A stretch of DNA of 47,413 bases from an uncultured Muribaculaceae bacterium. GTDB taxonomy: Bacteria > Bacillota_I > Bacilli_A > RF39 > UBA660. Both the position numbers and the translations under genes were made by a program. Of the stretch, positions 1 through 47,413 are shown one piece after another. The stretch is from positions 1-47,413 of the forward strand of contig CAZJKO010000005.1 of NCBI GenBank assembly GCA_964546995.1, given 5' to 3'. Numbering within the stretch: the stretch's first letter is position 1; each line of letters begins with the position of its first letter. The notes under the pieces were generated by a model. That model was not told the origin of the DNA, did no database searches, and was given only the letters and a program-made list of their open reading frames with translations.

Positions 1-31
1 TTTTAGTTAGCAGTTCCCATAGTTCTCGCAC
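1..31 (-). CDS. Possible 5' end of a gene running off the window (MRELWELLTK...)
   Basis: AAGGAG SD upstream of GTG at 31, frame open to the edge; only 10 codons visible. Confidence 0.3.
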   Translation of the reverse strand, partial: MRELWELLTK

Positions 32-124
32 TTTCTTTCAACTCCTTCTTTTTACGTTACTATTTTACCATATTCTTCCAATTGCCGACAATTGTTCTCT
101 TTTATTTTTGCGAATTTCTTATAT

Positions 125-164
125 AAAAAAGCTTTATCTTTTCTCCTCTTTTAAAAGATAAAGC
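125..164 (-). terminator. Intrinsic terminator after the XRE gene
   Basis: 12-bp perfect inverted repeat GCTTTATCTTTT/AAAAGATAAAGC (131-142/153-164) followed by T6 on the minus strand. Confidence 0.8.
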
Positions 165-172
165 ATTCTTCT

Positions 173-427
173 TTACTTATTATCTATCGTTTCTTTTTCG
201 AAAAACTTATCGATTCTAACCTGTAAAATAATCGATATTTTATATAGTGTCATAAGTGAAATATTATTTCGATCATTTTCTGACTCTATTCGTTTTAAAT
301 GGTTCACTGATATATCCAGTAATTCGGCTAAATCCATCAATCGCATGCCTTTTTCTTTTCGATATTTTTTAATGTTTCTACAAATGACAGCTTTGATATT
401 TTCATTAAAATCAGCATACTGATTCAA
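173..427 (-). CDS. XRE-family HTH transcriptional regulator
   Basis: NIKKYRKEKGM..LAELLDISVNHLKRIES HTH_3 pattern; start moved to TTG 427 behind GAGGGGTG SD (ORF track gives 508). Confidence 0.85.
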   Translation of the reverse strand: MNQYADFNENIKAVICRNIKKYRKEKGMRLMDLAELLDISVNHLKRIESENDRNNISLMTLYKISIILQVRIDKFFEKETIDNK

Positions 428-560
428 ATTATCACCCCTCAATACAAACATTATAGAAAAAATCAAAAAAGAAATAAGCAACCTTTTATGCCAAAAAATG
501 GAAAACATGATATACTTATGTCATAGTGATACACTATAATTAACAAGGAGGTGTTCGATT

Positions 561-1013
561 ATGAACAAAGAGACAACACTAACTACAGTTGTGCAAAATG
601 CTTATGACAATTTAACGGGTATTGCAGAGGTGGGTGCTTTTGTAGTAGGAAGCTATTTAGATATTATTATTCCTAAAGATCACGAAAATCATAAAAGCGA
701 AGAGATCGACGAAATAATCAATTTGCTTTTTTGGAAATTTTGTGATGAACTTCAAAGTAAAGCACTTAAAAGAAATATGGACCCCGTTACTTATCAATCA
801 TTTTGTTTTAATGAACCAAGACAAGAATTAATTGACGATTGTTTTCGAATTGTCAATTATGCTTTATCTGATGAAAATACCCATACAAGATCTACTACTT
901 TTTATTCGTTATTAGATTCTTTAACGGTCAATTATGATCACGAAGACTTAGAACAGGTCCTCAATACGATATTTGATATATTATTGGATTATTATATTGC
1001 TGTTAAAAATTAA
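561..1013 (+). CDS. Hypothetical acidic helical protein (150 aa)
   Basis: Strong AAGGAGGTG SD, TATAAT upstream; no recognisable motif. Confidence 0.75.
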   Translation: MNKETTLTTVVQNAYDNLTGIAEVGAFVVGSYLDIIIPKDHENHKSEEIDEIINLLFWKFCDELQSKALKRNMDPVTYQSFCFNEPRQELIDDCFRIVNYALSDENTHTRSTTFYSLLDSLTVNYDHEDLEQVLNTIFDILLDYYIAVKN

Positions 1014-1014
1014 A

Positions 1015-1227
1015 TCATTTCTTTTTTATTGTAATGTCGATATCGAATTCTTTGACGATTTTCTTTAAAATATCTATTCCATAATTTACAGTACCAGCTT
1101 CGTACTGTTCAATCGTTCTTTTCGATTTTCCTATTCGTGTTGCAAAATCTTTTTGAGTAAGATTGGTCCATTCACGAATAATTCTAATTGTTTCACCTTT
1201 TGTATAATCTTTTAAATTAAATTCCAT
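1015..1227 (-). CDS. XRE-family HTH protein (70 aa)
   Basis: IRIIREWTNLTQKDFATRIGKSKRTIEQYEAG HTH_3 motif; GGTG SD. Confidence 0.85.
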   Translation of the reverse strand: MEFNLKDYTKGETIRIIREWTNLTQKDFATRIGKSKRTIEQYEAGTVNYGIDILKKIVKEFDIDITIKKK

Positions 1228-1366
1228 CGTATCACCACACTAAAGTAATTTTATCAATAAAACTTTTTAAAACTCCTTTGATTCACTATCACATAGTGAT
1301 ACTTTGGTAAATTATACCAATTTTGACGAAGAAAATGGATCTTAAAAGCTATCTTTTTTCCATTTA

Positions 1367-1404
1367 AAAAGCAGTACTTGTAATAGTTTTACAATACTGC
1401 TTTT
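1367..1404 (-). terminator. Terminator downstream of the ABC-F gene
   Basis: AAAAGCAGTA-CTTGTAA...TTACAA-TACTGCTTTT hairpin with flanking A/T tracts. Confidence 0.7.
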
Positions 1405-1449
1405 GTTTTAAATAAAATCTAGATGTTATTTTACTTCTAAATTTTCTTT

Positions 1450-2952
1450 TTATCTTTTTTGGATTAATCCTTCTGAAGTTAATCTGTATAAATGTTCTAT
1501 TACTTCATCAATGTATTTTCGATCATGGGATACGCTGATAATCGTACCCTTGTATTCTTTTAATGCTTTCCGGATCACAGGATTTGATATAGGACTCATG
1601 TTTCTTGTCGGTTCGTCTAATAGTAACACATTGCATTTATCTAAAAGTAATTTTACTAAGAATAATTTTGCTTTGGTACCATTGCTTAAATCTTTTATCT
1701 TACTTACCATTTCCTTCCGCGTAAAATTCATGTTTCCAAGAAGGATTCTTGCTTTGGTTGTTTTTTCTTTTTCGCCACTTGGAGAAATGAAATCTAAAAC
1801 ATATTCATATGCATCTAATACCTCTTCATATGTTTGTGGCATGTACCCAACGATTAGATCTTCTCTTTTTTTTAAGTTACTATAAATTTCTTTGATTAAC
1901 GTCGATTTTCCAACACCATTTTGTCCTACAATACAGATATGTGTATTTCCAATTATTTCTAATTTCACATTTTTGCATAATACTTTATGCCCTATTTTTA
2001 ATGATGGGATATTTAAACTAATTATCTGTTTGTTTCGAGGTAGTTCAACGTTATCAAAATAAAAATTAATGCGTTCTTCAACATCCGGTATTTCCGTTAA
2101 CTCTCTATCTTCTAATTTTTTTTCTTGTGCTTTTAGGGAATGCATTTTTTTCTTTAATGCTGCCGCTCCATGGGGATCTTTTCTGGAAATAATATTTTGT
2201 TGATATTCCACTTTTTGCATTATTCTTCTATATTTGGCAAACTGTTTATCGTATTCTCGTTTTTCGGATTTAGCAATTTGAGTTTGCTTATTTATTTTTC
2301 TCATTCGTTGATTTATATATTCATCATAATTCATTCTTAATAGGGTATGTCTACAATCCGTTTTTTTCCTCGTTTGTTCTAAATGAAGGATCATATTTGC
2401 TGTATTAGATAACAATGTTTCATCATGTGATACATATATCATAGGTATTTCTTCGCTGTTTATCAAATTTTCTAACCATTCTAATGTTTCGATATCTAAA
2501 TCGTTCGTCGGTTCATCTAAAAATAATATATCGTATTCATCAATCCATAATTTCAATATACTTACCTTTACCTTTTCTCCACCAGACAACCATTTCATTT
2601 TTTGATTTAATATATCCTCTTTTAGATTCATCATTTCTAGATATTTGTAGAAGCTATTTATCTTGTTATAATAATCACTTTCATCGATAAACAAAAAATC
2701 ATATACTTCTTTGTCTAACTCTTCTTTGGTTAATGACTGCTTTAAATAGCCAATTCTATTTCCTTTAAAATTCACTTTTCCTGTTATTAACGCATAATCA
2801 CAAATACCTAACACAGATTTTAATAACGTCGACTTCCCATTTCCTTCTTCCCCAATAATTGCAAGCTTATCTCCTTTGGTTAATGTTAAATTCAAATTCT
2901 TGATCAAATATCTATCATCAATAGATATGCTTAAATCGTTTATTTCAAACAT
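1450..2952 (-). CDS. ABC-F family ATPase (two ABC domains, no TM domain); possible ribosome protection protein
   Basis: Walker A GEEGNGKST and GQNGVGKST, LSGGEK/LSNGTK signatures, DEPT Walker B twice, VSHD twice, basic helical linker. Confidence 0.9.
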   Translation of the reverse strand: MFEINDLSISIDDRYLIKNLNLTLTKGDKLAIIGEEGNGKSTLLKSVLGICDYALITGKVNFKGNRIGYLKQSLTKEELDKEVYDFLFIDESDYYNKINSFYKYLEMMNLKEDILNQKMKWLSGGEKVKVSILKLWIDEYDILFLDEPTNDLDIETLEWLENLINSEEIPMIYVSHDETLLSNTANMILHLEQTRKKTDCRHTLLRMNYDEYINQRMRKINKQTQIAKSEKREYDKQFAKYRRIMQKVEYQQNIISRKDPHGAAALKKKMHSLKAQEKKLEDRELTEIPDVEERINFYFDNVELPRNKQIISLNIPSLKIGHKVLCKNVKLEIIGNTHICIVGQNGVGKSTLIKEIYSNLKKREDLIVGYMPQTYEEVLDAYEYVLDFISPSGEKEKTTKARILLGNMNFTRKEMVSKIKDLSNGTKAKLFLVKLLLDKCNVLLLDEPTRNMSPISNPVIRKALKEYKGTIISVSHDRKYIDEVIEHLYRLTSEGLIQKR

Positions 2953-3057
2953 ATTATGCCTCCTTTTCTCGGCATAATCTAAGTTTATGCCTAACTTATT
3001 TTGTTACAGTATTCATTTTATCACCTCACTTTTGCTACACTTATATACATTATAACA
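2953..3057 (-). promoter_or_regulatory. Attenuator-like leader of the ABC-F gene: extended -10, uORF and alternative hairpins
   Basis: TGTTATAAT (3049-3057); GAGGTG SD; segments GGCATAA / ATTATGCC / GGCATAAT, the last overlapping the AGGAGG SD. Confidence 0.65.
2996..3016 (-). CDS. Leader peptide uORF MNTVTK*
   Basis: ATG AAT ACT GTA ACA AAA TAA preceded by GAGGTG (3022-3027). Confidence 0.65.
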   Translation of the reverse strand: MNTVTK

Positions 3058-3216
3058 TATTATTTTTTATCATTATTGCTATTCTTTACTTATTTAACGT
3101 GCAATTATGGAATTACAGTTTCATGTTCATCTATTTCTTTCTAACAATAGAAAAAACCAATTCAATCGAATTGATTCTATATTTAAAAGTTCGAATAGTT
3201 CGAACAGATTCGTCAA

Positions 3217-3300
3217 TGGTGCGGGTAACAGGAGTTGAACCTGCACGTCAATGACACTAGATCCTAAGTCTAGCGCGTCTTCCAATTCCGCCATACCCGC
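3217..3300 (-). tRNA. tRNA-Leu(TAG)
   Basis: GCGGGTA acceptor stem, anticodon arm CTAGA-CTTAGGA-TCTAG, long variable arm, GTTCAA T-loop, encoded CCA. Confidence 0.97.
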
Positions 3301-3430
3301 AAATAATATGTTCATTAAGAACATTACATATATCATTCTACAACAAATTTGACTATTTTACAATAAATTTTATTCAATATCTTAAAAAAAAGAATAAGAA
3401 AAGGTCTCTTTCGAAACCTTATAGCATAAA

Positions 3431-3507
3431 TGGTGGATCCTATAGGACTCGAACCTATGACCGTCCGGTTATGAGCCAGATGCTCTAACCAACTGAGCTA
3501 AGGATCC
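3431..3507 (-). tRNA. tRNA with CAT anticodon, most likely tRNA-Ile2 (lysidine-modified)
   Basis: 77-nt cloverleaf GGATCCTTAGCTCAGTTGGTTAGAGC...GGCTCATAACC...CCA; sequence resembles Bacilli Ile2 rather than initiator or elongator Met. Confidence 0.93.
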
Positions 3508-3568
3508 CTATGCCATTTCATAATAACATATTCTTCTTCTTTTATCAAGAAGAAAACACCATTTTCTA

Positions 3569-3997
3569 CTATTTTTGTAACATATTTAAAAGATTTACTT
3601 TAAACATATCTTTTTCTGGATTTGTCTTAGAAATCATAACACCTTTGTATGTACTTAACTCAGCACGGTGACCTTCTTCTAAGATTCCTTCTGGTGTGAT
3701 ATTCGTTAAAAGAATGACGTTTTTTGCTTCATACACTGTATAATGTAAACGAATTTCTCCATGTACTTTAGCAAATAATTCATCGGTTGGTAATTTTAAT
3801 TCATACGATTTAGTTTGATCTTTTTTCGATACAGACACTAACTCTCCTAAGAAATTACCATTTCTAAGTTCTGGATAATAATCGAACGTTAATTTTTTAT
3901 ACGCTAACATATTGTATTTTCTGACTGATCGTTCTTTTTTACGAAAATCATTTTCATCTAAATATTCAAATATAAAAGATTGTTTCATCATATTCAA
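3569..3997 (-). CDS. Hypothetical protein (about 140 aa), possible RelE/ParE-like fold
   Basis: Clean ORF with its own consensus promoter; YELKL..GEIRLHYTVYEAKNVILL pattern. Confidence 0.75.
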   Translation of the reverse strand: MNMMKQSFIFEYLDENDFRKKERSVRKYNMLAYKKLTFDYYPELRNGNFLGELVSVSKKDQTKSYELKLPTDELFAKVHGEIRLHYTVYEAKNVILLTNITPEGILEEGHRAELSTYKGVMISKTNPEKDMFKVNLLNMLQK

Positions 3998-4045
3998 CCC
4001 CTACCCCTTTGACTATCTTGAACCCCTGATTTTCAAGATGTCTAG

Positions 4046-4074
4046 ATTATAGCATAAAATAACTTTTTTGTCAA
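4046..4074 (-). promoter_or_regulatory. Consensus sigma-A promoter
   Basis: TTGACA-17 bp-TATAAT with TG extension. Confidence 0.8.
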
Positions 4075-4123
4075 CTTTTTTCTTTTTTTTTGCTTCAAAA
4101 CAGAAAAGTAAGATCTTACGACC

Positions 4124-6043
4124 TTACTTTGTTTTGCTTATTTCTTCTAAAGTTTCTTCTGATGCCATTTCTTCTACCATTTGTTGAACAACGACTTCTT
4201 TTTGTTCTTCTGTTAATGCACTTTCTCTCGGAACATCGATGATATTACCATCTTGATCATAAATTGGTCCATCAAATTCTAGTGATCCATCATTCTTTAC
4301 ATATTCATCATCAACTTTAATGTGATCATCGACATCATTTATAGTTGGACGAGAGAAATCAGGAGATGGATTTACGCTGTTTGGTTTATCGTTCATCCAA
4401 CTGTTTTCTTTATCCACTTGATCTTTTACTTTATCTACTTCTTTTTGATCTGCTTTTTCAATTTGATCTACTCGTTGTTGCCATTTTTCTTCTTCTCTAC
4501 GATTTTGTTCTGCAAACTCTCCATCGATAGCATCAATTTGACTTTGGATATCGTTTTTCGTTGAAGAACTCAATCCATTTAACCATTGATTTTGTCCCTT
4601 AATGTTGGTACGATTTTGTTTTTGCATTTTAGTAGCTATTGCAGCTTTACGGTCGATCATTTCTTGCATAAAATTATCGCGAATTGTTTTTAAATTACTT
4701 TCACTGCGAACTTTTTCGACTTCCGTTTTAAACATTTCGTAAACTTCTTCGAAAGAAAGATCATCGTGAAGTGTAATGGCAATATCACTACCATTTACTG
4801 CTGATACACTTGCGTATGTATTATCACTATTCAAATTCGCCATTCGATATGCTGTCAATGTATCATTGATATCATCAAATCTTTCACTTGATAAGTTACA
4901 AATGTTGCTGTAATCGATTGTTTTATGTTCTTCATCTGTTAGTAATTTCATATTCATGTCGGCACAAATTACTTCTGATGCAGTAATCATTGGCACAACG
5001 GATGCATAGTAATCTTCCATTCTTCTAGAATGATATTCAAATCCAGGTTCGGTCGTTTCACTCTGAATTGCTTTCACATTCCAATTTTCCATGATACGAT
5101 TGTACATCTTATCGCGTTCTGCTTTGAAACTTTCCGTATTGTAGCTTTGTACTAAAGTACGAAAATTGTTTAAATAATTAAGATAGAAATCTCTTCCTTC
5201 TTCGTTTAATAAAAGGTCGAAATCACCTGTTTCTTTAGCAGATAATAAGGTTTCTACTTCTTTTAATGTAGATTCCTTTAATGCATCTACTAAACTATTG
5301 TTTTTATTTAGATCTTCATATTTACCAAATATATCGATCAATTCTTTATCATTATAATCATTTGTTACTAAGATTTTACCAAGAATAACATCTGCGGTAT
5401 CGTTAGAAGTCTTAGCGTACTTTAACATTCTTGTGAATACCTCTTTACGTGCAGAATCTTCAGGTAAACTTTTTAAATAATCATCTAATGAAGCAAAATG
5501 TTTTTCTTCGGCATAAGCTGTCGTAATTTTTGGAAGTTTTACGGTTTTATTATCCGCAGAACTTTTTTTGTTTAATTTTACTAACTGGGTGATTCCTAAA
5601 ATACTTAAACCGACAACAGCAACGGCTCCAACACCTGCGATAATACGCTTTGAATTGTCTTTTACTTTGGCTAATTGTGCTTTTATTTTAGCTTTTCTTC
5701 GTTCATCTGCTTTCGATGAATAATCTAAGCTTTGTCTTCTGTATCGTGCACGCTCTGCACGAACCGTTTGAAACTCTTTTTTATTTAACACCGTAAAGTT
5801 GCCATTTTTGTGTAATTCTATCAATTCTTCGATATTCGTATCTGTCTTTTTCGCTATTTCCGTAAGTAGAGCATGCATGTACTGATCAAAATTATCATAC
5901 TCTTCGTACTTTGGTAAATCAGCTCTATCTAAATCTATTGCTTTTCCATCTTCGAAATAACAGAAAGCTTCATTTGCTGTGCTGTGATTATCTGGATCGA
6001 CAATAGTAAATAACTCTGTTAATTTATTTGTATCTTTACTCAT
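4124..6043 (-). CDS. Hypothetical single-pass membrane protein (639 aa)
   Basis: Long ORF, GGGGTG SD, one hydrophobic helix (IIAGVGAVAVVGLSILGI) after a basic stretch, acidic/coiled C-terminus. Confidence 0.85.
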   Translation of the reverse strand: MSKDTNKLTELFTIVDPDNHSTANEAFCYFEDGKAIDLDRADLPKYEEYDNFDQYMHALLTEIAKKTDTNIEELIELHKNGNFTVLNKKEFQTVRAERARYRRQSLDYSSKADERRKAKIKAQLAKVKDNSKRIIAGVGAVAVVGLSILGITQLVKLNKKSSADNKTVKLPKITTAYAEEKHFASLDDYLKSLPEDSARKEVFTRMLKYAKTSNDTADVILGKILVTNDYNDKELIDIFGKYEDLNKNNSLVDALKESTLKEVETLLSAKETGDFDLLLNEEGRDFYLNYLNNFRTLVQSYNTESFKAERDKMYNRIMENWNVKAIQSETTEPGFEYHSRRMEDYYASVVPMITASEVICADMNMKLLTDEEHKTIDYSNICNLSSERFDDINDTLTAYRMANLNSDNTYASVSAVNGSDIAITLHDDLSFEEVYEMFKTEVEKVRSESNLKTIRDNFMQEMIDRKAAIATKMQKQNRTNIKGQNQWLNGLSSSTKNDIQSQIDAIDGEFAEQNRREEEKWQQRVDQIEKADQKEVDKVKDQVDKENSWMNDKPNSVNPSPDFSRPTINDVDDHIKVDDEYVKNDGSLEFDGPIYDQDGNIIDVPRESALTEEQKEVVVQQMVEEMASEETLEEISKTK

Positions 6044-6056
6044 ACTTTCTCACCCC

Positions 6057-7337
6057 TTACTTTTGCTTTCTATTTCCAGTATAGTAGAAACCTTGGTTGA
6101 TTAAGTTTTGATCGTATTCACTTGTACTCCATGTTGTATCTGTTTTTCCATCGGTTAATACTTTACGGAATTGTTCACTATAGTATTTGATATCCGCATA
6201 AGCTGGTTCTTCACGATATGCTACTTCTGCTTTGGTCCTCGTCGCATAAACATCGATCGTTCTTTCTCCTTTAGCCGCACAAGTTACCGTGTAACTTGGA
6301 CTTGATGTTACATCGACCATACTTCCCGTATACGTGTATTTTTCATACTTGAATTGTGGTAATGTTTGACAAGTTTCGTCGCATCCATCCCATGATACGC
6401 CTTGGAATACATAGTAACTATTTACCGTATCTTCTGGTGGTGTTGTATAAAGACCCGTTCCTTGAGACACCCACTGTCCGCCAGTCGTTGCATAAACTGT
6501 GTTATCATGTTTTACATAAGCATATTCTTGACACCAATATTCTTGGTATGAACCGATCTTTTCTTGATATTTGTGTTCTTGTACATATGCTTTTTGATAA
6601 GTACCGATCTTTTCACGTTGCATTTTTACTTTTACTTGTCTCAAACAGGTATAATCATTTTCGTTACAAGTAATTTCGTTTATTCCATCGGCATCGACAT
6701 AACGAATCCAATTACTCCAATCGCCCCATTTCGATAATGTCATACTCGTAGAACGTTTATATTCATATAAATATTCTACCACTGGATCAGGTGTCGGCGT
6801 TGGTGTAGGTGTTGGATTGTCTGGCACAGGGTTGCTTGGTCTTACTACAACAGCTTCATCTTTCTTTGCACAGATATCGCTATTACAGTAATTGTAACAT
6901 CCCATATGAACAAGGACATAATCCTCTTCCTCGGAACAACTTAAGAATACTTTCATCAAATATTCATCTTCGAGTTTTTCGATTGTAACGTAAGATTTAT
7001 CTACGTCACAAGCTTTTCCATTTTTATCGACAAATGGAACTAACAACTTTTTCGCAATCATGTCGCGAAGTGTCATCGTGTCTTTACCACCAATTTCTTG
7101 TGGTAAGCGCTCATTCGTATAATAACTTTGAGCTGCATCTTGCATTCTCTTTAAATTATCTGCAAAAATCTGGCTTGTTAAGGCAGATAATTCATTTGAT
7201 GCTGGCAATTTTGGTGTAATTGCTTTAGGCAACAACCAAACTAGTAGTAATACAAATATGATGATAAGTAATAATTTAAGTAGAAAATCTCTCATTGGAA
7301 ATCTTCTTGTTTCATTTTCTTCTGTATACATATACAT
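6057..7337 (-). CDS. Membrane-anchored surface protein with pilin-like head, Pro-Thr linker and Cys/Tyr/Trp-rich C-terminal domain
   Basis: N-terminal TM helix FLLKLLLIIIFVLLLVWLL, PTPTPTPTP linker, paired Cys. Confidence 0.8.
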   Translation of the reverse strand: MYMYTEENETRRFPMRDFLLKLLLIIIFVLLLVWLLPKAITPKLPASNELSALTSQIFADNLKRMQDAAQSYYTNERLPQEIGGKDTMTLRDMIAKKLLVPFVDKNGKACDVDKSYVTIEKLEDEYLMKVFLSCSEEEDYVLVHMGCYNYCNSDICAKKDEAVVVRPSNPVPDNPTPTPTPTPDPVVEYLYEYKRSTSMTLSKWGDWSNWIRYVDADGINEITCNENDYTCLRQVKVKMQREKIGTYQKAYVQEHKYQEKIGSYQEYWCQEYAYVKHDNTVYATTGGQWVSQGTGLYTTPPEDTVNSYYVFQGVSWDGCDETCQTLPQFKYEKYTYTGSMVDVTSSPSYTVTCAAKGERTIDVYATRTKAEVAYREEPAYADIKYYSEQFRKVLTDGKTDTTWSTSEYDQNLINQGFYYTGNRKQK

Positions 7338-7377
7338 TCCCCCTCTTGTTTATGGCTTGTATTATAACACTGCTTCT

Positions 7378-7641
7378 CTATTTTGTCAAATTATTTTTTA
7401 AAATGACGAGCGTCATGCCAGAATTAAAGTTATCTAATTTATATGTTTCTACTAGTTTATGATGTTTCAATACATCGTGTACTTCCTTTTTTAAAACGCC
7501 AGTTCCGATACCATGAATAATGGCTACTTCTTTATATCCTATTGTGAATTGATCTTCTAGAAACTCTTCGGTTGTGATACGTGCTATTTCTCGATCCATT
7601 CCATGAAGATCGATTTGTGGCATACTGTTACGATAGATCAT
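7378..7641 (-). CDS. Stand-alone Smr/MutS2-type domain protein
   Basis: IDLHG, IIHGIGTGVLK and NSGMT motifs. Confidence 0.9.
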   Translation of the reverse strand: MIYRNSMPQIDLHGMDREIARITTEEFLEDQFTIGYKEVAIIHGIGTGVLKKEVHDVLKHHKLVETYKLDNFNSGMTLVILKNNLTK

Positions 7642-8527
7642 ACTTATTCTTGCTTTCTAAAACATCTTCTAAGTTCGGACAAGAGTATCTTCCTCCAATT
7701 GTCTGCGTCGATAAGGCCCCTGTTATATTGGCAAGTCTCGCTGTTTCTTCTAGGGATTTCTTTTGTAGTAAAAAGTAGAGAAAGGCCCCATGGAAAATGT
7801 CCCCTGCTCCCGTTGTATCGACAGCTTTTACTTTGATGCTAGGAATGATCTTGTAGGCGTCACTTTTTAGAAAACATCCATGTTCTTCTAGGGTGATCAC
7901 GATTTCATTTTGAAAAGCACTTTTTAATTTTTCGTACACTTCGATCAAAGTATCTTGGTTTTCTATGTCGATTTTTGTGTTTGTAAACTCTTCCGCAAAC
8001 TCTTTGGAACAAATGACATAATCGACTAAAGGACATAAAGCGAGCGTTAACGGTCTTACTCTTCCTGCGTCGATAACCTTGAGGGCTTGTTTGTTATGTT
8101 CTATTGCATAAAGCGATGCTTCTAACTCTTCCCCATCGACTAAGATTGCATCAAACGTTCCTTCTGGAAGATATGTGTACTTGATATTTTCTTTTTTCGA
8201 GGTTAAAATCGTCCTGGTTCCCGTTGCGGTGTTTGCAATAATAAAGCTTTCAGCCGTCTGTGTTTTTGCTTGTCGTTCTAAATACGTTGTATCTACCCCA
8301 ACTAATTCCAATTCTTTTAGGATGCTTTCGCCATAAAGATCGTCACCTACTACCCCCGCAAACGATACATCCATTTTCCATTTAGCCAATAGATATGCGG
8401 CATTACTGGCAGGACCTCCACCACACTTGATGATTTCACCAATCCTCGTTTTGGTATTTTCTCTTGGAAAATTCAACACAGGAAGTGTGATATCGTACGA
8501 TGCGTGTCCTATACATAATATTTTCAT
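7628..8527 (-). CDS. PfkB/ribokinase-family carbohydrate kinase
   Basis: GGGPASNAA and VDTTGAGDIFHGAF signatures. Confidence 0.93.
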   Translation of the reverse strand: MKILCIGHASYDITLPVLNFPRENTKTRIGEIIKCGGGPASNAAYLLAKWKMDVSFAGVVGDDLYGESILKELELVGVDTTYLERQAKTQTAESFIIANTATGTRTILTSKKENIKYTYLPEGTFDAILVDGEELEASLYAIEHNKQALKVIDAGRVRPLTLALCPLVDYVICSKEFAEEFTNTKIDIENQDTLIEVYEKLKSAFQNEIVITLEEHGCFLKSDAYKIIPSIKVKAVDTTGAGDIFHGAFLYFLLQKKSLEETARLANITGALSTQTIGGRYSCPNLEDVLESKNKYDLS

Positions 8528-8554
8528 AACATCACCAACTATGACTATTATAGC

Positions 8555-8584
8555 AAAAAAAGAATTATCTTTAAAGACAATTCT
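8555..8584 (-). terminator. Intrinsic terminator following the displaced ppdK-like 3' end
   Basis: AGAATTGTCT-TTAA-AGATAATTCT followed by T tract. Confidence 0.75.
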
Positions 8585-8587
8585 CGT

Positions 8588-8635
8588 TTATTTCACTTCT
8601 TTTTCCTTTTCGCGTATAGCGGCTTGTACCACTGC
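8588..8635 (-). repeat. Degenerate duplicate of the ppdK 3' end (att-like)
   Basis: Encodes AVVQAAIREKEKEVK* versus ppdK AAAQASIREKVNK*; 23/31 nt identity of 8605-8635 with 12479-12509, including exact CCTTTTCGCG. Confidence 0.7.
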
Positions 8636-8714
8636 TTTGTTTGGGAGGCAATTATATATAAATACAGCTTAGATAATGAATTATATTTTTCTACATCCAA
8701 ATAAATTATAACAT

Positions 8715-8738
8715 AAAAACCTAGTTATGAAAACTAGG
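8715..8738 (-). terminator. Terminator after the downstream RNA repeat
   Basis: CCTAGTT-TTCAT-AACTAGG followed by T5. Confidence 0.75.
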
Positions 8739-8743
8739 CATTG

Positions 8744-8781
8744 AATGACTTAGAGCTTCTAAAGTTTTCTAAGCACCACTC
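8744..8781 (-). ncRNA. Putative abiF-associated hairpin RNA, downstream copy
   Basis: 32/38 identical to 9698-9735 with two compensatory base-pair changes; TATAAT 6 nt upstream; terminator just downstream. Confidence 0.7.
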
Positions 8782-8809
8782 ATTAATATTATATTACAAA
8801 TGCTTAAAT

Positions 8810-9679
8810 TTATACATTAGGATAACCCATAATTCTTAAAATATTTTTAATATCTATAGAATTTAGCTTATTATCTAACTTTTTTATTTCTTTTTCTATT
8901 GCTTTTACTAAACTGTTATATTGCCTTTTATCTAAAATAATTTGCATTGCTCTAATCATCATGTATAGATTAGTAAGATTATCTTTTATTACATAATTAG
9001 TATCAATCTCTTTAAATTTTAAAGTATATTTATCTCTATAGCAAAATAAACGATCATTATGAGCACAAATATTTCTAACATTAGTAAGACACTTTAAAAT
9101 TTGTTTTAATAATGCATCTGATATTTTAAATTTTTTTGCTATTATTTGCCTATCGCTTTGCTTTAACAATCCATAATAGCTACTAATAACTCCAAATGTT
9201 AATATTTTAGTTAAAACGAATGGTGGAACAAAGCCATAATTATCTTTATAATGAGTAATTGCAAGATGAATACCATAATTATGATTAATGTCTTCATTTA
9301 TTTTATCAATCAATTTCTTTCTAACCACTAGGTTTACTTTATTATCTAGGTTATTAGCATTTAAATAAGCATCTATACCATAAATATTAGAAATATGATT
9401 TGACATTAATGATTTAATTAAAGATTCAACTTCTAAAGCATATTTTAACATTATTAATTTCAAGTTTTTATCAAATTCATATAAAGCATATATTTCTTCA
9501 AAAGAAACATTTGGAAGGTAATTATTATTAGAATCTTTAAAATTATATTTATAACTATTGATTATAGAATAATATGTATATTTTTCTAATTTTTTCAAAG
9601 CTGATTTCTTATTTTTAATAATTACATTTTTACATTCTAAGTATTTTAATAATTCTTCATTCGTTTTATATTGCTTCAT
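8810..9679 (-). CDS. Abi_2 (AbiD/AbiF) family HEPN protein
   Basis: KQYKT..E.L..L, YYSIINSYK, LYEFD..LK...L...L.VE..IK, HY.....PP, LTFG and HEPN RxxxxH motif RNICAH. Confidence 0.9.
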   Translation of the reverse strand: MKQYKTNEELLKYLECKNVIIKNKKSALKKLEKYTYYSIINSYKYNFKDSNNNYLPNVSFEEIYALYEFDKNLKLIMLKYALEVESLIKSLMSNHISNIYGIDAYLNANNLDNKVNLVVRKKLIDKINEDINHNYGIHLAITHYKDNYGFVPPFVLTKILTFGVISSYYGLLKQSDRQIIAKKFKISDALLKQILKCLTNVRNICAHNDRLFCYRDKYTLKFKEIDTNYVIKDNLTNLYMMIRAMQIILDKRQYNSLVKAIEKEIKKLDNKLNSIDIKNILRIMGYPNV

Positions 9680-9697
9680 ATTACCTCCTGAAATAAA

Positions 9698-9735
9698 AAT
9701 GACCTAGGGCTTCAAAAGTTTCCTAGGCACTACTC
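9698..9735 (-). ncRNA. Putative abiF-associated hairpin RNA, upstream (5' leader) copy
   Basis: GAGTAGTG-CCTAGG-AAACTTTTGAAGC-CCTAGG-TCATT between the promoter and the AGGAGG SD of the abi gene. Confidence 0.7.
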
Positions 9736-9742
9736 GATATAA

Positions 9743-9771
9743 ACTATACTAGATATTAATGGCTTTGTCAA
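9743..9771 (-). promoter_or_regulatory. Sigma-A promoter of the RNA-abi unit
   Basis: TTGACA (9766-9771)-17 bp-TATAGT (9743-9748). Confidence 0.8.
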
Positions 9772-9823
9772 TGATTTTTAAATGATTTCTCAATAATTCT
9801 TACTACTAATTGTACAAAGTATT

Positions 9824-10426
9824 TTATCTTTTAATTATATTATATTGTTCTTTTTTTTCTCTTTTATTTACTGCCATTTCAATATAATCATTAAAATTAT
9901 TTATAAATTCGTCCCATGATATCAATGAGCAATAATGATCCTGATTTCTGTCATACACTCCATTTTGAGGATTATGTTTATAAATTTTCTTTATATTAAA
10001 CATATTTTTTCTTACCAGATTATCAAAATCTTTTACAGTTACTGAACTTGAATTAGAAAAAGTATCTATTACTATAGGCTTGGCTTCTGGAGTATAAACA
10101 GCTATTAATCCATTACACCTATTATTCTCTCGATCATCTAATGAATATTTAATCTCGTCATACATCCAATCGTCATACACATAACTAAAACCATTATAAC
10201 TCTTTTTATGATTAATTGCTTCAGGTGTTAACAATACAATTGTAACACTAGTATATCTCAGTTTATCATATAAATATCCTTTTATTGTATCTTCAGACAT
10301 CATTGATCTATCTTCATTTTCAGAACAATTTATAACTGTTTCAGAATTAGAAAATAATTTACTTAAATAATCCTTATATTTATAACCGTCTTTATATCTA
10401 AAAGAAATAAAAATCCTTCTTGCCAT
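9824..10426 (-). CDS. TIR-domain protein, ThsB/DUF1863-like
   Basis: RRIFISFRYKD, TSVTIVLL and WMYDEI (catalytic Glu position); AGGAGG SD. Confidence 0.88.
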   Translation of the reverse strand: MARRIFISFRYKDGYKYKDYLSKLFSNSETVINCSENEDRSMMSEDTIKGYLYDKLRYTSVTIVLLTPEAINHKKSYNGFSYVYDDWMYDEIKYSLDDRENNRCNGLIAVYTPEAKPIVIDTFSNSSSVTVKDFDNLVRKNMFNIKKIYKHNPQNGVYDRNQDHYCSLISWDEFINNFNDYIEMAVNKREKKEQYNIIKR

Positions 10427-10435
10427 AACTACCTC

Positions 10436-10846
10436 CTATATCAAATAAACTGCTATGCTTGTTATTATACATGTTATATAAAATAAAATCTCAGTTAATG
10501 AAAACATGCACTTAAAAAACGAAATTTTAATTGTATCCTTCATTTCAATTTTTATGTTGTTATAATTCATATCAAAAACTTCGTTATCTTTACAACGTTT
10601 TAATTTTTCATTATAAAACAATCTATATTTTCTCTCCAATTGTAAATAATACGTATCTAAACACCAAAGTACAAATAAAGGGACAACTGTAAACAAAATA
10701 CATCTCTTATCACCTTGATTGCCAGCAAATGAAAAAATTGCTAGCATTACACCAATTCCCCAACCTTTAATCTGGAAAGAATTGTTTGCCATTCGATCAA
10801 TTATGTTCTGTATCATTTGCAAATAAGCTGCTTTATTATTTTCCAT
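10436..10846 (-). CDS. Small membrane protein (2-3 TM), candidate TIR-linked effector
   Basis: IQNIIDRMANNSFQIKGW followed by hydrophobic helices, LDTYYLQLERKYR and a C-terminal helix; 9 bp upstream of the TIR gene. Confidence 0.85.
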   Translation of the reverse strand: MENNKAAYLQMIQNIIDRMANNSFQIKGWGIGVMLAIFSFAGNQGDKRCILFTVVPLFVLWCLDTYYLQLERKYRLFYNEKLKRCKDNEVFDMNYNNIKIEMKDTIKISFFKCMFSLTEILFYITCIITSIAVYLI

Positions 10847-10871
10847 ATTGTACCTCCAATGTTAGTTTTAT

Positions 10872-10900
10872 ATTATATACGAAAAGAAAGTATTTTTCAA
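10872..10900 (-). promoter_or_regulatory. Sigma-A promoter of the TM-TIR operon
   Basis: TTGAAA-17 bp-TATAAT. Confidence 0.7.
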
Positions 10901-10918
10901 TAATTCTAAAGAAAAAAA

Positions 10919-11781
10919 TCACCTTTTTATTTTCATATAATATCCAAGGGCTTCGATAACGTACTTCTCAAGATACCGTTTATCTCTTTTTAATAATTCA
11001 GGTGGTAAAACTGCTTCTATTTTCTTTTTATTAAAAGTTATCTTATCATTTTGATTACCTTTCTTTTCATCTAATATTTTTTCTAGTGAATTAAAATCTA
11101 ATTTATGTTTTTGACTTAGATTTCTAATTCTTATCGCTTGAGCTCTATTAGGTGTTAAATCTTCATATTCTATAGAAGCAAAAAGCAATTTTTGCTCATC
11201 TTTGTTTAAATAAGATAATTCTACTGCTGTTGTTATGCCTAAAGTTAAATAAGTTTTTTTATCATGAATTACAGTATCATCAACAATCTTTAATAATTCA
11301 GGTATTAAATAAGTAAGCCTTATATATCTTCTAACTTGTTCTCTAGATTCTCCACTAACTTTAGCTATCAATTCAACAGAAGTTAACTTCTGCACATCTT
11401 GTGTAGAAGTGTCTTTTTTTTACCTTGGTGTTTAATCGCATCTAATTTCATTTTATAGGCATAAGCTTTTTCTGAAGGCAAAATTTTACTTCTATATATA
11501 TTGGAATCTACCATATAAATGATTGCTTCGTCATCATTTAATTCTTCTATATAGCAACCCGCCTCTTCTACTCCATTTAATTCAAGTGCTAGTTTTCTTC
11601 TATGACCTGATATCAGTTCAAACCTTCCGTTTTCTTTTCTTCTAACTACTAGTGGATTTAATAATCCATTTTCTCTAATACTTGATACAAGTTCATTTAA
11701 TGATTCATCCTTATTAACTTTAAATGGATGATTTTTAAAGGAATCAATATTGCATAATTTTACTTTTACTATTTCTTTCAT
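10919..11781 (-). pseudogene. parB: ParB/Spo0J-family gene split by a -1 frameshift (pseudogene or programmed frameshift)
   Basis: N-part has SIRENGLL.PLVVR and ISGHRR (ParB CTPase box); C-part has GESREQVRRYIRL HTH; the frames join at the A8 tract 11414-11421. Confidence 0.8.
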
Positions 11782-11785
11782 TATT

Positions 11786-12256
11786 TTACTCTCCTTTTAT
11801 TTGAAAAGTTAATTTCCATTCAATATACTCTTCATAACTTATTTCTCGATCTTCTCTTTTTTGTTTCTTTTGTTGCCATTCCTTTATGAAATTACTAATT
11901 AAAGCATCTGCTTTATTTTGAAGTTGTTCTGATGTTGCTAATTCAACATTCATTTTAGGATACAATTCTTCCAACCACATAAATATATAAACTATATCTA
12001 AAGGATTTTTAAAATCATATTTTCCAATAGAACTAGGATTAACTTTTAAAATATTAGCGATTTCAATTAGTCTATCTTCTTTTGGGTTTCTTTCTCCTTT
12101 CTCGTATCTTGTCATATTTACTCTCTTACTTTCTCCAGATAATCCCAATTTTTCTGAAACTTCGTCTTGAGTAAGCCTTCTAAATTGTCTTACAAAGGCA
12201 ATTCTTGATCCTTGTGTTAAATCTTTTAATTTTGGTTTTAGATAAAAATATCGCAT
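11786..12256 (-). CDS. XRE-family HTH regulator with C-terminal domain
   Basis: GSRIAFVRQFRRLTQDEVSEKLG..YEKGERNP; start reassigned to ATG 12256 behind AGGAGGTG. Confidence 0.85.
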   Translation of the reverse strand: MRYFYLKPKLKDLTQGSRIAFVRQFRRLTQDEVSEKLGLSGESKRVNMTRYEKGERNPKEDRLIEIANILKVNPSSIGKYDFKNPLDIVYIFMWLEELYPKMNVELATSEQLQNKADALISNFIKEWQQKKQKREDREISYEEYIEWKLTFQIKGE

Positions 12257-12302
12257 TTTTTCACCTCCTTTTTTATATCGCATAATTCTTATCTTTTCAC
12301 AC

Positions 12303-12333
12303 AAAAAAGACCAAGATGTTTATATCTTAGTCT
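12303..12333 (-). terminator. Intrinsic terminator
   Basis: AGACTAAGAT-ATAAAC-ATCTTGGTCT followed by T tract. Confidence 0.75.
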
Positions 12334-12467
12334 AATTTATATATAAATATCAATTGTGATAGGTTCTTTTAACCTTGCATTTTTACATTCAGGTATTTTA
12401 TCTGAATATCTTAAAATATCATCTTTTGTAATGATTATGCGGGTTAAAAACAATTCATAATAACTTT

Positions 12468-15101
12468 CTATTTGTTTACCTTTTCGCGGATACTTGCTTG
12501 TGCAGCAGCAAGTGATGCGATTGGTACACGATATGGAGAACAAGATACATAAGTTAGTCCTACTTTATGGCAGAAATTGACTGTTTTGGGATCAGCACCA
12601 TGTTCTCCGCAAATACCCATATGCATATTTGGCTTTACTTTTCTTCCTAACGTTACTGCCAGTGCTACTAATTTTCCTGTACCTTTTTGGTCCAATCTTT
12701 GAAATGGATCGCTTTCGAAGATGTGGTTATTATAGTAATCATTTAAGAACTTTCCAGCATCATCTCTTGAAAAACCATATGTTAGTTGTGTTAAATCGTT
12801 GGTTCCAAACGAGAAGAAATCGGCATATTCAGCAATTTCATCCGCTACGAGTGCTGCCCTTGGCACTTCGATCATCGTTCCAATATGATAATTGATTCTT
12901 CTTTCTTTTTCGGTCATAACCTTTTCTGCTTCTTCCCCGATAATCTTTTTAATAAAGAGCAGTTCTTCTTTATCTCCTATTAATGGGATCATCAGTTCTG
13001 GTACAATATCAATATGGTTTTCTTCGCTTACTTCGATAGCAGCTTCTAGTATAGCCCTCGTTTGCATTTTAGCAATTGATGGATACGTAATCGCTAAGCG
13101 ACAACCACGATGCCCCATCATCGGATTAAATTCTTTTAGCGAATCAATTCGCGATACCAATGCTTCATAAGTCATGTTTAATGCTGTTGCTAAGTGACGA
13201 ATTTCGTCCATCTGTTTTGGGAGAAATTCATGAAGTGGCGGATCTAAATAACGAATGGTTATCGTTTTGTCGCTCATGACTTGAAACATTCCTTTGAAAT
13301 CCTCTTTTTGATAAGGTAACAGTTTGGCTAAGGCTCTATTTCGTTGTTCGTTCGTTTCCGCTGTGATCATCTCACGCATGGCAAAGAGGCGTTCTTTTTC
13401 AAAAAACATGTGTTCTGTTCGACATAAACCGATCCCTTCTGCCCCTAGTTCCAACGCTATTTTGGCATCTTTGGGACTATCGGCATTGGCTCTTACCCCT
13501 AAGGTGCGAGCTTCTTTGGCCCATTCCATAAACGTTTCGAAATCTCCACTTATACGGGCTTCTTTCGTTTCGATTTTTTCTCCATATATTAGACCTGTAG
13601 AGCCATCTAACGATAGATCATCTCCTTCATGGAACGTTTGTCCATCTTTGGTTGTCAAGGTTTTCTTTTGCTCATCGATTTCTAAATCGCTACAGCTACA
13701 GATACAACACGTTCCCATTCCTCTTGCGACGACAGCAGCATGGGAGGTCATTCCTCCACGAATCGTCAATATTCCATTGGCGACATTCATTCCTTCAATA
13801 TCTTCTGGTGAAGTTTCAAGACGTATCAACAGCGTATCTTCTATTCCGTTTCGTTTAGCCTTTATAACGTCTTCCTTTGTAAAATAGATCTTTCCTGTGG
13901 CAGCACCAGGCGACGCCGCTAATCCTTTCGCAATGACTTTGCCATTTTTTAACGATTCCTGATCGAACATAGGATGTAAAAGGCTATCTAACTGTTTTGG
14001 TTCTACTCTAAGAAGTGCTTCCTCTTTTCCAATCATTCCTTCTTTCACTTGATCGACCGCAATTTTTACTGCTGCATTTCCGGTTCGTTTGCCATTTCTT
14101 GTTTGTAGGATAAATAGTTTCCCTTCTTCAATTGTGAATTCCATATCTTGCATGTCTTTGTAGTGATTTTCTAAAAGTTGGGCAATGTTTTCAAATTCTT
14201 TATATATGGTTGGCATCTTTTCCTTCAACGTTGTTATGGCTTCAGGGGTTCTAATGCCTGCGACGACATCTTCGCCTTGGGCATTGATCAAGTATTCTCC
14301 AAATAGGGCTTTTTCTCCTGTAATGGGATTTCTAGTAAAGGCTACCCCTGTACCTGAATGTTCTCCTTTGTTTCCATAGACCATTTCCTGGATATTTACA
14401 GCAGTTCCCCAATTAGATGGAATGTCGTTTAGTTTGCGATATGTTACAGCACGTTCATTGTTCCACGAACGAAATACGGCTTTGATTGCTTCTAATAGTT
14501 GTACTTTGGCATCTTGAGGAAAATTTTCTTTGGCAATTTCGAAATATGCTTGTTTGTAACGTTCCGTTACCTCTTTCATATCATTACTTGTCAATTCAAT
14601 ATCTAACGCTTTTCCTTTTTCTTTTTTGATCTCATCTAACAAACGTTCAAACGTCGATTTGGGAAAACCCATGACAACATCGGCATACATTCCGATGAGG
14701 CGGCGATACGAATCGTAGACAAATCTTGGGTCGTGCGTTGTTTCGATCAAGCCGTCTACGACTTCATCGTTCATCCCAAGATTTAGAATGGTATCCATCA
14801 TTCCTGGCATCGAAGCTCTCGAACCACTTCGAACAGAGACTAAAAGAGGATTGTTTTTATCTCCCATCGTTTTCGCCGTTTCTTGTTCTAATCTTTCTAA
14901 TTCTTTTAAAATTTCTAATTCTATGTCACGATTGATTACACCATGATCTTCATAATACTTTAAACATGCGTCCGTCGAGACGGTAAACCCCCTTGGGACA
15001 GGTAGACCGATGTTGGTCATTTCTGCCAGATTGGCCCCTTTTCCACCGAGCACTTCTCTCATCTCTTTGTTTCCTTCATGAAACGAGTATACGTATTTCA
15101 T
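12468..15101 (-). CDS. ppdK: Pyruvate, phosphate dikinase
   Basis: LGGKGANLAEM, GGMTSHAAVVARG (phospho-His), GIGLCRTEHMF, FFSFGTNDLTQ. Confidence 0.98.
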   Translation of the reverse strand: MKYVYSFHEGNKEMREVLGGKGANLAEMTNIGLPVPRGFTVSTDACLKYYEDHGVINRDIELEILKELERLEQETAKTMGDKNNPLLVSVRSGSRASMPGMMDTILNLGMNDEVVDGLIETTHDPRFVYDSYRRLIGMYADVVMGFPKSTFERLLDEIKKEKGKALDIELTSNDMKEVTERYKQAYFEIAKENFPQDAKVQLLEAIKAVFRSWNNERAVTYRKLNDIPSNWGTAVNIQEMVYGNKGEHSGTGVAFTRNPITGEKALFGEYLINAQGEDVVAGIRTPEAITTLKEKMPTIYKEFENIAQLLENHYKDMQDMEFTIEEGKLFILQTRNGKRTGNAAVKIAVDQVKEGMIGKEEALLRVEPKQLDSLLHPMFDQESLKNGKVIAKGLAASPGAATGKIYFTKEDVIKAKRNGIEDTLLIRLETSPEDIEGMNVANGILTIRGGMTSHAAVVARGMGTCCICSCSDLEIDEQKKTLTTKDGQTFHEGDDLSLDGSTGLIYGEKIETKEARISGDFETFMEWAKEARTLGVRANADSPKDAKIALELGAEGIGLCRTEHMFFEKERLFAMREMITAETNEQRNRALAKLLPYQKEDFKGMFQVMSDKTITIRYLDPPLHEFLPKQMDEIRHLATALNMTYEALVSRIDSLKEFNPMMGHRGCRLAITYPSIAKMQTRAILEAAIEVSEENHIDIVPELMIPLIGDKEELLFIKKIIGEEAEKVMTEKERRINYHIGTMIEVPRAALVADEIAEYADFFSFGTNDLTQLTYGFSRDDAGKFLNDYYNNHIFESDPFQRLDQKGTGKLVALAVTLGRKVKPNMHMGICGEHGADPKTVNFCHKVGLTYVSCSPYRVPIASLAAAQASIREKVNK

Positions 15102-15152
15102 AACATCCTCCTATTTTCTATTACAACTATTTAGAGTATACCAAATTCCTTT

Positions 15153-15764
15153 TTAGGCTTCAATAAAACTAGTCTCTTTTGACAAAATCTGACATTTTAA
15201 TTCTTGATAACAATTTGGACAAACGGATTCGTAAGTTACTTTCTCTTCGCCATCGATAGCCACTTGTTCTCCTTGGAATACAGGAACACCATTTACTTTA
15301 CGAATGACGAAAGTCGCTTTTCTTCCGCATTTACAAATGGTCTTCATTTCTTCAATGGTATGAGCAATTTGTAAAAGACGAGTACTTCCTTCAAAGCCAT
15401 TCGTTAAAAAGTCTACTCTTAAACCGTAACAGATGACGGGAATATTCAAATTCGTTACAATTTTCATCAACGCATCGACTTGGTCCTTTTTTAAAAATTG
15501 TGCTTCATCGACTAAAATACAGTGATAACTAGAAAATTTCTTTTTTACGAGTTGATAAACATCATCCCGATCGGTTATTTTGTAATCGACTGTTCTAGTT
15601 GACGAAAGAGCTCGCGAGACGATTTGGTCGTCTCCTTTGGTATCAATTGCAGGTTTTAATAAAGCAACTTTCATTCCTTGTTCTTCGTAATTGTATGCCG
15701 TTTGTAGTAATAATGTGCTCTTACCACAGTTCATCGCACCATACCGAAAATATAGTTTTGCCAT
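15153..15764 (-). CDS. tdk: Thymidine kinase
   Basis: MAKLYFRYGAMNCGKST, VDEAQF, C-terminal zinc Cys; start behind AGGAGG. Confidence 0.96.
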   Translation of the reverse strand: MAKLYFRYGAMNCGKSTLLLQTAYNYEEQGMKVALLKPAIDTKGDDQIVSRALSSTRTVDYKITDRDDVYQLVKKKFSSYHCILVDEAQFLKKDQVDALMKIVTNLNIPVICYGLRVDFLTNGFEGSTRLLQIAHTIEEMKTICKCGRKATFVIRKVNGVPVFQGEQVAIDGEEKVTYESVCPNCYQELKCQILSKETSFIEA

Positions 15765-15837
15765 CTCTTTCTTCCTCCTATCTTTTTTCATTATACTTCT
15801 TTTAAAAGTACGTGACAAGAAAAAGAGACAAACACTT

Positions 15838-18210
15838 CTATTTGTCTCTTAGTATTCCCTGATGCTCTTGGGTTACTTTTTCTATGATTCTATTAAATAC
15901 TTCCATTACTTCTTCTTCTGTTAGTGTTCTAGTAGGATCCATGAAACTTAAATTAAAGGCAATCGATTTTTGATCGCTTTCGATATTGGGCCCTTCGTAG
16001 ACATCAAAGACTTTGATTTCGTCAAGAAGGCGTCCACCTGCTTTTTTCATTGTCTGCATCATGCTTTCCGCCGAAATTTCTTTCGATACGATAAAAGCCA
16101 TATCTTTCTTGATGCCAGGATATTTTGGCGCTTCTTTAAACTTTAATGGTTTGATTTCTTTCATTAGGCTGTTTAGGGAAAGTTCAAAAACAAAGACTTC
16201 TTCTTTGCATAACGATGGATGAATACGCCCAATGACGCCAATTGGTTGTCGATCCAACAGGATGCTAGCACTTATACCAGGATGTAGATCCGGTATTAAT
16301 TTTTTTTCGAATGTATAACGGTTCTTTAGACCCATCGCATCAAGAAGATTTTGAACGATACCCTTGAGTAGATAGAAATCTACTTTTGTAGGATGTGCCC
16401 AACCATTTGTTACATATGTTCCAGATAAAAGTCCTGCAACTAAACTTTCCTCTTGGTAATTTTTGTCGTACGTTTTACTAATTTCATAAATGCAAATATC
16501 TTCTACTTTACGAGCTTTATTGTATTTATATACTTGATAAAGAGATGGTAGGATACTTGTTCTAACGATACTTTTATCACTACTCATAGGGTTAGGTAAA
16601 ACAACTTGTTCTTTGTTGCAATAAGCAAACTGTTCTTTCATGGTTGGAGAGATCAACGTATACGTTTTCACTTCATTTAGACCGAGCGAACGAAGGCGTT
16701 TTGATACCATTTTGCGGTATTTTACGTCTCCTACGTACTTTCCTCTTCGAATTGGAACAACAGGAAGAGTCGATACTAAATTATGATAACCGTAGAGTCT
16801 TCCGATTTCTTCTGAAATATCGTTGATGTATGGATCGATATCTAATCTTCGTTTCGGAATGGTTACTTTAAACTTTCCATTGGTCGCTGTATATGGAAAA
16901 TCGAGGCGGTCTAGTTCTACTCTCATCTCTTCTTCCTTGATTTCGATTCCTAACATTCGATTGACATCACTCGGAGCGAATTCGACTATTTTTTCTTTAT
17001 GATCTAAATGATCGTAACAAATTTTTTCAGACAAGACTTTTGCATTCGCATACTTTTCTAACAAATGGCATGCTCTATCTAATGCTTTTTCGGTATATTC
17101 CTCATTTAGACCTTTGCCATAACGAATGCTTGCTTCGCTTTTTAGATTTAATCTCGCTGCTGTATAACGAGTTTGAATAGGATCAAAGATCGCACTTTCG
17201 ATGAGAATCGTTTTGGTCGATTCACTAATTTCAGTATTCAATCCGCCCATCACTCCAGCGATGGCCACTGGTACTTTTCCATCCGTAATTAAGATATCAC
17301 TTTCTTTTAAAAGCCGTTCTTTTCCATCTAAGGTCGTGATCGTTTCGTTTTCGTGGGCATTTCTTACGACGATTTTGTTTCCCAATTTCTCTTTATCAAA
17401 AAAGTGTAGTGGTTGACCGTACTCTAACATAACGTAGTTTGAAATATCGACGACATTATTAATCGATCTCATTCCAACCGATGCAAGACGACGTTTTATA
17501 AACTCAGGAGACTCTTTAATCTCAACATCTGTTACCATTTTTGCTAAGTAGTAAGGACATTTTTCGGTTTCTACTTCTAACGTAATGTGATCCTTTATCG
17601 AATCATTTATTGTTTGATACGTCGCGTGAGGAAGTGTTACTTTGCGATTTAAAATAGCGGCAATTTCATAGGCAAAGCCAATATGATAATAACAGTCGTT
17701 ATTGCGATGTTTGTGAATATCTAGTTCATATTTGGTATCATTTAGCCCTAAATATTCCATGGGGTCCATTCCAATTGGCGCAGATGGATCGAGTTCGTGA
17801 ATGCCTTTTTTATAGGTTTCTTCTGTCTTTTCTTCTAATCCCAGTTCATAGAGAGCACAAATCATTCCATTCGATTCCACACCACGGATTTTGCTTGCTT
17901 TAATTTCAACGTTTCCAGGCAAAATAGCACCCGGCAAAGAAACAATTACTTTTAGTCCTTTTCTTACGTTAGGAGCACCACAGACAATTTGTTGTAATTC
18001 GCCTTTTCCAATGTTTACTTTACATACATGTAAGTGATCACTATCAGGATGATCCATGCATTCGATCACTTCACCAATTATTAAATGATCTATATGATTC
18101 GTTATTACTTTTTCAATATTGATTCCTGCTTGTGTAATCTTGACAGCTAGTTCTTCTAAATCTTGATCTGTAATATCGATATAATCCTTGACCCATTCTA
18201 AATTAATCAT
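15838..18210 (-). CDS. pheT: Phenylalanine--tRNA ligase beta subunit
   Basis: IVCGAPN, IRGVESNGMIC, YGQPLHFFD, C-terminal FDX-ACB domain. Confidence 0.97.
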   Translation of the reverse strand: MINLEWVKDYIDITDQDLEELAVKITQAGINIEKVITNHIDHLIIGEVIECMDHPDSDHLHVCKVNIGKGELQQIVCGAPNVRKGLKVIVSLPGAILPGNVEIKASKIRGVESNGMICALYELGLEEKTEETYKKGIHELDPSAPIGMDPMEYLGLNDTKYELDIHKHRNNDCYYHIGFAYEIAAILNRKVTLPHATYQTINDSIKDHITLEVETEKCPYYLAKMVTDVEIKESPEFIKRRLASVGMRSINNVVDISNYVMLEYGQPLHFFDKEKLGNKIVVRNAHENETITTLDGKERLLKESDILITDGKVPVAIAGVMGGLNTEISESTKTILIESAIFDPIQTRYTAARLNLKSEASIRYGKGLNEEYTEKALDRACHLLEKYANAKVLSEKICYDHLDHKEKIVEFAPSDVNRMLGIEIKEEEMRVELDRLDFPYTATNGKFKVTIPKRRLDIDPYINDISEEIGRLYGYHNLVSTLPVVPIRRGKYVGDVKYRKMVSKRLRSLGLNEVKTYTLISPTMKEQFAYCNKEQVVLPNPMSSDKSIVRTSILPSLYQVYKYNKARKVEDICIYEISKTYDKNYQEESLVAGLLSGTYVTNGWAHPTKVDFYLLKGIVQNLLDAMGLKNRYTFEKKLIPDLHPGISASILLDRQPIGVIGRIHPSLCKEEVFVFELSLNSLMKEIKPLKFKEAPKYPGIKKDMAFIVSKEISAESMMQTMKKAGGRLLDEIKVFDVYEGPNIESDQKSIAFNLSFMDPTRTLTEEEVMEVFNRIIEKVTQEHQGILRDK

Positions 18211-19259
18211 AAGTCTTTCTCCTTTCTATCAAAGGTTTTGCTTTCTCTTAAATCTGTGTTATAGAAAACGCGACAATCGTCGATATCGTATTTTAGCATT
18301 GCTAGACGTTCTGCACCAAAACCAAAGGCAAAGCCACTCCAAATTTTAGGATCGTATCCTGCCATCGTTAAGACGTTCGGGTGAACCATTCCTGCACCTG
18401 ATACTGTAATCCATCCTGTCTTTTTGCAGATAGGGCAACCCTTTCCTTTACAGTTAAAGCAACTGATATCGACTTCGACTGATGGTTCCGTAAATTGGTA
18501 ATAGCTCGGACGGAAACGTGTTTTAACGTCTTCCCCAAATAACTGTTTCATGGCAACATCGATCGTTCCTTTTAGGTCAGATAAACGGATGTTTTTATCG
18601 ACTAGCAATCCTTCTATTTGCATGAACTGATGAGAATGTGTCGCATCGTCATCATCTCTTCGATACGTTTTTCCAGGACAGATCATACGTATGGGAATTT
18701 CTCCTTTTCCCTCTAACATCGTACGTACTTGAACAGGTGAAGTTTGACTGCGAAGCAAGATTTCTTCCCCTTCAATATAAAATGTGTCTTGGGCATCTCT
18801 TGCTGGATGACCTTTCGGAATGTTTAGCATTTCAAAGTTATATTTATCCTCTTCAATCTCAGGACCATCTAAGACATCATACCCCATCGATAAAAACACT
18901 TCTTCTACTTCTTCGATTAGTTTTTCTAAAATGTTGGGAGCTCCAATTGGTATCTTTGTCGCAGGAAGAGTAATATCGATCGCTTCTTGTTCTAAACGGT
19001 GATTCAATTCTTCCTCTTCAAAAGCTGTTTTCCTCTCTTCGTAGAACTCATTAAATAAATTCTTTAGATCATTTACCATTTTTCCAAAGGATGCTCTTTC
19101 TTCGTTAGATAGATCTTTCATCGATGAAGATAGTTCACTAATCGATCCTTTCTTCCCTAAATACTTTACTTTTAAATCGTTCAATTCTTTTAAATTGGTG
19201 ACTGTTTGCTTATCCCTTTCTAATTCTTCCTTGATTTTCATTCCATTTTCATTTTCCAT
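18207..19259 (-). CDS. pheS: Phenylalanine--tRNA ligase alpha subunit
   Basis: HPARDAQDTFY, FTEPSVEVD, GFAFGFGAERL; start behind GGAGG. Confidence 0.97.
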   Translation of the reverse strand: MENENGMKIKEELERDKQTVTNLKELNDLKVKYLGKKGSISELSSSMKDLSNEERASFGKMVNDLKNLFNEFYEERKTAFEEEELNHRLEQEAIDITLPATKIPIGAPNILEKLIEEVEEVFLSMGYDVLDGPEIEEDKYNFEMLNIPKGHPARDAQDTFYIEGEEILLRSQTSPVQVRTMLEGKGEIPIRMICPGKTYRRDDDDATHSHQFMQIEGLLVDKNIRLSDLKGTIDVAMKQLFGEDVKTRFRPSYYQFTEPSVEVDISCFNCKGKGCPICKKTGWITVSGAGMVHPNVLTMAGYDPKIWSGFAFGFGAERLAMLKYDIDDCRVFYNTDLRESKTFDRKEKDL

Positions 19260-19280
19260 ACTTATTCCTCCTTCCAAACA

Positions 19281-19485
19281 AAAACGGTAATGTTCCATAA
19301 GGACGCATTACCGTGTTACCACCTTAATTTATAGTAAAATACTATACACTCAAATCTCTTAACGCGAGATACGCCTAAGTTTCCTTAGGGACTTATAGGG
19401 TGAATTCATAAACGGGTGTAAGCATCTTTCGCACCAACCAAGACTTCTCTTTCTTTCCTCGTCTATTACTATGTCCTAATCTTCG
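19281..19485 (-). promoter_or_regulatory. T-box riboswitch (Phe)
   Basis: T-box AATTAAGGTGGTAACACGG (19311-19329), GGTTGGTGCGA/AGAGA stem I motifs, GAA-TTC-A specifier (UUC = Phe, 19402-19404), terminator hairpin with U-tract. Confidence 0.9.
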
Positions 19486-19542
19486 TCACTTAAACAACAG
19501 ATTCATTATAACAATAGTTTTTTATTTATGCAAGAATTAATT

Positions 19543-20892
19543 TTATTTGTCGATGACAATGACTGGGCGAACACCGATAGAATCATGTGGCCCCAAAGCG
19601 CAAAGATCAAGAGTATACTGTAATGTACCCAAATGAGGATGATTACCTATCCAAAATACAAGTTCACTACTTTCAGAGACAGCTGTCATCGTCCAATATC
19701 CATAATTTGCCCCTTCAATCTTCGAAGATTCTGTGCTTATATCATCATCAAGAGGAATATCTTCGTCATCAATCCATAAACTCATACCCTGTAAATAATT
19801 AAACATCCACACTGGACAACTTTTTTCTACGGAACTGCATCCTAAATCAGCCGCTTCTTTCGCAGTAATCATTCGAGCTTTCGCTGTTCTTTCTGACCAA
19901 CTATAAATATTCGTTGCGCAATTTAATGTACCCCAATCACATCCGGTAAAAGCATTATCTGCAAATGGAGTAACACCCATCGTATAGGTTTGATCTTTTA
20001 CATTGAGCCAAGATGAAGTTGCTTCTTCTAAAGCAGCAATGGCTGTTGTCGGACCTTTACTAGTATCTTCCCTTGTACAAGGAATATTATGCCACCCCAC
20101 TGTATCAACCACATTTTCCCTTTGTTGCATCGTCAGTGTACCATCGTTATTATCATACATAACATAAAAATACTTTTCTTCTGTATCATTAACTTTATAC
20201 TTTACTATTGTTCCAGGTTCATAAGTCGCAGGCCTTTCGGTTAATTCCACACAGGTACTTTCTTCTCCTGTAATACACTTTGATCCGTTTTCTTCACTAT
20301 AGCGATATACATTTAGGATGTTTTCGTTTGATGTTGATCCTGTGCTTTGAGTTGCTACTACTCTAATCTTTGTTTTGACCACTTGTCCCATCGCTTCGTT
20401 TCCTGTATTTTCATCGATCCATAGTCTTAAGTCATAAGTAATTGTCGCATTTCCATCGATGGTTCCACTATCTAAAATGCGATTGGGATTTTCTCCTAGT
20501 GTATTTAACAGTGCCGTTGTCTTGGTACCATCTTTTACTAGTTGATACTTTACTTTGGAATCAGCCATTCTCGTTTCATCTGTTTCTAAATCGATATCAT
20601 CCAAGTAGATTGTATATTCACTTGCTATATCACTATGGTTTTCTAGGGTAAAATGATAGGGATCTAATGTTTCCCCTACTTCATCTAACATCGGAACAGC
20701 TTTTTCTTGAGATATCCCCATACTATTTTCATCATTTAATATGAGTGATAAAGTTCCTGCTTTTAACACATTTACTTTCGTTCCATTTAATTGAAGTGTG
20801 AACCATGCGTAGGTTCCTCCAATTACTAAATCAAGTATCAGTAATACACTCATTCCAATCATAAACAGTTTCTTTTTCTTATTCTCTTCCAT
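19543..20892 (-). CDS. Secreted/surface protein with SipW-type signal peptide and Cys-rich C-terminal domain
   Basis: KKKK-hydrophobic-GGTYAWF, KAGTL, YDLRLWID; C-terminus YWT...GVRPVIVI. Confidence 0.8.
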   Translation of the reverse strand: MEENKKKKLFMIGMSVLLILDLVIGGTYAWFTLQLNGTKVNVLKAGTLSLILNDENSMGISQEKAVPMLDEVGETLDPYHFTLENHSDIASEYTIYLDDIDLETDETRMADSKVKYQLVKDGTKTTALLNTLGENPNRILDSGTIDGNATITYDLRLWIDENTGNEAMGQVVKTKIRVVATQSTGSTSNENILNVYRYSEENGSKCITGEESTCVELTERPATYEPGTIVKYKVNDTEEKYFYVMYDNNDGTLTMQQRENVVDTVGWHNIPCTREDTSKGPTTAIAALEEATSSWLNVKDQTYTMGVTPFADNAFTGCDWGTLNCATNIYSWSERTAKARMITAKEAADLGCSSVEKSCPVWMFNYLQGMSLWIDDEDIPLDDDISTESSKIEGANYGYWTMTAVSESSELVFWIGNHPHLGTLQYTLDLCALGPHDSIGVRPVIVIDK

Positions 20893-20989
20893 CTTCTACT
20901 CTCCTATCTTTACTAAGATTTTATCATTTTTTTTGGAAATGAACAATATTATTCCTTGGCGGTTTACACGTTTTAATCAAATATTTCTT

Positions 20990-22408
20990 TTATATTCGTA
21001 AAGTGCACCAGTAAATGAAACATACAATTAAATTGGAAAGAAAGTTTACGGTATTGTTGGTAAAGTATTTATATCCTGAATATTTTAAATTGTGTTGTTC
21101 TTTGTCTTCTTTTATTTTTTTCTTTTGGGGATCATAATACTTAATTTGATATAGATCTCCGAATATGCTATCAATAATGGAAGATAGGAATCCCAATACG
21201 ATAATGATTAGAAATGAAAATAGATTTCTATCTACGATTAAATGGAAACTAGCAATGGTTAAAGCTCCTAGTAATGCTCCTAGAAAGCCTAGTTTGGTTA
21301 CTCCTCCTGATAAACCTTTTTCTAATGGTTTTCGGGTAATGATCGATTTGACAGGTTCATGGCCCATCATTCCTATTTCACCACTCCATGTATCAGAGGT
21401 ACTCGCTGCAATCGTAATAAAGAATAATCTATAATATACTTGCTGTTTGGTTAATCCATAACCTATGGCAAAAATCCAAGCTAATAGACCATTGGCAAGA
21501 ACTTGTTTTGCTCCTCTTCGTTCGTGTTTTTTTGGCTCCTTCGTCTGCTTTGTTCTTATCTTTTCTAAAATGGTCGAGGAAAAAAGAAACGTACAAAGGG
21601 CAAGAAACGGGATTATTCCTAACCATTTTGCTACTGTAAACCCTAATGTTATCGCTACAATAACACCTGGTAGAGTCAATTTATGTGTATGATAACAGTA
21701 ATCACCTAATAAGATTAAAACGCTTCCTAGCAATAGGTCGTTTACGTTTAAAGGAATATAGTTAAATATTAACAAGATCCATAGTGTGGAAAGCGGTACT
21801 GTAAGATTGTCTAATCCTTTTATAGAGAAGCGTTCGATTATCATTGCAAGACATGAGGTAATGAGACTTATCTTTATATAGGTTTCAGGAAAAACTCCTT
21901 TTAATAGGATCATAAATACGATACTACTCGTCATAAAAAAAGCGAGGCTTCCTTCTAATGTTTTAGTCTCTTTTCCTACTTTGATTTGATGTTTTCCGTA
22001 GTAAGTGCCAACCAATCCTGCAACGGCATCACTTAATCCCATCGCGAGAACACTACAAGATGCAAAGGGAAAGAAGCTTTTTTGTTCAAATGAGAGATAT
22101 ACTAATATTAGTAATGAAAGTGCATACCAAACGATTCCTAAGTCTTGCTCTTCTCTTTTAAAACTTTCAAACCATTTCCTATGGGAAGATAAAATATTTA
22201 CGATGACAAACAAAAGTGGTAGGAAAATCGCTATGATGGTCGTTTTAAAGAAACAGTGTGCTAGAAAAAAGCATAATGATAATAAAACGTGAACGAGTTT
22301 TCTATTTGTTTCGTCTTTCATTTTCTTCTTTTTGCTTAAGATATTACTTCCTTTTATGACGATCCCTATATATATCGTAATGATGATCAATCCTACTACA
22401 TTATTCAT
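20990..22408 (-). CDS. Fusion of dolichol/phytol kinase-like (CTP-dependent) domain and DUF92 (TMEM19) membrane domain
   Basis: RKLVH, D..A.LVG..YG, KTLEGS, GLDNL; then R...QVLANG, SDTWSGEIG, GLSGGVT..G, NNTVN. Confidence 0.85.
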   Translation of the reverse strand: MNNVVGLIIITIYIGIVIKGSNILSKKKKMKDETNRKLVHVLLSLCFFLAHCFFKTTIIAIFLPLLFVIVNILSSHRKWFESFKREEQDLGIVWYALSLLILVYLSFEQKSFFPFASCSVLAMGLSDAVAGLVGTYYGKHQIKVGKETKTLEGSLAFFMTSSIVFMILLKGVFPETYIKISLITSCLAMIIERFSIKGLDNLTVPLSTLWILLIFNYIPLNVNDLLLGSVLILLGDYCYHTHKLTLPGVIVAITLGFTVAKWLGIIPFLALCTFLFSSTILEKIRTKQTKEPKKHERRGAKQVLANGLLAWIFAIGYGLTKQQVYYRLFFITIAASTSDTWSGEIGMMGHEPVKSIITRKPLEKGLSGGVTKLGFLGALLGALTIASFHLIVDRNLFSFLIIIVLGFLSSIIDSIFGDLYQIKYYDPQKKKIKEDKEQHNLKYSGYKYFTNNTVNFLSNLIVCFIYWCTLRI

Positions 22409-22477
22409 GTTTTCACCTACATCTTTTTATAGTCTACCATATCTTTTCTAAAGGAAAAAAGAGATTTTACGAATCTC

Positions 22478-23023
22478 TTATACTGTTAACAGTTCTTCTT
22501 CTTTTTCTTTTTCTAATTTTTCAATGTTTTTATTGTATTCATTTACTAAATCTTGTACTTCGTTTTGTTTTGCCTTTTCGATATCTTCTGCTAACTCTTC
22601 CTTTTCGATTTCATCCATGGCATCTCTTCTAATGTTTCGAATGGCAACTTTGGCTTCTTCGCTCATCGCTTTTACTTGTTTGATGAGTTCTTTTCGTCTT
22701 TCTTCGGTCAACATAGGAATGATGATACGAATTGTTTCCCCATCGTTATTTGGTGTGTATCCTAAATTACTTGCAAGAATCGCTTTTTCGATCGCAGAAA
22801 GACAACTTTTATCAAACGGTTTGATGACTAATTGTCTTGCTTCTGGTACAGAGATTGTTCCTAGCTGTTTTAATGGTGTATCTACGCCATAGTACTCTAC
22901 CATGACTCCATCTAAACTACTGGGATTGGCGCGTCCTGCTCTTACTGTGGTAAAACGTTTTTCTAAGGCTTCAATGGCTTTTGTCATTTTATCTTTTGTG
23001 TTTACAATTACTTGATCATTCAT
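22478..23023 (-). CDS. frr: Ribosome recycling factor
   Basis: VRAGRANP, LTEERRKEL, AKVAIRNIRRD. Confidence 0.97.
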   Translation of the reverse strand: MNDQVIVNTKDKMTKAIEALEKRFTTVRAGRANPSSLDGVMVEYYGVDTPLKQLGTISVPEARQLVIKPFDKSCLSAIEKAILASNLGYTPNNDGETIRIIIPMLTEERRKELIKQVKAMSEEAKVAIRNIRRDAMDEIEKEELAEDIEKAKQNEVQDLVNEYNKNIEKLEKEKEEELLTV

Positions 23024-23084
23024 TTTTTTCTCTCCTCTTATAACAATATATTACTATATTTTTTCTGAAAGTAAAAGGCTATTT

Positions 23085-23699
23085 TTATTTTTTTACGAGT
23101 TGTTTTATGTCATCTATTTGATATGTTGCCGAGAGATTTGCTTCTGTTTCCTTCGTTAAGAAGCACGTGTCGATACCTAATGTATTGGCACTTTCTATTT
23201 CTTCTTTATTCTTTGCTCCTACTACTAAAACATTATTTAATGACGTAAGACGATATTTTGAAATCATATATTGGAAGAACGCACGATTTTTAGTGTCTAA
23301 ATTTACTTCTTCTTTATAAATTACATCATGTAAGTAGGCAGATACTTTTAAGGCGTCTACTTTTTCCATGATACGATTTACGGATTCTGTTGAAGTTATG
23401 ATGATCTTTTTTTTATTTAGTGCTAAAGCGACAATCGTTTCCTTTACATCTCGATATTCTAATAAACGATCATCTAAGCCTAGCCAAATCATTTGATATG
23501 GAACAAAGGGTAAGATGTTTCTTCGTTCTTCCTCCGCCATAGAGGTAATCATCTTTTTCATTTCGCGCCAGTAGTGAACTTCGCTATTTTGTAAGACTTT
23601 TACTTCATTTACTAATGTTTCTATAGTTTCTTTTTTCTGTTGTAGTTCCCTTTCTACTTCCGTTAATAAAGAAGTATAGTTTTTGAATCTTTTTTCCAT
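23085..23699 (-). CDS. Degenerate HAD-like protein with N-terminal coiled coil
   Basis: IWLGLDDRLL (motif I-like), VLVVGAKNKEEIESA (motif IV-like), ATYQIDDIKQL C-terminus. Confidence 0.7.
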   Translation of the reverse strand: MEKRFKNYTSLLTEVERELQQKKETIETLVNEVKVLQNSEVHYWREMKKMITSMAEEERRNILPFVPYQMIWLGLDDRLLEYRDVKETIVALALNKKKIIITSTESVNRIMEKVDALKVSAYLHDVIYKEEVNLDTKNRAFFQYMISKYRLTSLNNVLVVGAKNKEEIESANTLGIDTCFLTKETEANLSATYQIDDIKQLVKK

Positions 23700-23827
23700 A
23701 TTATCACCTAAATTTATTATAATATAAAACGTACTTGATTAGAAAGAAAGATTTGCTTCTTGACAGACAAATATCTTTTTATTATTTTATTCTTTTCTAA
23801 AATGAAAAAGAATGGAAGTTCCATTCT

Positions 23828-24409
23828 TTAACAACTAGTACAGCCATCCGAATATACTTTTACTATTAGTTTGATATATTCTTCTTTTAGTTTTTCTTTG
23901 CGTTCTTCTGTTAAATATTCTTCTACTTCGCCGCTCATCGTCGACATATCGTTATTGTGTCCTACTATTTTTCCATCTAATACGAAATAAGTATCAGGAA
24001 CAAACAATCTTTTTTCACCTTCTGCAGTTTCGAATAAGTATTCGTTTGTTAATTCTACTATTTTTTGATATTCTTCTGTGTTGTTTTCTCTTATTTCTTT
24101 GGGATTGAAATAGTAAACTTCTTTGATATTTTTATCCATTAACGCTTCCGTTAAGATTTTGACTGATGCTTGGCACCATGGACATTCAGGAAAACCAAAG
24201 TAGATGATTCCTGTTCCTTCTTCTAGAAACTTTATCGCTTCTTCTACTGTCACATATTTAAACGGGTTATCCTTTGATACACTGTATTCTTTGGCAAACT
24301 TATCCGCATCTGTTAAGGTGTCAACTGGCTTTACGGTACATCCTGTCAAGGGAAGGAGAAGACATAAGATAAGAACGATACGACCTATTTTTTTCATTTT
24401 ATTATCCAT
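23828..24409 (-). CDS. Thioredoxin-fold lipoprotein
   Basis: Lipobox LTGC, YFGFPECPWC, VPDTYFV; C-terminal CTSC. Confidence 0.85.
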   Translation of the reverse strand: MDNKMKKIGRIVLILCLLLPLTGCTVKPVDTLTDADKFAKEYSVSKDNPFKYVTVEEAIKFLEEGTGIIYFGFPECPWCQASVKILTEALMDKNIKEVYYFNPKEIRENNTEEYQKIVELTNEYLFETAEGEKRLFVPDTYFVLDGKIVGHNNDMSTMSGEVEEYLTEERKEKLKEEYIKLIVKVYSDGCTSC

Positions 24410-25274
24410 TGATTTGATTCATTACTTCGCTAGCAAAATCTTCTTGTTTTTTCTCAATTCCTTCTCCAACTTCAAAACGAATCATTGTACTAATTGTTCC
24501 GCCATTATTTTTTACGTATGTTTCGACATTCATATCACCATTTTTTACAAATGGTTGTTCTAACAAGCAAATTTCTTTATAGAATTTGTTTAAGCGCCCT
24601 TCGACCATCTTTTCGGCAATCGCTTCTGGTTTTCCTTCTTGTTTTACTTGTTCTTTGATGATGTTTGCTTCTCTTTCTAACAGTTCACTTGGAACTTCTT
24701 CTCTTTTAATGCAAGTAGGATTCATGGCTGCAACATGCATAGCAACATCTTTCGCTACTTCTTCGTTTGTATTTTCTAATACGACTAAAGCAGCAATTCT
24801 TCCACCCATGTGTAGGTAACTACCAAATACTTGATTTTCGTTTTTGGTTACACTCATGAACCGACGGAAACTAATCTTTTCTCCAATTTTCGCTGTTATT
24901 TCAATTAGTTTATCTTGTAAAGTTTCTCCATCTACTTTAATTTGTAACGCTTCTTCTACTTCTTTTACATCATTTTCTAGAAGGAGATTTGCCACTAAGT
25001 CGACAAAGTTTTTGAATTCTTCGTTTTTGGCAACAAAATCTGTTTCTGAATTGATTTCTAAAATAACCGCTTTGTGATCGTTGCTGACAATTTCACAAAG
25101 TCCATCCGCCGCAATGCGCGATTCTTTTTTGGCCGCTTTGCTAATTCCTTTTTCTCTCAACCAATCGATCGCTTGGTCCATATTTCCACTACATGCTTCT
25201 AATGCTTTCTTGCAATCGAGCATTCCAGCACCTGTCTTTTCTCTTAAGTCTTTTACATCTTTTGCACTAAACAT
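24402..25274 (-). CDS. tsf: Elongation factor Ts
   Basis: VKDLREKTGAGMLDCKKAL, NSETDFVAKN, RFEVGEGIEK. Confidence 0.98.
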   Translation of the reverse strand: MFSAKDVKDLREKTGAGMLDCKKALEACSGNMDQAIDWLREKGISKAAKKESRIAADGLCEIVSNDHKAVILEINSETDFVAKNEEFKNFVDLVANLLLENDVKEVEEALQIKVDGETLQDKLIEITAKIGEKISFRRFMSVTKNENQVFGSYLHMGGRIAALVVLENTNEEVAKDVAMHVAAMNPTCIKREEVPSELLEREANIIKEQVKQEGKPEAIAEKMVEGRLNKFYKEICLLEQPFVKNGDMNVETYVKNNGGTISTMIRFEVGEGIEKKQEDFASEVMNQING

Positions 25275-25326
25275 ATTCTTTTTCCTTTCTTTTACAAACA
25301 AAGGTGGAATATTTCCACCTCCTGTT

Positions 25327-26271
25327 TTATCTTAACGCTTCTATTAATTCTTCTTTTTTCATTTTAGAATAGCCTTTGATTCCCTTTTCTTTGGCCATTT
25401 CTTTTAATTCTTGTAATGAAGGAGCCTTTTCCTCTTTTTTTGGTTCTTCTTTCACTTCTTCTTTTGCAGGTTCCTTTTGTTCTTCTTTGCTGTTTTCTTC
25501 TTTTTCAACTCTGATTTCTTTTCCGTCTTCCCGTTTTCCTTTTTTCTCACTCTTTGTTTTATCTTCTTCTGTCAAGAAATCTAATACTTCATTTCCGTTT
25601 ACTTCGGCAATGGCATTCGTTAAAACACCAATGATTAGTTTTACCGAACGAACGGCATCATCATTTCCGGGAATCACATAGTCGACCATATCCGGATCGC
25701 AGTTCGTATCGACAATTCCAAATACGGGAATTCCTAAAATACGTGCTTCTTTAATCGCAATTTCTTCTTTTCGTGGATCGACAATGATTAGTGCTTCTGG
25801 TACTTTCTTCATATCACGGATACCACGTAAGTTTTTGTTTAATTTATCGTATTCTTTACGAATACCAATTACTTCTTTTTTTGGTAATAGTTCGAATGTT
25901 CCATTCTTTTCCATTTCTTCGATTTCAATCATACGTTTTACACGTGATTTAATCGTTTTGAAGTTGGTTAATGTTCCACCTAACCATCTTTCGTTTACGA
26001 AATACATATTGGTGCGCGTTGCTGATTCTTCACTTGCTTCTTGAGCTTGTTTTTTGGTACCTACAAATAAGAATTTACCACCATTTTCAGCGATTTCCTT
26101 GATTTTTGCATATGCCTCTTCAATTTTCTTCGCTGTTTTTTGTAAATCGATAATATAAATATCATCTCTCGTCGTATAGATGTACTCCTTCATCTTTGGA
26201 TTCCATCTTCTTTTTTGGTGTCCAAAATGAACACCTGCTTCTAATAAATAATTCATTGACACAACTGCCAT
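25327..26271 (-). CDS. rpsB: 30S ribosomal protein S2 with charged linker and Rho_N-like C-terminal extension
   Basis: [26 protein letters not shown]; tail [28 protein letters not shown]. Confidence 0.97.
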
Positions 26272-26279
26272 AATTTTTT

Positions 26280-26365
26280 TCTCCTTTTCGTTTTTCTTCT
26301 ATTAATTTCTAAAAAATATCACTTATTTTCTAAGCACTCGACATTTCAATCCATTAATATGTCTA
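26280..26365 (-). promoter_or_regulatory. Possible S2 autoregulatory leader
   Basis: Position 5' of rpsB; ATTAAT arms enclosing GATT..GTGCT, reminiscent of Firmicute rpsB leaders. Confidence 0.35.
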
Positions 26366-26367
26366 TT

Positions 26368-26913
26368 TTATTTTAAAGCAGCAAGTAAGTCTGCTTTTTT
26401 CATGGTTCCTGTTCCTTCGATGCCTTTTTCTTTTGCAAGACTACGAAGTTCTGCAACAGTCATTTTACTAAGATCTTGTTCTTCTTTTTGGGTTTCCTTT
26501 TTTGGTTCTTTTTTCACTTCTTTTTTTGGTTCTTTGACTTCTTGTTTCGTGATTTTTCCAGCTTTCCCATCGCGAGCTACTTTGACAAGTTCTTTAAAGC
26601 TTGCAGGATCGTTGATTGCAATTTCACTCAACATTTTACGATTTACTTCTACTCCTGCTTTGTTTAAACCTTCGATAAATCTTGAATAACTGATTTCATT
26701 TTCACGGCACGCTGCATTAATACGTGTAATCCATAACTTTCTGAAATCTCTTTTCTTTTGTTTTCTATCACGGAATGCATATTGTCCAGAATGCATTAAT
26801 TGTTCTTTTGCTGTTTTATATAGACGGTGTTTGCTTCCGAAATATCCTTTTGCTTCCTTTAATACTTTTTTATGACGAGCTTTCGTCGTCACTCCATTTT
26901 TTACTCTTGCCAT
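26368..26913 (-). CDS. rplT: 50S ribosomal protein L20 with Rho_N-like C-terminal extension
   Basis: [23 protein letters not shown]; tail [34 protein letters not shown]. Confidence 0.97.
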
Positions 26914-26939
26914 TTTCTTTTCCTCCTTCTTCTGTTAGA

Positions 26940-27128
26940 TTAAATGATATGTTTTAAACGGTTCATGTCGGCACTACTTAAGTTTGAACCTTTTCTATTC
27001 TTTCTATTGTATTTTGCTGGCTTGCTACCAGTATTATGGCGACTACCAGGGCATCCCATACTGATGCTTCCGCCTTTTCTTACTTTTAATACTTTTTTTG
27101 TACCTTTATGTGTTTTTAGTTTTGGCAT
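26940..27128 (-). CDS. rpmI: 50S ribosomal protein L35
   Basis: MPKLKTHKG; located between infC and rplT. Confidence 0.93.
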   Translation of the reverse strand: MPKLKTHKGTKKVLKVRKGGSISMGCPGSRHNTGSKPAKYNRKNRKGSNLSSADMNRLKHII

Positions 27129-27146
27129 AACTTTTTCCTCCTTATA

Positions 27147-27680
27147 TTACTTTTCTTTCTTTGGTGTTAGTAACATCGTCATGGTTCTTCCATCCAGTTT
27201 CGGACTTTGTTCAATATCTGCAAGATCCGTAAGCCGTCCTGCAAATTTTTCCATTACTTCTTTTCCGAGTTCTGTATGTGCCATTTGTCTACCTTTGAAA
27301 CGAATCGAAAGTTTAATCTTATCGCCTTTCTCTAAGTATTTTTTGACGTTTTTAAGTTTCGTTTCAAAGTCTCCTACATCGATCGTAGGAGAAAGACGAA
27401 ATTCTTTTAACTCAGACATATTGGCCCGTTGTCGTTTTAACGCTTCTTTTTCTTTTTTGATTTTCTCATAACGGAACTTATTGTAATCCATTACTTTGCA
27501 TACAGGTGGATTTCCATTTGGGTTGATGAGAACCAAATCAAGTCCTGCATATGTTGCTAGCGTTAAGGCATCACTTAATGGTTTTACTCCTACTTGTTCT
27601 CCATTAGGCCCAATTACTAGTACTTCTTTTGCTCTAATCTGCTCATTGATCAACATGTTGTTTTTGTTATTGTTCGCGAT
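27147..27680 (-). CDS. infC: Translation initiation factor IF-3 (probable non-canonical ATC start)
   Basis: INEQIRA, PPVCKVMDY, RFKGRQMAH; GGAGGTG SD 6 nt before the in-frame ATC at 27680. Confidence 0.95.
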   Translation of the reverse strand: MANNNKNNMLINEQIRAKEVLVIGPNGEQVGVKPLSDALTLATYAGLDLVLINPNGNPPVCKVMDYNKFRYEKIKKEKEALKRQRANMSELKEFRLSPTIDVGDFETKLKNVKKYLEKGDKIKLSIRFKGRQMAHTELGKEVMEKFAGRLTDLADIEQSPKLDGRTMTMLLTPKKEK

Positions 27681-27699
27681 AACAAACACCTCCATAATA

Positions 27700-27863
27700 A
27701 TAGAAAAAGTGAGCATACGCCCACCTTCGTTTTACCAAACAAAATATATCTTATTTTCTTTTGGCTTTTTACCTAAAGCTATTTGCAATCAGGTGGATGG
27801 ACTCATCGCTTTCCTTTTTTCAATTTATATGCCAATTATAGCGTTTTATTCGTTTTCTGTCAA
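27700..27863 (-). promoter_or_regulatory. Sigma-A promoter and putative L20 leader of infC-rpmI-rplT
   Basis: TTGACA (27858-27863)-17 bp-TATAAT (27835-27840); long-range pairing GAG..TCCACCT / AGGTGGG..CTC then U-tract. Confidence 0.6.
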
Positions 27864-27960
27864 CTGTTTTTTCTTTTTTGTGTTAAACTTCTATGATCTT
27901 GCTACTTATAACTATACATTATAATAACTATATACAAGAAAAAGCAGTATTTCTACTACT

Positions 27961-29337
27961 TTAAAATTCTATTTTACGTTGAATATACTCTACTACTTCT
28001 TCTAGTTTTAGGGTAATTTGTTCCATGGTATCACGGTCTCTTATCGTTACTGTATTTTCTTTTAATGTATTGTCATCGATGGTGATACAAAATGGGGTTC
28101 CCGATGCATCTTGACGGCGATACCGTTTTCCAATGGTTCCTGCTTCATCATATGTCGTCATAAAGTATTTACTCCATGTTTCAAATAGTTCTAACGCTTT
28201 TTCACTATGGTACTTTTTAATGAGAGGAAGGACTGCAATTTTATATGGAGCAAGAGCTGGATGCAATTTCATGACTTCTCTTGTTTCATTTCCTTCTAGT
28301 GGTTCTTCACGATATGCTTCCGATAGGAATGCTAAGACGACGCGGTCTGCTCCAAGGCTCGGTTCAATGACATAAGGGATATATTTTTCGTTGGTATCAG
28401 GATCTAAGTATTCCATACTTTGTTTCGAAACATTTTGATGGCTCGTTAGATCATAATCTGTACGTGACGCGATTCCCCATAGTTCTCCCCAGCCAAACGG
28501 AAATAAATATTCAATGTCGGTTGTTGCATTACTATAGAAAGATAGTTCTTCTTGATCGTGATCGCGAAGGCGCAAATGCTCGTTTTCCATTCCTAAATTT
28601 AACAAGAAATTATGGCAGTATTCTTTCCAGTATTTAAACCATTCTAATTCTTCCCCTGGCTTACAGAAAAACTCTAGTTCCATCTGTTCGAATTCTCTCA
28701 TTCTGAACGTAAAATTACCTGGAGTAATTTCATTTCGGAAGCTTTTTCCTATTTGGGCAATACCAAAGGGTAGTTTTTTCCGCATACTACGCTCTACATT
28801 TAAAAAGTTTGTAAAAATTCCCTGTGCTGTTTCTGGTCTTAGATAGATTGTTGCACTACTATCTTCTGTTACACCTTGAAACGTTTTGAACATTAGGTTG
28901 AATTGACGAATATCCGTGTAATCCATTTTGCCGCATTTTGGACATACAATGTTATGTTCTTTGATATAGGACATCAGTTTTTCGTTTTCCCAACCACCTG
29001 CTTCTATTTCTCCGTTCGATGCTTCTTCAATTAATTTATCTGCGCGGTGTCTCGTTTTACAGTGTTTGCAATCGATTAAAGGATCGTTGAAGGCGGTTAA
29101 ATGTCCACTTGCTTCCCATACTTTGGGATTCATTAAAATGGCTGAATCTAGTCCTACATTGTAACGGCTTTCTTGGACAAACTTTTTAAGCCATGCTTTT
29201 TTGACGTTGTTTTTTAACTCGACTCCTAGTGGTCCATAATCCCAAGTGTTTGCTAGTCCACCATAGATTTCGCTTCCTTGAAAAATAAATCCATACTGTT
29301 TACAAGCATTTACTAATTTTTCCATTGATCTTTCCAT
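27961..29337 (-). CDS. glyQS: Glycine--tRNA ligase (alpha2 type)
   Basis: [41 protein letters not shown]. Confidence 0.97.
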
Positions 29338-29349
29338 ATTTTCCTCCTT

Positions 29350-29508
29350 AAAATGAAAAGGACCTTACCTTCTAGAGACGAGGCTGTACCACGCGGTTCC
29401 ACTCTAGTTATTCTCGATAAGAATCCCTTTTATTCTATTGCTCCCGGGTTCCAAACCGATCATCGCATTGATACTATCAATTGTACGCGAAGTTTCGAAA
29501 CGCGTCAA
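29350..29508 (-). promoter_or_regulatory. Promoter plus minimal T-box leader of glyQS
   Basis: TTGACG-17 bp-TACAAT; T-box AACTAGAGTGGAACCGCG...CGTCTCT antiterminator; only a 29-nt stem I and a small stem III. Confidence 0.8.
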
Positions 29509-29517
29509 TCTTTTTTG

Positions 29518-29955
29518 TTAAATAAACGAATTTAATACGATGGCTACTAGCGATCCATAGAGTACTCCAACTAAGACTTCAACGGGGTTATGTCCTAATT
29601 CTTCTTTTAAATGAGCCAAGGCTTTTTTCTTGTTGTGAAACATTTCATCGATGATTTGATTTAAAACGATGGCTTGATTGCCACTTTCTTTTCTTAATCC
29701 CATAGCATCGTAACAGACAATTAAAGAAAAGACGACTGCTACTGCAAAAAGAGGACTCGTTATCCCTTCTTTTAGAAGAACTGCTACGGTTATAGAAGAA
29801 CAAAAGGCTGAATGACTACTAGGCATTCCCCCACTTCCATTTAATAGCCTTGACCACTTGAACTTTTTTTCTTGCATTGATTCGATCGTAAATTTAATAA
29901 ATTGTGTCGTGACTAAAGCGATGAAGGGAACGATGAGAAAATAATACTCTTTCAT
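29518..29955 (-). CDS. Divergent PAP2 family (DUF212) membrane protein
   Basis: GSGGMPSSHSA, YDAMGLR..SG.QA, LKEELGHNPVEV. Confidence 0.92.
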   Translation of the reverse strand: MKEYYFLIVPFIALVTTQFIKFTIESMQEKKFKWSRLLNGSGGMPSSHSAFCSSITVAVLLKEGITSPLFAVAVVFSLIVCYDAMGLRKESGNQAIVLNQIIDEMFHNKKKALAHLKEELGHNPVEVLVGVLYGSLVAIVLNSFI

Positions 29956-29970
29956 AATAATCCTTTCTAT

Positions 29971-30708
29971 TTAACTTACTTTCGTTAGATTTTGTAAGAA
30001 TTTTTTGCTTTTTAAATAAAGTCCTGTATAGCGATCATAGTAATCGTCGATGAAGTCATTTATTTCTTTTAAGACCGTATCTTTTACTTCTAATTTGGAA
30101 ATTTTATCGATTTCCACATAGAAAAACATTCGGATTAATTTGATTGCTTTATCGCTAATTATTTTTTGATTGGTATGGCAAGAAGCACAGACGAATCCTC
30201 CGCTTCCTGCATCGATCGTTAAAATAGCTTTATCGCTTCCGCATAAGGCACAGTGATCAATCATGGGTTGTACACCTAAATAAGCAAGGGTTTTTAGTTC
30301 GAATATGCAAGTTAAAATGGCTGGAGAAAAACCTTCGTTCATTTTTTTTAAGGTTGCGATAAACACCGAATAAATTTGTTCTTCTTCCATCTGTCTTAAT
30401 ACTTGATCGACTAATTCTAATAAGTAAGATGCATAAGTAATACAAGTTAGATCCGTCATAATCTTTTTAAAGGAATCGATGATATCGACAGCAATGAGGG
30501 TCGATAAACCATTTTCTTTATAATAAATATGAAAAGAACCGTATATTAGCTTGGCGCTTACAGCACGAAGAGGACTCTTCATCTTACGGCAGCCTTTTGA
30601 GAGAACACCAATTTTTCCATATTCTTTGGTAAAAATATTTAGAATCTTGCTCGATTCACTATAATTGGTTTCGCTAATTACGATTCCTTCCACTTTTTCA
30701 ATTGTCAC
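29971..30708 (-). CDS. recO: DNA repair protein RecO
   Basis: GIVI..NYSESSKIL..FT..YGKI, CxxC..GGFVCxxC; era-recO synteny. Confidence 0.95.
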   Translation of the reverse strand: MTIEKVEGIVISETNYSESSKILNIFTKEYGKIGVLSKGCRKMKSPLRAVSAKLIYGSFHIYYKENGLSTLIAVDIIDSFKKIMTDLTCITYASYLLELVDQVLRQMEEEQIYSVFIATLKKMNEGFSPAILTCIFELKTLAYLGVQPMIDHCALCGSDKAILTIDAGSGGFVCASCHTNQKIISDKAIKLIRMFFYVEIDKISKLEVKDTVLKEINDFIDDYYDRYTGLYLKSKKFLQNLTKVS

Positions 30709-30715
30709 TTTTTTC

Positions 30716-30799
30716 TCACTTCGCCTTCAATTTACAAGCAAATAAGTAATAGTGAATATCACCTGTTTCCTTGAATAGATTCCAAAGAATTTCTTCCAT
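30716..30799 (-). CDS. yqzL: YqzL-family small protein (27 aa, MEEILWNLFKETGDIHYYLFACKLKAK)
   Basis: GAGGTG SD; W..F..TG.I..YL motif; era-yqzL-recO order as in Bacillus; absent from the ORF track. Confidence 0.8.
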   Translation of the reverse strand: MEEILWNLFKETGDIHYYLFACKLKAK

Positions 30800-30842
30800 T
30801 TTTCCCACCTCTTATTATTATCTTGAGGTAAATGGGAGAGTT

Positions 30843-31730
30843 TTATACATTTTCGTCTTCTTTTATTCCTAATTCTAATAAATACTTTTCTTTGTCGCGC
30901 CAATTTTTCATTGTTTTTACATATGTTTCTAAATACACTTTTTTGTTTAAAAATTGTTCCATTTCCCATCTTGCTTTGGTACCGATTTCTTTTAGCATGC
31001 TTCCGCCTTTTCCAATGATCATTTTTTTTAAATTGTCGCGATCGACAACAATAACGACGCCAATCGATACTTTCTCTTGTTCTTCTTGATAGGTTTCCGT
31101 ATAACACGTTATGGCATAGGGAACTTCTTGTTTCGTTAATTTCAATGCTTGTTCTCTTACCATTTCGCTCATGATAAAACGTGTCGATACATTCGTTAAT
31201 TCTTCTTGATCAAAGTAAGCATCTCCTTCTTCTAAGTAGCGTTTTATCGTTTCGATTAAATCCGATAGATTGTCTTTTTTTAATGCCGAAATAGGAATTA
31301 TTTCTTTAAAGGGATACTGTTTTTGATACGTTTCGATCAAGGGAAAAAGCGTTTCTTTTTTTATTTTATCAATTTTGTTTAGTAAAAGAAAAACCGTTTT
31401 ATTTTTAGGAAGTCTCGTTATTAAACGTTCATCGCCTTTACGATATCCTTTTTCCGCATCTACTAAAAGCAGTATGACATCTACATCAGAGGATACTGAA
31501 TACGCTTTTTGGTTTAAGACATTTTCTAGTTTATTGAGTGGTTTTTGAACACCTGGTGTATCGATGAAAACAATTTGAGAATCCTCATCGTTATAAATTC
31601 CTTGAATAATATTTCTAGTCGTTCCTCTTTTATCTGATGTAATTGCTAGATGGATATCTAAAAGGGCATTTAAGAGAGTACTTTTTCCCACATTAGGGCG
31701 ACCCATTAAGCTAACGAAACCGCGTTTCAT
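30843..31730 (-). CDS. era: GTPase Era
   Basis: GRPNVGKSTL, DTPG, NKID, IIGKGG KH domain. Confidence 0.97.
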   Translation of the reverse strand: MKRGFVSLMGRPNVGKSTLLNALLDIHLAITSDKRGTTRNIIQGIYNDEDSQIVFIDTPGVQKPLNKLENVLNQKAYSVSSDVDVILLLVDAEKGYRKGDERLITRLPKNKTVFLLLNKIDKIKKETLFPLIETYQKQYPFKEIIPISALKKDNLSDLIETIKRYLEEGDAYFDQEELTNVSTRFIMSEMVREQALKLTKQEVPYAITCYTETYQEEQEKVSIGVVIVVDRDNLKKMIIGKGGSMLKEIGTKARWEMEQFLNKKVYLETYVKTMKNWRDKEKYLLELGIKEDENV

Positions 31731-32113
31731 GCTAAATCCTCTTGGTCAAATGCAAATGGCGTCAGTTCTTTGACACTATGTTCTTCTTTTTCTAATTTGT
31801 TGTTATAGAATATTACTTTACAAGATGGTTCGAAGAATTCCGTCATCATTTGCCTACATAGAAAACAGCAAGAGGAAATACGGTCACGATCGACCATGAT
31901 CGACAAGGTACTAAAATCACCTTTACGATATCCTTCGGATACTGCTTTTAATATTGCCACTCGTTCGGCACATACGGTAGCTCCAAACGATGCGTTTTCG
32001 ACATTGACGCCTTCGAAAGCTCGTCCATCTTTCATGGTGACAATGGCTGCTACTCTAAACTGTGAGTACGGTGCATAACTTTTGTTTAACAATTCGAATA
32101 ATTTTTGTTCCAT
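31727..32113 (-). CDS. cdd: Cytidine deaminase
   Basis: YAPYSQF, GVNVENAS, CAER, CFLCRQ. Confidence 0.95.
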   Translation of the reverse strand: MEQKLFELLNKSYAPYSQFRVAAIVTMKDGRAFEGVNVENASFGATVCAERVAILKAVSEGYRKGDFSTLSIMVDRDRISSCCFLCRQMMTEFFEPSCKVIFYNNKLEKEEHSVKELTPFAFDQEDLA

Positions 32114-32125
32114 ACGTCCTCCTTT

Positions 32126-32518
32126 TTAAAGACTAAATAGTTTGGGAATAAAGATCACTAGACCTATGACGAATGCGACAACGGATAAGACAAAAACGGC
32201 TGCACTGGCTGTATCTTTTGCGATTTTCGCATAGGGATGAATATCGGGCATCGCCATATCAACGGTCGCTTCTATTGCGGTATTTAACAGTTCCGCTGCT
32301 AAAATAAAGCCAATCATGATGAGACATAATAACCATTCTACTAAATGGAGATGAAAGATGAGTCCAAAGATTACAACAAGAATCGTAACACCTGTATGAA
32401 TCCATAAACTTTGCTCATTTAGATAGGCATATTTTAATCCAGCGAGGGAATATTTAAAACTATTTTTAAACCGTTTTAATCCTTTTTTCTTTCTTTTATT
32501 GATTCCTTTTGATCCCAT
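32126..32518 (-). CDS. dgkA: Diacylglycerol/undecaprenol kinase
   Basis: ELLNTAIEATVD, AKIAKDTASAAV. Confidence 0.93.
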   Translation of the reverse strand: MGSKGINKRKKKGLKRFKNSFKYSLAGLKYAYLNEQSLWIHTGVTILVVIFGLIFHLHLVEWLLCLIMIGFILAAELLNTAIEATVDMAMPDIHPYAKIAKDTASAAVFVLSVVAFVIGLVIFIPKLFSL

Positions 32519-32951
32519 ATGAATCTAGTACCTCCTCTTGTTTTTGAAACATTATTTTTTCTTCCTCTTTCGTTTGATGATCATATCCTAACAAATGGTA
32601 GAATCCATGTACTGCTAAAAAAGATAGTTCGCGCAAGAAGGAATGACCATACTTTACTGCTTGTTCTTTCGCTTGGTCATAAGAAATATAAATGTCTCCT
32701 AATATCCGATATTTGCTTTTCGTTACGACTCTTTTCTCGTCTTCTAAAGCAAAGGTGATGACATCAGTCGGATGATCGATGTTGCGATACGTTTTATTTA
32801 GTTCGTGAATTTTTTCTTGATCTGTCACGATCACATTGAAAGTCGTATGGTTTAATTTTTCTTTTTTTAATGCATACAACAATACTTTTTTGATTTGTTT
32901 TATTTCTTTTATTTTTCCTTCGATCTCTTGATAGATAAACACTTTATTCAT
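32496..32951 (-). CDS. ybeY: rRNA maturation RNase YbeY
   Basis: PTDVITF, LGDIYIS, HGFYHLLGYDH; start behind AGGAGG. Confidence 0.95.
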   Translation of the reverse strand: MNKVFIYQEIEGKIKEIKQIKKVLLYALKKEKLNHTTFNVIVTDQEKIHELNKTYRNIDHPTDVITFALEDEKRVVTKSKYRILGDIYISYDQAKEQAVKYGHSFLRELSFLAVHGFYHLLGYDHQTKEEEKIMFQKQEEVLDSYGIKRNQ

Positions 32952-32965
32952 GAGTCCTCCTATTT

Positions 32966-33577
32966 CTATAATACTAATACGATCATTCCTGCCACAACTA
33001 GTATCGATAAAATATTTAAAAACCATTCTTTGTGAAACAAGCTTGGACATATGGAGCCAATTTTATCGAGACACTTGTATATTGAAAAGCCCAATAAACC
33101 TCCGATAATATTTAGCAAAATGTCATCGACATCGAACACTCGTCCAATCGCTAGTTGGGTACATTCTATGGCAATCGATGCCATTAGAATTAAGAAAAAG
33201 GGAGTGGTATATTTTTCTAGTTTTACATAATACCCTATAAAAAATCCATAAGGAAAGAAAAGAAGCATATTGCCTAAGACATTTTTAAAAAATAAACGGC
33301 TACCAATATGATACCTCATAATTTCTTTAAAGGGAATAAAATTATTTGACGCATAACTTGTTACATCTTGGAATGTGACGACTTGGAATAAACAAAGAAT
33401 ATAAATGATAAACGCTAACATCAATAGTTCTTTATAAAAGACGACATGTTCTTTTTGTTTATATAGATAGGTAACTCGCAACGATACGATAATAATGATG
33501 GAAATAAAAAGCATGGGCCAAGTAAATTCCATGACGCCATGAATTGTTTTTGTCAAAGGGGAAAGCAAATGCATCAC
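32966..33577 (-). CDS. VanZ-family membrane protein
   Basis: NFIPF, GNMLLFFPYG, IECTQ, GRVFDVDDILLN. Confidence 0.9.
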   Translation of the reverse strand: MMHLLSPLTKTIHGVMEFTWPMLFISIIIIVSLRVTYLYKQKEHVVFYKELLMLAFIIYILCLFQVVTFQDVTSYASNNFIPFKEIMRYHIGSRLFFKNVLGNMLLFFPYGFFIGYYVKLEKYTTPFFLILMASIAIECTQLAIGRVFDVDDILLNIIGGLLGFSIYKCLDKIGSICPSLFHKEWFLNILSILVVAGMIVLVL

Positions 33578-34737
33578 TCCTGTTCTTCGGTTTCTACTAA
33601 AGGTATTTCTATATGATCTGTGATATCCTCCGATACTTTAAAAAATACATCTACTATTATTTTACTCTCTTTTTCGACAATTTTCAAAGTTTTTTGAAAA
33701 ATTATTTCATCTCTTTCCCCTAATATTTTTTTTAATTTTTCACTTGCTAAAGTAGTTGCTTTTATAACGGCTTCTTCTTTGGTATAGATTTCGTCGATGA
33801 CGGACAATTCTTTTTGGTTACTGTATTCGATTGCGATTGGTAATAAGGGGTTTTTGGCAATGGTTATGACGGTTTCTCGTTTATGCTTAAAGGGAGTTAA
33901 ATCAAATAGAGAAAAAGTACGGTTTAAAAACCTAAATTGAATTTTCTTTTTGGTTTTACCTGTTAGGCTTTCTTCTTTATAGTGAAGAGGCATTTCTATT
34001 GTCGATTGATACCACGTTTCGGCATAGACGGTTCCTTCTGCTCTTATTTTAGCCATTTCTTGATCTTGATTTTTGATAATTCCTGTGATAATGATATCTC
34101 CTTTTTTTACGTAATCATTTTTCTTTTTGACGATTTCTCCCGATGTAGCATCGATTTTTAAAATCATGCCATCTTTTTTGGCAATCACATTTTGAGCGGT
34201 TTCTTCTTGATGATACTCTTTTATTTTGCGTTCTTCTACTTTGACCATGTACTTTGTCCCTACTCGTTCTATTTCCAACCATTCAATTGTATCTTTATGT
34301 TTTTCTAGAATTTTTTGGACAATTCTTTCTTGTTTTTCAAATGAAACTTGGAGATGTAATTTTTTTATGCCTTCGTTTTCTAGTTCTTCTAAGATAAGAG
34401 AACGGATTTCTTTTTTGGAATGGACGACTTCGATATCGAAGGTTAGATGCGATAAGAATAATAATACAAAAAGACCTACTCCTAATACGATAAGAAAGAG
34501 AGCATTCATTTTGAGTTGATACATCCATTTTAGAAAGCCCGTTCTTTTTAGAATGGTTATTTGATAAGTCGTTTTGATTTTTTTTATTTTGCGATACGTT
34601 TCTTCATCTACTTTGACCAATAGTTCCTTGTCTTTGATATCGATTTTGTAGAGGGGAAGATGAAGTTTATAGAGAACTTTTAGGAAACGTCGGGGATCTT
34701 TACCAGTAATTTTTAATTCGTATAATCCTTTGTTCAC
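33574..34737 (-). CDS. yqfD: Sporulation protein YqfD
   Basis: Single TM, IAKKDGMI, VKKGDIIITG, RAEGTVYAETWY; follows yqfC. Confidence 0.88.
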   Translation of the reverse strand: MNKGLYELKITGKDPRRFLKVLYKLHLPLYKIDIKDKELLVKVDEETYRKIKKIKTTYQITILKRTGFLKWMYQLKMNALFLIVLGVGLFVLLFLSHLTFDIEVVHSKKEIRSLILEELENEGIKKLHLQVSFEKQERIVQKILEKHKDTIEWLEIERVGTKYMVKVEERKIKEYHQEETAQNVIAKKDGMILKIDATSGEIVKKKNDYVKKGDIIITGIIKNQDQEMAKIRAEGTVYAETWYQSTIEMPLHYKEESLTGKTKKKIQFRFLNRTFSLFDLTPFKHKRETVITIAKNPLLPIAIEYSNQKELSVIDEIYTKEEAVIKATTLASEKLKKILGERDEIIFQKTLKIVEKESKIIVDVFFKVSEDITDHIEIPLVETEEQE

Positions 34738-34741
34738 TTTG

Positions 34742-34987
34742 CTACTCCACCCACTCTAAAGAATGGATTTCTCCTTGGATTAGAATTTCATGATCCAAAA
34801 GCTTTTTCACAAGCAATTTGGTTCCTTTTAAGACCATTCTTTTATTCTCTATTTGCACACTTACTCTAGATGGTTCTAACGATAGTATTTCTTGATAATT
34901 GACGATATGAACGCGATTTTTAAAAATAGTCATACGAAATTCTTCATCTTTGATGTAGTCTTTAACTCTTTCTAGCATACCCTTCAC
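34742..34987 (-). CDS. yqfC: YabP/YqfC-family sporulation protein
   Basis: HIVNYQEIL, LKGTKLLVKKL..EILIQGEI; yqeY-yqfC-yqfD synteny; start may be ATG 34978. Confidence 0.82.
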   Translation of the reverse strand: MKGMLERVKDYIKDEEFRMTIFKNRVHIVNYQEILSLEPSRVSVQIENKRMVLKGTKLLVKKLLDHEILIQGEIHSLEWVE

Positions 34988-34995
34988 CCTAATTC

Positions 34996-35025
34996 ATTAT
35001 ATGACAATTCTAAGTTAGGATAGAC
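34996..35025 (-). promoter_or_regulatory. Candidate sigma-E promoter of yqfCD
   Basis: GTCTAT-16 bp-CATATAAT. Confidence 0.5.
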
Positions 35026-35063
35026 CTTATTCTAGAAAGAACAAAAAAAGAGAGCGAACTCTC

Positions 35064-35513
35064 TTATAACTGACTTAAGCGATCTTTTATTTTGGCACTA
35101 ACGATCGTCATATCGGCTTTGCCTTTTACTTTAGGGGTAAGGATGCCCATGATTTTTCCCATGTCTTTTGCACTAGTTGGTTGAACTTCTCCAAACACTT
35201 CTTCGATGATTTGATTTAGTTCTTCTTCTTTTAGTTGTTCTGGTAAATATCCTTTTAACATGTCGATTTCCTCACGGTTTTTATCGACTAAATCGGTTCT
35301 TCCTGCTTTTTCGAATTCTTTGATGGAATCGTTTCGCATTTTGATTTGTTTATTGATTACATCTAGTGCTAAATCATCATTTTCTTCTCTTTTGTGATCG
35401 ATCACGTCTTGTTTAATAGCCGCTTTGATCATACGGATTACCGTTAAACGATCTTTTTCTTTTTGTTTCATGGCATCGATCATATCTTGATTGATGCGTT
35501 CTATTAATGTCAT
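35064..35513 (-). CDS. yqeY: GatB/YqeY domain protein
   Basis: DMIDAMK, KQIKMRNDSI..F..AGR.DL, YLPEQL, KDMGKIMG. Confidence 0.93.
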   Translation of the reverse strand: MTLIERINQDMIDAMKQKEKDRLTVIRMIKAAIKQDVIDHKREENDDLALDVINKQIKMRNDSIKEFEKAGRTDLVDKNREEIDMLKGYLPEQLKEEELNQIIEEVFGEVQPTSAKDMGKIMGILTPKVKGKADMTIVSAKIKDRLSQL

Positions 35514-35551
35514 TTTACCTTCCCTTTCTTTAAAAAAGGAACTAGTTTTTC

Positions 35552-35746
35552 CTAGTCCCTATTGTTTCTACTACGTTTTTGAGCGTTTTTAATACCTGCT
35601 TTTTTTGCATTTCTTCTACGAACGCCTGGTTTATCATAGCATTCTCTTTTTTTGAACTCAGAAGGGACGCCATCTCTCGCTACTTTTTGCTTGAATTTTT
35701 TGATTGCCATATCAAGATTCCCATTGCGTACAGCTACATTTGTCAC
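35552..35746 (-). CDS. rpsU: 30S ribosomal protein S21
   Basis: AIKKFKQKV..G...E.KKRE.YDKP; upstream of yqeY. Confidence 0.92.
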   Translation of the reverse strand: MTNVAVRNGNLDMAIKKFKQKVARDGVPSEFKKRECYDKPGVRRRNAKKAGIKNAQKRSRNNRD

Positions 35747-35905
35747 TAATATCCCTCCCTTCGCGTTTTCTACAAACGATTATAGCACAAATCCCTTGTA
35801 AAATACAACAAAAAAATACATTTTTTGCGAATTCATTCTATTTTATTGTCTTCGTTATTATTAAATGCTTCTTTTTTGAATTTGTTTCTTAAAAATTTGA
35901 ATTTT

Positions 35906-36094
35906 TTAGTATGGAAAGGTTTCTAAAAAGTGATAAATGAGACGAAACAAACTCCCTATATACGTACCGATTTGAAAGAGAAAGGTTACGATAAGATTGG
36001 TTATTTGCAAAAGACAAGGCGACAACAAAATTAGAATTACTCCTACGATTTGTGTTCGATGAGTTTCCAGCCATATCCGTGTTTTTTTGTTCAT
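35906..36094 (-). CDS. Small membrane protein, candidate immunity protein
   Basis: 62 aa, basic N-terminus and two hydrophobic stretches; AGGTG SD; directly after the GG-peptide genes. Confidence 0.6.
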   Translation of the reverse strand: MNKKTRIWLETHRTQIVGVILILLSPCLLQITNLIVTFLFQIGTYIGSLFRLIYHFLETFPY

Positions 36095-36101
36095 TTTGCA
36101 C

Positions 36102-36284
36102 CTATTTTATGGTTGGAGAAATGGGACATAAGGCATCACTTTGCATTCTCCTAATAGCAGAGCCTAAGCTCCTTCCAACATCAAATAATAGACGTATCAA
36201 GGAGGTGGCTGAATTCATCAGTGACCCTGTTATGTTGACCCCTCCTTCTGTTTGTTTCAATTCTTTTGTGGTCATATTTTCCAT
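36102..36284 (-). CDS. Double-glycine leader peptide precursor 2 (bacteriocin/pheromone-like)
   Basis: MENMTTKELKQTEGG leader (15 aa) + 45-aa amphipathic core; AAGGAG SD. Confidence 0.85.
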   Translation of the reverse strand: MENMTTKELKQTEGGVNITGSLMNSATSLIRLLFDVGRSLGSAIRRMQSDALCPISPTIK

Positions 36285-36299
36285 GTTTCTTTTCTCCTT

Positions 36300-36446
36300 T
36301 CATTCTGTTGTTTCGCATGATTTGGGATGAATGATACCATCGACTATTCCTACTAGAAATACGACGACTGCGGCGATACCAATTCCTGCCCAAATAGAAA
36401 ATCCGCCGTTCATTTTTTTTAATTCTTCCTCACGAAGTTGTTGCAT
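36300..36446 (-). CDS. Double-glycine leader peptide precursor 1 (48 aa)
   Basis: MQQLREEELKKMNGG|FSIWAGIGIAAVVVFLVGIVDGIIHPKSCETTE; AAGGAG SD; absent from the ORF track. Confidence 0.85.
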   Translation of the reverse strand: MQQLREEELKKMNGGFSIWAGIGIAAVVVFLVGIVDGIIHPKSCETTE

Positions 36447-36449
36447 TTT

Positions 36450-36899
36450 CTACTCTCCTTTCCCGAAATCGCGAATGATTTCTAAGATTGTTTTTGTTTT
36501 TCCTTCTAACCAAAATTCGAAGACTAAGTTTTCTAATTTCGTATTTTTATATGTCGGTATTTTTAAAATAACCTTTTTGTAAAATTGGGTTCCTTCCGAA
36601 ATAATTTCTTTCTCTATTCTTTCTACTTCGTAACGATACCTTCTTCCGTTTATCTTTAATTTGGTCAATTCATCAAACCACTTTAAATCTCGTACTGGTA
36701 TGACAACCATAATTTCCTCATTTTTTAAAATGAGTCCTTCATACTTCGTACTTTTTATTAAATGCCTCGATGTAACCATCAACACTATCAATCCTGTCAA
36801 CAATATATAACTGATAAGGGTTTTAGCAAGGGGAAGTGGCTTTTCTCCTTGAATTTTCCTCTTGTAGTTTTTTACTGATGTATACGTGATCATGGACAA
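36450..36899 (-). CDS. Single-TM accessory protein, possibly a reduced membrane-fusion (HlyD-like) export partner
   Basis: One TM helix, beta-rich domain, ends ..KTKTILEII as in bacteriocin secretion accessory proteins; overlaps the transporter stop. Confidence 0.65.
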   Translation of the reverse strand: MSMITYTSVKNYKRKIQGEKPLPLAKTLISYILLTGLIVLMVTSRHLIKSTKYEGLILKNEEIMVVIPVRDLKWFDELTKLKINGRRYRYEVERIEKEIISEGTQFYKKVILKIPTYKNTKLENLVFEFWLEGKTKTILEIIRDFGKGE

Positions 36900-38976
36900 T
36901 TCTTCCCTTCTCTAATTTTATTTTTTTCGTAAAGAGATCTTGATTGTGAAACCGATGAGAAATCACAATAATCGTTTTTCCTTTTAAATAAGTAAATATA
37001 TTTTTTAAAATGAGTCGTTCCATGGTGACATCTAGTTCATTTAAACTTTCATCAAAAATATAAATATCGCTTTCTTTTAAAAGGGCTCTTGCTAAAATGA
37101 TTCTCTGTCGTTCCCCACCACTTAAATTGTTCCCGTTTTCTTCTATTTCTTTCTCGTAGAGAACGGTTGAATTTTTTACGATCGCATCGACTTTCATTAA
37201 TTGACATACGTTTAAAAATTCATCGTACGAAATCTCACGATCTAGGGTTATGTTTTGATAGACAGTTCCCGTAAATAAGCCTTCTTTTTGAGATACATAA
37301 GTGATGCGATCTCTAATATTTTCTAAATGATATAGATTCACATCGCGTTTTCCAATCCAGATTTGATTTGGTTTTACAGGATAGTAACGTAACAGCAATT
37401 TCACAAGCGTACTTTTCCCACTTCCCGATTCTCCGTATAACAACAGTCTTATCCCTTTTGGTATTTTTAAGTTGATATCTTTTAAGCATGGTTCTATGTC
37501 ATTATGGGAAAATTGTAAATGTGAAATTTCAATATCTTCATTTAATGAAAGATGCTGGTACTGGTAGTTAAGGGAAAAGTTTTCGCGTTTTATTTGAAAG
37601 AATTCATCTAGTCTTTTGACCGTTACCTTAAATGAGGAAACATCAAATAGTAATAATGCGATATTTTCGATCGCTATAAATAGATACGAATAAATACTTT
37701 GAAGAGTGATCAATTTTCCTATGGTCATTTTCTTTTCCAAACATAAGTGAGCGCCTAGACATAGGATTACAATTTCACTCCATTTTTTTAGTGTACTTGT
37801 CCAAAAAAATCGTCTTGTTTGAACGTGATGGATATTTTTTTGTTTTATCTTGAGGTCTTCTAATTTTTCTTGAAAATCATCCATCTTTTTTTCCTCTAGA
37901 TGTAGATGTTTAATGCTAGCTAGATAGGTTAACGATTCTGTTAAGAAAGAAGAAAACACTCCCTCTTCGATTCGCTCGCGGGTGATTTCTTTTTCTTCTG
38001 TTTTTTTAAATAGCAATACTACCATGATAAAGATACTAAGAAAGAACAGGAAAAAGAAAAGAAATATCGGAGATAATACACCGATGATGAAGCTTGATGC
38101 AATAAGTAAAGGAACATCCATAAAAAGAACGTTACCTAACTTTAGTAAAAAGGATCCTACGATGGAGGCATCTTGTAGTCTCGCGACAACTTCTCCTGTC
38201 GTTTTGTTCTTATAGAAGGAAAACGGAAGTAAGACAATTTGTTGATACACTTTTTCCATTAATTTGTTATTTATTTTTTGAGCGAAAGGAAAGACAAGGC
38301 GATTTTTTAACGATTGGCTACGATGATAAAAAAGAGTCAATATAAGGAAAGTACATCCTATCGATATTAGATTTTCTCTACTTTCACCAACGATTCCCCA
38401 TTCTAACATGATTTTGAAGAAAAACGATAAGACAATACCGATTCCAGTTATGATTATCGAAAGGCCTAATAAGGTTCCCAAGGTACGCCATTCTTCTTTT
38501 ATGATAGCACTAAGATAAGGTAATAAATAGGGTTCTTCTAGATAATAAGGAAGGGGTTTTACGGGTTTAAAACAAAGATAGCGATCTGTTTTTATCTTCT
38601 CAAAATCACTATTCGGCATTCGGATTAGTCCTCTGGCAGGATCGGCTACTATGAGATATTTCTTTCGTTTATTTATTTCGTGAATAACGACAAAGTGTGT
38701 CCTTCGTTCCTTTGTAATCACATGGGCAATACAAGGAAGTGTGTCATTTGTCAATTCTTCATAAGGACCTTTTATTCCTTTTCCTTCTAAACCTATTTTT
38801 GAAGCTACTTGTATTAGGGCGTAGGCTGTGGTTCCTTCTTTCGTCACAGAAACCCATTCTTTTAATTTTGAATTTGGAATGTTTCCTTTATAACTTTTAA
38901 TGATGGTTGCAAGGGAAGCGATACCACAGTCTTTTTTTTCATCTTGTCTTACACATGGAAATTTGTGTATCAACAT
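36823..38976 (-). CDS. Peptidase C39-containing ABC transporter (PCAT, SunT/ComA-like)
   Basis: Q....DCG, HFVV and ADP catalytic motifs; TM domain; GESGSGKST, LSGGERQR, FDE, SHR. Confidence 0.95.
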   Translation of the reverse strand: MLIHKFPCVRQDEKKDCGIASLATIIKSYKGNIPNSKLKEWVSVTKEGTTAYALIQVASKIGLEGKGIKGPYEELTNDTLPCIAHVITKERRTHFVVIHEINKRKKYLIVADPARGLIRMPNSDFEKIKTDRYLCFKPVKPLPYYLEEPYLLPYLSAIIKEEWRTLGTLLGLSIIITGIGIVLSFFFKIMLEWGIVGESRENLISIGCTFLILTLFYHRSQSLKNRLVFPFAQKINNKLMEKVYQQIVLLPFSFYKNKTTGEVVARLQDASIVGSFLLKLGNVLFMDVPLLIASSFIIGVLSPIFLFFFLFFLSIFIMVVLLFKKTEEKEITRERIEEGVFSSFLTESLTYLASIKHLHLEEKKMDDFQEKLEDLKIKQKNIHHVQTRRFFWTSTLKKWSEIVILCLGAHLCLEKKMTIGKLITLQSIYSYLFIAIENIALLLFDVSSFKVTVKRLDEFFQIKRENFSLNYQYQHLSLNEDIEISHLQFSHNDIEPCLKDINLKIPKGIRLLLYGESGSGKSTLVKLLLRYYPVKPNQIWIGKRDVNLYHLENIRDRITYVSQKEGLFTGTVYQNITLDREISYDEFLNVCQLMKVDAIVKNSTVLYEKEIEENGNNLSGGERQRIILARALLKESDIYIFDESLNELDVTMERLILKNIFTYLKGKTIIVISHRFHNQDLFTKKIKLEKGRIVHDHVYISKKLQEENSRRKATSPC

Positions 38977-39127
38977 TTCTCACCTCCTAATCTATTATTC
39001 AAATGAACTTCAAAAAAATTAACAAAGAAATGATTTTTTCCTTATTTTTAAAGTTCTTTATCGAGTAGATTGACAAAAATCGGGAATACTATTTTTGTGT
39101 AATAAACTTAAAATGGGAGGAAAAGAA

Positions 39128-39565
39128 ATGAAACTAGAAAGAATAAGGAACTTGCGGGAAGATCACGATCTAACACAAGAAGAAATGGCAGCGATTTTAG
39201 GGGTGAAACGCTCTACTTATGCGATGTGGGAATTGGGTGATATTTATTTTCCAATTAAGATATTAATTGAAATTAAAGAAAAATTCCATACCAATATCGA
39301 CTACTTGCTCGGTTTATCACAAGATAGAGATTACATTCCTACAATGCCCGAATTCACGTTAAAAAAATTAGGGCAAAATATGAAATCTTTTCGTCTTTCA
39401 CAACGCATGTCTCAAAAAGAATTTGGAGAAAAACTAGGTTTAAATCAATCTGCTTATGCATACTATGAATATGGATATTCGCAAATGACGACGAAAAGAC
39501 TCATTCAATTAGGTACTGTCTTTGATGTTTCGATCGACTGGTTATGTTCGCAACATAAAAACTAA
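39128..39565 (+). CDS. Tandem double-HTH XRE regulator, divergent from the PCAT operon
   Basis: Two HTH_3 repeats (RIRNLREDHDLTQ.. and NMKSFRLSQRMSQ..); GGAGG SD before ATG 39128. Confidence 0.9.
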   Translation: MKLERIRNLREDHDLTQEEMAAILGVKRSTYAMWELGDIYFPIKILIEIKEKFHTNIDYLLGLSQDRDYIPTMPEFTLKKLGQNMKSFRLSQRMSQKEFGEKLGLNQSAYAYYEYGYSQMTTKRLIQLGTVFDVSIDWLCSQHKN

Positions 39566-39704
39566 TGAATGATTGTTTGGTAAGAGCATAGAAGATCCTA
39601 TGCCTTTCTTTTTGCTCTTATCAAATTTCTTAAATTTACGAATTTCATCTTGAATATTTCCTATAACTAGTGTATAATTCTAATTGGCTTCGTTATTTTA
39701 TTTT

Positions 39705-39781
39705 GTCTACGTAGCTCAGTTGGATAGAGCAATCGCCTTCTAAGCGATCGGTCGTTGGTTCGAATCCAATCGTGGACACCA
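39705..39781 (+). tRNA. tRNA-Arg(TCT)
   Basis: GTCTACG/CGTGGAC acceptor stem, ATCGC-CTTCTAA-GCGAT anticodon arm, GTTCGAATCC, CCA; TTGAAT-17-TATAAT promoter upstream. Confidence 0.97.
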
Positions 39782-39818
39782 GCTTAATAAAAACTTGGGG
39801 AATATTTCCCAGGATTAG

Positions 39819-39847
39819 AAGGCGACTTATTTCAGGTCGCTTTTTTC
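39819..39847 (+). terminator. Terminator after tRNA-Arg
   Basis: GGCGACTT-ATTTC-AGGTCGCT hairpin followed by T tract. Confidence 0.75.
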
Positions 39848-40040
39848 ATTATAAAACTCGAATCTCTATTGAAATTCGAGTTTTATTTTTATATCGATTT
39901 TTCTATTCTTTGATCCTCTTCGTACATCTTACTTTTTCTTACTTCTTCTTTACATCGATTGTCATGTTCTATTAACAATTCCCAAATTTTCATGCCCTTC
40001 CCCATCCATTTATGTATTTATTATATCATACATTGTTTTA

Positions 40041-40997
40041 CTATTTTTGAGGAAATAATAATTCATTCATTTCTGATAGTATCTCTTCTCCATTTACTTT
40101 TAGCACTAAACGATCGACATCATAATTATCAAATACCGAATAAGAGATGGTATATACGACTTCCTCTAATACTTGGTTTTCTTTAGTAAAAATGGCATCA
40201 TTAAAGTTTAGAACCATTTCGTTATCTTCTATTCGATAATCCAACAGTTTGGTATCTTGATTTAAGAAACTCATCAAATTGGGTTCATAGATATAATTCG
40301 TTGTTAAATTATCGATAATGATTCGTATTTTATCTCGTGAATCATTTACATATTTCGTTACAGGTACGTAGTATGTATTCTCTTGTTCTTCTTCTAAATA
40401 ATAGATTGTTACTTTACTAATTCCATTCCTATTATTCAAGTCATACACTTTATTAATTCCTAATTCTTTGGTCAAAGGAAAGGGTAAGTTTTTTTTCGTT
40501 TTTGGTAGTGTTCTTAGTGCTTCTTTTTCAATGGTTAGTTGTAATCCTTTGACGCCTTTTAATTCTAAAATACTATAAGTAAGTGCTTCGACAGCAGTTT
40601 CTTCTAATTCTTTGTCTATTTCAAAAAAGGCTTTCGAAAGATCGAGGGTAACGATTCCTTCATCATAATTGACATTTAGAACCGTTAAATTTTGGGGTAA
40701 GAAACTTCTAAGCGAAGATGGCATTTTACTATTCTTTCCTTCTTTTAACGTTTCTACTAATTGTTTTACTTTTTCTTCTATTTTGTCACTATCTAAGAGA
40801 ATTTTTGTTTTTACAAGAAATCCTCGATTATTTAATAGATAAATATTATCGGTTCCTAACCCTGTGATATATTCTAGTTCTAACGAGGTATTTAGTTCTT
40901 TTTCTTTTTCTTTAACAGGAATCAAATAAATCACCAATAAAATACATACTGTTACTGTCGTAATGAACATTTTCCGTAATGCTTTTTTTCTTAACAC
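40041..40997 (-). CDS. gerM: GerM-like protein (two GerMN domains)
   Basis: N-terminal TM, VTLDLS..F, ALTYSILEL.GV..LQL.I, YYVPVT, LNFN, V.LKVNGE. Confidence 0.85.
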   Translation of the reverse strand: MLRKKALRKMFITTVTVCILLVIYLIPVKEKEKELNTSLELEYITGLGTDNIYLLNNRGFLVKTKILLDSDKIEEKVKQLVETLKEGKNSKMPSSLRSFLPQNLTVLNVNYDEGIVTLDLSKAFFEIDKELEETAVEALTYSILELKGVKGLQLTIEKEALRTLPKTKKNLPFPLTKELGINKVYDLNNRNGISKVTIYYLEEEQENTYYVPVTKYVNDSRDKIRIIIDNLTTNYIYEPNLMSFLNQDTKLLDYRIEDNEMVLNFNDAIFTKENQVLEEVVYTISYSVFDNYDVDRLVLKVNGEEILSEMNELLFPQK

Positions 40998-41048
40998 TCT
41001 TCTTCACCTATTTCTACCATATGAAAAGCCGTACTTTTTTAGTACGAC

Positions 41049-41255
41049 TTATAGTGATATTTCTTTTAATTTTAAAAGTTCTACTACTGCTCCAGCACGG
41101 CCTTTAACACCTAATTTTTGCATCACATTCGAAATGTGGTTACGTACTGTTTTTTCACTAATTTTTAGTATTTCGGCAATTTCTCTTGTCGATTTATTTA
41201 AAACAAGAAGATCGAACACTTCTTTTTCTCGTGTCGTTAAAATTCCCATTTTCAC
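41049..41255 (-). CDS. gerE: Spore coat/germination regulator GerE (LuxR HTH)
   Basis: LTTREKEVFDLLV...ISEKTVRNHISNVMQKLGVKGRAGAVVELL closely matches Bacillus GerE. Confidence 0.9.
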   Translation of the reverse strand: MKMGILTTREKEVFDLLVLNKSTREIAEILKISEKTVRNHISNVMQKLGVKGRAGAVVELLKLKEISL

Positions 41256-41348
41256 TTTTTCACGCTTCCTTTCCCTTTTTACGATTACTCATAGTATTCT
41301 ATGAATATAAGAGATTTGGTTGCGTGTATTCGCCTAAAAAAGAAAAGT

Positions 41349-41882
41349 TTACTTTTCAAAACGGACAGTAATGTACATTTTTTCTGTAAACTCTTCTTGA
41401 ACCGTTCTCATGATATTATTTGCTAAAGAATTGTTGTGTTCTTTGGATGAGATGACGACTTTTACTTGATTGTTTTCTACTTTTACAAAACTATCAAGGG
41501 CATAAGTTTTTTTAATTTTGGATTCTAGTTTTTCTTCTGTTCCTTGTAGTTGTGTTAAATACCTTAATTGTTCATAGGCGTTATTCTTTTCTTCTGATCC
41601 AGTTTCTTGATCGGTCAATGTTTTTTGCAATTCTTCGCGCATGGTAAGACGTTCTTCTTCTAGACTTACTCTCATTGCCGTTAAGGTTTCACTTTCTCTA
41701 ATGGTCACTTGGGCATTGTTTTCTACTTCCTTTTCGACCGATTGTTCCTTCTTTTTTTCTTTGTTTTGATAAACGTTATTGTTTGTTAGCAATAATTCGT
41801 TTGGCATAGTAATGTAATATACACTCAACACTAATATTAAACTGAACAAGGTTAAAAACCACAAACTTTGTTTATTGATCAC
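41349..41882 (-). CDS. spoIIIAH: Stage III sporulation protein AH
   Basis: KQSLWFLTLFSLILVLSVYYITMP N-terminus, R..LEEER, EKNNAY; GTG start at 41882. Confidence 0.85.
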   Translation of the reverse strand: MINKQSLWFLTLFSLILVLSVYYITMPNELLLTNNNVYQNKEKKKEQSVEKEVENNAQVTIRESETLTAMRVSLEEERLTMREELQKTLTDQETGSEEKNNAYEQLRYLTQLQGTEEKLESKIKKTYALDSFVKVENNQVKVVISSKEHNNSLANNIMRTVQEEFTEKMYITVRFEK

Positions 41883-41903
41883 TTTATCCCTCTTTTCTAA
41901 TAT

Positions 41904-41930
41904 ACTATATGGGCAAAATGATACAATTAT
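41904..41930 (-). promoter_or_regulatory. Candidate sigma-E promoter of spoIIIAH
   Basis: ATA-16 bp-CATATAGT. Confidence 0.45.
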
Positions 41931-41966
41931 CACAAATAATTGATGAAAAAGAAAAAAAGCATAATA

Positions 41967-42524
41967 TTATGCTTTCGATACGTATTTTCCATCTTTCGTT
42001 GAGATGATTACACGATCATCTTGGTTTACAAATAGTGGTACTTTAATGACCATTCCCGTCTCTAGCGTTGCATCTTTCATCGCACTAGAAGTGGTATTTC
42101 CTCTTACACCTGGTTCTGTCGCAGTAATTTGCATTTCAATTTTATCTGGAAGATTCATTCCTAACATTTCTCCTTCGTAGAAGACGATTTCTACTTCTAG
42201 GTTTTCTTTTAAGAATTTGGTGTCATCCCCTAAAGAAGATTTGTTTAATTCGATTTGTTCGTAATCGTTCATATTCATAAAATAGTAAGTATCTCCCATT
42301 GCATAGAGAAACTGCATTGGTTTTTTATCGATATGAGCGGTTTCTACTTTTACACCAGCATTGAATGTATTGTCGATGGTTGCACCTGTTCTTAAATTTT
42401 TTAATTTGGTACGAACAAAAGCAGGTCCCTTTCCAGGTTTTACATGTTGGAACTCGATAATCGTAAATAAATTATTATCGATCTTGATGGTCATTCCGTT
42501 TTTAAATTCATTGGTACTAATCAT
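41967..42524 (-). CDS. efp: Elongation factor P
   Basis: QHVKPGKGPAFVR, TEPGVRGNT, VPLFV. Confidence 0.98.
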   Translation of the reverse strand: MISTNEFKNGMTIKIDNNLFTIIEFQHVKPGKGPAFVRTKLKNLRTGATIDNTFNAGVKVETAHIDKKPMQFLYAMGDTYYFMNMNDYEQIELNKSSLGDDTKFLKENLEVEIVFYEGEMLGMNLPDKIEMQITATEPGVRGNTTSSAMKDATLETGMVIKVPLFVNQDDRVIISTKDGKYVSKA

Positions 42525-42570
42525 TTTTTATCGATCCTTTCCTTAATGATAAAAGAAAAATAAGGATGCC

Positions 42571-42735
42571 TTATTTCTTCTCTTTGTGTACAGTGTGTTT
42601 TCTACATCTAGGACAATAGCGATTTAATTCTAGACGGTCTGTTGTATTTTTTACATTTCTTTCATCACGATAGTTTTCTTCATTACAAACAGTACAAACT
42701 AACGTTTTATTTTGACGATTTCCGACTTTTGCCAT
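42571..42735 (-). CDS. rpmG: 50S ribosomal protein L33 (zinc-binding form)
   Basis: LVCTVC..ENY, RLEL.RYCPRCRKHTVHKE; start behind GGAGG. Confidence 0.95.
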   Translation of the reverse strand: MAKVGNRQNKTLVCTVCNEENYRDERNVKNTTDRLELNRYCPRCRKHTVHKEKK

Positions 42736-42821
42736 TTTAATCCCTCCCTCATGTCTATTAGCATTATAACAGAAAAATGCCAAAATGCCAAAACTTTTTT
42801 CGAATTTATAAGAATTTTATG

Positions 42822-44882
42822 TTAATCGATGGGATACAGATTGAAAAAAGAATCGGTTGCACGTTTGGTGATCCGTTTGGTTGCTAATGATAAAAAGTCG
42901 ATATTACTTACATAGGAAATATCGGGGCTTGTTACGACGATACTCATTTTTGGGGTATCACTTGGAGCATATCCGATAAATGCTGTAGAGGTAGTCGGGG
43001 TATCGATGATGCCATCTTGATTAGTATCTAAGAAACTTTCGCTCGTTCCTGTCTTACCACTACCATCGTATTCTTTACTGATGTATCCGACCCCTAATCC
43101 GTATGGTGCATGCATGACATGATAGAATCCTTGGCGTACGCGATTCATGTATTCTTCTTTGGTAGATACCGTATTTAAGACCGTTGGGGTAATTTCTTCT
43201 ATTAAGGTTCCTATTTCTTCGGTATCACTGTATGAGCGAATCTCTTTTAAGAGATGAGGTTTTAATCTCGATCCTTTGTTGGCCAGTGTTGAGATATACT
43301 GAGAAAGTTGAATTGGCGTATAGGTATCGTACTGTCCCATCGAAAAATCTAAAAGGTGTCCTGGCAAGGTCGAATCACCATGGTAGCCTAAACTCTCTAT
43401 GGGTAGATCAATTTCCGTTTTTACGCCTAAACCGAACTGTTCATACATATTCCGATAAATATCAAATGCTTCTTTATCTAGTTCTAGTGGTCCATCGTAT
43501 TGATAAATTCCTTTTCCTACACGCATCGCAATTTTAAACTGATACACATTACTCGATAGGGCTAGAGCATCTAAATCGTTAATTCTTCCTAATGTTTTCC
43601 ATGAACATTTTTTAGGAGTCGAAGCAATTTTGATACATTCATCTTGCATGTACTCTCCTATTTTTAATACACCCGTATCGTAACCTACTAACATCGAAGC
43701 ACCTTTTACGACACTTCCTACTGTCATGGGAGAAGTTAATATTCCTGGTGTATAATCGTAGATTTGATATTCCCCATTTTTTCGCACGGCTTGCTTTCCA
43801 CTCATCGCTAAGATTTCTCCTGTGTTAGGGTCTTGGATGATAATGAAACTGTGATTATAGTATTTGGTATTTAACTGACGTTTGGTATACAGAATCTCTT
43901 CTTCTAAAATTCTTTCAATTTCTTGCTGTAATTCAATATCGATCGTTAGTACAATATCTTGTCCTCTATGGCCTTTTTCTACTAATTCTTTCTTTTTGCT
44001 ACTTACCACTCGATAGACATCTTTTTTTCCTTTTAAAAGGGATTCATATTGTAATTCTAAATAACTGATTCCGACGCGATCATTTAGGGCATATCCATTA
44101 CGTAAATACTCTTCTTTTTTTTCTTTTGGTAATCCTTGATCTTCACTAGAGACCATTCCTAAAATCGTTTTAAACGTATCGTTATACAAATATACTCTTT
44201 CCCAATCTAGTTTTGGAGAAAAGCCTTGATATTCGTCGATATGTTCCGCAACAAAAGCGTATTCTTCATCCGTCGCTCCTACTTTGATGACTTTTTCATC
44301 GTAGGAATATCCTCTATTCATTAAATAATATAGGTATGCAGCTTTTAAATCACGTTCAGAAAGAGAGGCTATTTCTTCTTCGGTGATTCGCATCCGCTTT
44401 AAATTTTCAATGTCGTTTAGCGTCAATTCCCTTCGATCTAATTTTTCCCATTCTTCTTTGGTAATCTTTGTTTTGACAAGATCTTTCTCTTTGACTAACA
44501 GAAAATCTTTTACGTTTCTTTCTGATAATTTCGTTACATCCAAATCCATTCGAGTACTCAAATCGTATGCGATGGCTATTTCCTGTTCACTCGATACTTT
44601 TTTGGGTTTTTGATATACAATTTTTTTAATTGCTTGGTTATCTACTAATAAACGATAGTTCCTATCGTAAATTCTTCCTCTTGGTGCACTAGTTCCTTCT
44701 GTTTTTACATCGATTAACGTCAATAGTTTTTCACGAAAAAATTCGTTTTGAATCATCATGACGTAGTAAAGTTCAACAAATAATATTAAAAACAAGCATC
44801 CTAACAATCCTTTTATGATCAAGTATCGTTTTTTTGTCGTTTGATTCAAATCGTTTTTTTGGTCTATTTTTCTTTTTTTCAT
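42822..44882 (-). CDS. Class B penicillin-binding protein (PBP2A-like)
   Basis: APRGRIYDRN, GISYLE.QYE, GSVVK (SxxK), SSN, KTGT. Confidence 0.93.
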   Translation of the reverse strand: MKKRKIDQKNDLNQTTKKRYLIIKGLLGCLFLILFVELYYVMMIQNEFFREKLLTLIDVKTEGTSAPRGRIYDRNYRLLVDNQAIKKIVYQKPKKVSSEQEIAIAYDLSTRMDLDVTKLSERNVKDFLLVKEKDLVKTKITKEEWEKLDRRELTLNDIENLKRMRITEEEIASLSERDLKAAYLYYLMNRGYSYDEKVIKVGATDEEYAFVAEHIDEYQGFSPKLDWERVYLYNDTFKTILGMVSSEDQGLPKEKKEEYLRNGYALNDRVGISYLELQYESLLKGKKDVYRVVSSKKKELVEKGHRGQDIVLTIDIELQQEIERILEEEILYTKRQLNTKYYNHSFIIIQDPNTGEILAMSGKQAVRKNGEYQIYDYTPGILTSPMTVGSVVKGASMLVGYDTGVLKIGEYMQDECIKIASTPKKCSWKTLGRINDLDALALSSNVYQFKIAMRVGKGIYQYDGPLELDKEAFDIYRNMYEQFGLGVKTEIDLPIESLGYHGDSTLPGHLLDFSMGQYDTYTPIQLSQYISTLANKGSRLKPHLLKEIRSYSDTEEIGTLIEEITPTVLNTVSTKEEYMNRVRQGFYHVMHAPYGLGVGYISKEYDGSGKTGTSESFLDTNQDGIIDTPTTSTAFIGYAPSDTPKMSIVVTSPDISYVSNIDFLSLATKRITKRATDSFFNLYPID

Positions 44883-44953
44883 AAAATCACCTACTGTTAG
44901 TGTGGCACATATTTTAAAAGTTATTTCATATATTGTCTTTAGGAGGATTTTTT

Positions 44954-45208
44954 ATGTACGAAAGTTTGATTAAGAGCTATATTGAATCACTTCATGTTGA
45001 GGATGTGATAGAACTTGCGAAAAAAAAACAAATCGATTTATCTTTAGAAGAAGCAACGGTTTTACTGGATATGGCGAAAAAACACTTTATGGTTTTTTAT
45101 AAAGGAGATCCAACAGAACTAATTTTAGAGCTTGAAAAAAAACTGCAACCTGATCATTTTGCCAAATTAAAAGAAATTTATATCGAGGCTAAAAATAAGT
45201 GGATGTGA
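44954..45208 (+). CDS. YqfT/DUF2624-like small sporulation protein
   Basis: AGGAGG SD; pattern I..L..EDV..LAK...I.LS.EEA; adjacent and opposite to nfo; GCACA-17-CATATATT sporulation-type promoter. Confidence 0.6.
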   Translation: MYESLIKSYIESLHVEDVIELAKKKQIDLSLEEATVLLDMAKKHFMVFYKGDPTELILELEKKLQPDHFAKLKEIYIEAKNKWM

Positions 45209-45224
45209 AAAAAGAAAATGCTTT

Positions 45225-46118
45225 TTATGAATGAGAAGCATTTTCTTTTATTGTCTCTATTAAGTTTTCGTTGAACTGTTTCTTTTTGATCATGTCGATT
45301 TCTTCTAAATAAGGTGGATATAAGCGATCGATATACGGTGTTTCTAAAATTTTAGGGATATTTTCCAACCTTTTTTCGTAGATAATCGAAAGGATAGCAT
45401 CGAAACCGATCGATCCTAAGCCAATATTTTCATGGCGATCTTTATGGGCAGATCGTTCGTTTTTGCTATCGTTTACATGGACACATTTTACATATGATAA
45501 GCCGACAATTCGATCAAAGTCATCTAATAATTGTGAGATGTTTTTGACGTCGTATCCGGCATCGTTTAAATGACAAGTATCGAGGCATACCCCTATTTTC
45601 TCTTTTTTTTCTACCCCATCGATGATTTCTTTGATTTCTTCGAATGTGCTACCTATTTCGGTTCCTTTTCCGGCCATCGTTTCTAAGAGTATGGTGACTG
45701 TACTCGTCTTTAAAATGCGGTTTAATGCTTCAACGATATTTTTAATTCCTTGCTCTTTCCCACATCCTACATGACTTCCTGGATGTAGAACCAAATACTT
45801 CATTTCCAATTGTTCACATCGTTCGATTTCCTCTTGTAAAAAGCGAATCGAAAATTCGTATTTGTCTTCTTCTTGTCGATTGGCTAAATTAACTATGTAT
45901 GGCGCATGAACGATGATTTTATCTTTATTTATTCCTTCTTTTTTCATCTGTTCTAGTGCTTCTTTGGTTTGGTTTTTATCTATTTTATATCGCGCTGTAT
46001 TTTGAGGTGCTCCTGTATAAAACATGAACGTTGTCGCTCTATACGATAACGCTTCTTTTAGACTTCCTAATAGACCTGTATCTTTCTTAAAGGATACGTG
46101 ACTTCCAATATATAACAT
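45225..46118 (-). CDS. nfo: Endonuclease IV
   Basis: IGSHVS, HAPYIVNL, HPGSH, LETMAGKG, CLDTCH, DRHENIG. Confidence 0.97.
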   Translation of the reverse strand: MLYIGSHVSFKKDTGLLGSLKEALSYRATTFMFYTGAPQNTARYKIDKNQTKEALEQMKKEGINKDKIIVHAPYIVNLANRQEEDKYEFSIRFLQEEIERCEQLEMKYLVLHPGSHVGCGKEQGIKNIVEALNRILKTSTVTILLETMAGKGTEIGSTFEEIKEIIDGVEKKEKIGVCLDTCHLNDAGYDVKNISQLLDDFDRIVGLSYVKCVHVNDSKNERSAHKDRHENIGLGSIGFDAILSIIYEKRLENIPKILETPYIDRLYPPYLEEIDMIKKKQFNENLIETIKENASHS

Positions 46119-46164
46119 AACTTCACTTCCTATTTCGGTTTAAAAAAATGCCTATTTAAGGCAT

Positions 46165-46731
46165 TTATTCGTTGGTAATATTTCCATCTGCATCTACGCG
46201 TTGAACGATACTAAATGTTTTGCCATCCCCTGTCGTAACAGTGCCCCCTACTGTTAAAGAACTAAAGGATTGGATGTTTGCTTTGTTTAGTTTCTTATAC
46301 ATAATATCTGATCGATTCATCGTTAGTTCGCTTGTCAATTTACATCCGCTTTGAGTATTATCACTTAAAGCGATGTAGTATACATATTCTGGTTTATCTG
46401 GATTGGTTCCTTGTGCAGTAATGACGATATACGAATATTCATCATCCCATTTTCCATCGAAAGAACTTACCTTTCCGCCTCGTTCTAGTTCCACGACCCC
46501 TTTACTAACGACCGTCGCTTGTCCTAGTGCTGGAAGTTGATACGTGCTTTGAATAGCTTCGTAACGTACATAACCAATAAACTCTTTCGCTGTAGCCATA
46601 AATGTATCTTTTTTCGTATTCAAAATAGTATTGTTCATACTAGGGATTGCTACTAATAATAGAACACCTAAAATAATGATTACTGCTAACAATTCAATTA
46701 GCGTAAATCCTTTCTCATTCAGTTTTTTCAT
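46165..46731 (-). CDS. Type IV pilin-like protein
   Basis: Class III signal KG|FTLIELLAVIIILGVL..VAIP. Confidence 0.92.
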   Translation of the reverse strand: MKKLNEKGFTLIELLAVIIILGVLLLVAIPSMNNTILNTKKDTFMATAKEFIGYVRYEAIQSTYQLPALGQATVVSKGVVELERGGKVSSFDGKWDDEYSYIVITAQGTNPDKPEYVYYIALSDNTQSGCKLTSELTMNRSDIMYKKLNKANIQSFSSLTVGGTVTTGDGKTFSIVQRVDADGNITNE

Positions 46732-46822
46732 GATAACGTCCTCCTATTTTCTATACAAAAATCATAACATATTTTTCGATTGTTCGTCAATAAATTCTAG
46801 CCTTAACTTTTCTCTTTCAACA

Positions 46823-47377
46823 TTACGGTGCTGTACAATCGTACGTTATGCGGTAGGTCTTGCCATCGTTCGTCGTCAACATTTGATTTTTCCCTGTTGT
46901 ATAAGAAAGATTATCTTTCACTTCTTTGATACTTTGCGATGTATTTAAAAAATCTCTATCTAATAATGGCAAACCGCGATTCCCCCCTTTTTCGAGGGCT
47001 TCTTGTAAGGTAACATAGTAATAGTATGTCCCACCGTTATTTCCAATAACGACGAAGGAATTTTGAATATGGTAATCTCCTCCGTTCGGTCCTTTGGTGA
47101 TTTCTGCATCATCGAGACACGCTAGTCGTAAGACAATCGCTTCCCCGTTGTTTATTTTTACAGGAATGCCATCCTTTCCAGAACGAAATTTGTACTCTGC
47201 TAGCGTCAATAATTGTTTGGCATCCGACACATAAGTATCCTTTTTATTTTTATCGATGATTCCCATTACGTTAGGAACGGCTATTACCATGATGACACCT
47301 AGAATTGCAATGACTGCTAAAAGTTCTACTAATGTAAACCCTTTTTTATTTTTAAGCATAATACCCTCCTCGATCAT
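46823..47377 (-). CDS. Type IV pilin-like protein
   Basis: Class III signal KKG|FTLVELLAVIAILGVI..IAVP; true start probably MLKNKKG behind GGAGG. Confidence 0.92.
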   Translation of the reverse strand: MIEEGIMLKNKKGFTLVELLAVIAILGVIMVIAVPNVMGIIDKNKKDTYVSDAKQLLTLAEYKFRSGKDGIPVKINNGEAIVLRLACLDDAEITKGPNGGDYHIQNSFVVIGNNGGTYYYYVTLQEALEKGGNRGLPLLDRDFLNTSQSIKEVKDNLSYTTGKNQMLTTNDGKTYRITYDCTAP

Positions 47378-47413
47378 TTCGTTATCTTACTAGAATCATT
47401 ATATCGCATTTTC

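Follow-up and report, generated by a model that had tools for sequence, protein, structure and literature searches.

A probable type III-like AbiF toxin-antitoxin cassette with conserved RNA hairpins on both sides of the toxin gene

The window, which is the whole 47,413-nt stretch of DNA that was analysed, carries on its minus strand an abiF-type open reading frame (ORF), the gene of a putative phage-defence toxin, lying between two copies of one RNA hairpin, an upstream copy (U) on its 5′ side and a downstream copy (D) on its 3′ side. Judged from its sequence, the locus is probably a type III-like AbiF toxin-antitoxin cassette in which two RNA ligands are split between a 5′ leader and a 3′ small RNA. 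The analysis establishes the anatomy of the cassette, its conservation and the fact that pairing of the sense-strand RNA is under selection. The layout is unusual for a recently described RNA-antitoxin system; it is incremental to a known mechanism and is not a new kind of system. The parts of the cassette are the following.

9743..9771, minus strand: cassette promoter, with -35 TTGACA (9771-9766), a 17-nt spacer and -10 TATAGT (9748-9743); 11/12 matches, the best in the region
9692..9738, minus strand: U hairpin, with its 38-nt repeat core at 9735-9698; covariance model 70.8 bits, E 2.3e-16
9684..9700, minus strand: U-rich tract (AUUUUUAUUU) directly 3′ of the U hairpin, then Shine-Dalgarno AGGAGG (9689-9684); read from the sequence
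8810..9679, minus strand: abiF-type gene, 289 aa, Abi_2/HEPN, with RNICAH at residues 202-207; ORF and Pfam
8788..8816, minus strand: candidate internal promoter, with -10 TATAAT (8793-8788) and a weak -35-like TGTATA (8816-8811); read from the sequence
8738..8784, minus strand: D hairpin, with its 38-nt repeat core at 8781-8744; covariance model 69.7 bits, E 4.9e-16
8709..8739, minus strand: intrinsic terminator, with an 8-bp stem and a 5-nt loop (hairpin 8739-8719) and a T run; terminator scan

Most of this layout had been described in a first-pass annotation, and it held on re-examination. Two 38-nt direct repeats flank the gene and are identical at 32/38 positions (84%); a full TTGACA-17-TATAGT precedes the upstream copy; each copy begins 6-7 nt past a -10 box (7 nt for U, 6 nt for D); the downstream copy is closed by the terminator; and the protein keeps the HEPN motif RNICAH from residue 202 onward. 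The 289-aa product can be placed by its sequence in the AbiD/AbiF (Abi_2) HEPN toxin family. It matches Pfam Abi_2 (PF07751) with 151.3 bits against a curated cut-off of 25.6 (E 4.7e-44) and PADLOC AbiD with E 4.6e-53, and its residues 2-216 are homologous to chain A of PDB 8VZ6, the PbAbiF protein of the PbAbiF-AbiFr system of a Prevotellaceae bacterium (E 1.9e-16). The HEPN motif R-(N/H/D)-x3-H is found as RNICAH, and R-N-x3-H is present in all 21 rows in which the ORF was found (the window and 20 loci). Identity to AbiFCd of the C. difficile phage phiC2 is 28.6%.

In the U hairpin, an outer helix (P1) is followed by a GU bulge and a 7-bp helix (P2), which carries a conserved 13-nt loop (AAACUUUUGAAGC); D has the same architecture with a longer P1 (UGAGUG/CAUUCA). 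In this motif, P1 has 4-6 bp, the 2-nt bulge is on the 5′ side, P2 has 7 bp and the loop 13 nt. Four of the six differences between the two cores had been taken for two compensatory swaps in the stem, and so they proved to be: CCTAGG/CCTAGG in U versus CTTAGA/TCTAAG in D, that is, C-G to U-A and G-C to A-U, at alignment columns 13-35 and 17-31. The selection on RNA structure proposed from these swaps is borne out by strong stem covariation among 44 distinct hairpin copies, aligned at 13 pairs (572 cells). Pairing is found in 92.7% of the cells, against 16.8-50.9% when the partners are slid; two-sided changes occur in 6 of the 13 pairs (62 cells), and the seven pairs of P2 have no unpaired cell. 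The covariation score was reached by 0/500 shuffles, a statistic that is inflated by the relatedness of the sequences. G-U pairs make up 83/572 cells by the sum of the pairing table; on the other strand these cells would be mismatches, so that the structure belongs to the sense RNA. RNAalifold recovers the P1 and P2 helices, and the apical loop (AAACUUUNGAAGC) is invariant or nearly so across the aligned copies. The U and D copies of one locus have a common type of P1 (GAGUGG...UCAUU or AAUUGG...UCAAUU) and differ in P2 pairs, which would be the pattern expected if both copies serve one protein.

The support for the hairpin fold is covariation, not energy. Single-sequence folding sets neither the U copy (z 0.04 for 66 nt, -1.87 for 38 nt and -0.16 for 60 nt) nor the 38-nt core of D by itself (z -0.31) apart from shuffles; the D hairpin together with the terminator reaches -20.6 kcal/mol (z -3.09). 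A mini-helix CUU/AAG within the loop was considered as a third helix but lacks support, as it shows no covariation and its sole variant, in the U copy of locus L015, breaks the pairing.

The signals around the two copies are also conserved. Before U, most homologous loci have TTGACA or TTGACT, a 16-18-nt spacer and TATAnT. The U hairpin begins approximately at the predicted transcript start, and the Shine-Dalgarno sequence is 4 nt before the ATG and 8 nt from U. A T-rich tract follows U in every locus displayed in the alignment of homologous loci, and the terminator scan detected no canonical site from U to the ORF. Read from the sequence, this tract (AUUUUUAUUU in the window) might be a weak terminator, and it may have a role in attenuation or ribosome occlusion. 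Before D, the TATAAT is perfect: it matches at 6/6 positions in 23/25 rows (the window and 24 loci) and stands 6 nt before the hairpin in 23/25. Among the 21 rows with the ORF found, 17 have the D hairpin 28 nt after the stop codon. The -35 of the candidate D promoter (TGTATA) matches at only 3/6 positions and overlaps the last codons and the stop codon of the ORF; given this weak -35, D could be produced solely by read-through and processing. The terminator at 8739-8719 is the sole terminator-like site in 8400-10000 (shuffles have a mean of 0.2), and the homologous loci have a terminator at the equivalent position behind D. Because no terminator lies between the ORF and D, D would be part of the abiF mRNA, and the terminator behind D would end this mRNA as well as the D unit.

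The hairpin was also compared with the Rfam abiF motif, as the first-pass annotation had suggested, and here the known model did not apply. RF03085 matches neither copy: there is no match at E<=1 in 7500-12600, at E<=10 in 8690-9790 or at E<=10 in the whole genome, with a gathering threshold of 37 bits and positive controls scoring 37.6 bits (phiC2) and 51-63 bits (eight Bacteroidota loci). The hairpin is therefore an RNA motif different from Rfam abiF. The RF03085 consensus has a GC-rich 6-bp stem, a 1-nt bulge, a 3-bp stem and a 6-nt internal loop on the 3′ side, and the PbAbiF-type canonical motif has a 6-nt bulge on the 3′ side, in contrast to the 2-nt bulge on the 5′ side and the conserved 13-nt loop of the cassette hairpin. 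Matches to other Rfam families (snoRNAs, CRISPR-DR40/50, AMV stem-loop) are far below thresholds and were set aside as chance. In the eight canonical abiF-motif loci, the RNA is solely upstream of the gene, with no downstream copy at E<=1; a single motif is present in 7/8 and a tandem pair, 138 nt apart, in 1/8. U has the same position as Rfam abiF, directly 5′ of the Abi_2 gene, and the canonical-motif Bacteroidota loci (n=7) likewise have the ncRNA directly before the ORF and then a U tract, whereas D has no counterpart in the canonical loci examined. P2 and the invariant CUU/AAG mini-helix together may have a loose two-tier likeness to RF03085.

Thirty homologous loci were gathered, 25 of them with a full-length match (56-90% protein identity). 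U is present in 25/25 and D in 24/25 of the full-length loci; the exception is L003, which has an intact ORF with U only. At least one genome can therefore dispense with D, provided that the L003 copy is not already decaying. In a sample of 151 evenly chosen genomes of the family, 13 protein matches of at least 47% identity were found; all 12 complete genes lie within a hairpin pair spaced by 950-975 nt, and the remaining one is truncated at the end of its contig. The locus set and this sample overlap, so the two counts of loci with both copies are not independent. An AbiF-type HEPN toxin with a leader copy and a second, terminator-closed unit, as first proposed from the window, is thus kept down to 47% protein identity.

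These counts bear on the question of whether D belongs to the antitoxin at all. U might be the only antitoxin, as in single-motif AbiF loci, and D a duplicated 3′-UTR element for stabilisation or termination, or a decoy, with no transcript of its own and unneeded for neutralisation. The single motif directly upstream in 7/8 canonical loci, the intact gene of L003, the weak -35 before D and the presence of D in the mRNA anyway, with no terminator from the ORF to D, all agree with this. However, D is kept in nearly all full-length loci and in every complete gene of the family sample, it has the same invariant loop and compensatory changes of its own, and a perfect TATAAT is placed at a fixed 6-nt distance from it. 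A mere stabiliser would need no P1 and loop specific to the protein type. We therefore regard U as the sole antitoxin as unlikely, and prefer the reading with two RNA ligands.

The hairpin is linked exclusively to this AbiF clade. A covariance model, trained partly on the two copies of the window, finds exactly two matches in the 1.07-Mb genome to which the window belongs (E 2.3e-16 and 4.9e-16), both flanking the abiF-type gene, which answers an earlier suggestion to search with such a model. It has matches in 34/151 family genomes. In a class-level sample of 151 genomes, 5 have a match, and among the 137 outside the family there is only one, a weak one (E 2.2e-4). Four loci from the Abi_2 clades that come next in the family, at 36-40% identity, have no flanking direct repeat of at least 24 nt, nor do they or any other Abi_2 clade examined match the hairpin model (best E 0.21).

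A mechanism is in print for related systems. According to the available text of PMC12373285, an ncRNA that binds AbiF directly neutralises its toxicity, and a homodimer of PbAbiF binds two copies of its ncRNA; PMC12737573 and PMC13064643, as far as available, are in agreement. The background given in the first-pass annotation, namely that AbiF nucleases form type III-like systems with RNA antitoxins and have been proposed as Cas13 ancestors, is likewise in print in the accessible parts of PMC12373285 and PMC12737573. RCd22-AbiFCd of the Clostridioides difficile prophage phi027/phiC2 (Saunier et al. 2025, PMC12373285) is described there with a single Abi_2/HEPN gene with RNxxxH, as in the cassette. 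It also has two hairpin motifs of ~35 nt per locus, both needed and co-transcribed with the toxin gene, a first motif near the transcript start of a sigma-A promoter, and a logic of two RNA motifs to two protomers; the cassette likewise has two copies, the first near the predicted transcript start, and would share the co-transcription and this logic. Its motifs are in tandem upstream, within one ~100-nt RNA that has a terminator before the ORF. In the cassette, no canonical terminator follows the upstream copy, and the second copy comes after the ORF and has a -10 box to itself. RF03085 recognises the phiC2 motif (37.6 bits) but neither of the cassette hairpins. By this comparison, the RNA ligands of the AbiF homodimer are likely to be placed here on either side of the gene and not in tandem upstream.

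As in type III systems, direct repeats of structured RNA are found beside the toxin gene with a promoter at the repeat start; both repeats follow a -10 box by 6-7 nt, and the arrangement is bracketing rather than tandem. In ToxIN/AbiQ (Blower et al. 2012, PMC3401426, available text), a direct-repeat RNA antitoxin is also located beside an endoribonuclease toxin gene, with the promoter set by the repeat start and a role in abortive infection, which the cassette may share. In contrast, the fold of ToxN is unrelated and not HEPN, and the repeats are tandem pseudoknot arrays set off from the toxin gene by a terminator. In type III systems, such a terminator sets the ratio of RNA to toxin; in the cassette, the only clear one follows D, and the tract after U might be a weak one. 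An exception is reported for toxIN of Lactobacillus jensenii SJ-7A-US, in which repeats and terminator are downstream of the toxin with their own predicted promoter. A toxin gene flanked on both sides by a single repeat is not described in the available portion of PMC3401426.

We infer transcription from both promoters, binding by AbiF, neutralisation, autoregulation and a trigger, in the following scheme. The U hairpin would be the extreme 5′ end of the abiF mRNA, followed by the U tract and the ribosome-binding site, and the D hairpin would lie 28 nt past the stop codon with its own -10 box before it and the sole terminator after it. Since U is at the 5′ end and the only terminator follows D, the main promoter would yield hairpin-ORF-hairpin transcripts, and possibly also short hairpin-only transcripts that stop at the U tract. 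A small RNA of ~70 nt, comprising the D hairpin and the terminator, would come from the internal promoter and outnumber the toxin. Whichever copy it binds, AbiF would contact the conserved loop and the P1/bulge region and be kept inactive; at U, binding could also reduce its own translation. When the RNA supply is lost, for example during phage infection, the nuclease would be freed. A bolder version, which we consider unlikely, makes the two hairpins ligands of one homodimer that could clamp the 5′ and 3′ ends of its own mRNA, giving closed-loop neutralisation and autorepression in cis with the D small RNA as a buffer; recombination of U with D could also excise the toxin gene and leave 'solo antitoxin' genes that persist as immunity to re-addiction.

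It is also conceivable that the hairpins are cis-regulatory and do not bind AbiF, with U working as a transcription attenuator or as an operator of translation, D belonging to a compound terminator, and both answering another factor such as a host or phage protein. The U tract after U and the Shine-Dalgarno sequence 8 nt away suit such a function, the ncRNA of C. difficile acts also via premature termination (PMC12373285, available text), and a phage protein binding the AbiD1 mRNA reportedly activates its translation (PMC13064643, in the part available). On the other hand, RNA and protein interact directly in the neutralisation of two AbiF systems, in the accessible published text. Hairpins without an intact gene also occur, and gene-less promoter-hairpin-terminator units (L040, L044, L050 and L051) fit a trans-acting RNA better. 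A purely cis-regulatory role is thus improbable, and the two-ligand cassette remains the preferred reading.

The whole cassette has moved among genomic contexts. Beyond promoter and terminator, 21 upstream and 23 downstream flanks were compared, and each side sorts into 13 mutually unrelated groups. That the repeats act as DNA, serving a small mobile cassette for recombination or insertion, with an incidental RNA fold, might be read from these at least 13 contexts and from single hybrid hairpins that look U-by-D recombined by sequence (the absence of an adjoining recombinase counts neither way), but it is very improbable, because the 83/572 G-U cells are strand-specific, the compensatory changes preserve pairing and not sequence, promoter and terminator signals are exactly placed around the copies, and the invariant part is the loop and not the stem.

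AbiF-ncRNA systems were reportedly first characterised in 2025 and have been proposed as the root of Cas13. The study of PbAbiF-AbiFr with PDB 8VZ6 is that of Zilberzwige-Tal et al. 2025. The AbiF literature, in its available parts, places the RNA upstream of the gene, and positions across AbiF clades may already stand in Zilberzwige-Tal et al. 2025 or its supplements. The clade described here shows a second class of RNA motif, apparently co-evolved with an AbiF lineage, in which a putative effector-binding hairpin was duplicated and dispersed about the gene and one copy has a promoter signal of its own, and in which gene-less hairpin units remain in many genomes. Under the bolder reading with one homodimer, the locus would formally consist of an effector-binding hairpin repeated on either side of an insert (repeat-insert-repeat), in a relative of the Cas13 ancestor. 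The cassette may show how effector-binding RNA repeats spread inside a locus. It could be a natural system for separating the cis (leader) and trans (small RNA) roles of an RNA antitoxin.

Some observations concern relatives outside the cellular genomes and further sequence collections. A search of viral contigs with the AbiF-type protein found no relative; in phage records, the best matches are Abi genes from phages of Streptococcus and Clostridioides, at 27-33% identity, and the one from Streptococcus phage IPP38 has no abiF motif, no flanking repeat and no match to the hairpin model. Among the single hairpins, hybrids with a U-type promoter and a D-type tail resemble products of U-by-D recombination in their sequence. 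A contig from a probable DNA run that joins 8795 to 9695 with 30 other letters was taken to represent a hairpin from elsewhere, either another organism or another locus, rather than this locus with a deletion. Assembled contigs of relatives (90% likeness) from two mouse-gut metatranscriptomes and two probable DNA runs, which as assemblies are silent on transcription, starts, ends and strand, cover 8703-8944, 8741-8800 and 8740-8796 (D) and 9589-9741 (U).

The abiF-type gene is enclosed by two direct repeats, an upstream copy in its leader (U) and a downstream copy (D), and the features of this cassette are as follows.

9771-9743, minus strand: U promoter TTGACA-17-TATAGT, the best promoter-like site of the region
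9735-9698, minus strand: U repeat, 38 nt (repeat search and direct reading)
9679 to 8810, minus strand: abiF-type ORF of 289 aa, between the two repeats (ORF call)
8793-8788, minus strand: TATAAT before D, a perfect -10 box
8781-8744, minus strand: D repeat, 38 nt (repeat search and direct reading)
8739-8719, minus strand: terminator-like site after D, the sole such site in 8400-10000

The first-pass annotation had described this locus correctly on all points. The flanking 38-nt repeats are identical at 32 of 38 positions, and four of the six differences are two compensatory base-pair swaps in a 6-bp stem (CCUAGG/CCUAGG versus CUUAGA/UCUAAG). U starts 7 nt past its -10 box and D 6 nt past TATAAT, the terminator closes the downstream copy, and the HEPN motif RNICAH is kept at residues 202-207 of the protein. 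The 289-aa protein has hits to Pfam Abi_2 (E 4.7e-44), to the PADLOC AbiD model (E 4.6e-53) and, over residues 2-216, to 8VZ6, a solved Abi family protein (E 1.9e-16). According to three papers, AbiF in two published relatives is a HEPN RNase whose toxicity is neutralised by direct binding of a small RNA, and the PbAbiF homodimer binds two RNA copies (PMC12373285, PMC12737573, PMC13064643; primary source Zilberzwige-Tal et al., 2025, through these).

The two-copy layout is real and well conserved. A search of genome contigs found 30 related loci, whose best segments are 37-93% identical; almost all come from small genomes of uncultured gut Bacilli. The count of copies around homologues, which the first-pass annotation had proposed, gave U in all 25 full-length loci and D in 24 of them. 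The locus that lacks D (L003) has an intact ORF followed by unrelated sequence directly past the stop codon. The gene is broken in two of the 25, by an in-frame stop (L004) or a frameshift (L014), and both hairpins are kept there. Only N-terminal gene fragments stand behind the U copy in L026, L027, L029 and L030; L025 (37% identity) was masked upstream and left out of the judgement of hairpin copies. An even sample of the family (151 genomes), whose counts overlap with those of the 30 loci through shared species representatives, gave 13 protein matches at ≥47% identity. All 12 complete ones (11 open, one with two stops) are precisely enclosed by a pair of hairpin matches spaced 950-975 nt, and the 13th is cut by a contig end.

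The signals around the copies were surveyed in the window and 24 loci (25 rows), 21 of which had an ORF found by script. Most rows have TTGACA or TTGACT, a 16-18-nt spacer and TATAnT before U; after it come a T-rich tract and a ribosome-binding site, 15-20 nt before ATG in the 21 rows with an ORF. The distance from stop codon to D is 28 nt in 17 of these 21. TATAAT before D is complete (6/6) in 23 of 25 rows, and its distance to the hairpin is 6 nt in 23 of 25. The corresponding -35 has only 2-3 of 6 bases and overlaps the last codons of the gene. Judged from these signals, an independent D transcript is moderately likely.

Selection for the RNA fold is nearly certain. The hairpin alignment has 54 copies and 47 gap-free columns, and structure was counted on its 44 distinct rows. 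The outer helix P1 pairs columns 3-8 with 38-43 and is followed by a 2-nt bulge and the inner helix P2 of 7 bp (columns 11-17 with 31-37). Pairing is found in 92.7% of 572 cells, against 16.8-50.9% when the partners are slid by 1-3 columns, and six of the 13 pairs (62 cells) show changes on both sides. None of 500 shuffles reached the observed covariation score or percentage paired; the number of pairs changed on both sides (matched by 61/500) and the further pair types (495/500) are not distinctive. Every P2 cell is paired in the 44 rows; pair 8-38 is disrupted in 14, most of them U copies reading GAGUAGUG. RNAalifold independently returned P2, four P1 pairs and, within the loop, a mini-helix of 3 bp; the last never varies in the alignment and is unsupported as a third helix. 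By our own sum of the pair table, G-U accounts for 83 of 572 cells, so the fold belongs to the sense strand, that is, to RNA of the gene's polarity. Little or no variation is seen across the alignment in the 13-nt loop AAACUUUNGAAGC. U and D of one locus agree in P1, which reads GAGUGG...UCAUU in the 63-90% clade and AAUUGG...UCAAUU in the 56% clade, and differ in P2 pairs; the common P1 type may reflect two ligands tracking one protein. Single-sequence thermodynamics adds little support: the folding energy of U is no better than that of shuffles (z 0.04, -1.87, -0.16), and the one fold that is distinct from them is that of D plus terminator (z -2.95 and -3.09).

In the own genome, a covariance model built from the hairpin (R1) has just two matches, U and D, both of which were in its training set. 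It matches 34 of the 151 genomes of the family sample and 5 of 151 in a class-wide sample, with one weak match (E 2.2e-4) among the 137 genomes of the latter outside the family; as far as searched, the feature is confined to one family of small-genome gut Bacilli. With filters off, R1 has no match (best E 0.21) at other Abi_2 genes, namely the second paralogue of the own genome, four loci of the 36-40% clade, two of the 33-35% clade, the C. difficile prophage phiC2 and the Streptococcus phage IPP38. Comparison of 21 upstream and 23 downstream flanks places the cassette, from -35 to terminator, in at least 13 unrelated contexts on each side. The mobile unit is the whole cassette, both hairpins included.

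The canonical abiF motif (Rfam RF03085), suggested by the first-pass annotation as a check, did not match U or D at any threshold tried; the positive controls scored 37.6 bits (phiC2) and 51-63 bits (eight Bacteroidota loci). Its consensus combines a GC-rich stem of 6 bp with a second stem of 3 bp and, on the 3' side, an internal loop of 6 nt, and differs from the window hairpin in sequence and layout. Seven of eight canonical loci have a single motif and one has two, 138 nt apart. The seven ORFs found there are all Abi_2; at the eighth locus the 400 nt searched gave none of 150 aa. The motif precedes the ORF by 8-17 nt (CGUUUUUUAUU) in six of these seven and by 96 nt in L107. Thus, U is the positional counterpart of the known AbiF ncRNA, U tract included. 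No copy was found behind the gene in the eight canonical loci at E up to 1, and no counterpart of D is described in the AbiF literature covered. In RCd22 of C. difficile, two abiF motifs stand in tandem 5' of the gene, followed by a terminator (PMC12373285). Among type III loci, toxIN of Lactobacillus jensenii SJ-7A-US, of another family, is reported to have repeats and a terminator downstream of the toxin, and none with one repeat on either side of the toxin is reported in the sections of that source covered (PMC3401426). The hairpin is a new RNA motif in a new layout within the recently established AbiF-ncRNA kind of toxin-antitoxin system, a novelty judged on literature in which PbAbiF is described at second hand.

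The observed anatomy, conservation, covariation, linkage and mobility of the cassette can be read as an RNA-antitoxin system, and as a whole this reading is probable. Transcription would start from the main promoter at the U hairpin; some transcripts may stop at the U tract, and the remainder would continue past the ORF and D up to the terminator. An extra small RNA of ~70 nt (D and terminator) would come from the internal -10 box. An AbiF dimer would be kept inactive by contact with two hairpins, made through the conserved loop and P1/bulge, and AbiF on U, adjoining the ribosome-binding site, could repress translation. When the RNA supply falls, the nuclease would be freed.

The family scan also gave 20 places with a single hairpin. 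Each has one strong match with filters off, beside two noise hits (E 0.54 and 0.98). In five, tblastn found only the N-terminal part of AbiF: residues 1-67 (L043), 1-39 (L054), 1-74 (L056), 1-97 (L057) and, up to the contig end, 1-168 (L045). L043 and L057 are apparently the same contigs as L029 and L027. The other 15 have no AbiF match at E up to 1e-3, and in five of them, by eye, a terminator follows the hairpin at once with no abiF gene nearby.

About 1401-1447 in L041, L044, L050 and L051: hairpin of the gene-less unit
671-717 in oriented L040: hairpin of the gene-less unit

These five may be solo antitoxin genes. A full TTGACA promoter precedes the hairpin in L040, L044 and L050, and hairpin and terminator of L044 fold at -25.0 kcal/mol (z -4.10). 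L044 and L050 join a U-type 5' side with promoter to a D-type tail and could be products of U-by-D recombination that removed the toxin gene. Three genomes (L046, L048 and L049) have an orphan hairpin (1401-1447 or 121-167), a common conserved downstream sequence and no abiF match: one chromosomal site has retained an orphan copy in different genera. Extra hairpins also occur a few hundred nt behind complete cassettes in L009 (2865-2911), L014 (2582-2628 and 2710-2756) and L021 (2532-2578). No intact abiF gene follows them; in L009 there is just a 40-aa ORF, and the next ORF in L021 resembles, by its sequence, ribosomal protein S21. They are probably relics of neighbouring cassettes.

The genes upstream of the cassette and the other Abi_2 genes of the genome are the following.

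9824-10426, minus strand: ThsB-like TIR protein (PADLOC ThsB1 E 1.3e-75; Pfam ThsB_TIR E 5.8e-07)
10436-10846, minus strand: 136-aa membrane protein (PADLOC PDC-M50A E 6.2e-38)
10919-11395, minus strand: 158-aa protein, no family assigned
11383-11781, minus strand: ParB_N protein
11786-12304, minus strand: HTH (XRE-type) protein
G000:C28:5862-6752 (L036 1201-2154), minus strand: second Abi_2 gene, 317 aa (Pfam E 7.2e-43)
G000:C34:11393-11575, at a contig end of the own genome: partial third Abi_2 match (E 7.2e-7)

The first two, directly upstream of the cassette, jointly correspond to the candidate defence system PDC-M50, which places the AbiF cassette in a small defence island. The three genes at 10919-12304, between the defence genes and a pyruvate phosphate dikinase-like gene, may be remains of a mobile element that brought the island. 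The second Abi_2 protein is 32% identical to the window protein and keeps RNLCAH. A match of ~30-36% identity in 150 of 151 family genomes suggests a vertically kept core paralogue rather than a mobile defence gene. This gene has a short leader without the hairpin and overlaps a downstream HtrA-like Trypsin_2/PDZ protease gene by 11 nt (1201-1211).

What the first reader, a model, noticed from the sequence alone, without database searches (positions are those of the whole stretch)
9824..10900. Two-gene TM + TIR operon: Thoeris-like system lacking a recognisable ThsA
Seen: own sigma-A promoter, a 136-aa 2-3 TM protein and, 9 bp later, a ThsB-like TIR protein with the catalytic Glu, inside a defence island next to an Abi gene. 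Established: Thoeris TIRs make NAD-derived signals for SIR2-SLOG, TM-Macro or caspase-like effectors. No such domain is encoded here. Inference: the small membrane protein (IDRMANNSF..KGW / LD.YYL.LER.YR) is a pore-forming effector gated by a TIR product or by direct TIR binding.
Basis: partly seen in the sequence, partly recalled or inferred. Interest (0 to 1): 0.72.

Follow-up and report, generated by a model that had tools for sequence, protein, structure and literature searches.

The report
Thoeris-type TIR plus small membrane effector
The two genes are a real anti-phage alarm pair, a TIR signalling enzyme and a small three-helix membrane protein, but the pairing is widespread, already catalogued, and closely resembles the recently described type V Thoeris.

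Summary
On the minus strand a near-consensus promoter (10900..10872) precedes a 136-aa membrane protein (10846..10436) and, 9 bp later, a 200-aa ThsB-type TIR (10426..9824) with the conserved Glu (E91). The pair lies beside AbiD in a 3.9-kb low-GC island. No SIR2, SLOG (STALD model) or Macro gene was found in the window or the 96%-complete genome.

The pair is not new. The membrane protein matches PADLOC candidate PDC-M50A (E 6e-38). Its family is large (5373 representative clusters). It lies next to TIR genes in 26 of 32 fetched genomes from many phyla, on plasmids, and occurs fused to SLOG or TIR. The TIR's nearest plasmid relatives (48-54% identity) are type I Thoeris ThsB.

A December 2025 preprint (Yirmiya et al.) validated "type V Thoeris": ThsB plus ThsF, a three-helix "DUF2270" membrane effector triggered by 3'cADPR. 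This family is a probable distant relative of DUF2270 (hhalign 78%, P 1.7e-5, same hairpin core). It fails the Pfam cut-off, and I could not see the ThsF sequences.

Best reading (0.7): the TIR makes a cADPR-type signal that opens an oligomeric membrane effector, aborting infection. Verdict: new member of a known kind, low-to-moderate interest. Earlier notes of this scan reached the same reading on other genomes.

The parts
10872..10900 (-). Promoter of the pair: TTGAAA, 17-nt spacer, TATAAT (11 of 12 consensus positions), about 25 nt upstream of the membrane-protein start
   Evidence: scan; sequence read, GGAGG ribosome-binding site follows
10436..10846 (-). Gene for the 136-aa three-helix membrane protein (PADLOC PDC-M50A family; DUF2270-like / ThsF-like candidate effector)
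   Evidence: PDLC04686 E 6.2e-38; 5373 representative clusters at E<=0.001; pLDDT 89.7; hhalign to DUF2270, 78.4%
9824..10426 (-). Gene for the 200-aa ThsB-type TIR protein with conserved Glu E91; starts 9 bp after the stop of the membrane-protein gene, with its own AGGAGG site
   Evidence: PF08937 E 5.8e-7; ThsB1 PDLC00438 E 1.3e-75; 48-54% identical to ThsB next to SIR2/ThsA
8810..9679 (-). Context, not part of the pair: AbiD/Abi_2 abortive-infection gene with its own promoter-like site (TTGACA-17-TATAGT at 9771..9743)
   Evidence: no AbiD was seen beside the pair among the adjacent ORFs examined in related loci
8591..12501 (.). Context: the low-GC island that carries the pair, bounded by an imperfect direct repeat (8591-8627 and 12465-12501). 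The right copy is the 3' end of ppdK. Besides the pair and AbiD it holds a split ParB-like gene and an HTH regulator.
   Evidence: (GC 24.9% against about 40% in the flanking genes)

Best explanation
This is a two-gene Thoeris-type abortive-infection system of the kind catalogued as PADLOC candidate PDC-M50 and most probably equivalent, or closely related, to type V Thoeris (ThsB + ThsF). Shown here: the genes, their promoter, the TIR identity with its conserved Glu, the membrane topology, the conserved pairing across phyla, and the fusions. Inferred: on phage infection the ThsB TIR converts NAD+ into a cyclic ADP-ribose isomer. This is probably 3'cADPR, because its closest relatives are type I ThsB proteins. 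The signal binds the cytoplasmic face of the small membrane protein. There the N-terminal helix (R18, N22-S23-F24, K27) and the helix that continues from TM2 (D64, Y66-Y67, E71-R72-K73, R75) carry nearly all the conserved, mostly basic residues. The protein, assembled as a homo-oligomeric ring, then breaches or depolarises the membrane, stopping the cell before phage progeny are released.
For: (1) PADLOC: the membrane protein hits all four PDC-M50A models (best E 6.2e-38). The TIR hits ThsB1 PDLC00438 at 1.3e-75 and PDC-M50B weakly at 5.2e-5. (2) Adjacency: of 32 genome loci fetched with the family motif, 26 have a TIR-type gene directly beside the membrane gene on the same strand. Of these, 23 have solid ThsB_TIR, TIR_2 or PADLOC ThsB hits, 2 have DUF4062 only, and 1 has a weak TIR_2 hit. 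Gaps run from -13 to +10 bp in many loci. The hosts span Bacillota, Bacteroidota, Chloroflexota, a Cyanobacteria relative and archaea. A further 5 of 5 inspected cases agree (L033, L046 and plasmids H1, H17, H8). (3) The TIR partners belong to many different ThsB models (PDLC00438, 00433, 00431, 00430, 00425, 00423, 00420), as expected of an interchangeable effector module. (4) Fusions: SLOG(LD_cluster2/STALD)+membrane module (P0056) and TIR+membrane module (P0057). SLOG is the signal-sensing domain of ThsA (established knowledge). (5) The TIR's nearest plasmid relatives (48-54% identity) sit beside SIR2/ThsA genes, which is type I Thoeris. (6) Preprint 10.64898/2025.12.03.692087 (sections 5 and 6 read): a TIR cluster shared with type I also pairs with a three-helix 'DUF2270' effector, ThsF. 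That pair protects against phage, its TIR makes 3'cADPR, and added 3'cADPR is toxic in one of the two type V systems tested this way. (7) Relation to DUF2270: hhalign of 157 family members against 42 true DUF2270 proteins gave probability 78.4%, P 1.7e-5, over 62 columns covering TM1, TM2 and the ERKYR motif. The reversed and 20 column-shuffled controls gave a best P of 0.027. Family members reach 22.7 and 17.3 bits on PF10028, whose cut-off is 25. AlphaFold2 models of both families share a core of long helix, 6-residue loop, long helix, short helices, then a TM helix. (8) Low GC, patchy distribution (1 of 40 relatives) and the AbiD neighbour fit a mobile defence island.
Against: The window's own protein has no PF10028 hit even at E<=1. 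Among 149 close representatives only 4 hit PF10028 at E<=0.01 (best 0.0017), fewer than hit DUF3278 (31) or 8xMP (7). A first profile comparison with a narrow DUF2270 alignment was not significant (probability 4.8%). True DUF2270 proteins are about 230 aa with a fourth TM helix, and the two inspected in Bacteroidota were not next to TIR genes. I could not see the ThsF sequences or Tables S1-S3 of the preprint because the supplements are closed, so identity with ThsF is unproven. Six of 32 loci lack a TIR neighbour: two pair the membrane gene with a radical SAM + SspA/DndA-like fusion, three Anaerolineae loci have none, and one copy is truncated. In the preprint, 3'cADPR did not trigger the second type V system tested, so the signal assignment is uncertain even within the family. 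No experiment bears on this locus.
Confidence: 0.7

Rival explanations
1. Direct coupling without a diffusible signal. The TIR docks on the membrane protein, or is held at the membrane by it. TIR oligomerisation on infection then opens the pore or locally destroys NAD+.
For: A natural TIR+membrane-module fusion exists (P0057). In four Porphyromonas loci the partner is a ~1000-aa LRR-Roc-COR-TIR protein of STAND-like architecture. The tight 9-bp spacing, or overlapping genes in relatives, allows co-translational assembly.
Against: The same membrane module pairs with at least seven different ThsB model groups. That is easier with a shared small molecule than with a co-evolved interface. The SLOG+membrane fusion (P0056) points to ligand gating. 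In the preprint, added 3'cADPR alone was toxic to cells carrying one type V system.
Confidence: 0.12
2. Reversed roles. The TIR is an NAD+-depleting executioner, and the small membrane protein is a sensor or regulator, for example of envelope perturbation during phage entry or lysis.
For: Many bacterial TIRs are NADase effectors (established knowledge; also listed in section 5 of the preprint). The membrane family also accompanies non-TIR enzymes (radical SAM + SspA/DndA-like fusion in L006 and L010) and stands alone in three Anaerolineae genomes. This would suit a general sensor or adaptor.
Against: The TIR is 48-54% identical to ThsB proteins of type I Thoeris, which are signal producers (function from the literature). 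In the SLOG fusion the membrane module occupies the effector position. The conserved residues lie on helices assigned to the cytoplasmic side by the positive-inside rule (the side is inferred), not on the 6-residue outer loop.
Confidence: 0.08
3. The pair is not a defence system. It would be a toxin-antitoxin-like or otherwise selfish addiction cassette of the island, or an unrelated membrane function that merely travels with TIR genes.
For: The family is common on conjugative plasmids (134 plasmid records; 82 conjugative). In one E. coli plasmid it sits beside a RelE/ParE toxin-antitoxin pair. No experiment exists for this locus.
Against: It is embedded beside AbiD here and beside restriction, methylase and other defence genes elsewhere. 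PADLOC lists it as a defence candidate found by embedding in defence systems (passages of 10.1101/2024.01.29.577857). A TIR paired with a three-helix DUF2270-annotated effector (ThsF) protected against phages in the preprint, but identity of this family with ThsF is unproven.
Confidence: 0.05

Closest known systems
Type V Thoeris (ThsB + ThsF, 'DUF2270' effector), Yirmiya et al., bioRxiv 10.64898/2025.12.03.692087 (Dec 2025; outline, sections 5, 6, 8, 9, 14, 20, 29, 30 and passages read)
   Same: Both are two-gene operons of a ThsB TIR and a small effector with three predicted membrane helices and no enzymatic domain. In both, the TIR belongs to the clade that also serves type I Thoeris. The frequency is about 1% of genomes: 4 of 401 in a Bacillales-order sample here against 1.2% in the paper. 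The paper reports type V as especially enriched in Bacteroidota, and many of the loci fetched here come from that phylum. The family is distantly related to DUF2270 by profile comparison (78.4%).
   Different: The window's protein does not reach the Pfam PF10028 cut-off, and neither do its close relatives. It is 136 aa against about 230 aa and four helices in canonical DUF2270. The signal molecule and oligomeric state are untested here.
PADLOC phage defence candidate PDC-M50 (PADLOC-DB v2.0.0; PDC systems introduced in bioRxiv 10.1101/2024.01.29.577857, passages read)
   Same: The membrane protein matches all four PDC-M50A models (best E 6.2e-38). The candidate's second component, PDC-M50B, is a ThsB-like TIR.
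   Different: The window's TIR matches PDC-M50B only weakly (E 5.2e-5) and belongs to another ThsB model (PDLC00438). PDC systems are untested predictions, and a search for 'PDC-M50' found no paper that names it.
Type VII Thoeris (ThsB + ThsH, SLATT effector) and SLATT effectors of CBASS
   Same: A TIR or cyclase signal is coupled to a small oligomerising membrane effector. The fusion of the present module to a SLOG domain echoes the 'SLOG-associating' definition of SLATT (definition recalled, not from a call).
   Different: No SLATT Pfam model was hit by any of 23 members at E<=10 or any of 149 members at E<=0.01.
Type I and type II Thoeris (ThsA = SIR2-SLOG; ThsC = TM-Macro)
   Same: The TIR is 48-54% identical to ThsB proteins that sit beside SIR2/ThsA on Enterococcus, Lactococcus and Bacillus plasmids.
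   Different: No SIR2, SLOG (STALD model) or Macro domain was found in the window or the genome. The effector is a bare membrane protein.

Membership tests
Thoeris (any type) | ThsB-type TIR protein with the conserved active-site Glu | tested here: met
   PF08937 E 5.8e-7 over the cut-off; PADLOC ThsB1 E 1.3e-75. E91 aligns with the Glu of 9vyl_A and is invariant in 15 of 15 partners.
Thoeris (any type) | An effector gene conserved in the same operon as the TIR gene | tested here: met
   26 of 32 loci plus 5 of 5 further cases have TIR and membrane gene adjacent on one strand.
Thoeris (any type) | Infection-dependent NAD-derived signal, and phage protection | not testable with these tools
   Needs plaque assays and LC-MS.
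Type V Thoeris (ThsB + ThsF) | Effector with three membrane-spanning helices and no other domain | tested here: met
   Hydropathy and the AlphaFold2 model; no Pfam domain.
Type V Thoeris (ThsB + ThsF) | Effector matches Pfam PF10028 (DUF2270) over the curated cut-off | tested here: not met
   The window's protein has no hit at E<=1. The best relatives reach 22.7 and 17.3 bits against a cut-off of 25. Only 4 of 149 representatives hit at E<=0.01. How the preprint assigned the Pfam label to its cluster is not stated in the sections I read.
Type V Thoeris (ThsB + ThsF) | Remote homology of the effector to DUF2270 | tested here: inconclusive
   hhalign 78.4%, P 1.7e-5, 62 columns with diverse profiles; controls P>=0.027. 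Only 4.8% with a narrow DUF2270 profile. The predicted helix layouts are similar.
Type V Thoeris (ThsB + ThsF) | TIR from the clade shared with type I ThsB | tested here: met
   Top plasmid relatives at 48-54% identity sit next to SIR2/ThsA.
Type V Thoeris (ThsB + ThsF) | Homo-heptameric channel-like assembly; activation by 3'cADPR | not testable with these tools
   At most four copies can be folded here, and no small-molecule assay is available.
PADLOC PDC-M50 | PDC-M50A and PDC-M50B model hits in adjacent genes | tested here: inconclusive
   The A component is clearly met (E 6.2e-38). The B component is only weak (E 5.2e-5, 21.5 bits), while ThsB1 scores 251.9 bits. PADLOC's own thresholds and system rule were not run.
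SLATT effectors (type VII Thoeris, CBASS) | Match to a Pfam SLATT model | tested here: not met
   No SLATT family among the hits of 23 members at E<=10 or of 149 members at E<=0.01.
Type I / type II Thoeris | ThsA with SIR2-SLOG, or a TM-Macro effector | tested here: not met
   None in the window's scanned ORFs. The own genome, 95.9% complete, has no ThsA1, SIR2_2, STALD or Macro hit. The STALD control rang nowhere, so that one absence is weak.

The most novel reading that the evidence does not exclude
The PDC-M50A family is not ThsF. It would be a separate, experimentally untouched and very large class (5373 representative clusters) of minimal membrane effectors. These would read a TIR product, or dock the TIR itself, through a pocket built only from an N-terminal amphipathic helix and the D-x-YYLQLERKYR helix, with no classical nucleotide-binding domain. 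The same module would be re-used by non-TIR partners (radical SAM + SspA/DndA-like fusions) and by LRR-Roc-COR-TIR giants. That would make it a general 'kill switch' cassette of several signalling immunities.
Probability: 0.2. Interest if true: 0.55.

Novelty: new member of a known kind. Interest (0 to 1): 0.3.

Why it matters
As an instance it adds little. It shows that a 1.07-Mb, uncultured gut-type Bacilli genome spends part of a 3.9-kb insert on a Thoeris pair plus AbiD. It also gives a clean example of effector swapping on a type I-like ThsB. The family-level facts gathered here are more useful. The module is very abundant. It is common on conjugative Klebsiella and Escherichia plasmids. 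It occurs fused to SLOG, TIR and DinB-like domains. Its conserved basic residues mark a testable ligand-binding site. If the family proves distinct from ThsF, it would be one of the largest untested Thoeris effector classes.

Tried and rejected
(1) Homo-oligomer prediction of the membrane protein (4 copies, alignment A3): no verdict, score 0.18 against a mark of 0.42. It is used neither for nor against oligomerisation.

(2) Foldseek of the monomer model against the PDB found no match at E<=0.001 (best 0.64). VIA-align wide search gave a best Z of 9.3 among generic helical hairpins (ESCRT-III, designed bundles, channel fragments). This is below the level that means anything for long helices.

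(3) ESM Atlas: the 30 nearest clusters are all unnamed. The nearest named cluster is 8xMP at 0.85, a lead only. A paper search for '8xMP' found nothing relevant.

(4) NCBIfam has no model for either protein.

(5) Direct search for true DUF2270 next to TIR genes, in order to obtain ThsF-like sequences. PF10028 was over the cut-off in 0 of 299 genomes of the window's phylum sample and in 2 of 401 Bacteroidota; the ORFs around those two matches show no TIR gene. It was over the cut-off in 0 of 401 genomes of a Bacillales-order sample and in 34 of 301 genomes of the phylum around Methanimicrococcus, whose neighbours were not inspected.

(6) SLATT identity was rejected because no Pfam hits were found.

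(7) Paper searches: 'PDC-M50' gave 0 papers. 'type V Thoeris / ThsF / DUF2270' gave only the Yirmiya preprint as a relevant hit. 'ThsB + transmembrane effector + TIR' gave two 2026 reviews, seen in the listing only.

(8) AbiD, the ParB-like genes and the HTH gene were considered as parts of the system and rejected. AbiD and ParB-like genes were not seen among the adjacent ORFs examined in related loci. An XRE-type HTH gene sits upstream in 4 of the 32 loci (L003, L005, L007, L019). AbiD has its own promoter-like site.

Full report
**What is there**

The finding's coordinates hold two intact minus-strand genes. One runs 10846..10436 and encodes 136 aa. The other runs 10426..9824 and encodes 200 aa. 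Nine bases separate them. A near-consensus sigma-70-type site, TTGAAA-17-TATAAT (11 of 12), lies at 10900..10872, and GGAGG sites precede both starts. Promoter-like sites are not enriched in this AT-rich region overall (38 against 31.8 +/- 5.5 in shuffles). Only this site's quality and position speak for it.

The downstream gene, 8810..9679, is AbiD/Abi_2 (E 4.7e-44 in Pfam, 4.6e-53 in PADLOC) and has its own promoter-like site at 9771..9743. Upstream lie a ParB-like gene in two overlapping ORFs and an HTH regulator.

The block from AbiD to the HTH gene has 24.9% GC, against about 40% in the flanking pfkB-type kinase and ppdK genes. It is bounded by an imperfect direct repeat, 8591-8627 and 12465-12501 (37 nt, 76%). 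The right copy is the 3' end of ppdK. This looks like a small foreign island inserted at the end of ppdK. The rest of the window is housekeeping.

**The TIR**

The TIR matches Pfam ThsB_TIR over the cut-off (E 5.8e-7) and PADLOC ThsB1 model PDLC00438 at E 1.3e-75. The only solved relative found by sequence is 9vyl_A, 'putative cyclic ADP-D-ribose synthase TIR1' (E 2.1e-11). The Glu in DDWMYDEIKYSL (E91) aligns with a Glu there. In an alignment of 15 TIR partners of this membrane family, F6, S8 and E91 are the only invariant columns. That this is the catalytic Glu rests on general TIR knowledge.

Its closest plasmid-borne relatives are 48-54% identical and come from Enterococcus, Lactococcus and Bacillus mycoides. 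They sit beside genes annotated SIR2 family or ThsA, which is type I Thoeris.

**The membrane protein**

It has no Pfam or NCBIfam family. It hits all four PADLOC PDC-M50A models, best E 6.2e-38. A profile of 23 relatives finds 5373 representative clusters at E<=0.001 and 3797 at E<=1e-10 among 1.84 billion representatives.

The AlphaFold2 model is confident (pLDDT 89.7, pTM 0.81). It shows a 40-residue helix (2-41), a 6-residue loop, a 36-residue helix (48-83), two short helices and a last helix (117-135). Hydropathy marks 49-67 and 113-136 strongly and 29-43 weakly.

With the positive-inside rule, the N-terminal half of helix 1 and the C-terminal half of helix 2 face the cytoplasm. This is an inference. 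They carry nearly all the conserved residues: R18, N22, S23, F24, K27, W29, and W61, D64, Y66, Y67, E71, R72, K73, R75, Y78.

**Does the pair recur?**

Yes. A scan of one genome per species with the motif YYLQLERK returned 32 loci from Bacilli, Clostridia, Bacteroidota, Chloroflexota, a Cyanobacteria relative and two archaea. I took the nearest same-strand ORF on each side and scanned these against Pfam and PADLOC. The result by locus:

- **TIR-type neighbour: 26 of 32 loci.** Of these, 23 have solid ThsB_TIR, TIR_2 or PADLOC ThsB hits. They include four ~1000-aa LRR-Roc-COR-TIR proteins in Porphyromonas and six ~262-aa ThsB1 PDLC00430 proteins. Two loci have DUF4062 only (L005, L007). One has a weak TIR_2 hit (L009).
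- **No TIR neighbour: 6 of 32 loci.** Two carry a radical SAM + SspA/DndA-like fusion (L006, L010). Three are Anaerolineae loci without a partner (L011, L015, L018; the last has two tandem copies). One copy is truncated (L017).

This sample is biased towards members that keep the exact motif.

Five further cases all show the pairing. They are a genome of the same class (L033), the single positive among 40 relatives (L046, with two TIR genes), and plasmids of Priestia, Escherichia and Klebsiella.

tblastn found the family on 134 plasmid records: Klebsiella 42, Escherichia 36, Campylobacter 10. Of these, 82 are conjugative, and every listed hit that lies under an annotated gene is annotated 'hypothetical protein'.

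Longer relatives include SLOG(LD_cluster2/STALD)+module, TIR+module and DinB_2+module fusions.

In the window's own genome (1.07 Mb, 95.9% complete) there is one TIR gene and one module gene. There is no ThsA1, SIR2_2, STALD or Macro hit. The STALD control rang nowhere, so that absence is weak.

**What is known**

PADLOC's PDC entries are 145 untested 'phage defence candidates' derived by guilt-by-embedding (passages of 10.1101/2024.01.29.577857). A search for 'PDC-M50' found no paper that names it.

The decisive comparison is the preprint by Yirmiya et al. (10.64898/2025.12.03.692087). I read its outline, sections 5, 6, 8, 9, 14, 20, 29 and 30, and passages. Its main points:

- It predicts 29 Thoeris configurations and validates seven new ones.
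- Type V is ThsB plus ThsF, 'annotated as PF10028, DUF2270'. ThsF has three predicted membrane helices and is modelled as a homo-heptameric channel with basic inter-protomer pockets.
- Its TIRs come from a cluster shared with type I and type IV.
- The TIR makes 3'cADPR on infection. Added 3'cADPR is toxic for one of the two type V systems tested this way.
- Type V is found in 1.2% of genomes, especially in Bacteroidota.
- Type VII uses a SLATT effector.

**Is this family ThsF?**

I could not see the ThsF sequences, so I tested the link to DUF2270 indirectly.

Against the link:
- The window's protein has no PF10028 hit.
- Only 4 of 149 close representatives hit PF10028 at E<=0.01.
- A comparison with 24 closely related DUF2270 proteins was not significant (probability 4.8%).
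- Canonical DUF2270 is about 230 aa with a fourth helix.

For the link:
- Two family members reach 22.7 and 17.3 bits on PF10028, cut-off 25, over model positions 22-83.
- I built a diverse DUF2270 profile from 12 Bacteroidota-type and 30 haloarchaeal proteins. hhalign against 157 family members gave probability 78.4%, P 1.7e-5, over 62 columns spanning TM1, loop, TM2 and the ERKYR/RRYR motif.
- The reversed template, the reversed query and 20 column shuffles scored at most 20.5 against 40.3, with a best P of 0.027.
- The two AlphaFold2 models share the core of long helix, 6-residue loop and long helix.
- In one 401-genome Bacillales-order sample the family occurs in 4 genomes (1.0%), while PF10028 finds nothing real. 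The preprint's tested type V systems come from Bacillus.

I read this as probable but unproven equivalence, about three in four.

**Mechanism**

Shown: the anatomy, the pairing, the fusions and the clade of the TIR.

Inferred: the TIR senses infection and makes a cADPR isomer, most likely 3'cADPR. The basic cytoplasmic face of an oligomer of the membrane protein binds it. The assembly then breaches or depolarises the membrane.

The rival of direct TIR docking keeps some weight because of the TIR fusion and the LRR-Roc-COR-TIR partners. Three things count against it: the module's promiscuity towards at least seven ThsB model groups, the SLOG fusion, and the published toxicity of added 3'cADPR.

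**Dead ends**

The four-copy complex job gave no verdict. Fold searches gave only generic helical matches.

**Verdict**

The functional reading is plausible. The novelty claim is not sustained. This is a new member of a known kind. Five earlier notes of this scan on other genomes reached the same reading. They are not independent evidence.

Noticed in passing
window 8591-8627 and 12465-12501 (island 8628-12464): An imperfect direct repeat (37 nt, 76%; weaker similarity over about 65 nt) brackets the 24.9%-GC island. The right copy is the 3' end of ppdK and the left copy looks like a decayed duplicate. This suggests site-specific insertion at the end of ppdK. No integrase gene lies inside the island.
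   Followed up: partly
window 10919-11395 and 11383-11781 (minus strand): A ParB/Noc-like gene appears split into two overlapping ORFs: ParB_N (E 1.5e-15; NCBIfam parB_part 2.9e-19) and a weak ParB HTH part (E 0.037). It may be a frameshifted gene or two genes. An XRE-type HTH gene (11786-12304) lies upstream.
   Followed up: no
protein P0055 (metagenomic); compare window 12337-12543: A 331-aa ORF joins the first ~108 residues of this membrane family to a C-terminal part of pyruvate phosphate dikinase. Its tail resembles the small ORF just past ppdK in the window. It is either a rearrangement at the same ppdK site in a relative or an assembly chimera.
   Followed up: no
L006 1327-2586; L010 6458-8608; P0056; P0059; L023, L024, L026, L027: The membrane module also keeps other company. 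Partners include a radical SAM + SspA/DndA-like cysteine desulfurase fusion (weak pVip hits) and ~1000-aa LRR-Roc-COR-TIR proteins in Porphyromonas. The module also occurs fused to a SLOG domain and to a DinB_2 domain.
   Followed up: partly
window 26368-26913 and 25327-26271 (minus strand): Ribosomal proteins L20 and S2 both carry a C-terminal Rho_N/SAP-like tail (E 3.6e-10 and 1.5e-9). This is an unusual extension for these proteins.
   Followed up: no
window about 9691-9729 (minus strand): A CCTAGG...CCTAGG hairpin followed by a T-run lies between the AbiD promoter-like site and the AbiD ribosome-binding site. It could end read-through from the TIR gene or attenuate AbiD. The terminator scan did not list it, perhaps because the loop is long.
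   Followed up: no
window 33574-34737, 40041-40997, 41349-41933; genome G000: Sporulation-type genes (YqfD, Germane-domain protein, SpoIIIAH-like) are present in a genome of only 1.07 Mb. A C39-peptidase ABC exporter (36823-38976) suggests bacteriocin export.
   Followed up: no
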